Shown: one piece after another, positions 1-30,104 of the stretch
How the letters are laid out: every line of letters begins with the position of its first letter
Position numbering within the stretch: position 1 is the first letter of the stretch
DNA from: a virus
Direction: 5' to 3' (one strand)
Length of the DNA: 30,104 nt
Virus record (IMG/VR): IMGVR_UViG_3300029521_000019
Location: 1 to 30,104 of that record
Program-made: the position numbers and the translations under genes
Notes under the pieces: generated by a model
What the model saw: only the letters and a program-made list of their open reading frames with translations
What the model was told of the DNA's origin: nothing
The model's database searches: none

Positions 1-69
1 CGGCTACGGCTGCGGCAACGGCTGCGGCGACGTTGACGGCGACGGCTACGGCGACGGCTACGGCTGCGG
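1..69. repeat. Terminal identity: 1..69 equals 30036..30104 (circular closure or assembly overlap)
   Basis: Direct comparison of the two window ends shows 69 of 69 nt identical. Confidence 0.95.
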
Positions 70-292
70 CAACGGCTACGGCTGCGGCAACGGCTACGGC
101 AACGGCGACGGCTACGGCTACGGCGACGGCTACGGCGACGGCTACGGCTGCGGCAACGGCTACGGCAACGGCGACGGCGACGGCTACGGCGACGGCGACG
201 GCTACGGCGACGGCTACGGCTGCGGCAACGGCTGCGGCGACGTTGACGGCTACGACATTGAGAATGTAGCGACTATGTTATGTCAGCGTTAG
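1..292 (+). CDS. Gly-X dipeptide-repeat protein, 3' part (the ORF starts at 30019 and wraps the circular junction; 102 aa in total)
   Basis: Frame 2 reads GGC-NNC continuously (GY GC GN GC GD VD GD GY ...), ends ...GYDIENVATMLCQR and stops at TAG 290..292. It is in frame with ATG 30019 once the 69-nt terminal identity is collapsed. A strong terminator follows at 372..411. The track ORF 33..269 is the off-frame Thr/Ala reading. Confidence 0.6.
   Translation, partial: GYGCGNGCGDVDGDGYGDGYGCGNGYGCGNGYGNGDGYGYGDGYGDGYGCGNGYGNGDGDGYGDGDGYGDGYGCGNGCGDVDGYDIENVATMLCQR
2..253 (+). repeat. Hexanucleotide tandem array (GGC-[T/G/A][A/G]C)n, 42 units. It is bounded by a perfect 39-nt direct repeat (2..40 and 212..250).
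   Basis: Read directly. Every odd codon is GGC except two GTT. Every even codon is TAC, GAC, TGC or AAC. Confidence 0.95.
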
Positions 293-295
293 TTG

Positions 296-304
296 TGATA
301 TAAT
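296..304 (+). promoter_or_regulatory. Candidate extended -10 promoter TGATATAAT
   Basis: TGnTATAAT match at 296..304 with no good -35. It lies between the repeat-ORF stop and the terminator at 372..411. Confidence 0.3.
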
Positions 305-371
305 TAAGCAAGCGATTGGGTAACGGCTTTCGCAAAGATTTACATACACGCGCCATTTTTGGCGATATGCG

Positions 372-411
372 AAAACACCCAAAGCGTCCGTTACCGCTTT
401 GGGTGTTTTTC
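372..411 (+). terminator. Rho-independent terminator
   Basis: AAAACACCCAAAGCG (372..386) pairs perfectly with CGCTTTGGGTGTTTT (395..409). The loop is 8 nt and a T-tract follows. Confidence 0.85.
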
Positions 412-427
412 GTTGTTAGGAGTACTT

Positions 428-709
428 ATGGGAATCATAGACATACTGCCAAGCAGAGACTGCATAGCTTACAACAAGGCTATAGCTAAGAAGCTAGGAA
501 TCGATGAAGCAATAGTTTTCGGGGAAATGTGCAGTAAGCAGGCTATCTACGGAGAGTGTTTCTTTATACAGATGGATCGCATTATGGAAGATACATGCCT
601 TACTGAATACAGAGTGCGAAACGCAATCAAGAGCCTTAAATCGTGCGGTTATATATCAGTTTCTAGAAAAGGTTTACCAGCAAAGAACTACTACTCTGTT
701 TGCATATAA
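428..709 (+). CDS. Small winged-helix DNA-binding protein (resembles the N-domain of a replisome organizer)
   Basis: ATG 428 is preceded by AGGAG (418..422). The 93-aa product (MGIIDILPS...) has an HTH/wHTH-like pattern (TEYRVRNAIKSLKSCGYISVSRKG). It is the first gene of the replication module. The track start at 359 lies inside the terminator. Confidence 0.55.
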   Translation: MGIIDILPSRDCIAYNKAIAKKLGIDEAIVFGEMCSKQAIYGECFFIQMDRIMEDTCLTEYRVRNAIKSLKSCGYISVSRKGLPAKNYYSVCI

Positions 710-745
710 AAAAGCAACATATTCATTATTTCGTTAGGAGCAATT

Positions 746-1471
746 ATGGCAATATTACGCAATAAGTCGCAGCAGGGTTTTACGATCGTTGATAACTATG
801 CGCTAAAAGATAAGAGGCTGTCCCTGAAGGCTACCGGACTTCTTGTAAAGATGCTTTCATTACCTGACTATTGGGAGTTCTCTGAAGCTGGGTTGGCGGC
901 TATTGTTAAGGATGGAATAACATCGATTAGATCAGCAATAAAGGAGCTGGAAGGTCTAGGGTACCTCGTTCGTACACGCAACCGCAACGATAAGGGAGCA
1001 TTTACAGACTGTGATTGGGAGGTAATCGCCGTACCTGATGATTGCCCAGAATTGGAAAACCCAAAGTTGGATAATCCTACCTTGGAAATCACACACAATA
1101 AAGCTCTTAAAGGGAATAAAACTACTAAGTTGAATAAAACTACTAATAAGGCGGAAGCGGAGAAATCGAACGACACAGCAGAATCAGTGATCGAAGCATC
1201 ATCGTTCAGCGATGCAGTAAAAGCGAGTCTCCGTGAATTCGCCGAGTACCGCGAAGAACGAAAGCAGCCGCTTACGGCAAAGGCGGCTGAGAAAGCGATA
1301 AACGTTCTTCGCTCATTGCCAGACGATGAAACGCGCATCAAGTCGATCGACCAGTCGATCCTGAACAACTGGCGCGGGCTGTTCGACGTAAAAGGCAGCT
1401 TTGGAAGCGGCAGCAACGACAAACGCGGCATGGTGCAGGCTCACTACGAAGAATCTTACGTACCGTTTTAA
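746..1471 (+). CDS. Replication initiator / replisome organizer (N-terminal wHTH plus DnaD/DnaB_2-like C-domain)
   Basis: The N-terminus (LSLKATGLLVKMLSLPDYWEFSEAGLAAIVKDGITSIRSAIKELEGLGYLVR) and C-terminus (REFAEYREERKQPLT...ILNNWRGLF) match patterns typical of Gram-positive phage DnaD-like organizers. The RBS is TTAGGAG. The gene lies directly upstream of the helicase loader. Confidence 0.7.
   Translation: MAILRNKSQQGFTIVDNYALKDKRLSLKATGLLVKMLSLPDYWEFSEAGLAAIVKDGITSIRSAIKELEGLGYLVRTRNRNDKGAFTDCDWEVIAVPDDCPELENPKLDNPTLEITHNKALKGNKTTKLNKTTNKAEAEKSNDTAESVIEASSFSDAVKASLREFAEYREERKQPLTAKAAEKAINVLRSLPDDETRIKSIDQSILNNWRGLFDVKGSFGSGSNDKRGMVQAHYEESYVPF
1052..1146 (+). repeat. Iteron-like direct repeats inside the organizer gene (candidate origin)
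   Basis: TTGGA[A/T]A[A/T] occurs at 1052, 1067 and 1082 (15-bp period). GAATAAAACTACTAA occurs at 1114..1128 and 1132..1146 (18-bp period). Both sets lie in the AT-rich inter-domain linker. Confidence 0.4.
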
Positions 1472-1479
1472 GGAAATGA

Positions 1480-2304
1480 GTGAACATGAACGATATCCAG
1501 GCAGCAGCCATGATGGAACTTCCGAATATGCGCCCTCTCGACACTATCGACAGCGATGGCATGATCGTTTGCGGAATATGCGGCAAACGTCGCACAAGGC
1601 ATGTAGTTATCCCGCAGCTGAAGATCGATCGAGTGGCAGCGTGCATGTGCGATTGCGACATGAGCGAGGCGACGGCAAAGAGCGACGGCGCAGCAAAGCG
1701 AGACGAGAACGTTACCAACGCCGCTATTATGCGATGCTTCCCGTCGATGGGGTACAGGCATATGACGTTCGAGCGAGACAACGGCTCACAAGAGCGTGTG
1801 AGCGCCTCTTTGCGTCGTTACGTCTCCAAGTTCGAAGAGATGCGTAATAGGGGCTTAGGATTCGTCCTGCAGGGCGACAAGGGCAATGGCAAGACGTTTC
1901 TAGCGGCGTGCGTTGCTAATGCGCTGCTTTCGCGCTATCGCGTCAAGTTCACGAGCATCGCCGCGCTGGCACCAGGGATGGCCATGTACTCCGGTCGAGA
2001 TGACGCTATTTCGGAGCTAAAAACGCGGCACCTAGTAATTATCGACGACTTCGGCACCGAGCGCACAAGCGAAACCATGCTAGAGGCAGCTTATGTTGTC
2101 GTCAACACGTTGTACGAGTGCCGTATACCGACGATATACACGACCAACAACGACTTGACTAAGATCGAGAGCCAGGCGTACGGTCGCATAGCAGACCGCA
2201 TTATCGAGCGATGCCCCGTTATCAAGATGGGTGGCGAGAGTATCAGGAAAGCAGTTGCGCAAGAAAATCTAGCCATTATGCGTGACATAATGGCAGAACC
2301 GTGA
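1480..2304 (+). CDS. DnaC/IstB-like AAA+ helicase loader
   Basis: Walker A is GDKGNGKT, Walker B is HLVIIDDFG, and IYTTNN is sensor-like. The start is GTG 1480 or ATG 1486. Confidence 0.85.
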   Translation: MNMNDIQAAAMMELPNMRPLDTIDSDGMIVCGICGKRRTRHVVIPQLKIDRVAACMCDCDMSEATAKSDGAAKRDENVTNAAIMRCFPSMGYRHMTFERDNGSQERVSASLRRYVSKFEEMRNRGLGFVLQGDKGNGKTFLAACVANALLSRYRVKFTSIAALAPGMAMYSGRDDAISELKTRHLVIIDDFGTERTSETMLEAAYVVVNTLYECRIPTIYTTNNDLTKIESQAYGRIADRIIERCPVIKMGGESIRKAVAQENLAIMRDIMAEP

Positions 2305-2318
2305 TATTATTATATACG
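2302..2318 (+). promoter_or_regulatory. Candidate extended -10 (TGATATTAT) overlapping a 14-nt copy of the early-promoter operator core
   Basis: ATATTATTATATAC (2304..2317) is the reverse complement of GTATATAATAATAT, which forms part of the palindromes at 27765..27782 and 29683..29700. It sits 17 nt upstream of the RHH gene. Confidence 0.4.
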
Positions 2319-2334
2319 TCGGAAGGAGGTATAA

Positions 2335-2469
2335 GTGGATAAGTCTTTTATATTTCGCATCGAGTCGAACATGCGCGACAAGATCAAAAAGCAGTCATTG
2401 GAGCTGGGAATTTCAGCAGCAGAATTTGTGCGTCGCGCAATCCAGGAAAAGATCGAACGGGAAAAATAA
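2335..2469 (+). CDS. Ribbon-helix-helix (CopG/Arc-like) small DNA-binding protein, 44 aa. Absent from the ORF track.
   Basis: GTG 2335 is preceded by GGAAGGAGG (2321..2329). The translation is VDKSFIFRIESNMRDKIKKQSLELGISAAEFVRRAIQEKIEREK, giving a beta-strand followed by two helices as in the RHH pattern. The antisense track ORF 2310..2642 has no support. Confidence 0.55.
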   Translation: MDKSFIFRIESNMRDKIKKQSLELGISAAEFVRRAIQEKIEREK

Positions 2470-2481
2470 GGATTGGTTGGC

Positions 2482-2691
2482 ATGAAAGCTAAATTGCCTA
2501 AAAAGCTGCAAGAAAGGCTGGACAAATGCAATGGCCATGGGTGCATATGCGGCGCATACGGAGAATGTGAATGCGGATGCCTAGCTGATTGGCGATCTGA
2601 AGACGAGGTTGTCATGGATTGGATGCGCGGCAACGAAAGCACAAGGCACAGGGTGTTAGATGCGTATCTGCAGATAGAGTCAGAAGCATGA
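2482..2691 (+). CDS. Hypothetical Cys-rich small protein
   Basis: ATG 2482 (MKAKLPKK...) follows TAAGGA. It contains the cluster CNGHGCICGAYGECECGC. Its end overlaps the RuvC-like start. Confidence 0.5.
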   Translation: MKAKLPKKLQERLDKCNGHGCICGAYGECECGCLADWRSEDEVVMDWMRGNESTRHRVLDAYLQIESEA

Positions 2692-3149
2692 TTATTATTG
2701 CGATCGACCCTGGGACTTCTAACACAGGAATTGCCGTATACGATTCAGTAAAAAAGACCGTAGTTAACTGCGAGACTATTAGAACTCCCAAGAGCGGGCA
2801 AGATCAAAATGCCCTGTATTCTCGTTGCTTTAAAATAGCATACGCAATAGACGATCTGTTTGAGGAATATTTGGCAGACGTATTGGTTGTTGAAGGTTTC
2901 ACGTCTTTTGGAGGCAATCGACAAAATGCCAATACGTTTCAAACGCCATTTTTAGTTGGAATGATTTGTGGAATATGTGACGTTCATGCAATACAGACAA
3001 GCAACAAAGTGTTCAACAAGTACGGGCGATCAGTGCGCGACAGCATAAAAGACGGCACGTGTATCGTCGAAGGTTGCGAGAAAGCTACAAACGATCACGA
3101 GCGCAGCGCATTGTGCCACGCGCTGTATTACGCAAATGGAGGATGGTAG
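2688..3149 (+). CDS. RuvC-like Holliday junction resolvase
   Basis: MIIIAIDPGTSNTGIAVYD carries the catalytic Asp motif. VLVVEGF supplies the Glu and NDHERSALCHALY the C-terminal acidic motif. ATG 2688 lies within the longer track ORF. Confidence 0.8.
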   Translation: MIIIAIDPGTSNTGIAVYDSVKKTVVNCETIRTPKSGQDQNALYSRCFKIAYAIDDLFEEYLADVLVVEGFTSFGGNRQNANTFQTPFLVGMICGICDVHAIQTSNKVFNKYGRSVRDSIKDGTCIVEGCEKATNDHERSALCHALYYANGGW

Positions 3150-3436
3150 TGAGCATAGTAATGAAGATTTACGATGAATACGGCGGTATCAACCAGCTTG
3201 ACAAGTTGATCGAGGAATTACAAGAAGCACTCGAAGAAGCAACGAAGCTGCGCGGCATCGTCGATGACGATGATGATATAAACGCAGAAAATCTGCAAAG
3301 AACAATGCAGGAATGCGCTGACGTAGAAATATTGATTGAACAATTTATGGAAAAATTTCATCTTGCAAGCGAGCTAGAATTGTTCAAGGAATACAAGATA
3401 GAAAGACAGCTAAGGCGCATACGAAACGGTAAATGA
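3149..3436 (+). CDS. MazG-like all-alpha nucleotide pyrophosphohydrolase (putative)
   Basis: KLIEELQEALEE and ECADVEILIEQ resemble the EExxE / ExxD metal motifs. GTG 3149 lies 5 nt after GGAGGA (3138..3143). ATG 3161 is an alternative start. Confidence 0.5.
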   Translation: MSIVMKIYDEYGGINQLDKLIEELQEALEEATKLRGIVDDDDDINAENLQRTMQECADVEILIEQFMEKFHLASELELFKEYKIERQLRRIRNGK

Positions 3437-3482
3437 TTCTTAAACGGTCGCATTTAAGCGGCCGTTATTGTATAATCAAGCC

Positions 3483-3854
3483 ATGTCAAAAGAAGACCTC
3501 ATACCGTTTAATAAAATGTCTCCAGAAGAGCATCGACGCTTGTCGTCCATTGGTGGCAAAAAGTCAGCCGAAAGCAAGCGTAAGAAAAAAAATGCGCAGG
3601 CGTTGTTGTCGTTAATGCTCGAAGCTGATGTTCCCGCAAAAGAAAAAAAGATGCTTGAAAGCAAGTACGGTATCGCTGTTGAAGGTAGTTGCACCTGGTC
3701 TGCTGCTATAAACGCTGGCATTATCAAAGCAGCCGCAGACGGTAACGTAAGCGCTTACCAGGTTATCATGGAGATGATTACCAGCGCTCAAGAATCGGAA
3801 TGCGAGGATGACGGCCTGTCGAAATCGCTCGAAGAGCTTGGCAAACAGCTTTGA
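3483..3854 (+). CDS. terS: Terminase small subunit (putative)
   Basis: It lies immediately upstream of TerL and overlaps it. The N-terminus is basic (GGKKSAESKRKKK) and IIKAAADGNVSAYQVIMEMI resembles a TerS pattern. No SD is present. ATG 3483 lies 6 nt after TATAAT (3471..3476). Confidence 0.55.
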   Translation: MSKEDLIPFNKMSPEEHRRLSSIGGKKSAESKRKKKNAQALLSLMLEADVPAKEKKMLESKYGIAVEGSCTWSAAINAGIIKAAADGNVSAYQVIMEMITSAQESECEDDGLSKSLEELGKQL

Positions 3855-5092
3855 TCTCCGACAAGCAAAAGATGATACTGGCGTTCCCGTATTCCGATTA
3901 CGATGCCATTATAATGGACGGTGCTATCCGTAGCGGCAAGACCTCTATCGGGTTTCTTTCGTTTGTCGATGACATCATGCGACGCTATAACGGCCAGATG
4001 ATTATCGTCGCTGGCAAGACGGTAAAGAGCGCCGTAAGAAACATTATCGTGCCGTACAAAGCCATGTCGTACGCTAGAAAACGCTATACGATCAATTTCC
4101 GCGTTAGCGACAACATCATGATGGTAACGCGCGGTTCGGTCACTAATTACTTCCACGTTTTCGGCGGCAAGGACGAGCGCAGCTACGAACTTATCCAGGG
4201 TTGCACGGCGGCTGGTGCGTTTCTCGACGAGGTTGCTCTCATGCCTCGATCGTTCGTAGAGCAAGCTCTAGCCCGTTGCTCGGTAGAAGGCTCTAAGCTG
4301 TGGTTTAACTGCAACCCTGACAGCCCGAAGCATTGGTTCTACGAAGAATGGATACTCAGCGCTGCACAGAAGAACGCGTTGCACCTGCACTTCGAGTTAA
4401 GCGACAATCCAAGCTTGTCAGACGCTATTAGGTCGCGCTACGAAGCCATGTACTCCGGCGTATTCTACGACCGATATATCCGTGGATTGTGGGTCGTTGC
4501 CGAAGGACTTGTGTACCAGATGCCGGACGATGCCATAACATGCACGCCAGAGGATGCATTAGGGGACGGGCGCGGTGCGTGGTATATCAGCATGGACTAC
4601 GGTATAACCAACCCGTTTGCTGCGATCCTGTGGCGCGTAACCGCATCGAGGGCTTACGCCGTCAAAGAGTACGTGTTTGACAGCCGCAAGGAAAACAGGC
4701 GGCTTACCGACGAAGAGCATTACGCGAACGTCGAAAAGCTGGCGCAGTACGTCGATGAGCATGGAAACACTCGAACGCGCAATATAGAGTGCATCGTGAT
4801 CGACCCCAGCGCTAACAGCTTCAAGGAGACGATACGCAGGCACGGCAAATTCGATTATCGAAACGCCAAAAACGACGTTATAGCAGGTATTTCAACCACG
4901 ACGACGATGCTCGAAAACGAGCATGTTAAAATATCAACAGACTGCAAAAGCTTGCTTGTCGAAAAAGGGCTGTATCGTTGGGACGATAAAAGCGACAAAG
5001 ACGCTGTGCTAAAAGATAATGACCACTGTTTAGACGCTGCACGTTACATGTGCCACACGATTTTACGTCACGAGTTGGAAGGGTACGTATGA
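3851..5092 (+). CDS. terL: Terminase large subunit
   Basis: Walker A is DGAIRSGKT and Walker B is AFLDEV. The nuclease domain shows IVIDPSA and DHCLDAARY. The start is TTG 3851, overlapping the terS stop, or ATG 3872. Confidence 0.9.
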   Translation: MISDKQKMILAFPYSDYDAIIMDGAIRSGKTSIGFLSFVDDIMRRYNGQMIIVAGKTVKSAVRNIIVPYKAMSYARKRYTINFRVSDNIMMVTRGSVTNYFHVFGGKDERSYELIQGCTAAGAFLDEVALMPRSFVEQALARCSVEGSKLWFNCNPDSPKHWFYEEWILSAAQKNALHLHFELSDNPSLSDAIRSRYEAMYSGVFYDRYIRGLWVVAEGLVYQMPDDAITCTPEDALGDGRGAWYISMDYGITNPFAAILWRVTASRAYAVKEYVFDSRKENRRLTDEEHYANVEKLAQYVDEHGNTRTRNIECIVIDPSANSFKETIRRHGKFDYRNAKNDVIAGISTTTTMLENEHVKISTDCKSLLVEKGLYRWDDKSDKDAVLKDNDHCLDAARYMCHTILRHELEGYV

Positions 5093-6471
5093 AAATAGTC
5101 GAAAGCCTGCTTGACAAGCTAGCGGAAAAGCTGAACAAGCACGTACAGGGTCGCCGAAGAAACCAAGCTTACCGTGACGCTGACGAAAAAGGCAGCAGCT
5201 TTTCGGTCGAAAGCATGATAAGCGAGAGCCTGACCGACCTTATCACGATGAACTTCACGCTGCCCGTTGATGGCGACAACGAGCGCGCGCAGTGGATTGA
5301 CGACGTGGCGGATAACTACGTCAACACAACGCTTAAAAAGTCTATGGCGCTTGGGTTCTTGTCCGGCGATAGCGTGACAGTGCCATCGTATAATGGCCGA
5401 AGCATCGATAACGTGGTGGTAGACGCGTCAGGTTTTGAGATATTGAGCGCGCAAGGCGATGCGATCACCAGCCTTGTTTACGTCATTGACGAGCGCAAAG
5501 GCAAGTCTGGTGCTAGATGGCAGCTCTTGCAGCTTATTGAGCTTGTGCCTGACAATAACGGCACATATAGCAACGTATACAGGCTTTACGTCGCAAAGAA
5601 CAACACGTTAATGGATGGCGTAAGCCCGGCTGGCTCCGTTGCGTCTCCGTGGTTCGGCGAGTACGACGGCGACGAGTGGAGCATCCCAGGTGTTAACCGA
5701 TTGCTTATTGGTCGATACAAGAGCCATACTATCGACCCATACGCGCCGAACACTAAAAAAGGCGTACCTATATGCTTTGGTTCGTCTCATGCTATTCGCG
5801 AAATACACTATTTGCTAGACCAGATGCACGCCGAGTTCGAGTTGTCGGAAAAGGCTATTATCGCCAGCAAGACGGCGTTTAGGAAGCACTTCAACGACGA
5901 CGGGACAAGTACCGCCATGATGCCACGCGGCGCAGATCGCTTGTTCATGTCGATCCAAGGAGGCGACGTTGACAATCCGACCATACACGACTGGTCTCCT
6001 GATATCCGATTCGAGCCTTACCGTGCAGCGTTGGAGAAGCAGTTGCAGCTTGTCGAAAAGACGGTAGGCGTTTCCAGCGGCATAATCAGCGATCCGAACA
6101 ACGTTAGCTATGAAAATGTTGACAACGTGCGCAAATCGCAGCAAAAAACGATGGCGTTTGTTAACGCAAGCCGTAAAGTTGCGCAGACGATGATGGATGA
6201 TCTGCTTTACGCATGGGACGTTATTGCAAATTATTACGGCATCACAGTTCAGGGAACGTGGCAGCAACAATACAATTGGTCTGATGAGTACGTTGAGACT
6301 TTCAGCGACAAACAGAACGCCATACTCGCTGGTGAGGCTATCGGGGCGTTTGATGCAGCAGATTATCGAGCGTTTATCACTAACGAGCCGCCCGACGTGG
6401 CTAAAGAGCGAGTAAGCGAGATTCAGGCTAATAAAGCCACAACAATTCCAACGTTTGAGTTAGGTGCATGA
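5089..6471 (+). CDS. Portal protein
   Basis: The 460-aa ORF has an ATGA overlap with terL and lies between TerL and the head-morphogenesis protein. Size and position fit A118/Sfi11-like portals. Confidence 0.75.
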   Translation: MKIVESLLDKLAEKLNKHVQGRRRNQAYRDADEKGSSFSVESMISESLTDLITMNFTLPVDGDNERAQWIDDVADNYVNTTLKKSMALGFLSGDSVTVPSYNGRSIDNVVVDASGFEILSAQGDAITSLVYVIDERKGKSGARWQLLQLIELVPDNNGTYSNVYRLYVAKNNTLMDGVSPAGSVASPWFGEYDGDEWSIPGVNRLLIGRYKSHTIDPYAPNTKKGVPICFGSSHAIREIHYLLDQMHAEFELSEKAIIASKTAFRKHFNDDGTSTAMMPRGADRLFMSIQGGDVDNPTIHDWSPDIRFEPYRAALEKQLQLVEKTVGVSSGIISDPNNVSYENVDNVRKSQQKTMAFVNASRKVAQTMMDDLLYAWDVIANYYGITVQGTWQQQYNWSDEYVETFSDKQNAILAGEAIGAFDAADYRAFITNEPPDVAKERVSEIQANKATTIPTFELGA

Positions 6472-7256
6472 TGACAGTATACAGACCTCGACAAGAAACG
6501 CTCAACGATTACGATGGGTTTGTCGAAAAATTCAATCCAAAAAAAACGACAGACGATTGCTATACGCCTGTACTAGTTTATGACGCTGTCAAAAACTGGG
6601 CGGTAGATGAATATTCGTTGGAAGGTCGAAATATCGTGCGCCCGTTTGTTCCCGGAGGAGATTACGAAGCGTATGATTACCCTGAAAACTGCGTTGTTAT
6701 AGACAATCCGCCTTTTTCCATAATCTCGAAAATATGCAAAGATTACACCGAATGGGGAGTAGATTTTTTTCTTTTTGCTCCGCATCTAACTAATTTTAGC
6801 ATTAAATCAGGAAATCATATTATATGTGGACAGACTATAGAATACGCAAACGGTGCTGTTGTTAATACATCGTTTATCACTAACATGGGCAGCGATTTTA
6901 TACGGACATCACCAAAACTATCACAAGCAATAAAAGCGGCTAACGTTAAAACGAAAGCAAAAAATAAAAAGCAGCTGCCTAAATATAAATATCCTTCCAA
7001 CGTTTTAACCGTTTCGGACTTAGAAAAAATATGCAATGCTGGAATCGAGTATTCAGTTTCAAAAAATGAATGTACTCAAATTAGCAGGCTTGATGCTCAA
7101 AAAGAAGTGAAAAAGAAAATATTCGGAAACGGCTATATGCTTAGCGACAAAGCAGCAGAACTGAAAGCAGCAGAACTGAAAGCAGCAGAAGTTGAAAAAA
7201 TAGAGTGGCTATTGAGTGATCGAGAACTATCAATTATAGAAAAACTCGGTGCATGA
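6468..7256 (+). CDS. DNA methyltransferase (amino-MTase, probably N6-adenine); no partner endonuclease found
   Basis: VIDNPPFS is a motif IV (D/N)PP(F/Y), and DDCYTP lies upstream. The gene is AT-rich (23 of 60 G+C in line 6901..6960). The C-terminal AAELK repeats come from a 15-bp x3 tandem repeat at 7152..7196. Confidence 0.6.
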   Translation: MMTVYRPRQETLNDYDGFVEKFNPKKTTDDCYTPVLVYDAVKNWAVDEYSLEGRNIVRPFVPGGDYEAYDYPENCVVIDNPPFSIISKICKDYTEWGVDFFLFAPHLTNFSIKSGNHIICGQTIEYANGAVVNTSFITNMGSDFIRTSPKLSQAIKAANVKTKAKNKKQLPKYKYPSNVLTVSDLEKICNAGIEYSVSKNECTQISRLDAQKEVKKKIFGNGYMLSDKAAELKAAELKAAEVEKIEWLLSDRELSIIEKLGA

Positions 7257-7408
7257 TGAACCAATATTGCTTATCATGCGGGAAAATAAACGATAATCCA
7301 CGCTTTAGATTTTGCTCGAAGTGCGAAAAAGACGAGCGCGCCCGTCACAGGCTAAAGGAGATTGGTGTAAAAGATGCAGCAAGACCCAGCAAGCGAGCAA
7401 GCGCTTAA
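7256..7408 (+). CDS. Possible 50-aa zinc-ribbon micro-protein. Absent from the ORF track.
   Basis: MNQYCLSCGKINDNPRFRFCSKCEKDERARHRLKEIG... has CxxC-N11-CxxC. Its ATG overlaps the MTase stop, and its 3' end overlaps the next gene by 35 nt in another frame. Confidence 0.3.
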   Translation: MNQYCLSCGKINDNPRFRFCSKCEKDERARHRLKEIGVKDAARPSKRASA

Positions 7409-8522
7409 CGGCGCTGCCGATAGCGTAGAGAGCGCCGCAACAGCCATCGAGCTTGCGGCGCTCGGCGTTGTTGCGGCGGCATTAGGCTCTATTACAGCAT
7501 CAACGACGTATGCAAAGATGCGAGCGCAAGAAGCACGAGACTTAAAGGCCATCGAGCAAGCGTTAAAGCGCGGTAACAAGCTGCTTAAAGCACAGAGCGG
7601 CAAGCTACTGGACAAAATGGCAGACGCTACAGACGATTGGGCTGCAAAATACTACACCGCTGCGAGCAAGAAGCAGATCAAGGCGGCACAGAACGCGAAC
7701 ATAAGGCCAACGCTTGACGCTGGTAAGAAAGCCAACGACAAAGTAATTGACAGCTTATGCCGCACGTCGGTAATGCAGATCGTTTCGCCAGATGGTAAGT
7801 TATTGCCGATTGCAAAGGCGTACCGCGCTCATGTCGACAACGCGATACTGGCAATGTCGCAAGGCGAGCAGACTTATCAGACGGCGATAGCTAAGGCTGT
7901 CAACGACCTAGCTTCGTACGGCCTGCGAGTGCGCTACGAGAGCGGCGTTACACGCGAACTATACGCGGCTGTGCGCACTAACGTCATGGACGGTTACCGG
8001 GTCACAATGGACGGCATACGAGCCGCGCAGGGTCGCGAGTTCGGCGCGGACGGCGTTGAAGTCACGGCTCATGGGCTATGCGCTCCAGACCACCAACCGT
8101 ACCAGGGCAAACAATACAGCAAGCGAGATTTCGATAGGCTTAACGCATCGCTAGACAGGCCGCTTGTTACAGGCGCGAATTGCCACCACACGACTTTTCC
8201 GGTTATTCTAGGCGTGAGCAGCGACAAATACACCGACGACCAGCTGCAAGATATTATCGACCGCAGCAATGCAGAGGTTACTTTTAACGGTTTAAGCGGC
8301 AAACAGATGACCATGAGCCGCTACGAAGCGACCCAATACCAACGCAAGGTAGAGGGAGCCATACGTCAGAACAACATGGCGGCGAGCCTCGCTGATAGTG
8401 CGTCAGCATCGACCGACGCAAAGCGCAAAGCACGCGAGCTAACGGCATATTATAAGGCCATGAGCAAAGATTCCGGCCTGACGACAAGAATCGAACGAAC
8501 GCAAGCATATACGCTTAAATAG
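7374..8522 (+). CDS. Head morphogenesis / minor capsid protein (SPP1 gp7 / Mu F-like)
   Basis: GADGVEVTAHGLCAPDHQPYQGKQYS is the characteristic MuF/gp7 motif. The gene sits after the portal in the head module. Confidence 0.8.
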   Translation: MQQDPASEQALNGAADSVESAATAIELAALGVVAAALGSITASTTYAKMRAQEARDLKAIEQALKRGNKLLKAQSGKLLDKMADATDDWAAKYYTAASKKQIKAAQNANIRPTLDAGKKANDKVIDSLCRTSVMQIVSPDGKLLPIAKAYRAHVDNAILAMSQGEQTYQTAIAKAVNDLASYGLRVRYESGVTRELYAAVRTNVMDGYRVTMDGIRAAQGREFGADGVEVTAHGLCAPDHQPYQGKQYSKRDFDRLNASLDRPLVTGANCHHTTFPVILGVSSDKYTDDQLQDIIDRSNAEVTFNGLSGKQMTMSRYEATQYQRKVEGAIRQNNMAASLADSASASTDAKRKARELTAYYKAMSKDSGLTTRIERTQAYTLK

Positions 8523-8644
8523 TTCAGTTTTCAAGGTACAAAAGGTCATCAAACATTAAAACACACCCTTAGAACGGCTTACAGCAAGCCGATGACCTGC
8601 GGTTATACAAAACAAAAAATTAAGGCAAAACTTGCGAAAATATG

Positions 8645-8680
8645 TTGACGTGTATCTAATACGTGTATATAATGATATAC
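8645..8680 (+). promoter_or_regulatory. Promoter (TTGACG-17-TATAAT) with an overlapping palindromic operator GTATATAATGATATAC
   Basis: The -35 is at 8645..8650 and the -10 at 8668..8673. The operator (8665..8680) matches the operator core at 27766..27781 and 29684..29699 at 15 of 16 positions. Confidence 0.6.
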
Positions 8681-8724
8681 GTCGAAGCAAGCAAGGAACT
8701 AAACTATGGATTGGAGTGGTAATC

Positions 8725-8814
8725 ATGCCGGAAGAATGGAGCATGGCGCGTAAAGTTGCTACATGGTTATTTATTATAGCCTTGCCGTTTCTCGGAAGCT
8801 TGGACTCGTTTTAG
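8725..8814 (+). CDS. Possible 29-aa membrane micro-peptide
   Basis: MPEEWSMARKVATWLFIIALPFLGSLDSF follows GGAG by 8 nt and has one hydrophobic segment. The longer track ORF from 8632 starts upstream of, and runs through, the promoter. Confidence 0.25.
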   Translation: MPEEWSMARKVATWLFIIALPFLGSLDSF

Positions 8815-8832
8815 AATACGAAAGGAACCATC

Positions 8833-9138
8833 ATGCAGTACACGACTGAAGAACTTCAAACTACTCTTGATCTCCACAAAAAATGGCTATACAACAAGGA
8901 AGAAGGAAAACGCGCTGACATGCGCTTCGCTGACCTGCGCTTCGCTGACCTGCGCTTCGCTGACCTGCGCTTCGCTGACCTGCGCGACGCTGACCTGCGC
9001 GGCGCTGACCTGCGCTTCGCTAACCTGCGCGGCGCTGACATTAGCGACGCTGACCTGCGCGACGCTAACATGAGTGGCGCTAAAAACATCCCTGAAATAG
9101 CATGTTTTATTACGCGGGCAGAAGCAGAGAATTACTAG
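8833..9138 (+). CDS. Pentapeptide-repeat protein
   Basis: There are 11 consecutive A(D/N)LxX pentapeptides (ADMRF ADLRF x3 ADLRD ADLRG ...). The RBS is CGAAAGGAAC. Confidence 0.85.
   Translation: MQYTTEELQTTLDLHKKWLYNKEEGKRADMRFADLRFADLRFADLRFADLRDADLRGADLRFANLRGADISDADLRDANMSGAKNIPEIACFITRAEAENY
8914..9078 (+). repeat. 15-bp tandem repeat (11 units) encoding the pentapeptide repeats
   Basis: GCTGACCTGCGCTTC is repeated exactly three times (8929..8973) and is flanked by diverged copies. Confidence 0.9.
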
Positions 9139-9151
9139 GAGGTGATTCGAT

Positions 9152-9367
9152 ATGACACCACACGAGAAAAACCCGATTTTGTACGCGCCAGAAGAGGGGG
9201 TTGATTATGTAACATGCTGGAATTGCAGGCATGGTTGGCCTCTTTGCAGCGCAAACCACGACAGCCTTGCAACAGACGCTGCATGGTGCGGCAAATACTA
9301 TGAATTGATCGATTATCCGCACGAGCACCTTGCAAACGACGACGCGGAATGTTGGGAATCACTATGA
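9152..9367 (+). CDS. Hypothetical small Cys-containing protein
   Basis: A strong RBS (TAGGAGGTGA) lies 6 nt upstream. The 71-aa product was not recognised. Confidence 0.55.
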   Translation: MTPHEKNPILYAPEEGVDYVTCWNCRHGWPLCSANHDSLATDAAWCGKYYELIDYPHEHLANDDAECWESL

Positions 9368-9408
9368 CGTGCATCTTTTTGTTGTGCGCTTAAACCGAAA
9401 GGAACATT

Positions 9409-10098
9409 ATGAGTGATGGTATCGAAAAGCTGAAAGAATGCGCTTACGACATGGATCAGATGCAATGCGATGACGTTTTAGTGTTAGCAGATCAAATCGA
9501 GCGTGAGCATGCATCAGAGTTGCAGGCGATCGAAGCCGAGATGGACAAGCGCCTGATGCCTCCGGGGATGGAGTGGCCGAAAGACCGCAACGAAAACCCG
9601 TTCGACCCTCGCAAGCTGTACGACAGCGGATGCGGAGCCGTTGACTTTGTTCGAATCGGGTTCGTCAACGGCGAGCAATGGGCAAGCGTCGTGTCGCACG
9701 ATGGGAACGATCTTTTGCCCGAAGAGCTTGGCGATTGCGAACCAGAGGTGCTAGGAGCGGATGGCCTGCCGATCAAGGTTGGCGAGACGGTGTGGTACGT
9801 GGGCGAACCCCTAGTGCGCGGAACCGTCGAAGCCGTCGGCGAGGGCGAGGTGATGCTGGCTGGCGACGGCGTGTATGCGCCCTTAGACCTCACCCACACC
9901 CAACCCGACCTTAAACTGCGTAAGTGCCCATTTTGCGGCGGAGAGGCCGACATGGTCGACGAAGGATCCGAGTGCTCGCCTGATCGGTTCTGGGCGTACT
10001 GCACGAATCCCAGCTGCTTCGTCGAAGGGACGGGCGTTTACGCGACGGAAGAGGAAGCCGCGCAAGCATGGAATACCCGCGTAGAATACAATATCTAG
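9409..10098 (+). CDS. Protein with a C-terminal Lar-like (restriction alleviation family) zinc ribbon
   Basis: The C-terminus reads LRKCPFCGGEADMV...YCTNPSCFVEG...ATEEEAAQAWNTR, matching the Lar-family pattern CPFCGG...C..C...eeA..aWN.R. The N-terminal ~165 aa were not recognised. The RBS is CCGAAAGGAAC. Confidence 0.6.
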   Translation: MSDGIEKLKECAYDMDQMQCDDVLVLADQIEREHASELQAIEAEMDKRLMPPGMEWPKDRNENPFDPRKLYDSGCGAVDFVRIGFVNGEQWASVVSHDGNDLLPEELGDCEPEVLGADGLPIKVGETVWYVGEPLVRGTVEAVGEGEVMLAGDGVYAPLDLTHTQPDLKLRKCPFCGGEADMVDEGSECSPDRFWAYCTNPSCFVEGTGVYATEEEAAQAWNTRVEYNI

Positions 10099-10112
10099 GG
10101 AAAGGCAAGACA

Positions 10113-10841
10113 ATGGGCTTCATGGATAAAATTAAACTCGCGTCTTCAGACTTAGCGCAGCAGGCACAAACAAAAGTAGAGAATAATATCGCTGTAAAAA
10201 TGCAAAAACATGAAGAAAAGCAGATCACAAAGAAAGAAATACGCAATTTGCAAAATCTGTTTTCCGCAACTAACAATATGGGAGATATCTCCATAGATAG
10301 CAAGAATTGCCTGTTCAAGGTTAAACATGCCTCATCGAGCATCAAGAAAAAAAGCGGAATAATGGCAAAGACCGGCAAGGTTGTTGCAGCATCCATGACC
10401 GCCGGTGCATCAATAGCAATAGAACAAGCAATGAAGCCAAATGATAAAGTATTTTCGTTTAGCGAGCTTTTAAGCTTCGAGCTTCTCGAAGACGATGCGC
10501 AGGTTGTTGGTTGTGGAGTCGGCATGGCTCTCGTAGGGGGAGCGTTCTTTGGCGTAGGTGGAGCGATAGCAGGTGCAATGACCGGTGGAAAGAAAACGAA
10601 AAAGACCGTCGAAAACCTAGCTTTGAAAATCAATTTGAACGATATCGACTTCCCTTGCGTCATTATCACCTATATCAACAAATCAACGAAAATATCTAGC
10701 AATGAATATCGGAAAGCAATCAGTGTTGCACATGAAACAATATCGTGTCTTAAATTGATTATAGACAGTGTGTCCGCCAACTCAAACGAAGCACGAGCCG
10801 AAAAAACCCACAAGAGCGCACAGGTAGGTACTAGGTATTGA
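10113..10841 (+). CDS. Hypothetical protein with a central glycine-zipper membrane segment
   Basis: ATG 10113 lies within the longer track ORF. It contains GCGVGMALVGGAFFGVGGAIAGAMTGG (GxxxG repeats) flanked by beta-rich segments (DISIDSKNCLFKV, VFSFSELLSFELLEDD). The DNA is clearly AT-rich relative to its neighbours. Confidence 0.55.
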   Translation: MGFMDKIKLASSDLAQQAQTKVENNIAVKMQKHEEKQITKKEIRNLQNLFSATNNMGDISIDSKNCLFKVKHASSSIKKKSGIMAKTGKVVAASMTAGASIAIEQAMKPNDKVFSFSELLSFELLEDDAQVVGCGVGMALVGGAFFGVGGAIAGAMTGGKKTKKTVENLALKINLNDIDFPCVIITYINKSTKISSNEYRKAISVAHETISCLKLIIDSVSANSNEARAEKTHKSAQVGTRY

Positions 10842-10938
10842 CTTTTAGTCTAACCCTAGCTATATCGAAGAAGCAGGAACTTAACAGCAAAACGAACAAT
10901 AAGTAGTTTTGCGTAAGATTAAGGAAGTAGGCTAACTA

Positions 10939-11124
10939 ATGCCTGAGTACATAATCAACACGGCGAGTATGGATATCGACCGAAAGAACGAGATTGTGAG
11001 GTGTCGAGACTGCAAGCTGTGGGCGACAGAGTTGAGATACATTGGTAAATGCACCGGCAAAGACGGAAAAGTAAATCCTAACGGATACTGCGCCTGGGGA
11101 GAGAAACGTGATGTCGATGACTAG
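10939..11124 (+). CDS. Hypothetical small Cys-rich protein
   Basis: The 61-aa product has CxxC...C...C (RCRDCKLW...GKC...YCAWGE). A weak RBS (AAGGAAG) lies upstream. Confidence 0.45.
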   Translation: MPEYIINTASMDIDRKNEIVRCRDCKLWATELRYIGKCTGKDGKVNPNGYCAWGEKRDVDD

Positions 11125-11548
11125 AAGCGTATGCCCAGGCTGCGCCCACGAGCAGGCATGCGGACACGCCGAAGTCCATTCATGTTCAAACAGAGATCCG
11201 ATCGAGAAGGGAACGGGAATGAATCGAGCGCAACGCCGAAAGGCGGGCATAAAGAAGCCGGAGCCTACGTACAATCTCAACGCCCAGCAGCTGGCGGGCA
11301 TGAAGAAGGAAGCGACGAACGAGGCCGTCCACGCGGCGTTCATCCTGATGCTGGCCATACCCGCGATGGTGTTGCACGACAAGTTCGGTCAGCTGATGCC
11401 CAAGGAGGTCGGAGGCAAGAACAGGGAGGAGCGGTTCGTCGACATGTGCGTAGACCTGTACGACAGCTACGTAAAGGGATACGTCACGCTCGACGACCTG
11501 CGCGAGTGGCTGTGGGAGGAGGCCAACACCAAGATCGAGATGACGTGA
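11111..11548 (+). CDS. Hypothetical protein
   Basis: ATG 11111 lies 6 nt after GGGGAGAG. The 145-aa product has an N-terminal Cys/His cluster followed by MNRAQRRKAG. Function is unknown. It is the last gene before the terminator. Confidence 0.5.
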   Translation: MSMTRSVCPGCAHEQACGHAEVHSCSNRDPIEKGTGMNRAQRRKAGIKKPEPTYNLNAQQLAGMKKEATNEAVHAAFILMLAIPAMVLHDKFGQLMPKEVGGKNREERFVDMCVDLYDSYVKGYVTLDDLREWLWEEANTKIEMT

Positions 11549-11592
11549 AGGTCAGCCGGATAGCGGGTAGCATAGCCATAACGTAACGAATG

Positions 11593-11617
11593 GAGCCTTG
11601 GAAACAGGGCTCTTTTT
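11593..11617 (+). terminator. Rho-independent terminator closing the accessory island
   Basis: GAGCCTT / AGGGCTC form a 7-bp stem including one G-U pair, with loop GGAAAC, followed by TTTTT (11613..11617). Confidence 0.7.
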
Positions 11618-11901
11618 CGCTATAATAGTGGCATGCTCACAACATGGCTATATAGCCCGAGGCGTATGCGAACCTGTGACACTCGCGCATACTGGCACCG
11701 AAGGCGTTGAAGATGTTGCCATATTTTTTTTTGGGGTCGAACCCCTATAGGTCTGCATATCAAAAGTCGCAAGCAACATAATCTACCTAGTTGACCGACA
11801 AAGGTTGACGACGAGTGCAGTATCCGCTCCTGATAAACAATACTTATCCTAATGACTAAAATCCATATGAGTTATACCGCATTTATGCGGTGTAACGACG
11901 T

Positions 11902-11940
11902 GGAGGGGAGCGGGAGGGGAGGCCGGAACGTCCTCCCCTC
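11902..11940 (+). other. G-rich direct repeat (GGAGGGGAG / GGAGGGGAG-G) plus a perfect 9-bp hairpin GAGGGGAGG...CCTCCCCTC
   Basis: The arms are 11914..11922 and 11932..11940. A second G-rich copy at 11902..11910 could pair with the same C-rich arm. No T-tract follows. Confidence 0.6.
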
Positions 11941-12038
11941 GCACCGTACAGCAAGGTAGCAGCGTTAGCGTCAACCGGACGGCTTAATAGCTACGGCCAT
12001 AACTCTATGATCGCCCCATGATCGCGTAAAACGCTATG

Positions 12039-12079
12039 CGGTACGATTTTCGTACCGGTGGTACGATTTTCGTACCGGT
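12039..12079. repeat. Two tandem 20-bp units GGTACGATTTTCGTACCGGT, each an inverted repeat
   Basis: 12040..12059 equals 12060..12079. The arms are CGGTACGA / TCGTACCG with a TTT spacer. The units lie about 50 to 90 bp upstream of the late-operon -10. Confidence 0.9.
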
Positions 12080-12127
12080 ATGCCGAATCTAAGCTTCGTA
12101 TACTGTTGATCATGCGTTTACCATATA

Positions 12128-12136
12128 TGCTATAAT
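12128..12136 (+). promoter_or_regulatory. Candidate late-operon promoter, extended -10 TGCTATAAT
   Basis: A perfect TGnTATAAT lies about 90 nt upstream of the scaffold gene start. No clear -35 is present. Confidence 0.5.
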
Positions 12137-12223
12137 TCAGGTAGCATTGCGGCCGCTTGAGCGCCGCCCGTCCATTAGCGCTAGCCACGCTTAAAAGCAG
12201 GCTTTACGGATAGGAGCATCACC

Positions 12224-12796
12224 GTGGAAAACATTCGGGAGATCGTAGCACGCCTAGGGATCGAGTGCGATGCGGCACAACTGGAGAAAGAGGTGCTGGC
12301 TAACTATCGTACTATCGCCGAGGTAGACGGTACGAAGGCCAAGATCGATGCGCTGAACGCCGACATCGAAGCACGCGACGCGCAAATCGCCGACCTGGGC
12401 AAAAAGGTTGACGAGTTGAGCGCTTCCGGTGCAGAGATCGAAGCTCTAAAGGCGCAGGTCGAACAATACCGTGCCAGCGAGCAAGAAGCGAAACAAAAAG
12501 CCGAGGCAGATGCGGCGAAGCAGCAGTTCGAGCAATCGTTCACCGATGCGCTCAAAGATCGCAAGTTCAGCAACGACTTCACCCGCCGAGCCGTCATGGA
12601 GGAAGTGCGCAAGATGCGCGAGACCGACAGCGTAAGCGGCCTCGAAGCGTTGATCGATCAGGTTACCAAGGACGTACCCGATGTGTGGTTCAACCCGAAC
12701 AAGCCCAACCCGCAGACAGTTCCCGCCCCTACTGACAATGCGGCAAAAGTCGAACTTAACAACGTTCGCGAAATCATGGGGCTACCTACAGAATAA
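12224..12796 (+). CDS. Scaffolding protein (GP20-like)
   Basis: GTG start follows AGGAG by 8 nt. The product is a highly charged Ala/Glu/Lys-rich coiled coil and lies immediately upstream of the major capsid gene. Confidence 0.8.
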   Translation: MENIREIVARLGIECDAAQLEKEVLANYRTIAEVDGTKAKIDALNADIEARDAQIADLGKKVDELSASGAEIEALKAQVEQYRASEQEAKQKAEADAAKQQFEQSFTDALKDRKFSNDFTRRAVMEEVRKMRETDSVSGLEALIDQVTKDVPDVWFNPNKPNPQTVPAPTDNAAKVELNNVREIMGLPTE

Positions 12797-12806
12797 GGAG
12801 AAATAA

Positions 12807-13682
12807 ATGGCGAACAGCATCACGAAATTCAAGGCGTACACCTCCATGCTCGACGAGGTCTACAAGCTGGCTTCCCTTACTTCCGTGCTCGACATCAACG
12901 ACGCGATGGTGCAGGCGGGAGCCAACGCTAACGAGATCGTCATCCCTAAGATCAGCATGGACGGAATGGCAGACTACAGCCGTTCGGCTGGATATGTTGG
13001 CGGAGACGTAACGCTCACCAACGAAACCGTTCAGTTCAATTACGATCGTGGACGTTCGTTCACGATCGATTCGATGGACAACGAAGAGACCGCAGGCGTT
13101 GCTTTCGGCCGCCTGTCGTCTGAGTTCATCCGCACTAAGGCGGCTCCGGAGATCGATGCATTCCGCTTTGCCACCTATTGCGGATTGACGGGAATCGGCA
13201 AGGCTACCGCCGCAACTTATGAAACTGCCGATACCGTGCTTGCAGCGATCAACGCGGGCGTTACGTCGCTCGACGAAGCAGAGGTTCCCGACACCGAGCG
13301 CTACCTGTTCATCACGCCGACGCTTTACAATCTTGCGATGAGCGCCGACACCACGAAGAGCAAGGAAATGCTCGACGGGTTCGCGCAGATCACTAAGGTT
13401 CCGCAGAGCCGCTTTTACACGTCGATTGACTTGCTTGACGGCACCACTGATGGCGAGGAAGCAGGCGGCTTCGGCAAGACCGCTACGACGGGCAAAGACA
13501 TCAACTTCATGATCATCCACAAGCCGGCATTGATCCAGTACTCGAAGCACGTCGTGAACAAGGTCGTTACTCCTGAAGAGAACCAGACCTCCGACGGCTG
13601 GAAGTTCTTCTACCGTTCGTATGGCTTGGCCGACGCATGCGAGAACAAGGTTGCCGGCATCTACTTGTCGAACAAGGCTTAG
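12807..13682 (+). CDS. Major capsid protein
   Basis: The 291-aa ORF has an AAGGAG RBS and follows the scaffold gene. MDGMADYSRSAGYVGGDVTLTNETVQFNYDRGRSFTIDSMDNEET is typical of this capsid family. Confidence 0.85.
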   Translation: MANSITKFKAYTSMLDEVYKLASLTSVLDINDAMVQAGANANEIVIPKISMDGMADYSRSAGYVGGDVTLTNETVQFNYDRGRSFTIDSMDNEETAGVAFGRLSSEFIRTKAAPEIDAFRFATYCGLTGIGKATAATYETADTVLAAINAGVTSLDEAEVPDTERYLFITPTLYNLAMSADTTKSKEMLDGFAQITKVPQSRFYTSIDLLDGTTDGEEAGGFGKTATTGKDINFMIIHKPALIQYSKHVVNKVVTPEENQTSDGWKFFYRSYGLADACENKVAGIYLSNKA

Positions 13683-13684
13683 CC

Positions 13685-13807
13685 ATGGCACGAACCGTTG
13701 GGCTGAAAGCCGAACCGAAGCCGAAGCCAGAAGCCGAACCAGAGCCGAAGCAGAAGCCGAAGCCTGCGCAGAAGCCGAAGCCGAAAGAGCAGATCAAGGC
13801 TGACTAA
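13685..13807 (+). CDS. Possible 40-aa (E/K)-P repeat micro-protein. Not in the ORF track in this frame.
   Basis: MARTVGLKAEPKPKPEAEPEPKQKPKPAQKPKPKEQIKAD is encoded by GAAGCC-like hexamer repeats. Its stop overlaps the next start (TAATG). The choice of frame is uncertain. Confidence 0.3.
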   Translation: MARTVGLKAEPKPKPEAEPEPKQKPKPAQKPKPKEQIKAD

Positions 13808-14139
13808 TGTATATCGATTTTGATACATATCAGGCCGCGGGGGGTTCGCTTGCAGAAGCGGACTTCTCGCGGTTGGAGAACAAGGCAGAGATGCTGCTTG
13901 ACGATTGGACGCTTGGCCGCATCAGGTTCATGACGGCTCCGCTGCCTGCTTACGTGGCGGCAGCTATGACCGAGATCATCGACGCGCTCCCGAAGCTAGC
14001 AGGTGAGCGCGTCACCTCGTTCAGCAACGGCGTGACCTCGTTCAGCTTCGACACGTCGAAGAGCGATGTCTCCATGCTTTACGATGACGTGGTGCGCATC
14101 CTGCCGGTAGAGCTTGTGAGCAGGTGCGTATGCGAATAG
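13807..14139 (+). CDS. Head-tail connector / adaptor protein (putative)
   Basis: The 110-aa ORF is the first gene after the capsid gene and is translationally coupled. The call rests on position. Confidence 0.5.
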   Translation: MYIDFDTYQAAGGSLAEADFSRLENKAEMLLDDWTLGRIRFMTAPLPAYVAAAMTEIIDALPKLAGERVTSFSNGVTSFSFDTSKSDVSMLYDDVVRILPVELVSRCVCE

Positions 14140-14594
14140 ACACCGACAGCTACCTAGACCAGACGCTAACGATCATCAATAAGCTAGATGCCAAGGATGC
14201 AGGTATAGCAGCCGACGCTTACTACAAGACCGAGCTACAGGGCGTGTGGAGTGCCAAGAGCGTGCGCACGGTGCTAGGTACCGGCGATGTCATTGTGGCT
14301 ACCACGGTTAACATGCAGTTCGCCGACACAAGCCACTACATGCCTTATCGTGAGTGGAGCAAGGCAGCCGACCGCGAGAGCATGTGGACGTTGCGCGAGG
14401 GAGATTATGTTGTACGCGGCGAAGTAACCGAGGATATCAGCACGGCTACGGCGCTTAAAAAGGCCATGGCAGCTCATGAGCCTGATGCCGTGCAGGTGAA
14501 GGCCATACAGGATAAGACGCGGGAAACGGGGCTAGATTACGTGGATGCTGGCGTTATGCGCTATGCAACCGGCGTGTTTGCCGAGGGAGCGTAA
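14130..14594 (+). CDS. Head-tail joining protein (putative)
   Basis: The call rests on position in the connector block. The start is ATG 14130 or GTG 14124. Confidence 0.45.
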   Translation: MRIDTDSYLDQTLTIINKLDAKDAGIAADAYYKTELQGVWSAKSVRTVLGTGDVIVATTVNMQFADTSHYMPYREWSKAADRESMWTLREGDYVVRGEVTEDISTATALKKAMAAHEPDAVQVKAIQDKTRETGLDYVDAGVMRYATGVFAEGA

Positions 14595-14596
14595 TT

Positions 14597-14935
14597 GTGG
14601 CCGTTAAAGTAACAGTTGACATGAGCGGTGTCAGCGCAAAGCTTGACAGCATCGCCAAAGATCGCGGGCTCGGCATGTTTCTCGCGACCGAAGCTGCAAG
14701 CGGTATGGATCAGTACGTACCATACCGCGACGGCGCGCTATCTGGCAGCGCAACGCCAGAGCCGTTTGCTGTTACGTACGGCGTGCCTTATGCTGCAAGG
14801 CTCTATTACGGCACCGACCTGAACATCAGCAAGCAAGGCCATCCTAACGCCACGGCATTATGGGACAAGGCTTACAAGGCAGCTAAAGGCAGCGACCTTG
14901 GACAAGCCGGCACGCAATACGTAAGGAGCATGTGA
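14597..14935 (+). CDS. Minor capsid / neck protein (putative)
   Basis: GTG start follows GAGGGAG by 7 nt. PYRDGALSGSA...YAARLYYG resembles small minor-capsid / tail-completion proteins of A118/Sfi11-like phages. Confidence 0.5.
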   Translation: MAVKVTVDMSGVSAKLDSIAKDRGLGMFLATEAASGMDQYVPYRDGALSGSATPEPFAVTYGVPYAARLYYGTDLNISKQGHPNATALWDKAYKAAKGSDLGQAGTQYVRSM

Positions 14936-15366
14936 TGGCAAGCGTCCAAGGCAAGACAGATGCGGTGGTGACGTGGGCTAAAGGATGGCCGGAGCTAGAC
15001 GGTTACCTAAAGCTCAACGCGGTCAGCACCGAGGCTGGAGAGCACGCGCTCAACACCGTTTACAACGACGTGGCTATCACAGAGTACGTGGACGGTACTG
15101 CAAAGCGCGAGTACACGTTCGCGCTCATCATGATCGCCGAGTGGTCGGACGGCTTCGACGGCATCAACGCCGAGGCTAACAGGCTGGGCGAATCGTGGAT
15201 TGACTGGGTAGCTGGCCAGTACCCGGACAACGTGCCAGACTTCGGGCAAAACGCTAGCATCAGCAAGATAGAGCCGCTATACAACGTGCCTTCGCTGGCA
15301 ATGGTGTACCAAGAGGACAGCCTGGCGAAGTACATGTTCCAGGCAAAGATAACCTATACAGAGTAA
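14935..15366 (+). CDS. Neck / tail terminator protein (putative)
   Basis: ATG 14935 lies 6 nt after AAGGAG. It is the last gene before the major tail protein. The call rests on position. Confidence 0.45.
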   Translation: MASVQGKTDAVVTWAKGWPELDGYLKLNAVSTEAGEHALNTVYNDVAITEYVDGTAKREYTFALIMIAEWSDGFDGINAEANRLGESWIDWVAGQYPDNVPDFGQNASISKIEPLYNVPSLAMVYQEDSLAKYMFQAKITYTE

Positions 15367-15375
15367 GGAGCATTA

Positions 15376-15882
15376 ATGGCAGAATTGACGCGCAACCTGT
15401 GGGGGGTTGCTATCGACAGCACTAAGGGCGCGGAAGATGGCGTGTACACGTGGGTTCCGGTTGACAAATCGACTACCTACGAACTGGGCTTTAACGCACA
15501 GACCGACACGAAGGGTTTCATCAGCGACAAGAACGACAGCACGGTAGTCAAGAGCTACCAGGTTGCCATGGATCAGGAGATCACGCTAGACAACGACAAC
15601 CCGCTTTACAAGTTCATGCGCGCATACGCAATGAGCATGCCGGTTGGTGCCGACGCAGAGTGCCCCGTGCTAGCGGTACAGCCTGACGACACTACCGGAT
15701 TGCCTACCATCGGCTACGTCTGGCCTAAGGCCATGATCACGCCCACGGCAATCAACAGCGTGGACGGCATCCTCACGTTCAACATCGCGTTTAACGGCGA
15801 CCCTATCGAGGGCACTGTTGCGGGATGGGGTACCGGCACCGTGACGTTTACTAAAACGGTTGCTGGAGGCTCCGAAGAGTAA
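15376..15882 (+). CDS. Major tail (tube) protein
   Basis: The 168-aa ORF has an AAGGAG RBS and sits upstream of the chaperone and tape measure genes. A strong stem-loop follows it. Confidence 0.7.
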   Translation: MAELTRNLWGVAIDSTKGAEDGVYTWVPVDKSTTYELGFNAQTDTKGFISDKNDSTVVKSYQVAMDQEITLDNDNPLYKFMRAYAMSMPVGADAECPVLAVQPDDTTGLPTIGYVWPKAMITPTAINSVDGILTFNIAFNGDPIEGTVAGWGTGTVTFTKTVAGGSEE

Positions 15883-15907
15883 CCAACAATCGCAAATATG
15901 ATATAAT

Positions 15908-15937
15908 GACAGCGCCGGGAATAATCTCGGCGCTGTC
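15908..15937 (+). other. Perfect 10-bp stem-loop GACAGCGCCG...CGGCGCTGTC without a T-tract
   Basis: The arms are 15908..15917 and 15928..15937. Located after the major tail gene, it may act as an mRNA stabiliser or partial terminator that sets tail-tube stoichiometry. Confidence 0.6.
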
Positions 15938-15954
15938 CTACGTTAGGGGTGCTT

Positions 15955-16317
15955 ATGATTTACACAGACGAAAACGGCATTGAGTTCGACCTTGCTCCGC
16001 GAACCGAGAAAGATCAGGCGGCGTGGAAGTCGGCACGAACAGCCAAGGAAAAATTAGACTTGCTAAAGCTATCGTTCGACGATGCTTACCTCACTGAAAA
16101 GTTAGGCTCGACGCAAGCGGCTAAGCTCGATGCAGACGCGCTTGGCATCATGTTCGATAAAGTGCACATGGCGTATGAAGCTCCCGCCGTAGCGGCTCGT
16201 ATCGAGCAGTTTAGCGGCCAGTTTGCAGGTATTAGTGACCTAGTAGGGTCGCTAAACAGCATCACCGAGGCAACTAATGTTACCGGTAGCCGACAAGGGT
16301 TCTCGCGCGTAAAATGA
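15955..16317 (+). CDS. Tail assembly chaperone (putative)
   Basis: It sits between the major tail and tape measure genes. ATG 15955 follows TAGGGGTG, with GTG 15949 as an alternative. Confidence 0.5.
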   Translation: MIYTDENGIEFDLAPRTEKDQAAWKSARTAKEKLDLLKLSFDDAYLTEKLGSTQAAKLDADALGIMFDKVHMAYEAPAVAARIEQFSGQFAGISDLVGSLNSITEATNVTGSRQGFSRVK

Positions 16318-16880
16318 TCGACCTAACGCAACCATTGCCGACTAGCCTGCTATGCGATGGCGAGTGGGTGCCGATCAACACTGACTTTCGCACATGGCTA
16401 TCCTTTCAGCGCGACTTGAAACAGGGTCGCGCTTCTTTTTGCATCTTCGCAGATGGCAAACCGCCCGCGTCTGATGACTGGGTGGCTTCTGCTCAGGAGT
16501 TTTTGGAATGCAAGGAGGCAACGCCACACGGCAGCGACAGCGCTAACGTGCGCTGCTTCGACTTCGACCTAGACGGTAGCTATCTCGTAGCCTCGTTCAT
16601 GGCGGCTTACGGAATCGACCTAACGACAGCAGACATGCACTGGCATATGTTCTTGGCGTTGTTTCGCGGCTTGCCTGATGATGCGTGCATCCGCAAGATC
16701 ATGGGATACCGATCATGGCGCAACGACAAGAGCAGCTACGAGCAGCAGATGCGCAGCCTAGCGAAAGCATGGGCATTGCCTGTCGAAGAGGACAAGGCGG
16801 CTAAGGAGAGCACGCGCAAGGCCATAGAGGCGCTGCCAGCGATCAACGAGGCCGGCCTAGCCGAGATATGGGGCGCATAG
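16314..16880 (+). CDS. Phage Gp15-like tail assembly protein
   Basis: INTDFRTWLSF...IMGYRSW resembles the Listeria A118 Gp15 family. An ATGA overlap links it to the preceding gene. Confidence 0.55.
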   Translation: MIDLTQPLPTSLLCDGEWVPINTDFRTWLSFQRDLKQGRASFCIFADGKPPASDDWVASAQEFLECKEATPHGSDSANVRCFDFDLDGSYLVASFMAAYGIDLTTADMHWHMFLALFRGLPDDACIRKIMGYRSWRNDKSSYEQQMRSLAKAWALPVEEDKAAKESTRKAIEALPAINEAGLAEIWGA

Positions 16881-16932
16881 CGTGGTAGAATAGCACTAAA
16901 TCGGCAGGGGTGTCGATTAGAGGGATGCTATT

Positions 16933-19329
16933 GTGGCAGACGGTACTATTAAGATCGACCTAGAGGTCGATAGCAAAAACGCCAAGTCGCAAGCAAAATC
17001 TACCGGCGATGCCATTGGCAAGCAGGTAGCCAGCGGAGCGCAATCATCAACTAAAGACACCGGCTCAAAAGTCGGCGACAGCATATCAAAGGGCATTAAG
17101 TCGTCAACGAAAGGCACAGGAGATGCCGTAGGCAGCCAAATTGGAAGCGGGCTGAAATCATCGCTAGGTAGCGCAGCAAGCGAGGCTGCTAGCGGCATTG
17201 GGGCAGGGCTTAAAGATGCTGCTTCTGGTGCAATACCCGCTTTAGATGGCATAAACGTTGCCGGGCTTGGCGTAGGAGCAGGTATTGCCGCTGGTGCTGC
17301 TGCTGGTGTCGCAGCTATCGCTGGGCTTACGTCGCAGGCCGTTGGAGCTTACTCTTCGTTCCAACAGCTAACAGGAGGCGTTGAGACGCTGTTCAAGGAC
17401 AGCGCGCCGACTGTCGAAGCTTACGCAGACCAGGCGTTTAGCACAGCCGGTATGAGCGCAAACGACTACATGAGTACGGTTACGTCGTTTAGCGCGTCGC
17501 TTATCCAGGGCTTGGGCGGAGATACCGCCGCAGCAGCCGAGATCGGCAATATGGCCGTTATCGACATGAGCGACAACGCAAACAAGATGGGCACGGATAT
17601 ACAGTCCATCCAGATGACGTACCAGAGCCTAGCACGCGGCAATTACGCGATGTTAGACAACCTAAAACTTGGTTATGGTGGAACAAAAGAAGAGCTTAAC
17701 AGGCTGCTTGCCGATGCCGAGAAGCTGACGGGCGTAAAATACGACCCGTCTAACTTTTCTGACGTTATCCAGGCTATCCATGCCGTGCAAGAGAACCTTG
17801 ACATCACCGGCACGACGGCAGAGGAAGCGGCTACAACTATCGAGGGTAGCGCGCTATCCATGAAAGCGGCTTGGGAAAACTGGCTAACGGCATTAGCCAA
17901 CCCAGATGCTGACATTGGATATTACAACGACGTGCTGTTTGAGGGCATACAGACAGCGCTCGATAACCTTATACCTGCTATTAGCACCGCTGTTAACAAT
18001 CTGTTGGCAGTGTTGCCGCAGATGCTGGCTACTCTATTGCAGATGGTTGGAGAGCTGGCAATACAGATTATTGCCGCATTGCCAGAGCTGATAACATCGC
18101 TTGTATTCGGCATAACCCGGGCAATACCGCAGTTCATCGCGGCTATCCTAGCTGTCGTGACGGCATTGGTTGAGGCATTGCCAACAATTGTGCAGGCTTT
18201 GGTGGACGCTGTCCCGCAGATAATTACGATGATCGCTGAAATGATACCTACAACGATAGACGTGCTTATACAAGGCTTTATCGCTTTGTTTAACGCTATT
18301 GTAGTCGCATTGCCGCAGATCATCCAGTCATTGGTTGCCGCCATACCGACGATAGTTACAGCACTTGTTGATGCGCTGGTTATCGCGTTGCCAATGATGA
18401 TAGAGGGCTTTATCCAGCTGTTTATGGCCTTTATCGATGCGTTGCCGACGATCATAACGACCATAGTAGCTGCTTTGCCGCAGATCATCACGGCAATCAT
18501 TAACGCGCTTATCATAGCGATACCACAGCTAATTGTTGGCTTTGTGCAACTGTTTATGGCGTTTATTGCTGCATTGCCGCAAATAATTAGCGCAATAGTG
18601 GCAGCGTTGCCGCAGATTATTGACGGCATAGTAACAACGTTGGTTGCAAATGCACCTCAATTGCAAAACGCAGCCGTTGAGATGTTTAACATGTTTATCA
18701 ACGGCATAGGATCGATGTTCGGCAGCATTGTAAGTAAAGTTGGCGAAATACCAGGCATGATCTTAGGTGCTCTCGGCAACCTTGGCGGTCTGTTATGGAA
18801 TGCTGGCAGTAGCATCATCAACGGCCTGCTCGGCGGCCTTCAAGCAGCATGGGGCGGCGTTGTCGGATGGTTCGCCGAAATCACGAGCTCAATCCCCAAC
18901 CTTAAGGGACCAGCGCCCGTTGATGCAAAGCTGTTGATCGACAACGGCAAACTGATCATGCAGGGCTTAGGACGTGGCCTAGATGACGGATGGAGCGACA
19001 TTGAGAATCAGCTGTTAGGTTATACTAATAGCATACCTGTAACGTTTGACACGAGCGGAACCGCACGAGCGCTTACGCAAGGAATGACGCAGCGCTTCGA
19101 CGCTTACAAGGTACGCCAAATGGTTTCGCTTGATAGCGACAGCAGCAAGGCTCTTGGAAATGTTAGTGGTATAATATCAAATAGGTTTGACGACCTGAAA
19201 CAGCTTGCAAGCCGTCCTGTGGTGCTTAACGTCAACGGTCGCGAGCTGGCTTATACGACCCAGGAGGACTACGACACTGTGCTAGGCAAGCGGCAAAGCA
19301 TAGAGATAAGGGGGTTCGCACGTGCCTAA
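16933..19329 (+). CDS. Tape measure protein
   Basis: The 798-aa ORF has a GTG start. A long hydrophobic repeat block (ALPQII..A.V.AL.. units, about 18000..18650) is typical of tape measure proteins. It sits upstream of Dit. Confidence 0.9.
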   Translation: MADGTIKIDLEVDSKNAKSQAKSTGDAIGKQVASGAQSSTKDTGSKVGDSISKGIKSSTKGTGDAVGSQIGSGLKSSLGSAASEAASGIGAGLKDAASGAIPALDGINVAGLGVGAGIAAGAAAGVAAIAGLTSQAVGAYSSFQQLTGGVETLFKDSAPTVEAYADQAFSTAGMSANDYMSTVTSFSASLIQGLGGDTAAAAEIGNMAVIDMSDNANKMGTDIQSIQMTYQSLARGNYAMLDNLKLGYGGTKEELNRLLADAEKLTGVKYDPSNFSDVIQAIHAVQENLDITGTTAEEAATTIEGSALSMKAAWENWLTALANPDADIGYYNDVLFEGIQTALDNLIPAISTAVNNLLAVLPQMLATLLQMVGELAIQIIAALPELITSLVFGITRAIPQFIAAILAVVTALVEALPTIVQALVDAVPQIITMIAEMIPTTIDVLIQGFIALFNAIVVALPQIIQSLVAAIPTIVTALVDALVIALPMMIEGFIQLFMAFIDALPTIITTIVAALPQIITAIINALIIAIPQLIVGFVQLFMAFIAALPQIISAIVAALPQIIDGIVTTLVANAPQLQNAAVEMFNMFINGIGSMFGSIVSKVGEIPGMILGALGNLGGLLWNAGSSIINGLLGGLQAAWGGVVGWFAEITSSIPNLKGPAPVDAKLLIDNGKLIMQGLGRGLDDGWSDIENQLLGYTNSIPVTFDTSGTARALTQGMTQRFDAYKVRQMVSLDSDSSKALGNVSGIISNRFDDLKQLASRPVVLNVNGRELAYTTQEDYDTVLGKRQSIEIRGFARA

Positions 19330-21745
19330 GTTCGACGCGACAATAAACGGCATAAGCCTAGCATCATACGGCGTTGAGCCTAACATGGCAACCGTGCCGC
19401 AACCAGAGGCTAAGACGTACCAAGCCGAGATACCAGGCCGCGACGGGTTGCTGGACTATACGGACGCTTACGGCGTTGTGCGCTATGAAAACCGTACTGT
19501 AACGGTCGAAGCTTACGAGATCGGCGACATAACAGCGCGCATGGAGCACCGGCGCGCTATATGCTCTGATATGCACGGCAAGACGTGTACGCTTGCGCTA
19601 ACAACTCTGCCGGGATACACGTTTACGGGGCGTTGCAGCGTCGAGTACGACGAGGACGGTTCCGAGACGGCCTACAAGCTATCTTTTGATTGTCAGCCGT
19701 ATATGAGCGCAGGAGAGCGCACGTTTTATGCTAATTGCGCTGGCGGCGTTGATCTTGTGTTTATGAGCGGAGACAAGCCGGTAAAGCCTCGCATCGAGGT
19801 GCCACGCCGCAGCATCATTGTCTTCAACGGTCAGCAATACGAGGTAGAGGCGGGCACGTGGACGTTCGACGGCATCGTGTTCAAGCGCGGCCGTAACGAG
19901 GTATATATCAACACGTACACTGAGCCTGGTACTACCACATGGGGCGACCTAGAGAGCATGACATGGGAGCAGATAGGATGGCACCACAGGCAATCAGATG
20001 CTAGCGGCGCACTCGTAAACGTAACTGATGCGCTGCAAGCGCGACCTAATAAGCTGGTTGTTGATGGTAAGGCTGTGCAGGGGGTGACGACGGGTAAGAA
20101 TTTATGCCCTGTTAAAAGTGGTACAAATTATGGTGTAACTGCAACGGTAAATGCAGACGGCTCTATGACGCTAAACGGCACGGCAACCAAGAGTGGTTAT
20201 ATAACTTTGGATGGTGGCTTCTATAAAGACAAGGTGCCTATTGCAGGCTCACTTGTTCAAGTTGGCAAGAAGTATTGCGTGTCAGGCAGCATCGCTTCAA
20301 ATGTTGATGTTGTATTTGTTACTTACTCCGAAACAGGCTATGTCACATCAATATTCAACAGTGGAACGGTGCCTGCGAACGATCTGTACTACGGCATGTT
20401 TTTATATATCTACACTGGTGCCTCGTTCACAAATACAGTTATATATCCGCAGGTAGAGCAAGCGGAAGTAGCAACTGCATGGGAGCCATATACCGGAGGT
20501 AAGCCATCACCCAACCCAGAGTATCCCCAAGATGTTGATGTTGTAGATAGCCCGGTGAGTGTGCAGGCTACGGGAAAGAATCTGCTTAGATATCCTTACA
20601 ATGGATTGCCAAAGCAAGAAGCTGGATTATCAGTAACAGCCAATGCCGATGGTAGTGTGACTGTAATAGGAACTGCAACACGTTTGGTGGGAATCTATCT
20701 GCCCGGTCTTTGGAGAGCAGAGGCGACCCTTAAACCGGGGACATACACCTTCAGCGCAAAAGGGAAGGTAAGTAACGCACCGATATATGTTTCTACTAAA
20801 CCAATTGGCGCAGCAAACAGTGCTGCGACTGTCATCGCAAATACCTTGCTAGACGCTGTAACGTTTACGATAAGCGAAGAGGTTGCGTACACTGCTCAGC
20901 TGAATGTTGCCCCCGGTTCGGCTGTAGATTTTACATTTTACCCCCAAATAGAAGTAGGCACTACAGCCACTACTTACGAGCCCTACAACGGTCAAACTAT
21001 ATCAATCACCCTCCCACCTGACCACAACTACCTAGCATCCTTACCGGACGGTACACGCGACGAGTTAGTGTTGCGTAGTGATGGTGTGGCAGTGTTGGTG
21101 GAGCGGGTTGGGAAACGAGTGTTCAACGGGTCAGAAGCATGGCTTTTGCTTTCCGGGGTAGCATATGGGTTCAGACTGCGCGACACTACACTATCGGGTG
21201 ACTATCGCCAGCTAATTTGCGACAGATATACCGTTCGTGAGTTCGCGGCAACATCCGAAACGCAGGGTGTAACCGCCGATCCACAGAAAGCACCGAATTT
21301 GTTTTGCTTTAGAGATACTACCATCGATCAAACCGTCGAGGCTTGGAAAGCAAAGCTAGCCGCATCTAATGTGATGGTTTACTATGCACTTGCAACCGCG
21401 ACCGTCCGATATTCAGCCGACAACGGCACCACTTGGTCAACTATCGACCCAGCAGCCGGTAATTCGGCTATACAGCTGTACAAGGGAACGAATAACGTAT
21501 GGTGTACGGATGCGTTAAGTCCTAACGTCACGCTAAATTATGACACGCAAGAGCGCACGCGTAAGCAGCGCGTTAGCGATCTTTACTGGCGCAATAACCA
21601 ACCGCAGAGACGGCTTACATGGGGACAGCTTGCTACCCACACGTGGGGCGAGATCGGCAGCAAGTCAGTGCAAGAGTGGTACTATAGCGGTACGGCCTAC
21701 GTGGTCGAAAACGCTTACATAAACTATGAGATAGGAGACTTGTAA
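19322..21745 (+). CDS. Distal tail protein (Dit) with a long C-terminal extension containing two tandem ~150-aa modules
   Basis: The N-terminus (MPKFDATINGISL...EIPGRDGLLDYTD...ENRTV) resembles the siphovirus tail family. The modules begin TGKNL...NADGS.T..GTAT and end YPQ.E....AT..EPY. The first spans about 20080..20520 and the second about 20560..21010. Confidence 0.7.
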   Translation: MPKFDATINGISLASYGVEPNMATVPQPEAKTYQAEIPGRDGLLDYTDAYGVVRYENRTVTVEAYEIGDITARMEHRRAICSDMHGKTCTLALTTLPGYTFTGRCSVEYDEDGSETAYKLSFDCQPYMSAGERTFYANCAGGVDLVFMSGDKPVKPRIEVPRRSIIVFNGQQYEVEAGTWTFDGIVFKRGRNEVYINTYTEPGTTTWGDLESMTWEQIGWHHRQSDASGALVNVTDALQARPNKLVVDGKAVQGVTTGKNLCPVKSGTNYGVTATVNADGSMTLNGTATKSGYITLDGGFYKDKVPIAGSLVQVGKKYCVSGSIASNVDVVFVTYSETGYVTSIFNSGTVPANDLYYGMFLYIYTGASFTNTVIYPQVEQAEVATAWEPYTGGKPSPNPEYPQDVDVVDSPVSVQATGKNLLRYPYNGLPKQEAGLSVTANADGSVTVIGTATRLVGIYLPGLWRAEATLKPGTYTFSAKGKVSNAPIYVSTKPIGAANSAATVIANTLLDAVTFTISEEVAYTAQLNVAPGSAVDFTFYPQIEVGTTATTYEPYNGQTISITLPPDHNYLASLPDGTRDELVLRSDGVAVLVERVGKRVFNGSEAWLLLSGVAYGFRLRDTTLSGDYRQLICDRYTVREFAATSETQGVTADPQKAPNLFCFRDTTIDQTVEAWKAKLAASNVMVYYALATATVRYSADNGTTWSTIDPAAGNSAIQLYKGTNNVWCTDALSPNVTLNYDTQERTRKQRVSDLYWRNNQPQRRLTWGQLATHTWGEIGSKSVQEWYYSGTAYVVENAYINYEIGDL

Positions 21746-22194
21746 TGCCAACGACGAAAAACCTAGGACTTGTAAACGTGTTGGAGGGGGAAAACTTTGA
21801 CATTGACGTTTACAACGGGAATAACAACAAGGTAGATGCCTTTGCTGGGACGGTGCCGAAAAAAAAGACGCTGTTTGAAAATGCTAACGGCACAAGTAAC
21901 ACGATCGCGCTTAATGACAGCGCGGCAAATTACGATTATGTACTAATTTCATGGGTAGACAATGACGGGTTTTATCACGCCGATACGCCATGCATCAACG
22001 GCAAAAAAGCTCAATTATCTACAATACACGTCAGACATGAAGTTCCTGCCTATGCTAAAAGCGCTGTTGTCAATGTTGCTGGAACGTCAATCTCGTTTGA
22101 GAGCAATTTTCAGATGCAATTACCACCTGGCACTATTAATAGCAACATAATACCTGTTAGAATTACTAAAGTTGTAGGCGTTAAAGGTTTCTGA
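21745..22194 (+). CDS. Small tail fibre / receptor-binding protein candidate
   Basis: The N-terminus (TKNLGLVNVLEGENFDIDVYNGNNNKVD) resembles the N-terminal motif of tail fibres. The gene is AT-rich and lies between Dit and Tal with overlapping start and stop codons. Confidence 0.45.
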   Translation: MPTTKNLGLVNVLEGENFDIDVYNGNNNKVDAFAGTVPKKKTLFENANGTSNTIALNDSAANYDYVLISWVDNDGFYHADTPCINGKKAQLSTIHVRHEVPAYAKSAVVNVAGTSISFESNFQMQLPPGTINSNIIPVRITKVVGVKGF

Positions 22195-24920
22195 TGATAG
22201 TACTAAAGCTTGCAGACGGTAGTACTCTACACGACGTGCGCGATAATAACCGGCAAGTAGTCGGGTATATTTCCGACGCTAAAAACGCCGTTGGTACGCT
22301 AGATTTCGACATATACCCGAAACATCCTGCTTATAACGCCATTAAGGCTGGAAGCACGAAGATACGAGCATATCGTGACGGCATGTGGACGCATGATTAC
22401 ACGGTAGAGAGCGTGACGAACGACCTGCAGCTAAAAAAGCATGTTACCGCAACGGACGAATTGCAGTACCTAGAGCGCATCGAAGTACCATCGTACAAGA
22501 CAGGCGTTGATGGCGTACCGCAGACGGTTAGCGGGTTGTTTATGTGGCTCATCGAGTACTACAACGCTCGAAGCGGTGGAGAGCGTTTCGCGTTTGGCCA
22601 GATCGAGGGCGATATCATTGATCCTACAAAGACGCTGGATCGCAGCAGCGATAGCCCGGCAACAGTGGCTAGCATCGTCAAAGATAAGATCATCGATTCG
22701 CTTGGCGGTTACGTGCGCGTGCGTCGCGTCGATGGCGTGCTTACGATTGACCTCAAGGCTGATGCTGCCGGTGTTTGCCATCAGTATATCGAGTTCGGCG
22801 AGAACCTGGTTGATTATGCCGACGAGCAGGACGCGAGCGAGCTATACACCGCGGTCACGGCCGAAAGCAAGTACAAGGACGATAATGGCGACGAGGTTAC
22901 TGTAACGTTATCAGACGCGCCCGATGGCGATTACCTTGCTGGTTATGTAAAGAAAGGTGATACGGTAACTAATACCGCAGCAGCAGCAGCATACGGAGTT
23001 CGTCGCAAGCACCTAACGTTTGACGTGGTTAAAAACGTATATACTCTTGTCGAAAATTGCGAAAAGTATATAGCAGCTCATTGCGAGCCTGTCACCACTG
23101 TTAACGTAAGCGCTGCCGACCTATCAACGCTTGATAGTAACGTCCAGTCGTTTGATGTTGGGCTTTATACGCGAGTCAAGGCTGCCCCGATGGGCTTTGA
23201 TGCGGCGTTTGAGTGCCAGGTCGCCAAGCGCAGCCTTAACGACCCCACTGAGGATAAATACACGCTGGGATGGACGTGGGGCAGCCTGTCATCGATCAAC
23301 AACCGCAAGATCGTTGAGACGGCTCTAGGCATCGGCAAGCTGGAGCAAGCAACCACAGAGATAGATCAGGCTGCTAAAGACGCGGCGCAAAAGGCGCAGA
23401 CTGCGCAGGATGTTGCGATCGCGGCAAACATAAATGCTACTGATGCAGTAACAAAAGCAGACAGCGCCAAAGAAGAAGCGACAAGCGCGAGCGATACTGC
23501 ACAACGCGCAGAAGCGATATCTGCGGAAGCAAAGCAGACCGCAACGCAAGCAAATGGGGTTGCGCAAGACGCGAGCGAAACCGCTTCGACAGCGGCAATC
23601 ACGGCGGCGCAGGCTGGCGCAACAGCTACCGAGGCAAAGCAGACAGCAACGCAAGCAGCAAGCGACCTATCGAATTATGCGACTAATACCAACCTGATGC
23701 TGAAGGATATGCAAGGCCAGATCGACGGAAGCATCACGACATGGTTCTTCGCGGTTCCTCCGACAAACGAAAACGCACCAGCTAATGAGTGGACGACAAC
23801 CGACCTCAAAAATAAACACCTTGGAGACTTGTACTACGACACCAACACCGGCTACTCGTACCGATGGCAAGTGCTCCAAAGCGTTTACTCTTGGCAGCGT
23901 ATTACCGACGTTGATGTTACCAAGGCGCTTGCTGATGCCTCTAAGGCGCAGGATACCGCAGACGCTAAGCGTCGCGTATTTTACTCGCAGCCTGTGCCGC
24001 CTTATGACAAGGGCGATCTTTGGAGCCAAGGCACAAACGGCGATATGCTCATATGCTCAACGCCTAAAACAGACGGCATGAGCTATCTCGCATCAGACTG
24101 GGACAAGGCCAGCAAGTACACAGACGATACAAAGGCTATTGAGGCCGAGGGATTAGCAGAAGAGGCAGCAAAGACAGCAACGGACTTTATCGACTTTGGA
24201 GCTGATGGGCTTATTGTCGGCGATATGACGGATGGTGCCCTTGCCGGCAACGTGCGAATCGCCTCGGACGGTATCGAGCTAAGGGACGGTACAAGCGTAC
24301 TAGCGCGCCTTAAAGCTGGATTGCTAGAGCTAGCTGCAAACTCCGTTAACGCCATTATTAAGCTGTGCGGAGGTAAAGGAATTATCGCTTATTATGCCGG
24401 CACTGATCAGCTTGCCATTATGTCGCCCGGCTCTATCGCTATGGCGGCATGCCAGACGCTACCAGACGGAACGGTGCAGCCATACGACTCCGGCGTAGCA
24501 TGCAACAAAAGCGGCGTTCTTTTGAAGGGTGCCGTGGAGGCTTCCGGCACCTTCAAGATCAACGGCAATAACATGGCAGACTACGTGGTAGCCCAGGGCA
24601 CGAGCGGCATCTGGCGGTGGCGCAAGTGGTCTTCGGGGTTGGCCGAGTGCTGGGGCAATACGTCTACTCCGACGAACACGAACCTGCCGTGGGAGGGTAT
24701 GAGATACGACGGGACGATGCGCGGAGGCCACGCCCTCCCGTTCGCCCTTACGCGGATCATACATTCAGACGTTACCATCGAAGACCCTGGCGGCGGAGCG
24801 TTCTGGCCAGGCGTGCATACGGTGTTCAAGGACAAAGCCCCGAAGTTCTTCGTACTTAGCGTCGGCAACTATTCTAGGACGATATACCTGCACTACTACG
24901 TTACCGGGACATGGAAGTGA
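22194..24920 (+). CDS. Tail-associated (Tal-like) minor structural protein / tail fibre
   Basis: The 908-aa product has an N-terminus like the phage minor structural protein N-terminal region. An Ala/Thr/Gln-rich coiled coil lies centrally (about 23330..23670), followed by a C-terminal globular domain. Confidence 0.7.
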   Translation: MIVLKLADGSTLHDVRDNNRQVVGYISDAKNAVGTLDFDIYPKHPAYNAIKAGSTKIRAYRDGMWTHDYTVESVTNDLQLKKHVTATDELQYLERIEVPSYKTGVDGVPQTVSGLFMWLIEYYNARSGGERFAFGQIEGDIIDPTKTLDRSSDSPATVASIVKDKIIDSLGGYVRVRRVDGVLTIDLKADAAGVCHQYIEFGENLVDYADEQDASELYTAVTAESKYKDDNGDEVTVTLSDAPDGDYLAGYVKKGDTVTNTAAAAAYGVRRKHLTFDVVKNVYTLVENCEKYIAAHCEPVTTVNVSAADLSTLDSNVQSFDVGLYTRVKAAPMGFDAAFECQVAKRSLNDPTEDKYTLGWTWGSLSSINNRKIVETALGIGKLEQATTEIDQAAKDAAQKAQTAQDVAIAANINATDAVTKADSAKEEATSASDTAQRAEAISAEAKQTATQANGVAQDASETASTAAITAAQAGATATEAKQTATQAASDLSNYATNTNLMLKDMQGQIDGSITTWFFAVPPTNENAPANEWTTTDLKNKHLGDLYYDTNTGYSYRWQVLQSVYSWQRITDVDVTKALADASKAQDTADAKRRVFYSQPVPPYDKGDLWSQGTNGDMLICSTPKTDGMSYLASDWDKASKYTDDTKAIEAEGLAEEAAKTATDFIDFGADGLIVGDMTDGALAGNVRIASDGIELRDGTSVLARLKAGLLELAANSVNAIIKLCGGKGIIAYYAGTDQLAIMSPGSIAMAACQTLPDGTVQPYDSGVACNKSGVLLKGAVEASGTFKINGNNMADYVVAQGTSGIWRWRKWSSGLAECWGNTSTPTNTNLPWEGMRYDGTMRGGHALPFALTRIIHSDVTIEDPGGGAFWPGVHTVFKDKAPKFFVLSVGNYSRTIYLHYYVTGTWK

Positions 24921-24964
24921 TACTTGCCGCACGGTGCGAAAGAAGGTAGAACGCATATTAGAAA

Positions 24965-24973
24965 TGCTATAAT
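24965..24973 (+). promoter_or_regulatory. Candidate extended -10 promoter TGCTATAAT
   Basis: A perfect TGnTATAAT lies 45 nt after the Tal stop. No -35 is present. Confidence 0.4.
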
Positions 24974-24979
24974 GGTACT

Positions 24980-25040
24980 TGTGAGGTAACAATACCTCAT
25001 ACACCCCTGCTAAAGAGTCGGCAAAACGTCGGCTCTTTTT
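24980..25040 (+). ncRNA. Candidate ~60-nt sRNA (RNA-A): 5' hairpin, C-rich linker, terminator
   Basis: The hairpin is TGAGGTA-ACAA-TACCTCA (24982..24999), the linker is ACACCCCTGCTAA, and the terminator is at 25012..25040. It is antisense to the 3' end of the minus-strand micro-ORF. This is a prediction only. Confidence 0.3.
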
Positions 25041-25111
25041 GCTACAACAGCAAGCACAGCAGCACGGATGCTTGCAAAAAGATATGACTTATGCGATAAT
25101 GCAATAACCAT
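25010..25111 (-). CDS. Candidate 33-aa micro-ORF, the only supported minus-strand ORF in the window
   Basis: MVIALSHKSYLFASIRAAVLAVVAKRADVLPTL. The ATG is preceded by the extended SD GGGAAAGGAGTGAAC at optimal spacing. No convincing minus-strand promoter was found. Confidence 0.3.
   Translation of the reverse strand: MVIALSHKSYLFASIRAAVLAVVAKRADVLPTL
25012..25040 (+). terminator. Rho-independent terminator (end of the late operon)
   Basis: GAGTCGGC / GTCGGCTC form an 8-bp stem with two G-U pairs and loop AAAAC, followed by TTTTT. Confidence 0.7.
25072..25100 (+). promoter_or_regulatory. Candidate promoter TTGCAA-N17-GATAAT with a TG extension (TGCGATAAT)
   Basis: The -35 is at 25072..25077, the TGn at 25092..25094 and the -10 at 25095..25100. 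Confidence 0.5.
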
Positions 25112-25172
25112 GTTCACTCCTTTCCCTCATGGTTCCTTTCGGAAAAGCCCCTGCTAACGCGGGGGCTTTTGC
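25106..25172 (+). ncRNA. Candidate ~65-nt sRNA (RNA-B) carrying anti-SD-like sequences
   Basis: The 5' hairpin is AACCATG / CATGGTT (25106..25112 and 25128..25134) with loop TTCACTCCTTTCCCT. GGTTCCTTTCGG follows, then the terminator at 25143..25172. It is antisense to the SD and start of the minus-strand micro-ORF. This is a prediction only. Confidence 0.35.
25143..25172. terminator. Bidirectional-looking terminator hairpin (A-tract, 9-bp GC-rich stem, T-tract)
   Basis: AAAAGCCCCTGC-TAAC-GCGGGGGCTTTT. Confidence 0.8.
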
Positions 25173-25196
25173 TTTATAATGCATGGAGGAGGTAAT

Positions 25197-25490
25197 ATGA
25201 CATCTTGTTTGGAAAATTGTTCAACCCATTCTGCCCACCAGAGGGCGATTGCACAGCATGACAAACGCCTTGATGCACACGGTGATGAGATTGATAACCT
25301 TCGCGAGTGCGTGGTGCGCCTCACGTCCCTGCAGGAATCAAACGCTAAGTGGAAGGATGTTGCAGAGGAGCGAATCGCTGCCTTGGAAGCCGCTCCATCA
25401 AAACGCTGGGACAACCTTGTCAACTACGTGGTTACTGCCATTGTAGCGTTGGTAATCGGTATGGTCGCCGGACAAATAGGACTCAACTAG
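25197..25490 (+). CDS. XhlA-like lysis-associated membrane protein (putative)
   Basis: ATG 25197 follows GGAGGAGG. An N-terminal coiled coil (HDKRLDAHGDEIDNLRE) is followed by a single C-terminal TM segment (NYVVTAIVALVIGMVAGQIG). It lies upstream of the holin and amidase, as in PBSX-type cassettes. Confidence 0.5.
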   Translation: MTSCLENCSTHSAHQRAIAQHDKRLDAHGDEIDNLRECVVRLTSLQESNAKWKDVAEERIAALEAAPSKRWDNLVNYVVTAIVALVIGMVAGQIGLN

Positions 25491-25502
25491 AGAGGATCAA
25501 AC

Positions 25503-25715
25503 ATGATCGACAAAGCAACAGACGCATTTATCGAGTGGTGCGCAAGGGATACGGCATCGGCGCGCTTCCAGCGCTCGATTGTCCAGGGCGTTATCGGTGT
25601 GGCGGTTGGCGGGTTGACTACCGGCGAATGGACTGGCGCGGTTGTTGTCGGCCTTGTGATGGCCGTTATCGCACCGGTACAAAAAGCAATCGGCAACAAA
25701 GGGGAGGTAGAATAG
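25503..25715 (+). CDS. Holin (putative)
   Basis: The 70-aa product has two hydrophobic segments (VIGVAVGGL, AVVVGLVMAVIAP) and a charged C-terminus. It lies immediately upstream of the endolysin. Confidence 0.65.
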   Translation: MIDKATDAFIEWCARDTASARFQRSIVQGVIGVAVGGLTTGEWTGAVVVGLVMAVIAPVQKAIGNKGEVE

Positions 25716-26693
25716 ATGGACTGGGAAGGCTTGAACGCAGACGTGGAGATGATCCTGCCGCGCAATTTCACCAGCGGCAGGTACGGCTCGATCCAGGCGG
25801 TCACGATCCACCACATGGCGGGCGACCTGAGCATCGAGGACTGCTACAGGACGTGGCTCAACAGCTCGACTTCCGCCCACTACGCCGTGCAGTCGGACGG
25901 CACGGTCGGTCAGCTCGTAAACGACTGGGACACCGCCTGGGCGTGCGGAAACGACTGGGCGAACCCCAACACGATCAGCGTCGAGCACGCCAACGACGGC
26001 AGCTGGCCGTGGACGGTCGGCGAGGCGGCGCTGGACGCGGGGGCGCACCTCGTGGCTGCCATCTGCCGAAAGTACGGGCTCGGCCGCCCGGAGTGGATGG
26101 TGAACGTGTTCCCGCACAGCCACTGGTCGGCGACGCTCTGCCCCGGCGAGCTGGCCGGGTCGCAGAACGCGGAGTACATGCGCCGCGCAGGCGAGTGGTA
26201 CGACAGGATGGCTGGTGCGTCCGGCGAATGGGTGCGCGACGGGAAGGGCTGGTGGTACAGGCGCGCCGACGGCTCATGGCCGGCAGGAGAATGGCTCGCG
26301 CTCGACGCGTGGTACCGCTTCGGTGCTGACGGCTACGCCCTCACAGGATGGCAGCTGGTCGACGGCAAGTGGTACCTGTTCGGCGACGACTGCCGCATGC
26401 TAACCGGCTGGCAGAGCGTCGGGGAAAAGTGGTACTACCTGACCGGCTCCGGCGCGATGGCCACTGGTTGGGCGGATGTTGACGGAACGTGGTACTACCT
26501 CGACGAGTCTGGCGCGATGCAGACCGGATGGCTGCTCGACGGCGGCAAGTGGTACTGGCTCGACGAGTCGGGGGCGATGGCGCGCTCGACGTGCCGGAGC
26601 ATCGGCGGCAAGTGGTACGCCTTCGGATCGTCCGGCGCGATGATCTCCGGCAATGTGCCGACCGGCTCCGGCGGTGACATGGAGCTTGGGTAG
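25716..26693 (+). CDS. Endolysin: N-acetylmuramoyl-L-alanine amidase (Amidase_2/PGRP type) plus C-terminal cell-wall-binding repeats
   Basis: VTIHHMAG, SAHYAV and HSHWSATLCPG match amidase_2 zinc and active-site motifs. About six GW..DGKWYY..ESGAM.TGW repeats of the CW_binding_1 / choline-binding type follow. The gene is markedly GC-rich. Confidence 0.9.
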   Translation: MDWEGLNADVEMILPRNFTSGRYGSIQAVTIHHMAGDLSIEDCYRTWLNSSTSAHYAVQSDGTVGQLVNDWDTAWACGNDWANPNTISVEHANDGSWPWTVGEAALDAGAHLVAAICRKYGLGRPEWMVNVFPHSHWSATLCPGELAGSQNAEYMRRAGEWYDRMAGASGEWVRDGKGWWYRRADGSWPAGEWLALDAWYRFGADGYALTGWQLVDGKWYLFGDDCRMLTGWQSVGEKWYYLTGSGAMATGWADVDGTWYYLDESGAMQTGWLLDGGKWYWLDESGAMARSTCRSIGGKWYAFGSSGAMISGNVPTGSGGDMELG

Positions 26694-26756
26694 CCGGCAG
26701 TTGCCGTGCCAATCCGTGCTATAACTGCCAGCTCGTTCGGATGTTCTTCAACTTAG

Positions 26757-26784
26757 GATCGGTCTTTTATGGCCGATCTTTTTT
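26757..26784 (+). terminator. Rho-independent terminator after the lysis cassette
   Basis: GATCGGTC / GGCCGATC form the stem (one G-U pair), followed by TTTTTT. Confidence 0.7.
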
Positions 26785-26785
26785 A

Positions 26786-26813
26786 TTGCGTTAATCTAAA
26801 ATAATGCTATAAT
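26786..26813 (+). promoter_or_regulatory. Candidate promoter TTGCGT-N16-TATAAT with a TG extension (TGCTATAAT)
   Basis: The -35 is at 26786..26791 and the -10 at 26808..26813. It lies upstream of recT. Confidence 0.5.
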
Positions 26814-26846
26814 TATATACAGTTACAATCCGACGAAAGGAACACT

Positions 26847-27692
26847 ATGAATGAGATCGTAAAAATCAAGGACGACCGCGGGCAAGAACTTCAGATAACG
26901 CCAGACGACGTGCGAAACGTACTCTGTCCTTCTGCTAACGACAAAGAAATATCCATGTTCCTCGAATTGTGCCGTGCGCAGAACCTCAACCCGTTCATCA
27001 AAGATGCGTACCTCGTGAAGTACGGTAGCAACCCAGCAACGATTATCACCGGCAAGGAAGTGTTCACCAAGCGAGCAGCCAAGAACAAGAGTTACAAAGG
27101 GTTTGAGGCGGGCATTACGGTACAGCGCGGAAACAGCATCGAGCGCCGCGAAGGCAGCGCTGTATTCGATGGGGAAAAGCTATTAGGAGGTTGGGCGCGA
27201 GTACACGTTGATGGTAAGCATCCGTTTTTTGACGAGGTGGCGTTTAGCGAGTATTCGAGCGGAAAAAGCAACTGGGCGACCAAGCCAGGAACCATGATCC
27301 GCAAGGTAGCACTAGTCCACGCTCTCCGCGAAGCGTTCCCGGATGATTTCCAGGGGCTTTACAGCGCCGAGGAAATGGCGCAAGACACGCCGCAAGAGCC
27401 GCAAGAACAATCCTCGCAGCCCATTGAAGTCGAACCTGAACAAGTTATCGAACGCGACGAAAACATACATGCAGAATACGTAAAGGCTACTCGTGATGCC
27501 GTTGAGGCAGGAATTAAGCGCGAAGGTATCATGTCATGGTTTGAATCGCGGTTTGGCCATGAAATGGGGCATATTAACGATGCCGAAAAGCTTGCAACTA
27601 TCGAATGGTGCAAAGCACGAACGGCTGAAGCTAACGAGCTAAGCATCAATCCGCAAGAGCCTGTTCTTATGGATGATGATATAGCGTTTTAG
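26847..27692 (+). CDS. recT: RecT/Bet-family single-strand annealing recombinase
   Basis: LNPFIKDAYLVKYG, NWATKPGTMIRKVALVHALREAFPDDFQGLYSAEEM is the conserved RecT/Bet signature. The RBS is CGAAAGGAAC. Confidence 0.85.
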   Translation: MNEIVKIKDDRGQELQITPDDVRNVLCPSANDKEISMFLELCRAQNLNPFIKDAYLVKYGSNPATIITGKEVFTKRAAKNKSYKGFEAGITVQRGNSIERREGSAVFDGEKLLGGWARVHVDGKHPFFDEVAFSEYSSGKSNWATKPGTMIRKVALVHALREAFPDDFQGLYSAEEMAQDTPQEPQEQSSQPIEVEPEQVIERDENIHAEYVKATRDAVEAGIKREGIMSWFESRFGHEMGHINDAEKLATIEWCKARTAEANELSINPQEPVLMDDDIAF

Positions 27693-27720
27693 TTTTACAA
27701 AATAATAAAACTTTTTATAA

Positions 27721-27743
27721 ACCTCCGAATTTCGGGGGTTTTT
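27721..27743 (+). terminator. Rho-independent terminator
   Basis: CCTCCG / CGGGGG form the stem (one G-U pair), followed by TTTTT. Confidence 0.75.
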
Positions 27744-27745
27744 AC

Positions 27746-27782
27746 TTTACAGCACTAACAACTATGTATATAATAATATACA
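27746..27782 (+). promoter_or_regulatory. Promoter TTTACA-17-TATAAT overlapped by the 18-bp palindrome TGTATATAATAATATACA
   Basis: The -35 is at 27746..27751, the -10 at 27769..27774 and the palindrome at 27765..27782 (7-bp arms, 4-bp spacer). The palindrome is identical to 29683..29700. Confidence 0.65.
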
Positions 27783-27810
27783 TAAGGTAAGGCAAACGAA
27801 AGGAACGATC

Positions 27811-28677
27811 ATGGAAGCAACCATCATCGAGAACGAACTTGCAAGCGTTACAAGCGCGATAAGCATTGACCAGGACGCAATCGCCGATGCGCTAAAACGC
27901 ATGACCGCCGTCATCGACGAGAGCGAAAATCTATGCGAAGAATGCGAAGTTGACGGTGAAACGCTGGCGAGCATGGAGACTGCAGACGTAAAGCGGTTGC
28001 AGCAGGCGCTGAACGCGAAGATCACCGAAGGCAAGACGGCTCTAACCGATTTTAACCGCGTGTTCGATGCTCCTAAGAAAACCGTAAAGGCAGCGTATGA
28101 CAAGGCCGTAGAACCGCTTACAGCGCTTCAAGCGGCGTACAAGGCTCAACAGGTCGCAAACGAGCAACGCGAGAAAGACGAGAAGCGAGCGCAGCTGGAG
28201 GCTCATTTTTACGAGTATGCCGGCGTGCTTGATCATGTTGCGAATTACGATCAGGTGCATGACGATAAATGGCTGAACAAAGGGTGCGCGCTATCTAAAG
28301 CATTCGGCGAAATCGAAACTATTGTTGACGGCATCGCGAAAAGCTGGCAAACGCTAAAGACGCTCGACCTGCCAATGTTCGACGTTGCCGAACGAACGTT
28401 TTTTACCACCTTCGACCTTGACGCAGCAATAAGCGCGGCGAACCAAGCGCAGGCAGATCATGAGCGCATCGAAGCTCTAAAAGCAGAGCAAGCCGATATG
28501 ATGCAGCAGCGCGAAGAGGAAAAGCATGAGCAAGAGCCTGAACAAGAGCAGCCTAGCGTCAACGACGAGCCTCGCGCCGCTACGGTTGTTATCGAAGCGG
28601 CTACGCTGGAACAGTTGAAGCAACTCGCCGAATCTATGCGCAATATCGGGCTACACGGCACTATTAAGAGAGGGTAG
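27811..28677 (+). CDS. DUF1351-like recombination-module protein (function unknown)
   Basis: The 288-aa acidic coiled-coil-rich protein lies next to RecT and SSB, the usual context of DUF1351-type genes in Gram-positive siphophages. The RBS is CGAAAGGAAC. Confidence 0.45.
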   Translation: MEATIIENELASVTSAISIDQDAIADALKRMTAVIDESENLCEECEVDGETLASMETADVKRLQQALNAKITEGKTALTDFNRVFDAPKKTVKAAYDKAVEPLTALQAAYKAQQVANEQREKDEKRAQLEAHFYEYAGVLDHVANYDQVHDDKWLNKGCALSKAFGEIETIVDGIAKSWQTLKTLDLPMFDVAERTFFTTFDLDAAISAANQAQADHERIEALKAEQADMMQQREEEKHEQEPEQEQPSVNDEPRAATVVIEAATLEQLKQLAESMRNIGLHGTIKRG

Positions 28678-28681
28678 GAAA

Positions 28682-28870
28682 ATGGCTGGAATTGATTGCG
28701 GATATGCCGCAGACGCAGAATCTTTTGTAAAGTCGTGGTTTTCGCCAACCAGGAAAGGAGAGACGACGAGAAAATGCGAGAATTGCGGTGCGGAATATAT
28801 TCCCCGATCGAGGAACCAAAAGTATTGCACGACGAAATGTAAGGACGCTAAAAGGAGGGCATCATTATGA
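28682..28870 (+). CDS. Small zinc-ribbon protein
   Basis: KCENCGAEYIPRSRNQKYCTTKCKDAKRR has CxxC...CxxxC followed by a basic tail. Its end overlaps the ssb start. Confidence 0.5.
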   Translation: MAGIDCGYAADAESFVKSWFSPTRKGETTRKCENCGAEYIPRSRNQKYCTTKCKDAKRRASL

Positions 28871-29316
28871 GCATTAACCGAGTAATCATCAGCGGGAATC
28901 TAACGAGGGATGTTGAGCTGAGGTCGACTGCGAGCGGGCTTCCGGTTCTTTGCTTCGGCGTGGCCGTGAACGATCGCCGCAAGAACCAGCAGAGCGGCGA
29001 GTGGGAAGATTACGTTAATTTCATCGATTGCACCATGTTCGGCGCGCGTGCTGAGAGCGTGTCGCGATTCTTGGACAAGGGCGCGAAGGTGTCTATCGAA
29101 GGTAAGCTGCGCTGGAGCCAATGGGAACGCGACGGACAGAAGCGCAGCAAGATAGACGTGATTGTAGATGAGCTTGAGTTCATGTCGAGCCGCAACAATT
29201 CGTCGTCATACGGCGGCGGTCGCACGGGCGGCTACTCCGCTCAGGCGGCAGTTCCTATGGCTGCTCCGGTGGTTGATGCTTCTTCTTCGATCTACGACGA
29301 AGACTTGCCATTTTAA
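28867..29316 (+). CDS. ssb: Single-stranded DNA-binding protein
   Basis: The OB-fold N-terminus (NRVIISGNLTRDVELR...GKLRWSQWE) is followed by a Gly-rich linker and the acidic tip DEDLPF. Confidence 0.9.
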   Translation: MSINRVIISGNLTRDVELRSTASGLPVLCFGVAVNDRRKNQQSGEWEDYVNFIDCTMFGARAESVSRFLDKGAKVSIEGKLRWSQWERDGQKRSKIDVIVDELEFMSSRNNSSSYGGGRTGGYSAQAAVPMAAPVVDASSSIYDEDLPF

Positions 29317-29325
29317 GGAGTAAAC

Positions 29326-29619
29326 ATGGAGCCTACTCAATTGCTCAAGAAGTCTATAATCTGGGTAAACAATAATCGTGATGCCTACTATCAGATCGAG
29401 CGTCAATGTATGATCATGAGGTGCGACAACCGCGTACCACGCGTTAAGCATGCAGCGGAGATCGTGCGAGGCAATGGCGTTGCTGTAAATAATAGCGCAC
29501 TAGCTTTTGTGGCTCGCCTGATAGAGCACAATACCGGTGTTAGATCATGGACGGCAAAAAGTAAGATAGACGACCTGCTTACAGAAGATTTTTGGAAAGC
29601 CTGGGACATAAAGCACTAA
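29326..29619 (+). CDS. Hypothetical protein
   Basis: The 97-aa ORF has an AAGGAG RBS and was not recognised. It is the last gene before the terminator. Confidence 0.5.
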   Translation: MEPTQLLKKSIIWVNNNRDAYYQIERQCMIMRCDNRVPRVKHAAEIVRGNGVAVNNSALAFVARLIEHNTGVRSWTAKSKIDDLLTEDFWKAWDIKH

Positions 29620-29624
29620 CAACT

Positions 29625-29653
29625 TACCCGCATTAACGTGCGGGTATTTTTTT
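29625..29653 (+). terminator. Rho-independent terminator
   Basis: TACCCGCA / TGCGGGTA form an 8-bp stem with loop TTAACG, followed by T7. Confidence 0.8.
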
Positions 29654-29663
29654 ATATTTCTTC

Positions 29664-29700
29664 TTGACACCTTAGATTAACGTGTATATAATAATATACA
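29664..29700 (+). promoter_or_regulatory. Promoter TTGACA-17-TATAAT overlapped by the 18-bp palindrome TGTATATAATAATATACA
   Basis: The consensus -35 is at 29664..29669, the -10 at 29687..29692 and the palindrome at 29683..29700. Confidence 0.7.
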
Positions 29701-29731
29701 TGCAGTAAACAACAAACAGAAAGGAACTAAA

Positions 29732-30016
29732 ATGAACATCGATGGAGTAGATTACGTACCAGTATCAGAATTAGCGTCGTTCAATAATAGCGACCACGTG
29801 TGCGTTATCGCTGATCGCGGATGGATATTTGAAGGGTACCGCGAAGAAGGAACAACAAGGCTTACAAACGCTCATGTAGTGCGTAAATGGAGCAACGGTC
29901 TTGGAATCGGCGGGCTAGCTGATCCTGACTACAAAGATGATTATACTCTTGATAATATCGGCTGTATCGAATTATCACCTAACGCAATTATCGCGGTAAT
30001 ACCGTTGGAGTGGTAA
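29732..30016 (+). CDS. Hypothetical early protein
   Basis: The 94-aa ORF has the RBS GAAAGGAAC. It is the first gene of the operator-controlled two-gene operon that ends with the Gly-X repeat ORF. Confidence 0.55.
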   Translation: MNIDGVDYVPVSELASFNNSDHVCVIADRGWIFEGYREEGTTRLTNAHVVRKWSNGLGIGGLADPDYKDDYTLDNIGCIELSPNAIIAVIPLEW

Positions 30017-30018
30017 TA

Positions 30019-30104
30019 ATGGCTAATTACGGCGACGGCTACGGCTGCGGCAACGGCTGCGGCGACGTTGACGGCGACGGCTACGGCGACGGCTACGGCT
30101 GCGG
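30019..30104 (+). CDS. Gly-X dipeptide-repeat protein, 5' part (continues at 1..292 after circular closure)
   Basis: ATG 30019 lies 8 nt after GGAG and 2 nt after the upstream stop. It reads MANYGDGYGCGNGCGDVDGDGYGDGYGCG and runs off the window end. 30036..30104 equals 1..69. Confidence 0.6.
   Translation, partial: MANYGDGYGCGNGCGDVDGDGYGDGYGC

Follow-up and report, generated by a model that had tools for sequence, protein, structure and literature searches.

The Eggerthella phage analysed here carries an accessory operon of ~3 kb, with seven genes and its own promoter and terminator, which splits the head-assembly genes. The window, that is, the whole stretch of 30,104 nucleotides analysed, shares about 94% identity with Eggerthella phage PMBT5. 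Taken as a whole, the explanation that we regard as probable, if far from assured, is that this island is a moron-like, self-contained operon inserted, in a Lentavirus-type Eggerthella phage, into a variable slot flanked by the MuF-like gene and the scaffold gene. It is an ordinary kind of element that offers some useful detail. Part of its content was already known: in 2022, PMBT5 ORF9 was annotated as Rfr (pentapeptide), ORF11 as a Lar-family protein and ORF12 as a SHOCT-domain protein (Sprotte et al. 2022; PMC9394477), which the earlier note on this DNA missed. Promoters and terminators, the status of the genes as a unit and their origin were outside the analysis in that paper (PMC9394477). 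New here are an early-type palindromic promoter class, the alternative cargo of the slot, the module order in prophages and the capture of a glycine-zipper gene.

Table 1. Features of the island and its surroundings (window coordinates).
Feature	Position	Strand	Details
TATAATNATATAC sites	2305, 8668, 26808, 27769, 29687	+	
262-aa putative N6-adenine methyltransferase-like gene	6468..7256	+	between portal and MuF; DNPPF motif
MuF-like minor capsid gene	7374..8522	+	Pfam PF06152, E=8.9e-39; left flank of island
Island promoter	8645-8673	+	-35 TTGACG (8645-8650), 17-nt spacer, -10 TATAAT (8668-8673)
15-aa leader ORF	8706-8753		optional eighth ORF
Candidate 29-aa hydrophobic peptide	8725..8814	+	MPEEWSMARKVATWLFIIALPFLGSLDSF; ORF in 5' leader; weakly supported
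101-aa pentapeptide-repeat protein	8833..9138	+	PF00805, 1.8e-16; phrog_7713, 2.3e-30; RBS CGAAAGGAAC 8819-8828
71-aa acidic protein	9152..9367	+	net charge -10; conserved partner of 229-aa gene
229-aa fusion protein	9409..10098	+	RBS CGAAAGGAAC 9396-9405; net charge -31
LarN acidic domain	residues 1-~165 of 229-aa protein		N-terminal helices and two small beta domains; Eggerthellaceae-phage-specific
Lar-type zinc ribbon	residues 169-224 of 229-aa protein, 9913-10080		PF14354 Lar_restr_allev, 4.9e-9, 36.7 bits (cutoff 28.6)
242-aa AT-rich PH_gly_zipper protein	10113..10841	+	phrog_27136, phrog_888; GC 0.42; alternative start 10068 gives 257 aa
61-aa protein	10939..11124	+	four Cys, CxxC; aligned with prophage homologues
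145-aa protein	11111..11548	+	N-terminal Cys/His motif CPGCAHEQACGHA fused to phrog_16126 module
Intrinsic terminator	11592..11618	+	9-pair stem-loop 11592-11613, then TTTTT; closes island
Promoter-like site and ~0.6-kb conserved non-coding leader	11598..12223	+	before scaffold gene
Scaffold gene	12224..12796	+	PF06810, E=5.1e-18; right flank of island
Capsid gene	12807-13682		downstream of scaffold gene

Similarity between PMBT5 and the window drops away over about 8500–8560, which places the left junction of the island there. Seven ORFs, all on the plus strand, are supportable; the earlier note had counted eight candidates, and the 15-aa leader ORF is only an optional eighth. The separate promoter and terminator that it described were both found, and both are conserved in close relatives. 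GC content jumps abruptly from gene to gene (0.41, 0.54, 0.50, 0.58, 0.42, 0.36, 0.48, 0.59), which bears out its description of the island as a mosaic.

The island promoter agrees with 11 of the 12 consensus positions, is the top-scoring promoter match within 6000–13000 and is identical in sequence in PMBT5. Its −10 element is enclosed by a palindrome, GTATAT-AATG-ATATAC (8665–8680). Five plus-strand copies of the TATAATNATATAC motif are present in the window, compared with 0.14 expected by chance. The complete palindrome is common to the promoters at 27746 and 29664, ahead of the SSB and replication units, where the corresponding sites (27769 and 29687) are followed by genes for SSB, an HTH_36 protein and a DnaC/IstB-like loader. 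The site at 26808 precedes a RecT unit, and that at 2305, upstream of a RuvC-like gene and packaging genes, is a weaker member of the class. Since this palindromic −10 motif otherwise precedes recombination and replication genes, the island looks early-expressed, judged solely from promoter similarity. The RBS 10-mer of Table 1 is also found in the SSB, replication and RecT units; it had been described as an early-type RBS at several island genes, but the exact 10-mer precedes only two of them (8819 and 9396). A near-consensus promoter of the sigma-70 type would provide a start site for host RNA polymerase on the island, and the operon would be made early, separately from the surrounding late head genes, ending at its own terminator. 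No terminator lies between MuF and the island, so that late read-through transcription from upstream is also possible.

The island terminator ranks first among the terminator matches; generic matches in the region are not enriched (11, against 9.1 expected). It is kept in PMBT5 and in the relatives L007, L008 and L027, the sole change being G-U to G-C in L008. A promoter-like site that matches at 10 of 12 positions (TTGGAA-17-TATAAT, 11598–11626) overlaps it. Mean column identity across the leader before the scaffold gene is 86% in four phages, with indel-rich patches; only 11860–11965 folds unusually well (z=−4.1), and an Rfam search of the leader gave no match.

The island is present in the same four close relatives, with genes gained and lost among them. 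Relatives that share the capsid (41–69% amino acid identity) have no island genes, and their MuF (or portal) and scaffold genes are separated by other content, including a CdiA_C toxin domain (2.3e-14), a Tad2-like match just below the Pfam cutoff and extended MuF proteins. This comparison of synteny agrees with the earlier proposal that the island is an accessory unit, since it is not a conserved component of the head module and the contents of the slot differ.

Homologues of five modules of the island were located in Eggerthellaceae prophages (L009–L013, L020–L023), in the stretch from replication to terminase: the 71-aa and 61-aa Zn proteins, LarN, the Lar zinc ribbon and the N-terminal Cys/His module of the 145-aa protein. 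Where several of these co-occur in a prophage, their relative order is the same as in the island. By this comparison, the five modules represent a compacted copy of the accessory array of Eggerthellaceae temperate phages, and the island as a whole was assembled from Eggerthellaceae prophage genes and one host gene. In the 61-aa protein, three of the four cysteines are invariant across homologues (RCRDC...C...C; L011, L012, L021, L022, L023), and the gene is absent from the relatives L008 and L027. The N-terminal motif of the 145-aa protein shares 76–77% identity with proteins encoded by prophages L011 and L023. The adjoining phrog_16126 module includes a hydrophobic segment and covers residues 38–144 of a 146-aa GTG-start ORF at 11108. 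The PMBT5 annotation holds only a 109-aa part, with its start at 11219 in the window; the long form is called by gene callers in L007 and L008.

The 262-aa methyltransferase-like gene is a second accessory insertion with the same prophage origin as the island. E. lenta prophage L023 has a homologue of it (56.5% identity) downstream of the homologues of the 61-aa protein and the 145-aa N-module. The earlier designation of the gene as an orphan methyltransferase is favoured by the DNPPF motif, the HHpred call of the PMBT5 authors and the naming of two homologues as DNA N-6-adenine-methyltransferase, but Pfam, NCBIfam and PDB sequence searches gave no match, and its more than 7800 homologues are without Pfam hits.

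Sequence comparison shows that the glycine-zipper gene was captured very recently from an integrative element of a host and has lost its SHOCT tail. Positions 10094–10823 are 99.45% identical in nucleotide sequence to a gene that a small integrase/primase element of a Raoultibacter MAG carries as cargo, and the match stops where SHOCT starts. Orthologues match PF27000; 29 of 33 homologues have both PF27000 and SHOCT, and SHOCT is missing from all four phage copies. Cellular homologues have housekeeping neighbours, not defence islands. The changes in this gene are too few to judge by pN/pS, and its AF2 model is of low confidence (pLDDT 55).

The 29-aa ORF differs from that of PMBT5 by only three substitutions, two synonymous and one D to E, and family searches gave no match. 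The pentapeptide-repeat protein had been put forward as a DNA mimic. Its fold is confirmed by PF00805 and by PDB matches, which are generic (the best are consensus-designed and cyanobacterial repeat proteins). Mimicry is not confirmed, because the protein has few repeats (about 11–12, in roughly three coils), a net charge of −4, scores of 17–25 bits against Qnr/MfpA models with cutoffs of 240–500 bits, and an unstable repeat number. The CDS contains a 15-bp tandem repeat array (8913–9066; 10.3 copies by TRF), and the protein has 101 aa here and 161 aa in the PMBT5 ortholog; it is an unstable repeat gene. At this length, and with so generic a sequence, the protein does not merit the name of a Qnr-like DNA mimic.

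The best anti-restriction candidate is not this protein but the acidic pair of 71-aa and 229-aa proteins, which the earlier note missed. Per residue they are the two most acidic proteins of the phage, and the 71-aa protein ranks first. Its alignment reveals invariant C22, C25, C46 and C67 and an NPIL...P.E..DY.TC motif, and its pN/pS is about 0.2–0.3. Its homologues sit upstream of LarN homologues in L009/L010, L011, L012/L013 and L021; across diverse prophages, identity to the island proteins is 39–72% (71-aa) and about 30–60% (LarN). LarN has 57 homologues, most without the ribbon, and a median net charge of −24. A separate Lar-ribbon gene lies 0.6–1.9 kb downstream of LarN in L011, L015, L016, L017 and L020, whereas the two are fused in the island. 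The C-terminal Lar-type ribbon reported earlier is real: it passes PF14354, also matches phrog_599, and aligns with E. coli Rac Lar/RalR (31% identity over 59 aa) with CPFCG, C..C and WN.R kept. Against NCBIfam TIGR03655 it scores 25 bits, under the cutoff of 39.6. This small zinc-ribbon domain of 56 residues is the only link of the island to a known anti-restriction protein. Three different methyltransferases are inserted between the 71-aa homologue and LarN: N6_N4 enzymes of 270 aa in L008 and 832 aa in L021, and a C5 enzyme of 549–585 aa in L009/L010. A methyltransferase adjoins LarN in about 5 of 13 loci, in a prophage region where methyltransferases are common anyway.

To our knowledge, a single member of the Lar family has been put to experimental test, in E. 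coli. Lar relieves restriction by EcoKI and promotes modification (King and Murray 1995, as cited in PMC4041452), and lambda Ral acts in the same way (PMC12707154). Our hypothesis is that the island is host-takeover or counter-defence cargo. The 71-aa protein and LarN-Lar fusion would be its most likely anti-R-M component, acting on host type I-like R-M or methyltransferase complexes to turn restriction down and modification up, as Rac Lar and lambda Ral do; the remaining members have no assignable activity. The counter-defence cassette of the earlier note remains a hypothesis, and its anti-restriction reading is only partly supported: the ribbon is real, but pentapeptide mimicry is unsupported. 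PADLOC found no matches on the island, and PDB sequence searches and the suggested Foldseek searches returned nothing functional for any member, with just weak KOW/Tudor-like matches for the 229-aa protein (AF2 pLDDT 70.6).

A role in superinfection exclusion, phage-phage competition or host-membrane manipulation, and not in counter-defence, seems to us rather unlikely. Up to three membrane-associated-looking products (the 29-aa peptide, the PH-like glycine-zipper protein and the hydrophobic 145-aa protein) would act early, blocking secondary infection or altering host physiology; hydrophobic segments in the 29-aa, 242-aa and 145-aa products, the early-type promoter and the 99.5%-identical cargo gene of the Raoultibacter element are consistent with this. 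However, the conserved acidic 71-aa/LarN/Lar module and the methyltransferase link are left unexplained, the four phage glycine-zipper copies lack the SHOCT domain kept by nearly all cellular homologues, and Sie or Abi family matches were sought and none found. The Lar domain could also be a non-specific DNase that degrades host DNA or is toxic, and does not modulate restriction. It aligns with Rac Lar, which is RalR, the toxin of the E. coli RalR/RalA type I toxin-antitoxin pair; RalR cleaves DNA in vitro, is toxic on over-production and is inactive as a K52Q mutant (PMC4041452). We consider this improbable, since the K52 position is Thr or Ala here and in most aligned Eggerthellaceae homologues (WNTR or WNAR), the net charge of −31 makes a DNA-binding nuclease unlikely, and an antisense RNA partner is not evident (Rfam finds nothing). 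Slightly less probable again is that the genes are selectively neutral mosaic passengers, left behind in a permissive gap between genes by illegitimate recombination and now without a function for the phage. The abrupt GC changes, truncated glycine-zipper gene, unstable pentapeptide repeat number and differing gene content of close relatives would fit, but pN is far below pS in several genes, the promoter, RBSs and terminator are kept across relatives, the 71-aa/LarN pair is kept in diverse prophages, and a 30-kb virulent phage genome has scant space for dead weight. Lineage-specific head-assembly or virion proteins, functionally part of the head module, are suggested by the location between MuF and scaffold but very improbable, given that all more distant capsid-sharing relatives are without island genes, the island has its own promoter and terminator, prophage homologues lie in the replication-to-terminase region and not in head modules, and no PMBT5 orthologue was among six virion proteins detected by mass spectrometry, a low-sensitivity assay (PMC9394477).

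Among known systems, the closest is PMBT5 (MH626557), whose ORF9–ORF14 are orthologous to the island genes and occupy the same place; the promoter and terminator sequences are identical, and nucleotide identity is about 90–97% over most of the island. The window differs in a pentapeptide protein 60 residues shorter, a Lar fusion with a divergent middle (62% amino acid identity overall), and a different glycine-zipper 3' end with 141 extra bases. Rac Lar/RalR resembles the C-terminal 56 residues of the fusion (31% identity; CPFCG, the second Cys pair and EA..WN.R), but is a stand-alone E. coli K-12 protein of 64 aa, whereas the island ribbon, in which K52 is not conserved, is joined to an acidic domain of 165 residues, of a type unknown outside Eggerthellaceae phages, and its activity in an actinobacterial host is putative. 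Qnr, MfpA and AlbG share with the pentapeptide protein the sequence family of the right-handed quadrilateral beta-helix, but have roughly 180–220 aa, whereas the island protein packs ~12 repeats into 101 aa and carries a net charge of only −4. Of the Coriobacteriia PH_gly_zipper and SHOCT proteins (PF27000 and PF09851), one is 99% identical to the first ~220 residues of the 242-aa protein, with a common PH-like strand pattern and glycine zipper, but these proteins carry the SHOCT domain that phage copies lack. Morons in the classical sense belong to prophages and are expressed in the lysogen, whereas the phage here is of virulent type and expression is probably early lytic; and compared with anti-defence clusters at fixed hot spots in genomes that are otherwise syntenic, the Lar ribbon is the only match to a characterised anti-defence protein. 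With both of these the island has in common a promoter and terminator of its own, a deviant GC content, presence/absence polymorphism and a slot with varied, conflict-type cargo.

The accessory operon lying between the MuF-like and scaffold genes is real and conserved, is bounded by a terminator and occupies a variable slot in the head module, and its prophage and host origins can be traced. Seven plus-strand ORFs are present between its promoter and its terminator, encoding, in order, products of 29, 101 (pentapeptide repeats), 71, 229 (Lar fusion), 242 (glycine zipper), 61 and 145 residues. The earlier note had counted eight candidates; its count does not hold, but its gene descriptions do (pentapeptide repeats, a C-terminal Lar domain, an AT-rich glycine-zipper protein and small Cys-rich proteins). 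The GC content of individual genes leaps within 0.36-0.59 across the island region. Several of the ORFs are real genes under selection. For the 29-aa ORF, the only support is a set of three differences from phage PMBT5, of which two are synonymous and the third is conservative. For the last gene, the 145-aa version is preferred over the 109-aa annotation in PMBT5; the CPGCAHEQACGHA motif at its N-terminus shares 76-77% identity with protein N-termini in two Eggerthellaceae prophages. A tRNA scan detected no tRNA genes, and Rfam searches (gathering threshold for the whole window, E-value threshold for 11500-12300) detected no credible structured RNA families.

Very few isolated phages are available for the drug-metabolizing gut bacterium Eggerthella lenta. 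The window (30,104 bp) is a close relative of one of them, the published virulent siphovirus PMBT5 (MH626557, 30,930 bp, genus Lentavirus; PMC9394477): in a megablast search with window positions 5000-14000, 72% of the query matched it at 93.6% identity, and a whole-window comparison showed collinearity with few indels. PMBT5 carries six genes (ORF9-ORF14) at the same position, followed by a 685-bp gap before the scaffold gene. The gene set is therefore already annotated, as 'repeat five residue protein' (ORF9), 'restriction alleviation protein Lar' (ORF11), 'SHOCT domain-containing protein' (ORF12), plus hypothetical proteins (ORF10, ORF13 and ORF14). These annotations were given singly; the genes were not handled as a unit, and promoters and terminators were not analyzed (PMC9394477). 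A tblastn search of 50,697 phage records with the island proteins returned only PMBT5 and a weak Listeria-phage match to the pentapeptide protein, and IMG/VR scans yielded nothing beyond PMBT5 itself. PhiKL11, a recently described 44-kb E. lenta phage, was considered as a relative and dismissed, as it has no homology to PMBT5. Between its genes for the large terminase and the portal, PMBT5 has an additional ORF (gp03), which is missing here near 5092.

The promoter and the terminator proposed earlier (at 8645 and 11593) are both borne out at the level of sequence, being the best sigma-70-type match in the region and the top-ranked terminator match, respectively. The -10 hexamer of the island promoter lies inside the palindrome GTATAT-AATG-ATATAC. 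Five intergenic sites on the plus strand carry the element TATAATNATATAC, against a chance expectation of 0.14 matches, and the full palindrome is present at three of them, which are the three strongest plus-strand promoters. Units behind the other TATAATNATATAC sites encode RecT, a 288-aa protein with SSB, and an HTH_36 protein with a DnaC/IstB-like loader. These three units are bounded by terminators set directly before the next promoter, a layout equal to that at 11592-11626, and their first genes are preceded by the ribosome-binding 10-mer CGAAAGGAAC. An early-type ribosome-binding site had been claimed for several island genes; the exact 10-mer lies upstream of two only. From these similarities of sequence, we infer that the island is probably transcribed early and independently, with the replication and recombination genes and apart from the surrounding head genes. 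Two points weigh against this: a weaker TATAATNATATAC member lies in front of a RuvC-like gene and the packaging genes, and MuF and the island are not separated by any terminator. The TATAATNATATAC class, palindromic around the -10 hexamer, could be an operator through which a phage or host regulator controls the early units jointly.

A non-coding stretch of ∼0.6 kb between the island and the scaffold gene is strongly conserved in four relatives, with indel-rich patches, and could serve as a leader for the late genes or as a regulatory region. It is opened by a promoter-like sequence that overlaps the island terminator. One segment of this leader folds better than shuffled sequence into a pair of hairpins, and a compensatory change from A-U to G-C is seen in one of the pair; a structured RNA over the entire leader was rejected, as four of its five segments show no folding advantage over shuffled sequence. 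The leader has no Rfam match, and it contains a window-specific tandem duplication.

Coordinates of the features discussed, in the window and in related sequences
Sequence	Feature	Position	Strand	Detail
Window	TATAATNATATAC site	2305	+	weaker member
Window	262-aa methyltransferase-like gene	6468-7256		between portal and MuF; DNPPF motif
Window	MuF-like gene, left flank	7374-8522	+	PF06152, 9e-39
Window	Island promoter	8645-8673	+	TTGACG-17-TATAAT, 11/12; full palindrome
Window	TATAATNATATAC site	8668	+	
Window	15-bp tandem repeats	8913-9066		near-identical, 10.3 copies
Window	Segment shared with Raoultibacter MAG element	10094-10823		99.45% nt identity
Window	Non-coding stretch before scaffold gene	11549-12223		∼0.6 kb
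Window	Terminator hairpin	11592-11613		followed by T tract
Window	Promoter-like sequence	11598-11626		TTGGAA-17-TATAAT
Window	Folded leader segment	11860-11965		z=-4.1
Window	Tandem duplication	12040-12079		perfect, 20 nt
Window	Scaffold gene, right flank	12224-12796	+	PF06810
Window	TATAATNATATAC site	26808	+	
Window	Promoter with full palindrome	27746	+	11/12
Window	TATAATNATATAC site	27769	+	
Window	Promoter with full palindrome	29664	+	12/12
Window	TATAATNATATAC site	29687	+	
PMBT5 (L001)	gp03	1638-2006		369 bp
MT835795 (L003)	MuF with C-terminal extension	6180-8122 (including the small ORF)		
MT835475 (L004)	MuF with C-terminal extension	6345-8367 (including the small ORF)		
RG-TP1 (L005)	gp24	8056-8283		DUF2829
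Bajarodcaudo virus 4 (L006)	ORF with CdiA_C toxin domain	3845-4429		E=2.3e-14
Raoultibacter MAG GCA_036653815 (L024)	Small integrative element	3815-12508		donor-like glycine-zipper copy

The synteny comparison suggested in the earlier note was carried out on graded relatives gathered by tblastn with the capsid protein. Relatives that share the capsid gene carry other content before the scaffold gene, and no gene for any island protein was detected in the four distant ones (L003-L006). MT835795 (capsid 69% identical at the amino acid level) has a 556-aa MuF followed by one 91-aa ORF, and MT835475 (57%) a 614-aa MuF followed by one 83-aa ORF. Ruminococcus phage RG-TP1 (50%) has five unrelated ORFs, of which gp24 has a borderline match to the Tad2-like domain of Thoeris anti-defense (23.5 bits, just below the cutoff of 25). 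Bajarodcaudo virus 4 (41%) has three ORFs behind the portal gene, including one with a toxin domain. These differing contents indicate that the slot is a recurrent site for conflict-type cargo and that the island is not core head machinery; a core head-module component should be conserved along with the genes for capsid, scaffold and MuF, and the island genes are not. In MT835795 and MT835475, the two nearest relatives outside the lentaviruses, the C-terminal extension of MuF (∼200 residues) has no Pfam match, and its arrangement with the following small ORF recalls polymorphic toxins that are fused to MuF and paired with an immunity gene.

Island content also varies among close relatives. In L008, an N6_N4 methyltransferase gene lies between the 71-aa and Lar-like genes and the 61-aa gene is missing. 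L027 encodes a 350-aa LarN-type protein without the ribbon, lacks the glycine-zipper gene and has two added Cys-rich ORFs. The terminator/promoter junction is preserved in both. The island is thus moron-like: as judged from sequence it has its own promoter and terminator, its composition is deviant, and it is present in some and absent from other relatives whose backbone is conserved.

The first 165 residues of the 229-aa protein, here termed LarN, are the defining part of a family with 57 detected members, the majority of which have no Lar domain. All named sources and genome matches belong to the Eggerthellaceae, namely Eggerthella, Gordonibacter, Raoultibacter and MAGs related to them, and the homologues lie in prophage regions that extend from replication genes (primase, SSB, RecT) to terminase. 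Homologues of other island genes recur at these loci, and their relative order is kept wherever several co-occur. The 71-aa homologue is upstream of LarN (L009/L010, L011, L012/L013, L021), a separate Lar zinc-ribbon gene is 0.6-1.9 kb downstream (L011, L015, L016, L017, L020), 61-aa homologues are farther downstream (L011, L012, L021, L022, L023), and homologues of the Cys/His N-terminal module follow these (L011, L012, L023). Last in order, in the E. lenta prophage L023, is a homologue of the 262-aa methyltransferase-like gene of the window (56.5% identical). The island, together with the insert between portal and MuF, is thus a compacted form of an accessory array that is conserved among Eggerthellaceae temperate phages. 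The 71-aa, LarN and Lar modules are separate neighboring genes in the prophages; in the virulent lentaviruses, LarN and Lar are fused and compacted, behind a probably early promoter. The fusion argues that both halves work together.

In independent lineages, three unrelated methyltransferase genes are found between the 71-aa homologue and LarN, and those in L008 and L009/L010 overlap the start of LarN. A strict linkage of methyltransferase and LarN was rejected, as a methyltransferase lies within a few kb at only ∼5 of 13 loci. The 262-aa gene upstream of MuF belongs to a very large gut-phage family (>7800 homologues) that has no Pfam model and includes two members named DNA N-6-adenine-methyltransferase. 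Its description as an orphan methyltransferase is overstated: the evidence comprises only the DNPPF motif, these two database names and the HHpred result of the PMBT5 authors. The PMBT5 orthologue has been flagged as matching predicted anti-CRISPR clusters (bioRxiv 10.1101/2022.05.20.492479). In this orthologue, the part coding for the coiled coil also has an internal duplication of 127 bp.

The origin of the glycine-zipper gene differs from that of the other island genes. It is nearly identical to a gene in a ∼7-kb element of the integrase/Toprim/AAA_25 type in a Raoultibacter MAG. The identity to the homologue in this element, the SHOCT-bearing P0058, stops exactly at the start of SHOCT, and the phage protein ends in ...SAQVGTRY. 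PH_gly_zipper/SHOCT proteins combine PF27000 and PF09851; the phage protein shares PF27000 (taken from precomputed annotations of P0058, which is 99% identical, and of the L007 and L008 orthologues) but lacks the C-terminal SHOCT, which is present in 29 of 33 homologues and in none of the four phage copies. As a secondary reading, the SHOCT-less copy may be a dominant-negative decoy of the host protein. The possibility that the family consists of defense-island genes was discarded, as two chromosomal homologues sit among housekeeping genes. An AF2 model of the protein (pLDDT 55) was too poor for a fold search. The MAG element contains an integrase, HTH_17, a Toprim primase, AAA_25, two unknown genes, PH_gly_zipper-SHOCT and further integrases, and looks like a satellite or mobilizable island that trades genes with lentaviruses.

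The 101-aa protein consists of tandem A(D/N)LXX pentapeptides (PF00805, E=1.8e-16, scoring 59.8 bits with the cutoff at 20.2), matches phrog_7713 and has PDB pentapeptide-repeat matches down to 1e-26. The fold named in the earlier note is therefore correct, whereas its reading as a Qnr/MfpA-type DNA mimic is not supported: it passes none of the Qnr and MfpA models, with scores of 17-25 bits against family cutoffs of 240-500 bits, and those proteins have ∼180-220 residues and form a DNA-sized dimer. The protein has ∼12 repeats, a predicted net charge of -4 and a pI of 4.96. It is a generic three-coil repeat protein of unstable copy number. Its gene contains tandem repeats, and the PMBT5 protein is 60 residues longer. 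The metagenomic contigs L007 and L008 both start within this gene, consistent with assembly breaks at an unstable repeat.

We hypothesize a counter-defense role centered on the 71-aa protein and the LarN-Lar fusion, with action on restriction-modification systems possible though less likely than not. Lar homology, the methyltransferases between the 71-aa homologue and LarN, acidity, the early-type promoter and the conflict-gene slot favor the cassette envisaged previously; against it or neutral are the NCBIfam Lar model, PADLOC, whose defense models matched no island protein, the small share of LarN loci with a methyltransferase nearby, the merely weak fold matches of LarN, and the generic character of the pentapeptide protein. 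Per residue, no other protein of the phage is as acidic as the 71-aa and 229-aa proteins (-0.141 and -0.135), with net charges of -10 and -31 (pI 4.13 for the latter); the median for the LarN family is -24. Strong acidity is typical of protein inhibitors of DNA enzymes. Structure prediction and Foldseek, as suggested earlier, were applied to the Lar fusion and gave little: the AF2 model (pLDDT 70.6, pTM 0.37) had no PDB match at E≤1e-3, weakly resembling only tandem KOW/Tudor-like (SH3-like barrel) folds, and in BFVD it matched only the PMBT5 orthologue and uncharacterized proteins. PDB sequence searches returned nothing meaningful for the LarN profile, the glycine-zipper protein or the upstream methyltransferase-like protein. 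It seems unlikely, though conceivable, that the four-Cys 71-aa protein, an acidic tandem-β-barrel LarN and the Lar ribbon form an undescribed anti-restriction or modification-control module of Eggerthellaceae phages. If so, LarN would be a new partner domain that explains how Lar-type ribbons engage restriction-modification or methyltransferase complexes.

There is nothing unusual in an accessory operon that occupies a variable slot among phage head genes, and clusters of accessory genes at hot spots of phage genomes are well known. The comparison yields testable targets, namely the 71-aa/LarN/Lar trio, the recurrent methyltransferase insertions and the captured host gene without SHOCT. Where phages are to be engineered or selected for microbiome editing, it helps to know which of their genes can be spared as cargo and which may defeat host restriction.

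To our knowledge, just one Lar protein has ever been tested. As cited in PMC4041452 (its reference 30, King and Murray 1995), Lar alleviates EcoKI restriction and enhances modification; the same protein, RalR, was also reported as a DNase toxin, and its K52Q mutant is inactive (PMC4041452). For the analogue Ral, PMC12707154 reviews the mechanism. The C-terminus of the 229-aa protein passes the cutoff of Lar_restr_allev (PF14354, 36.7 against 28.6 bits), and the protein matches phrog_599 'Lar-like' (E=2.5e-10) and falls short of NCBIfam TIGR03655 (25.0 against 39.6 bits). The protein is very acidic, and it has no sequence or fold similarity to the acidic DNA mimics Ocr and ArdA. Compared with E. 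coli Rac Lar/RalR, the ribbon is 31% identical over 59 residues (BLASTP, E=6e-5), with a four-Cys zinc ribbon (CPFCG ... C..C) and a C-terminal EA..WN.R helix in common. CPFCG, one further Cys, W, N and R are invariant in the alignment, and the fourth Cys is present in the 229-aa protein and Rac Lar. The position of K52 of RalR is occupied here by Thr (WNTR), and by Thr or Ala in most aligned Eggerthellaceae homologues. Lar family proteins are stand-alone (∼60-100 residues), as is the ribbon in five of the prophage loci, whereas here the ribbon forms the C-terminal domain of a 229-aa fusion.

Follow-up and report, generated by a model that had tools for sequence, protein, structure and literature searches.

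What is encoded in the 276 nt between the end of the tail gene (24920) and the start of the XhlA-like gene (25197) in the window, that is, in the whole 30,104-nt stretch of viral DNA analysed here? The window was identified as a PMBT5-like Eggerthella lenta phage with about 88% identity to Eggerthella phage PMBT5, and the annotation of PMBT5 leaves this gap without any feature. All genes of the window are carried on the + strand, and the gap is bordered by a tail protein on one side and by the XhlA-like protein, a holin and an amidase endolysin on the other. PMBT5 was described as putatively virulent (PMC9394477), and the phage family of the window looks virulent. A preliminary description, made from the letters of the sequence, had placed two promoter-hairpin-terminator units on the + strand of the gap together with a short ORF on the minus strand, and had compared the arrangement to a type I toxin-antitoxin locus. 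Re-examination recovered all of these elements at the same positions (Table 1). The explanation that we came to prefer, by a modest degree, is that the gap holds two tandem non-coding sRNA genes on the + strand, followed by the -10 element of the lysis cassette, and that the second RNA (RNA2) would be directed against ribosome-binding sites (RBSs).

Table 1. Features of the gap between the tail gene and the XhlA-like gene, and predicted targets of RNA2 elsewhere in the window.
Feature	Position	Strand	Remarks
P1, extended -10 promoter TGCTATAAT	24965..24973	+	without a good -35; would drive RNA1
Predicted RNA1, ~62 nt	24980..25041	+	start placed from the -10 position
Hairpin 1, TGAGGTA-ACAA-TACCTCA	24982-24999	+	5' hairpin of RNA1
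C-rich linker of RNA1	25000-25011	+	holds invariant single-stranded UACACCCCUG at 25000-25009
Terminator 1, intrinsic	25012-25040	+	
Variable spacer between the units	25042..25071		clade A lengths 0, +27, +36 nt; clade B sequence unrelated
P2, TTGCAA-17-TG-c-GATAAT	25072..25100	+	from promoter scan; would drive RNA2
Predicted RNA2, ~68 nt	25107..25174	+	hairpin 2, linker, terminator 2 with U run
Hairpin 2	25106-25134	+	variable CU-rich 15-nt loop
RNA2 linker/anti-RBS GGUUCCUUUCGG	25131-25142	+	near-invariant
Anti-RBS core GTTCCTTTCG	25132..25141	+	exact reverse complement of early-gene RBS 10-mer CGAAAGGAAC
Terminator 2	25143-25170	+	U run
P3, candidate -10 TATAAT	25175-25180	+	immediately 3' of terminator 2
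SD of XhlA-like gene GGAGGAGG	25185-25192	+	P3 region spans 25175..25196
Minus-strand micro-ORF	25111..25010	-	33 aa from ATG, 35 aa from GTG; GGGAAAGGAGTGAAC upstream; judged no gene
RBS of pentapeptide-repeat gene (start 8833), CGAAAGGAAC	8819..8828	+	predicted RNA2 target; 13-nt complementarity
RBS of Lar-like restriction-alleviation gene (start 9409)	9396..9405	+	predicted RNA2 target
RBS of RecT gene (start 26847)	26834..26843	+	predicted RNA2 target
RBS of gene at 27811 (PMBT5 gp33 counterpart, DUF1351)	27797..27806	+	predicted RNA2 target
RBS of 94-aa gene (start 29732), AGAAAGGAAC	29718..29727	+	predicted RNA2 target; 9/10 match

The preliminary description had proposed that conservation at this junction be checked in related phages, and both promoter-hairpin-linker-terminator units were indeed kept in 13 relatives falling into two clades (clade B being L011/L012/L013; contigs include ENA ERZ28578028 scaffold_645 and Logan ERR10745309_17551). 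The units persisted where the upstream tail gene, the inter-unit spacer or the downstream gene had been replaced: the 3' end of the tail gene aligned over just 6-11% of the query among relatives, homology was lost upstream of about -20 of P1 in L013, L020 joined a clade-B unit 1 to a clade-A unit 2, and in L026 both units preceded a different gene. Their conservation was about equal to that of xhlA and the holin gene, and at more distant XhlA loci the insert with the units was absent. Searches with XhlA-like protein patterns in JGI metagenomes and GTDB genomes found no relatives, DNA patterns in IMG/VR matched only PMBT5, and the only real matches among the 18 from the metagenome pattern scan were L026 and L031. 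The sole GTDB match, L041, was discarded as a chance hit.

P2 was present in every relative: its -35 hexamer and its -10 element, (G/A)ATAAT with the TG extension, were kept at a distance of 17 nt, and the rest of the sequence between them varied. The TGnTATAAT of P1 was invariant in clades A and B; this motif occurs six times in the window, P1 included, all on the + strand, when compared with 0.86 expected. The TATAAT of P3 and the AGGAGG behind it were unchanged across all relatives. Generic scans over a 2-kb region gave no excess of promoter-like (2 versus 1.5 expected) or terminator-like elements (2 versus 1.7). The starts and ends of the predicted RNAs were placed from consensus motifs, the promoters of Eggerthella being uncharacterised. 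Neither tRNA nor tmRNA was found. A search of the whole window against Rfam gave no matches at the gathering threshold, and one of the locus at E <=10 gave nothing credible; there the best sub-threshold match (32 bits versus a threshold of 55) was driven by a terminator.

Folding of both regions was much stronger on the + strand. The RNA1 region (24980-25042) had a z of -6.7 on the + strand and -1.3 on the minus strand, and the RNA2 region (25107-25174) had -5.0 and -2.7, respectively; on the + strand, 0 of 200 shuffles were as good in either case. Across the relatives, 99% of the stem cells of unit 1 were paired, when compared with 38-51% in slid controls. Compensatory double changes were found in five pairs of unit 1, three of the seven in hairpin 1 and two of the ten in terminator 1; as the relatives are close, with an effective sequence number of 1.4-1.8 and only two clades, these pairs amount to roughly one split between the clades, and the results of the shuffle controls should not be read as probabilities. 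Terminator 1 alternated between G·U and G-C, which pairs on the + strand only. In the stems of unit 2 all changes were one-sided, with pairing kept through + strand G·U, and there were no double compensatory changes. In the stems of both units together, G·U cells on the + strand numbered 21, versus one A·C cell (G·U on the minus strand), and therefore the folds look selected in + strand RNA; the minimum free energy (MFE), compared 16 times, was better on the + strand in 15 cases.

Coding by the two units was not indicated, as neither strand contained a conserved ORF. RNA1 lacks an ORF because its GUG AGG UAA stops immediately, and the small + strand ORFs inside unit 2 (29 or 15 aa) were rejected, their stop codon and reading frame varying among relatives. 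The similarity between units 1 and 2 was weak (16.4 bits, E = 0.08), and a covariance-model search of the genome with RNA2 did not find a second copy. That the + strand yields two short RNAs of about 60-70 nt, as predicted earlier, thus fits the conserved promoters, the compensatory and G·U changes in the stems and the + strand bias of G·U, and both units probably correspond to real structured RNAs of the + strand. In each, transcription would start from a sigma-70 promoter of the host type bearing an extended -10 and end at an intrinsic terminator, and between the two would lie the 5' hairpin and then a conserved, single-stranded run rich in pyrimidines; the units would stand in tandem and be transcribed independently.

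The linker of RNA2 offers a clue to its role. Its core GUUCCUUUCG is the exact reverse complement of CGAAAGGAAC, a 10-nt ribosome-binding motif of this phage. The motif lies 3-4 nt upstream of the start codon in five early genes, exact at four of these RBSs and with a 9/10 copy at the fifth, and belongs to no late gene; late genes have AGGAG-type SDs instead. Perfect complementarity of at least 10 nt to the RNA2 seed was found at five sites in the genome, four of them at RBSs, and none of 1000 shuffled seeds equalled this. Of the 12 duplex sites ranked best across the genome, five were these early-gene start regions. For neither of the two RNA seeds was the best duplex energy better than that of shuffled seeds (shuffles doing equally well numbered 6/24 in one case and 5/24 in the other), and the GGUU of the anti-RBS sits within the stem of hairpin 2. 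In clade B the linker is GGGUCCUUUCGU, and the 9-nt core pairing ACGAAAGGA is kept.

Pairing of the RNA2 linker with the CGAAAGGAAC RBSs of the five early genes would block 30S binding, and therefore their translation may be lowered or shut off. This specific anti-RBS mechanism, resting on complementarity, is a tentative proposal, which we put below the existence of the RNAs themselves. The reverse-complement RBS could instead be the real RBS of a minus-strand ORF. In RNA1 a C-rich stretch, ACACCCCUG, is invariant and of the type found in SD-pairing seeds; its target may be a host mRNA. No significant target of the RNA1 seed was found within the phage genome: its best site, at 16903-16912 upstream of the tape-measure gene, is identical in PMBT5, and the single 10-nt match at 16904 was at chance level, 184 of 1000 shuffles reaching the same. 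The 7-mer AGGGGTG has only two copies on the + strand, both within tail-gene leaders, and is treated as no more than a lead. Action of RNA1 as a trans antiterminator on terminator 2, both sharing CCCCTGCTAA, was considered and rejected, as only 7 bp are possible versus the 12-bp cis hairpin. The fullest form of the model, in which RNA2 would be a riboregulator reading CGAAAGGAAC as an 'address' shared only by early genes for anti-restriction, recombination and replication and would shut down or adjust their translation in the course of infection, and RNA1 a second regulator whose C-rich seed would act on host or tail-gene messages, is more speculative still.

A different account of the locus is transcriptional punctuation with a cis-acting leader, the short RNAs being by-products without trans function. 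Terminator 1 would end the late structural operon, and P2, hairpin 2 and terminator 2 would form a leader or attenuator of the lysis genes, with the SD and start of the XhlA-like gene masked on read-through and lysis translation coming only from P3 transcripts or after the action of an unknown factor. The position immediately upstream of the lysis genes suits this account, and terminator-then-promoter pairs recur in the genome (11592-11626, 27719-27774 and 29625-29692). A related arrangement is known in lambda, where pR'-tR' is a constitutive promoter-terminator leader upstream of the lysis genes; the likeness lies in a promoter followed by a terminator and in a short RNA (6S RNA) directly upstream of the lysis cassette, whereas here there are two units and the lysis genes stand at the end, not the start, of the late region. 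Neither a Q-type antiterminator nor a qut-like element was found in the present phage; antiterminators were absent among the proteins scanned (a subset) and from the PMBT5 annotation.

The folding of read-through transcripts was examined in this light. Hairpin 2 engaged the SD and AUG through its 5' arm and its loop (MFE -39.8 versus -28.7 for RNA2 alone), and the probability of the SD being unpaired was 0.01-0.25 in P2 read-through transcripts (clade A) versus 0.45-0.94 in transcripts starting at P3. However, a shuffle of the 5' 24 nt with the composition kept masked the SD of the XhlA-like gene equally, and therefore no specific pairing was demonstrated. There was no alternative antiterminator fold, a single fold dominating with a frequency of 0.54, and the loop varied without a matching change in the SD. 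The weak sub-threshold Rfam matches were leader families, as punctuation might predict, but they lay far below threshold and were terminator-driven. Moreover, punctuation leaves P1 and RNA1 unexplained, as hairpin 1, with its three compensatory pairs and invariant linker, is not needed for termination; nor does it account for the 10 nt that match early-gene RBSs exactly or for the cassette of L026, which precedes a different gene. We consider it unlikely that punctuation is the sole function. Under the preferred reading of two sRNA genes, part of it would nevertheless be retained, as the CU-rich loop of RNA2 may also mask the lysis-gene SD on read-through transcripts and both terminators may shield the lysis cassette from the late structural operon as well.

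The RNAs may also be real and trans-acting and serve mainly against mRNAs or defence RNAs of Eggerthella lenta, the match to phage RBSs being a side effect of a general, 16S-like anti-SD sequence. CU-rich and C-rich single-stranded stretches bind SDs generically, RNA1 is without a significant target in the phage genome, and there are documented phage sRNAs that act on host mRNAs. Among trans-acting RNAs, DicF (Qin prophage) and sRNAs of Pseudomonas and Vibrio phages pair with RBSs. The RNAs predicted here would resemble them as short non-coding RNAs from phage intergenic regions with their own promoter, an intrinsic terminator and a putative single-stranded, RBS-complementary seed; they differ in lacking any sequence or Rfam relation to them, and in that one RBS motif unites the predicted targets, which are early genes of the phage itself. 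C-rich or CU-rich anti-SD sRNAs are likewise known in RsaE/RoxS and the UCCC-motif Rsa RNAs of Staphylococcus and in 6C RNA of Actinobacteria. These share with the two units unpaired pyrimidine-rich motifs between or on hairpins, then a terminator, and presumed pairing to G-rich SDs, but the locus is not a member of these families (no Rfam match), is much shorter and is phage-borne. Mimicry of a CRISPR repeat (an RNA anti-CRISPR) was also considered, but hairpins 1 and 2, compared by eye, were unlike a type I-C repeat, and an ATTGAAA-type 3' handle was absent. Against a mainly host-directed role, the RNA2 match extends past the SD core to the flanking bases (C...AAC), which pairing with the 16S 3' end does not dictate, and is confined to the early-gene class. 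This role is given a slightly lower chance than punctuation.

There remains the type I toxin-antitoxin module of the preliminary description, with the 33-aa ORF as the toxin and the two + strand RNAs as antisense antitoxins. Its geometry is as described, as the predicted RNAs would overlap the 3' end and the start of the ORF on a putative toxin mRNA, and small overlapping or convergent units with a short ORF opposite structured RNAs are also seen in bsrG/SR4, txpA/RatA and fst/RNAII. Gene callers predicted the ORF in some contigs, and it was open in nine of nine clade-A variants (33, 42 or 45 aa) despite the in-frame changes of +27 and +36 nt, for which a rough chance estimate gave p = 0.04. 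In clade B (L011/L012/L013), however, it was cut to 17 aa, and by the refutation criteria of the preliminary description itself the reading fails. Its size is close to chance expectation, its middle falls in the spacer that is replaced or carries indels among relatives, and its conserved N-terminus mirrors P2, where codon substitutions, read by hand, were mostly non-synonymous and spared the -35, TG and -10 positions. The sequence taken for an unusually long SD does exist, but it mirrors the CU-rich loop of hairpin 2.

Two weaknesses conceded at the outset were borne out. The promoter scan found none on the minus strand near 25120-25200, and there is no room for one, as the reverse image of terminator 2 immediately precedes the SD. 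The peptide is without a clean transmembrane helix: its best 19-residue Kyte-Doolittle mean was 1.33 for the copy in the window and 0.66 for that of PMBT5 (range 0.66-1.6), whereas four type I toxins reach 2.2-2.5. A protein search with the micro-ORF returned four clusters only, each from the same locus, and no homologues elsewhere. A phage-type RBS 10-mer is present on the minus strand at 25141-25132, but the 13-aa ORF behind it changes frame in clade B, and the 10-mer stands 1 nt from its ATG versus 3-4 nt at real genes. In contrast to bsrG/SR4, txpA/RatA and fst/RNAII, the ORF here is unconserved, insufficiently hydrophobic and without a promoter, structure appears selected only on the 'antitoxin' strand, and the phage does not look like a prophage. 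All other genes lie on the + strand, and the putatively virulent nature of PMBT5 (PMC9394477) removes the prophage-maintenance rationale for such a locus. The toxin-antitoxin reading is thus not supported, and we regard it as very improbable.

Among known phage regulators, an analogy to the favoured reading, of function only, is found in phage T4, where RegA is a translational repressor and RegB an endoribonuclease cutting GGAG in early SDs (see PMC3014915). As proposed for RNA2, they shut off a class of early messages at ribosome-binding sites, although RegA and RegB are proteins and the effector here would be an RNA base-pairing to a 10-nt RBS 'address'. If true, RNA2 would be an RNA counterpart of RegA/RegB, and the two RNAs would be the first regulatory RNAs described for a gut-Coriobacteriia phage; a literature search found no phage sRNA described for this host class (Coriobacteriia, Actinobacteria).

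Few phages of Eggerthella lenta, a medically relevant gut bacterium, have been cultured; PMBT5-like phages belong to this small set and are under development for microbiome editing (PMC9394477, PMC13131767). Infection RNA-seq exists for phage KL11, with mapping to the host only (PMC13131767), and its 2x50 reads may under-represent RNAs below 100 nt. A false lead has also been removed, as nothing points convincingly to a toxin gene in this phage. The cassette is a compact promoter/terminator/insulator module before the lysis genes that may be of use in phage engineering. Two conserved RNA genes would bring post-transcriptional control into the regulation of this 30-kb genome, and a class-specific RBS with its matching sRNA would make a simple and testable model for the shut-off of early genes.

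The window covers nearly an entire phage genome, related to that of Eggerthella lenta phage PMBT5 (genus Lentavirus) and sharing 87.6% identity with PMBT5 over the window region 24400-25800. Every gene of the window is carried on the + strand, and the PMBT5 record contains no annotated feature between tail protein gp27 and gp28. In the window, the gap between the tail gene and the XhlA-like gene holds two units, each consisting of a promoter, a hairpin, a linker and a terminator, and these units together are referred to here as the cassette. The elements named in the preliminary description were all found in place when checked in the window sequence, and the region gave no match to Rfam families or tRNAs. 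The start of the XhlA-like gene varies among relatives, being an ATG at 25197 in the window (window 25183-25199 compared with 3141-3160 of the related locus L002). PMBT5 and others have an 8-nt deletion there, which leaves TTG or the annotated ATG within the SD as their start. The annotated start of PMBT5 gp28 is probably wrong.

Features of the tail/lysis gap and sites related to the RNA2 linker (window coordinates)
Feature	Position	Strand	Remark
Tail protein, 908 aa	gene ends 24920	+	
P1	24965-24973	+	promoter of unit 1
RNA1	24980-25041	+	predicted
Minus-strand ORF, 33 aa	25111..25010	-	
P2	25072-25100	+	promoter of unit 2
RNA2	25107-25174	+	predicted
RNA2 linker GGUUCCUUUCGG	25131-25142	+	near-invariant among relatives
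Third TATAAT, invariant	25175-25180	+	directly after terminator 2, before lysis-gene SD
XhlA-like gene	25197-25490	+	match to 'hemolysin' PHROG 937
Gene order after XhlA-like gene		+	70-aa putative holin, amidase endolysin with choline-binding repeats, RecT
CGAAAGGAAC site	8819-8828	+	pentapeptide-repeat gene (8833)
CGAAAGGAAC site	9396-9405	+	Lar-like restriction-alleviation gene (9409)
CGAAAGGAAC site	26834-26843	+	RecT (26847)
CGAAAGGAAC site	27797-27806	+	DUF1351-like gene (27811)
9/10 copy of CGAAAGGAAC	29718-29727	+	before gene at 29732

Relatives were found by a protein search with the XhlA-like protein, whose homologues formed a graded series between 100% and 55% identity, and the homologue contigs together with two metagenome matches provided 13 copies of the locus (11-12 distinct sequences). 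The copies fell into clade A (the window, PMBT5, L004-L010 and L019) and clade B (L011-L013, L026 and L031), and one further copy, L020, was a recombinant joining unit 1 of clade B to unit 2 of clade A. The two-RNA cassette was mosaic across the copies (L020, ERZ27239236 k141_382957; L026, UZAT01375486.1). In L026, the cassette precedes a different small membrane-protein gene in place of xhlA. For the 3'-terminal 300 nt of the tail gene, the alignment with PMBT5 and clade B (L011, L013) covered only 6-11% of the query, and the spacer between the two units was replaced or variable in length. The conservation of the units roughly equalled that of xhlA and the holin gene next to them (79-98% identity) and did not exceed it. 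As judged from these alignments, the cassette is retained as a unit while its surroundings change. The distant XhlA loci L014-L017 had no insert, the XhlA gene abutting its upstream neighbour, and covariance models of both units found no match in these loci, nor elsewhere in the window or PMBT5; the cassette is accordingly confined to this group of phages. An additional + strand ORF of 60-66 aa was present between the tail gene and unit 1 in L010-L012. In a more distant XhlA/holin cassette (L018, 24-1244), the gene immediately upstream encodes an IS110-family transposase and lies on the opposite strand.

The predicted + strand RNAs folded far better than shuffled sequences, with z-scores of -6.7 (24980-25042) and -5.0 (25107-25174), and none of 200 shuffles was as good; the minus-strand reading of the RNA1 and RNA2 stretches gave z-scores of -1.3 and -2.7. 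In the alignment of relatives, 99% of the cells of unit 1 were paired, and pairing fell to 38-51% when the partners were slid by 1-3 columns as a control. Pair-preserving changes on both sides were seen at five pairs of unit 1 (three of the seven in hairpin 1 and two in terminator 1), which, with shallow sampling at an effective sequence number of 1.4-1.8, amount to about one evolutionary split. The stem changes in unit 2 were all one-sided and kept the pairing via G·U (A-U to G·U, C-G to U·G, U·G to U-A and G-C to G·U). Across both units, 21 cells held G·U pairs of the + strand, equivalent to A·C mismatches on the minus strand, and the reverse was found in only one cell. The + strand folds were also more stable in 15 of 16 comparisons with the minus strand. 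This asymmetry and the more stable folds suggest that the structures are under selection in + strand RNA.

The window contains six copies of TGnTATAAT, all on the + strand, against 0.86 expected, and TGCTATAAT has two further copies, ahead of the genes at 12224 and 26847, indicating that P1 is of a promoter type used by this phage. TGnTATAAT of P1 was kept in both clades. In L013, homology starts only about 20 nt upstream of P1, a loss that fits P1 as an extended -10 promoter without need of a -35. The constant parts of P2 were the -35 TTGCAA, the 17-nt spacing, the TG and the -10 (G/A)ATAAT, with a variable spacer sequence; constant hexamers around a variable spacer are the usual signature of a promoter, as which P2 may be read. 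Terminator 2 is followed directly by the third invariant TATAAT (25175-25180), and this arrangement of a terminator followed by a promoter recurs at 11592-11626, 27719-27774 and 29625-29692.

Several other elements were observed outside the gap. The 16-nt palindrome GTATATAATRATATAC has three exact copies (8665-8680, 27766-27781 and 29684-29699; 0.02 expected), overlapping the -10 of three strong sigma-70-like promoters (TTGACG/TTTACA/TTGACA - 17 nt - TATAAT), and resembles an operator for a phage regulator of early or anti-restriction operons. A possible 29-aa hydrophobic peptide ORF, MPEEWSMARKVATWLFIIALPFLGSLDSF, was recognized by eye at 8725-8814, after the 8645 promoter and ahead of the pentapeptide-repeat gene. 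The non-coding region of approximately 640 nt at 11587-12223 contains a promoter embedded in a terminator (11592-11626), a G-rich inverted repeat (~11900-11945), two tandem copies of GGTACGATTTTCGTACCGGT (~12040-12080) and a TGCTATAAT promoter at 12128, and might serve as a genome end, a packaging site or an origin.

The core of the RNA2 linker is GUUCCUUUCG in clade A and L026 and GUCCUUUCG in L011 and L013. GUUCCUUUCG is the exact reverse complement of CGAAAGGAAC, a 10-mer that forms an extended RBS 3-4 nt ahead of the ATG in four genes. As CGAAAGGAAC is found at early-type genes, whereas the SDs of the late structural and lysis genes are of the AGGAG type, the phage has two translation-start classes. 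Complementarity of at least 10 nt to this part of RNA2 was found at five genome sites, a number reached by none of 1000 shuffled seeds, and four of the five were early-gene RBSs. The five early-gene start regions also made up five of the 12 best RNA2 duplex sites genome-wide. The best duplex energies of both the RNA1 and RNA2 seeds were ordinary against shuffled seeds. The same early-gene RBSs were present in PMBT5, and pairing with RNA2 was at least 9 bp in clade B. The alternative that the minus-strand copy of the 10-mer is itself an RBS was weakened by three findings: a distance of only 1 nt separates this copy from its ATG, the 13-aa ORF that follows lacks conservation and is frame-shifted in clade B, and no promoter is present.

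The RNA1 seed had one 10-nt match, upstream of the tape-measure gene, which was at chance level against shuffled seeds. AGGGGTG has only two + strand copies, both complementary to the RNA1 seed CACCCCU, which is statistically indistinguishable from chance. One is the SD of the gene at 15955, preceded by TGATATAAT at 15899 and a 10-bp hairpin (15899-15955), and the other lies after the TGGTAGAAT motif in the tape-measure gene leader (16884-16932). For a read-through RNA from P2, folding predicted pairing between the 5' part of RNA2 and the SD and start codon of the XhlA-like gene; a specific cis lock on this SD is unproven because composition-preserving controls masked it just as well as the real sequence.

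The preliminary description had proposed a type I toxin-antitoxin-like layout with the minus-strand ORF as the toxin, which was not supported on balance. The ORF has 33 aa in the window, and its length is 42 aa in L006-L008 and 45 aa in PMBT5, but it is truncated to only 17 aa in clade B. On balance, the refuting observation named in the preliminary description, a micro-ORF that is not conserved or is frame-disrupted in relatives, was therefore made. The best 19-residue hydropathy was 1.33 for the window ORF and 0.66 for that of PMBT5, and type I toxins score at least 2.2. No minus-strand promoter was found for the ORF, and a search of 5.8 billion proteins returned four clusters only, all from this locus. 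P2 read in reverse gives the conserved N-terminus of the ORF, MVIAL(S/L)H...; the changes within this N-terminus, read by hand (S/L, V/A, SY/AD, L/F, K/S and one synonymous), touch none of the key positions of P2, and the replaceable spacer contains the centre of the ORF. The unusually long SD noted on the minus strand is indeed present, but is the mirror image of the CU-rich loop of RNA2. One point in favour of the ORF remains: in clade A, two in-frame length changes leave it open, for which chance was estimated at about p = 0.04.

Two small RNAs of the + strand are thus the most likely products of the locus, which most likely also separates the lysis cassette from the late operon as an insulator. 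RNA1 and RNA2, which matched no described family, would be phage-encoded regulatory sRNAs, and we infer that RNA2 plausibly regulates early genes through an anti-RBS action. These RNAs would be of more interest if the RBS-addressed shut-off of early genes proves true.

Follow-up and report, generated by a model that had tools for sequence, protein, structure and literature searches.

Is the short region that separates the tail genes of this phage from its lysis cassette the source of a small RNA able to mask the ribosome-binding sites (RBSs) of early genes? The window in which this question was addressed, that is, the whole stretch of 30,104 nucleotides, is ~93% related to Eggerthella phage PMBT5; the host group is that of a gut actinobacterium, and the phage is apparently virulent.

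The predicted RNA-B transcription unit and its strand

The analysis of the + strand revealed a predicted promoter, P_B (25072..25100), composed of a -35 box TTGCAA (25072-25077), a 17-nt spacer and an extended -10 box TGcGATAAT (25092-25100), which scored 9/12 plus TG in a consensus scan and which is of the ordinary sigma-70 type, without the palindromic operator that the early promoters have. Among the relatives, conservation begins exactly at the -35 box of P_B, the region upstream being rich in indels, and both hexamers are kept, with substitutions confined to the spacer. The predicted transcript, RNA-B (+ strand, ~65 nt, 25107..25172), would consist of a 5' hairpin, an unpaired linker and an intrinsic terminator; its fold has a minimum free energy (MFE) of -28.7 kcal/mol (z = -5.85), and the MFE structure, with the terminator intact, represents 54% of the ensemble. 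Hairpin B (+ strand, 25107..25133) is formed by the arms ACCATG and CATGGT, a stem that is invariant among the relatives, and by a 15-nt C/U-rich loop (25113-25127) that differs among them in both sequence and length (11-15 nt). The linker is unpaired in both the MFE and the centroid structures, and its core, UCCUUUCG, is invariant in all the relatives, while the adjacent spacer and the loop are variable.

The terminator (terminator B, + strand, about 25143..25175), with a 12-bp stem, a TAAC loop and a U-tract, bears on the strand from which the unit is read. Indeed, a U·G pair is present at alignment columns 47/56 in 7/9 sequences, where the minus strand would give A·C, and the one-sided changes among the relatives preserve the pairs; since such U·G and G·U pairs fit the + strand only, the unit is to be read as a + strand one. 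These predictions support the existence of a small + strand transcription unit, well signalled and conserved. No antiterminator structure competing with terminator B, of the kind expected in an attenuator or a riboswitch-type leader, was found in the RNA-B fold; the sequence upstream of the terminator resembles the terminator's own 5' arm in being rich in C/U and thus cannot pair with that arm. The Rfam search of the whole window at the gathering threshold gave no matches and, at E values up to 10, the RNA-B region gave only a sub-threshold, terminator-driven match to the rnk leader.

The RNA-B unit was found in 12/12 related contigs examined, a conservation that represents weak evidence because these relatives are all close (one genus). 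The search for relatives in IMG/VR retrieved PMBT5 alone. Homologues of the XhlA-like protein of the lysis cassette with less than ~70% identity occur in other phages without the intergenic unit, and RecT relatives at 39-58% identity are accompanied neither by the RBS block considered below nor by RNA-B. The sole find of a covariance-model search with RNA-B was a terminator in one contig (L031), and a pattern scan of genome contigs retrieved chance matches and one CRISPR spacer. As for transcripts, no data were found in the literature for this phage group: promoters, terminators and intergenic regions are unmentioned in the PMBT5 paper, and in another study on E. lenta phages the authors mapped RNA-seq reads to the host genome only.

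The original prediction had considered that the Shine-Dalgarno (SD) sequences of a minus-strand micro-ORF might explain the complement. In its broader form, this idea implies that the minus strand is the functional one, encoding a micro-ORF, a small protein or a type I toxin from SD-like sequences, and that the complement on the + strand is incidental. Two SD-plus-ATG arrangements, GAAAGGAACC-ATG and GGAAAGGAGTGAAC-ATG, are indeed present on the minus strand. However, the first block lies 1 nt from the ATG (vs 3-4 nt in real genes), the frame of the 13-aa micro-ORF is broken in two relatives (L004 and L005), and the second ORF measures 17, 33, 45 or 79 aa, with unrelated and unconserved tails; moreover, the loop substitutions are non-synonymous for the minus-strand ORF, with the exception of one AGG-to-CGA codon change. 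No minus-strand promoter is predicted, the conserved TATAAT, if read on that strand, lacks its final T in the relatives, the phage genes are all located on the + strand, and the G·U pairs of the terminator would become A·C. The lack of ORF conservation, the spacing and the strand-specific wobble pairs disfavour a coding minus strand, which we regard as highly improbable. A type I toxin-antitoxin system was rejected, no small hydrophobic ORF being conserved on the opposite strand (ORFs of 13-79 aa, with frame breaks and unrelated tails).

Complementarity to the start regions of early genes

The block GAAAGGAAC has six exact matches in the window (0.14 expected; 0/100 shuffles reach six), and the earlier observation is confirmed, in a stronger form than first stated. 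The matches are located at 8820, 9397, 26835, 27798 and 29719 on the + strand and at 25132-25140 on the minus strand. The RBS copies are confined to early-type genes and end 3-4 nt upstream of the ATG codons at 8833, 9409, 26847, 27811 and 29732, the same five genes and positions from which the question arose; in 4/5 of them a C directly precedes the block. All five are GAAAGGA-type RBSs followed by AC, and thus the shared block exceeds a Shine-Dalgarno alone. In RNA-B, module 2 (ATGGTTCCTTTCGG, + strand, 25129..25142), made up of the 3' arm of the hairpin and of the unpaired linker, is the complement of the (C)GAAAGGAAC block, the + strand reading GGTTCCTTTCGG at 25131-25142. The contiguous stretches were reproduced as predicted: 13 nt for the pentapeptide-repeat gene (RBS block and ATG at 8819..8835), 11 nt for the Lar-like gene (9395..9411), 10 nt for both recT (26834..26849) and the gene annotated as DUF1351 in PMBT5 (27797..27813), and 9 nt for a 94-aa gene (29719..29734), all on the + strand. 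Given an anti-SD-like core UCCUUUC, the 10-mer match needs just three more bases. PMBT5, in which the predicted RNA-B would run from about 22445 to 22510, retains all six copies of the 9-mer, and the flanks of module 2 differ among the relatives (GGGTCC, ...CGT).

The 5' arm and the loop constitute a second module. At 17/19 positions (0.00 matches expected), module 1 (+ strand, 25109..25127) reads as the reverse complement of AAGGAAATGAGTGAACATG, the SD-to-ATG region of the DnaC-like/IstB_IS21 gene (+ strand, 1470..1488, ATG at 1486), a candidate target for which the predicted duplex energy is -27.4 kcal/mol. An exact GAGTGAACATG is found at 1478-1488, and GAGTAAACATG at 29318-29328, at the start of the 97-aa gene after SSB (gene at 29326; SD-to-ATG region AAGGAGTAAACATG, + strand, 29315..29328); module 1 is also close to the reverse complement of this start region, a further candidate target. 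Through the hairpin loop, the candidate targets grow by two early genes, to seven in total. The similarity ends at the edges of the RBS/start regions, the flanking coding and upstream sequences being unmatched. The minus-strand image and the DnaC-like start region agree at 14/16 positions in register, a value equal to the maximum of 820 pairs of real start regions (mean 5.1). The loop variant of three relatives (L014-16) would match the 19-mer of this window at 18/19 positions, and the DnaC-like start regions are absent from their contigs.

The loop itself (TTCACTCCTTTCCCT, 25113-25127) does resemble the 16S rRNA sequence UCACCUCCUUUCU, with one deletion, as had been noticed. This likeness is not maintained in the relatives, whose loops (TTCACTCCATTCCTT, TTCACACCTTTCCTT, TTCACTCCATCCTCG, CTCACTCTTCG and CTTACTCTTCG) have lost it, and the idea of a conserved 16S anti-SD mimic was rejected for this reason; the loop of module 1 is only partly conserved. 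The resemblance is better accounted for if the loop is taken to copy, in antisense, a single specific RBS/start region.

On the + strand of the 30 kb, complements of at least 11 nt to any of the 41 gene start regions exist only at 25109-25119 and 25129-25142, so that the two antisense modules fall within 34 nt. The mean cofold gain was -11.0 kcal/mol for 17 early start regions vs -5.1 kcal/mol for 21 structural ones (Mann-Whitney p = 8.6e-5); none of 300 loop-plus-linker shuffles reached this early-structural difference, and the early preference was found again with PMBT5 (p = 4.7e-4). The duplexes of RNA-B with the block-bearing RBSs range from -16 to -24 kcal/mol, vs -10 to -12 kcal/mol for those of the 16S tail; in the full-length cofold, the five block-bearing genes rank only 4th, 5th, 6th, 9th and 14th of 41. 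These comparisons support the idea that the complementarity of RNA-B to early-gene RBSs is non-random and early-specific.

No compensatory covariation of RNA-B and its targets, which had been suggested as a check of the masking idea, was seen among the relatives. In L004 and L040, the divergent clade, RNA-B has a shortened, mismatched module 1 and the sequence GGGUCC in module 2, the targets being unchanged, or changed without a matching RNA-B; in L040, GAAAGGATG and GGAAGGAAC are found, there is no block at DUF1351, and the block is lost or altered at several genes. The target substitutions of L010 (GAAAGGAGC, GAAAGGGAC) are A-to-G changes opposite U, in which pairing is held as G·U, that is, they are only wobble-compatible. 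Hence, of the original prediction that a small RNA masks early RBSs, the signals of the unit, its strand and the non-random, early-specific complementarity were upheld, and the conservation of the 16S-like loop and the covariation were not.

The erosion of complementarity without compensation in L004 and L040 would fit a different scenario, in which the promoter and terminator are real and the complementarity regulates nothing, the unit being an insulator, a terminator pair or a moron-like remnant. In this case, the C/U-rich stretch would represent gene starts fossilised in inverted form, and the block the favoured RBS cassette of the lineage. In line with this, an unrelated phage lacking RNA-B uses GAAAGGAAC as an RBS on one occasion (L006, at 14364, ahead of a gene at 14376), and variable extra genes occupy, in the relatives, the site that follows the tail genes and precedes the lysis cassette (e.g. 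a 60-aa ORF in L004, a 66-aa ORF in L042). However, a complementarity without any role appears unlikely if one considers that the similarity stops exactly at the edges of the start regions, that two independent antisense modules occupy 34 nt and occur nowhere else in 30 kb, that the early-vs-late specificity beats all 300 shuffles, and that the linker core is invariant next to a variable spacer and loop. One might also suppose that a protein, either a RegA-like repressor or a RegB-like SD-cutting nuclease, has the RBS block as its operator, and that RNA-B is unrelated to the block; the block is longer than an SD requires and restricted to early-type genes, and the T4 early mRNAs, by analogy, are regulated by RegA/RegB. 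No candidate RegA/RegB-like protein was identified, however, and both the exact complement and the second antisense module within a small transcribed unit would be left unexplained, which renders a protein operator quite improbable.

The explanation that we tentatively prefer, and to which we assign a little less than an even chance, is that RNA-B is a phage small RNA with its own sigma-70-type promoter and intrinsic terminator, antisense to the initiation regions of early genes; as far as predictions go, a new phage antisense sRNA is plausible. According to this idea, the accessible C/U-rich parts of RNA-B would pair at the sites where translation of the phage early genes is initiated: module 2 (3' arm and linker, core UCCUUUCG) with the CGAAAGGAAC block of the pentapeptide, Lar-like, recT, DUF1351-like and 94-aa genes, and module 1 (5' arm and loop) with the SD-to-ATG regions of the DnaC-like loader gene and of the 97-aa gene. 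We infer that pairing would cover the SD and the start codon and exclude the 30S subunit, lowering the translation of anti-restriction, recombination and replication genes. In silico, transcription signals, strand, conservation, unpaired seeds and a non-random early-specific complementarity are observed, and the unit displays several generic traits of a trans-acting sRNA (its own predicted promoter, a same-strand terminator, an unpaired conserved seed and target complementarity beyond chance); the production of RNA-B, its timing and a translational repression by pairing are putative, a "late" timing being suggested by its map position only. It is possible, though doubtful, that this one bipartite ~65-nt antisense RNA represents a master post-transcriptional switch for seven early genes, each carrying one of two RBS "addresses"; such a switch might act on superinfecting relatives as well, by blocking their early genes, an RNA-based exclusion without lysogeny.

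Likeness to known regulatory systems

To our knowledge, the regulatory RNAs of virulent phages, and especially of gut Actinobacteria phages, are almost unexplored. The c4 RNA of phages P1/P7 (immI) is a short structured RNA whose unpaired segments pair elsewhere on the phage mRNA, one of them covering an RBS so that translation is blocked; it is excised by RNase P from the transcript of the operon itself, has its role in prophage immunity and acts on one operon (icd/ant). RNA-B, as predicted, resembles c4 in being a short structured phage RNA with unpaired pairing segments; it differs in its own promoter and terminator, in belonging to an apparently virulent phage and in its seven dispersed candidate targets, and the two have no sequence or Rfam relationship. 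P22 sar and lambda OOP, likewise small and of phage origin, have a promoter and a terminator and act by base-pairing, sar covering the ant RBS; they arise from the strand opposite their target, with full complementarity, whereas RNA-B is located 1.7-23 kb from its candidate targets, with a complementarity of 9-19 nt.

Among the sRNAs of Gram-positive bacteria, RsaE/RoxS, LhrC, RNAIII and the 6C sRNA of Actinobacteria consist of hairpin(s) and a terminator, and their C/U-rich loops or linkers, which are unpaired, pair with the purine-rich SDs of several mRNAs, Hfq being unneeded. These C-rich/UCCC-seed sRNAs are chromosomal and form conserved Rfam families, none of which matched the RNA-B region in cmscan at E values up to 10; unlike theirs, the seeds of RNA-B run through the spacer and the start codon of specific phage genes. 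The best sub-threshold match, Rfam RF01772 (the Pseudomonas rnk leader), has a similar terminator (CGGAAAAGCCCC...GGGGCUUUUGCUUU), but it reaches 32 bits vs a gathering threshold of 55, its first helix is unmatched and its host phylum is unrelated, and RNA-B is not a member of that family.

In T4, the translational repressor RegA and the SD-cleaving endoribonuclease RegB shut off many early mRNAs at the post-transcriptional level, by way of a trait common to the initiation regions of these mRNAs. The shut-off logic would be alike in this phage, with the difference that the T4 effectors are proteins and the candidate effector here is an RNA. If RNA-B acts as inferred, it would be the RNA counterpart of RegA/RegB, a compact and tractable case in which the timing of early genes is set at translation by one RNA and short RBS "addresses", with no proteins. 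The analysis yields a concrete prediction of seven targets and two seeds and, if it is true, the seed/address pairs might serve directly in Eggerthella, a gut species that is hard to engineer, as orthogonal switches of translation.

The lysis cassette and the neighbouring RNA-A

Terminator B is followed by the first gene of the lysis cassette, an XhlA-like one (25197-25490), whose SD GGAGGAGG and ATG (+ strand, 25185..25199) represent a candidate cis target. The lambda PR'-tR' "6S" unit likewise comprises a constitutive-looking promoter and a short terminated RNA, followed by the lysis genes. The arrangement of P_B, terminator B and the XhlA-like gene matches it in layout only: in lambda, the entire late operon starts with this unit, and the antiterminator Q allows its read-through, whereas here the lysis cassette ends the structural genes. 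Between terminator B and the lysis-gene SD, a TATAATG (+ strand, 25175..25181) is identical in all relatives, its flanks being variable, and may represent a promoter reduced to a -10 box.

It is conceivable that the main role of RNA-B is in cis, as a leader of the lysis cassette in which, upon read-through, hairpin B pairs across the terminator with the SD/start of the first lysis gene. The translation of this gene would then be kept low or delayed, and the short terminated RNA would be a by-product, or a trans actor at the same site. Folding of the read-through leader gave a pairing probability between the SD core and hairpin B of ~1 in 8/9 relatives and of 0.37-0.97 in L004, and, when all 27-mers of the genome are compared for their pairing with the lysis-gene start region, the native one is within the 2% tail. 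The segments UGUUCAC, UGCUCAC and UGCUUAC of the divergent clade each pair with a clade-specific GUGAGCA just upstream of the SD, the differences within the pairing segment being C/U changes opposite G. The RNA-B unit is, moreover, always directly upstream of the lysis cassette, even when another gene comes first in the cassette (L011, L012). Nevertheless, swapping the 5' and 3' halves between relatives, in both duplex and full-fold matrices, revealed no native-specific gain (permutation p = 0.21), and thus gave no support to the idea that hairpin B and the lysis-gene start have co-evolved. Terminator B is strong and, as reported above, faces no competing antiterminator; the conserved TATAATG located after it could yield a leaderless lysis mRNA; and a role in cis explains neither the invariant linker UCCUUUCG, which is unpaired in the read-through folds, nor the 17/19 match to the start region of a distant gene. 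For these reasons, we consider a role mainly in cis to be rather unlikely.

A neighbouring unit, RNA-A (+ strand, 24965..25043), has a similar series of elements, namely an extended -10 box TGcTATAAT (24965-24973), a hairpin (24980-25001), the invariant ACACCCCTG (25001-25009) and a terminator. A 9-10-nt complement of RNA-A, located upstream of the tape-measure gene, shows conservation and is not significant alone (~0.4 expected, by our own estimate). The changes in the RNA-A hairpin were judged by eye, since MAFFT misaligns it. The fold has a z of -5.63, and the terminator stem displays compensatory changes on both sides, with G·U pairs that fit the + strand only.

A candidate small RNA gene ahead of the lysis cassette

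The window represents the nearly complete genome of a phage related to Eggerthella phage PMBT5 (NC_048022, 30,930 bp, genus Lentavirus; about 92-94% nucleotide identity). In PMBT5, all 44 genes lie on one strand. A gap of 276 nt separates the large tail gene of the window (22194-24920) from the first gene of the lysis cassette (XhlA-like, + strand, 25197-25490), after which come a 70-aa gene and an Amidase_2 endolysin. Within this gap, scanning predicted a + strand promoter, P_B (25072-25100; TTGCAA-17-GATAAT with TG before the -10 box), and a 12-bp + strand terminator (terminator B, 25143-25170); the segment 25107-25176, embedding the predicted RNA (RNA-B, 25107-25172), has a predicted fold made up of a 5' hairpin, a linker left unpaired and the terminator (-28.7 kcal/mol, z = -5.85).

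The window was compared with 11 related contigs, located either via XhlA-like homologues (PMBT5, L004, L005, L010, L014, L015, L016, L040 and L042) or by a DNA pattern that placed no constraint on the hairpin loop, the 3' arm or the linker (L011 and L012), and the unit is present in all 11. Conservation begins exactly at the -35 box of P_B, the upstream spacer carrying 23- and 13-nt indels, and the substitutions within P_B fall in its spacer and spare the hexamers. One pair of terminator B is U·G in seven of nine sequences and U-A in two, and a second is G·U in one sequence and G-C in the rest; read on the minus strand, these wobble pairs would be A·C mismatches. These three features argue for a + strand RNA and, as far as the sequence allows one to judge, RNA-B is a + strand small RNA gene. 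No Rfam family matches it; the best sub-threshold match, the Pseudomonas rnk leader (32 bits vs a gathering score of 55), was driven by the terminator and was discarded.

Two segments complementary to gene start regions

The sequence GAAAGGAAC occurs six times in the window (0.14 expected), a number reached in 0 of 100 shuffles. Five of the six copies lie on the + strand and end 3-4 nt ahead of the ATGs of + strand genes regarded as early, i.e., the pentapeptide-repeat gene (ATG 8833), the Lar-like gene (9409), recT (26847), a gene that the PMBT5 annotation assigns to DUF1351 (27811) and a 94-aa gene (29732). The sixth is on the minus strand within RNA-B (25132-25140), where the + strand reads GGTTCCTTTCGG (25131-25142). 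The original prediction had noticed this block and its complement, an observation that is confirmed and extended here, and its complementarity lengths (13, 11, 10, 10 and 9 nt) are correct. Since AC comes next in every gene using a GAAAGGA-type SD (most other genes have AGGAG-type SDs), the shared block is more than a Shine-Dalgarno. In PMBT5 all six copies recur, and an additional gene carries GAAAGGAAA. The block also serves once as RBS in an unrelated phage (L006, 14364-14372), 3 nt before a 175-aa gene; this phage has no RNA-B-like unit, and its XhlA-like protein is 58% identical.

It had also been proposed that the complement merely reflects the SD-like sequences of a minus-strand micro-ORF, a reading disfavoured on five grounds regarding ORFs, spacing, promoter and gene strand. 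In the 13-aa ORF (MRERSEHGYCIIA) the loop-encoded codons change non-synonymously, except for AGG-to-CGA, which keeps Arg, and a 4-nt deletion in L004/L005 shifts the frame; a second ORF measures 17, 33, 45 or 79 aa, with unrelated C-termini. The block would lie 1 nt from the ATG, vs 3-4 nt in real genes, the scan predicted no minus-strand promoter at the locus, and no phage gene is on the minus strand.

A second complementarity is found at 25109-25127, which is the reverse complement, at 17 of 19 positions (0.00 expected), of AAGGAAATGAGTGAACATG (1470-1488), covering the SD to the ATG of a DnaC-like gene. This accounts for the outcome of co-folding RNA-B with 41 gene start regions, where the top partners were this DnaC-like/IstB gene (ATG 1486) and a 97-aa gene (ATG 29326), which carries a one-mismatch copy, GAGTAAACATG (29318-29328). 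Such pairing predictions, suggested previously, did favor early genes, but the strongest partners are not the five block-bearing ones. The similarity ends at the edges of the start region, and the minus-strand image matches the DnaC-like start in the same register at 14/16, which equals the maximum among 820 real start-region pairs (mean 5.1). Over the + strand of the whole genome, only 25109-25119 and 25129-25142 are perfect complements of at least 11 nt to the -20 to +3 region of any gene start. L014-16 carry the most frequent loop variant, which would match the window's 19-mer at 18/19, the DnaC-like starts of those short contigs lying beyond their ends. The likeness of the loop to UCACCUCCUUUCU, previously noted as a resemblance to the 16S anti-SD, is lost in relatives and so is not conserved; the loop would rather copy one particular start region in antisense. 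Given the two complementarities, RNA-B is bipartite, with a module 1 (5' arm and loop) and a module 2 (3' arm and linker).

Proposed early-gene masking and its alternatives

The best explanation, which we advance tentatively, is that RNA-B is a new phage sRNA whose two anti-RBS seed modules are aimed at early genes: module 2 would pair with the block RBSs and module 1 with the start regions of the DnaC-like and 97-aa genes. The mean cofold gain was -11.0 kcal/mol for 17 early-type start regions (the pentapeptide/Lar cassette plus the recT-to-NTP-pyrophosphohydrolase block) vs -5.1 for the start regions of 21 structural genes (Mann-Whitney p = 8.6e-5). The observed difference (-5.9) was never reached in 300 shuffles of loop and linker only (-2.2 ± 1.1), and the early-gene mean fell in their 1.7% tail. 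PMBT5, not an independent sample, gives the same pattern (p = 4.7e-4). Duplexes with block-bearing RBSs reach -16 to -24 kcal/mol, vs -10 to -12 for the 16S 3' tail.

The label "early" is inferred from function and promoters. Three strong sigma-70-like promoters (8645-8673, 27746-27774 and 29664-29692) carry the palindrome TGTATATAATAATATACA over the -10 box (8664-8681, 27765-27782 and 29683-29700; 0.03 expected), probably an operator for a regulator that the early transcription units have in common; at the recT promoter the copy is partial. The palindrome is absent from P_B and from P_A, the promoter of the neighbouring unit RNA-A, so that timing is not readable from sequence, and "late" for RNA-B would denote map position only.

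Of the proposed masking of early RBSs by a late-region sRNA, the signalled + strand unit and the early-specific complementarity stand, while the expected co-variation of motif and complement does not: no compensatory changes were found among relatives. In L010 the RBSs at the recT position and DUF1351 read GAAAGGAGC and GAAAGGGAC, both A-to-G opposite U, so the pairing is kept as G·U, although by our estimate chance alone would give such wobble-compatible changes in about a quarter of cases. The divergent clade (L004, L040) has the linker GGGUCCUUUCGU, leaving a 9-bp core (ACGAAAGGA:UCCUUUCGU), and a loop 4 nt shorter; CAUGCUCAC or CAUGCUUAC is mismatched against the DnaC-like start of L004, which is unchanged (-17 vs -27 to -29 kcal/mol). 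L040 shows GAAAGGATG at recT and GGAAGGAAC at a 51-aa gene occupying the position of the 94-aa gene; its DUF1351 gene is without the block and its loader gene is different. Starting from any anti-SD-like core, three further bases suffice for the 10-mer match. The relatives carrying the unit all belong to one genus, and neither unit nor block was found in phages farther removed that encode XhlA-like or RecT homologues; hence, no lineage tests one without the other.

The main rival, which we consider rather improbable, is that the RNA-B region masks the lysis-gene RBS in cis. When the leader of a read-through transcript (from 25107 to +12 in the XhlA-like gene) is folded, the hairpin-B region pairs, across the terminator, with that gene's SD and start; in 8 of 9 relatives the SD core has a pairing probability of about 1 (0.37-0.97 in L004), the native 27-mer lies in the 2% tail of genome 27-mers for pairing with the lysis start, and the divergent-clade variants UGUUCAC, UGCUCAC and UGCUUAC each pair with a clade-specific GUGAGCA just 5' of the SD. 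However, swap tests between relatives revealed no native-specific gain (p = 0.21), the fold of RNA-B contains no antiterminator structure, and the invariant linker stays unpaired in the leader folds. Moreover, the TATAATG at 25175-25181, past terminator B and ahead of the lysis-gene SD, is unchanged in every relative, whereas the sequence around it varies; it could act as a -10-only promoter of the lysis cassette and give an mRNA without the leader. Cis and trans action are not mutually exclusive, as a leader that ends prematurely can act in trans as well. That the unit is a non-regulatory remnant is unlikely, and ranks after cis masking.

In function, RNA-B as proposed comes nearest to the c4 antisense RNA of P1/P7, in which loop sequences base-pair with an RBS some distance away, and next to the C-rich-seed sRNAs of Gram-positive bacteria. 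T4 RegA/RegB, which shut off early genes post-transcriptionally via shared initiation-region features, resemble the proposal in regulatory logic, and lambda PR'-tR' resembles the locus in layout. RNA-B belongs to none of these families.

RNA-A and other features

The neighbouring RNA-A (24965-25043, + strand) comprises an extended -10 box (TGcTATAAT), a hairpin (24980-25001) and a terminator (fold z = -5.63), with an invariant unpaired ACACCCCUG (25001-25009). The stem of its terminator has changed in a compensatory manner between the two clades, its hairpin stem reads, by eye, GUGAGGUA/UACCUCAU in one clade vs CGGGAUA/UAUCCCG in the other, and its G·U pairs are compatible with the + strand only. 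The sole + strand perfect complement of the invariant 9-mer, CAGGGGTGT (16905-16913), is located 20 nt before the GTG of the tape-measure gene (16933), just past an extended -10-like TGgTAGAAT; PMBT5, L004 and L010 conserve it and, alone, it is not statistically significant.

Some relatives have an extra small ORF between the tail gene and RNA-A (L004 9560-9742, 60 aa, product MMDQILYHVIVWAVCGVAGFAV..., membrane-spanning by appearance; L042 9549-9749, 66 aa), a slot that behaves like a moron insertion site. In two metagenomic contigs (L011 1300-1370 and L012 1340-1410, minus strand as read) the RNA-A/RNA-B/SD module precedes a different first lysis gene, beginning MSPELLQLASFGISALMAIIALI and by appearance encoding a membrane protein, the exchange point being the start codon.

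About 600 nt of the window (11590-12220) have no annotated gene, as in PMBT5. They embed a terminator (11592-11613) and -10-like boxes near positions 11621 and 12130; a hairpin rich in G/C (GGAGGGGAG...CCTCCCCTC) lies at about 11900-11940, and GGTACGATTTTCGTACCGGT is directly repeated in tandem (x2, about 12040-12080). The stretch may be a site of packaging, an origin or a further RNA region.

Lastly, a CRISPR array of a Gordonibacter sp. MAG (JAYFOQ010000023.1; L020, 5200-5560; repeat GTCACTCCCCACACGGGGAGTGCGGATTGAAAT, type I-C-like) carries a spacer identical to window 25129-25165 but for one base (25155). TTC, the I-C PAM, directly precedes the protospacer in most relatives, vs CTC in the window (loop CCCTCATGG vs CCTTCATGG), which may be a PAM-escape change located in the loop of RNA-B.
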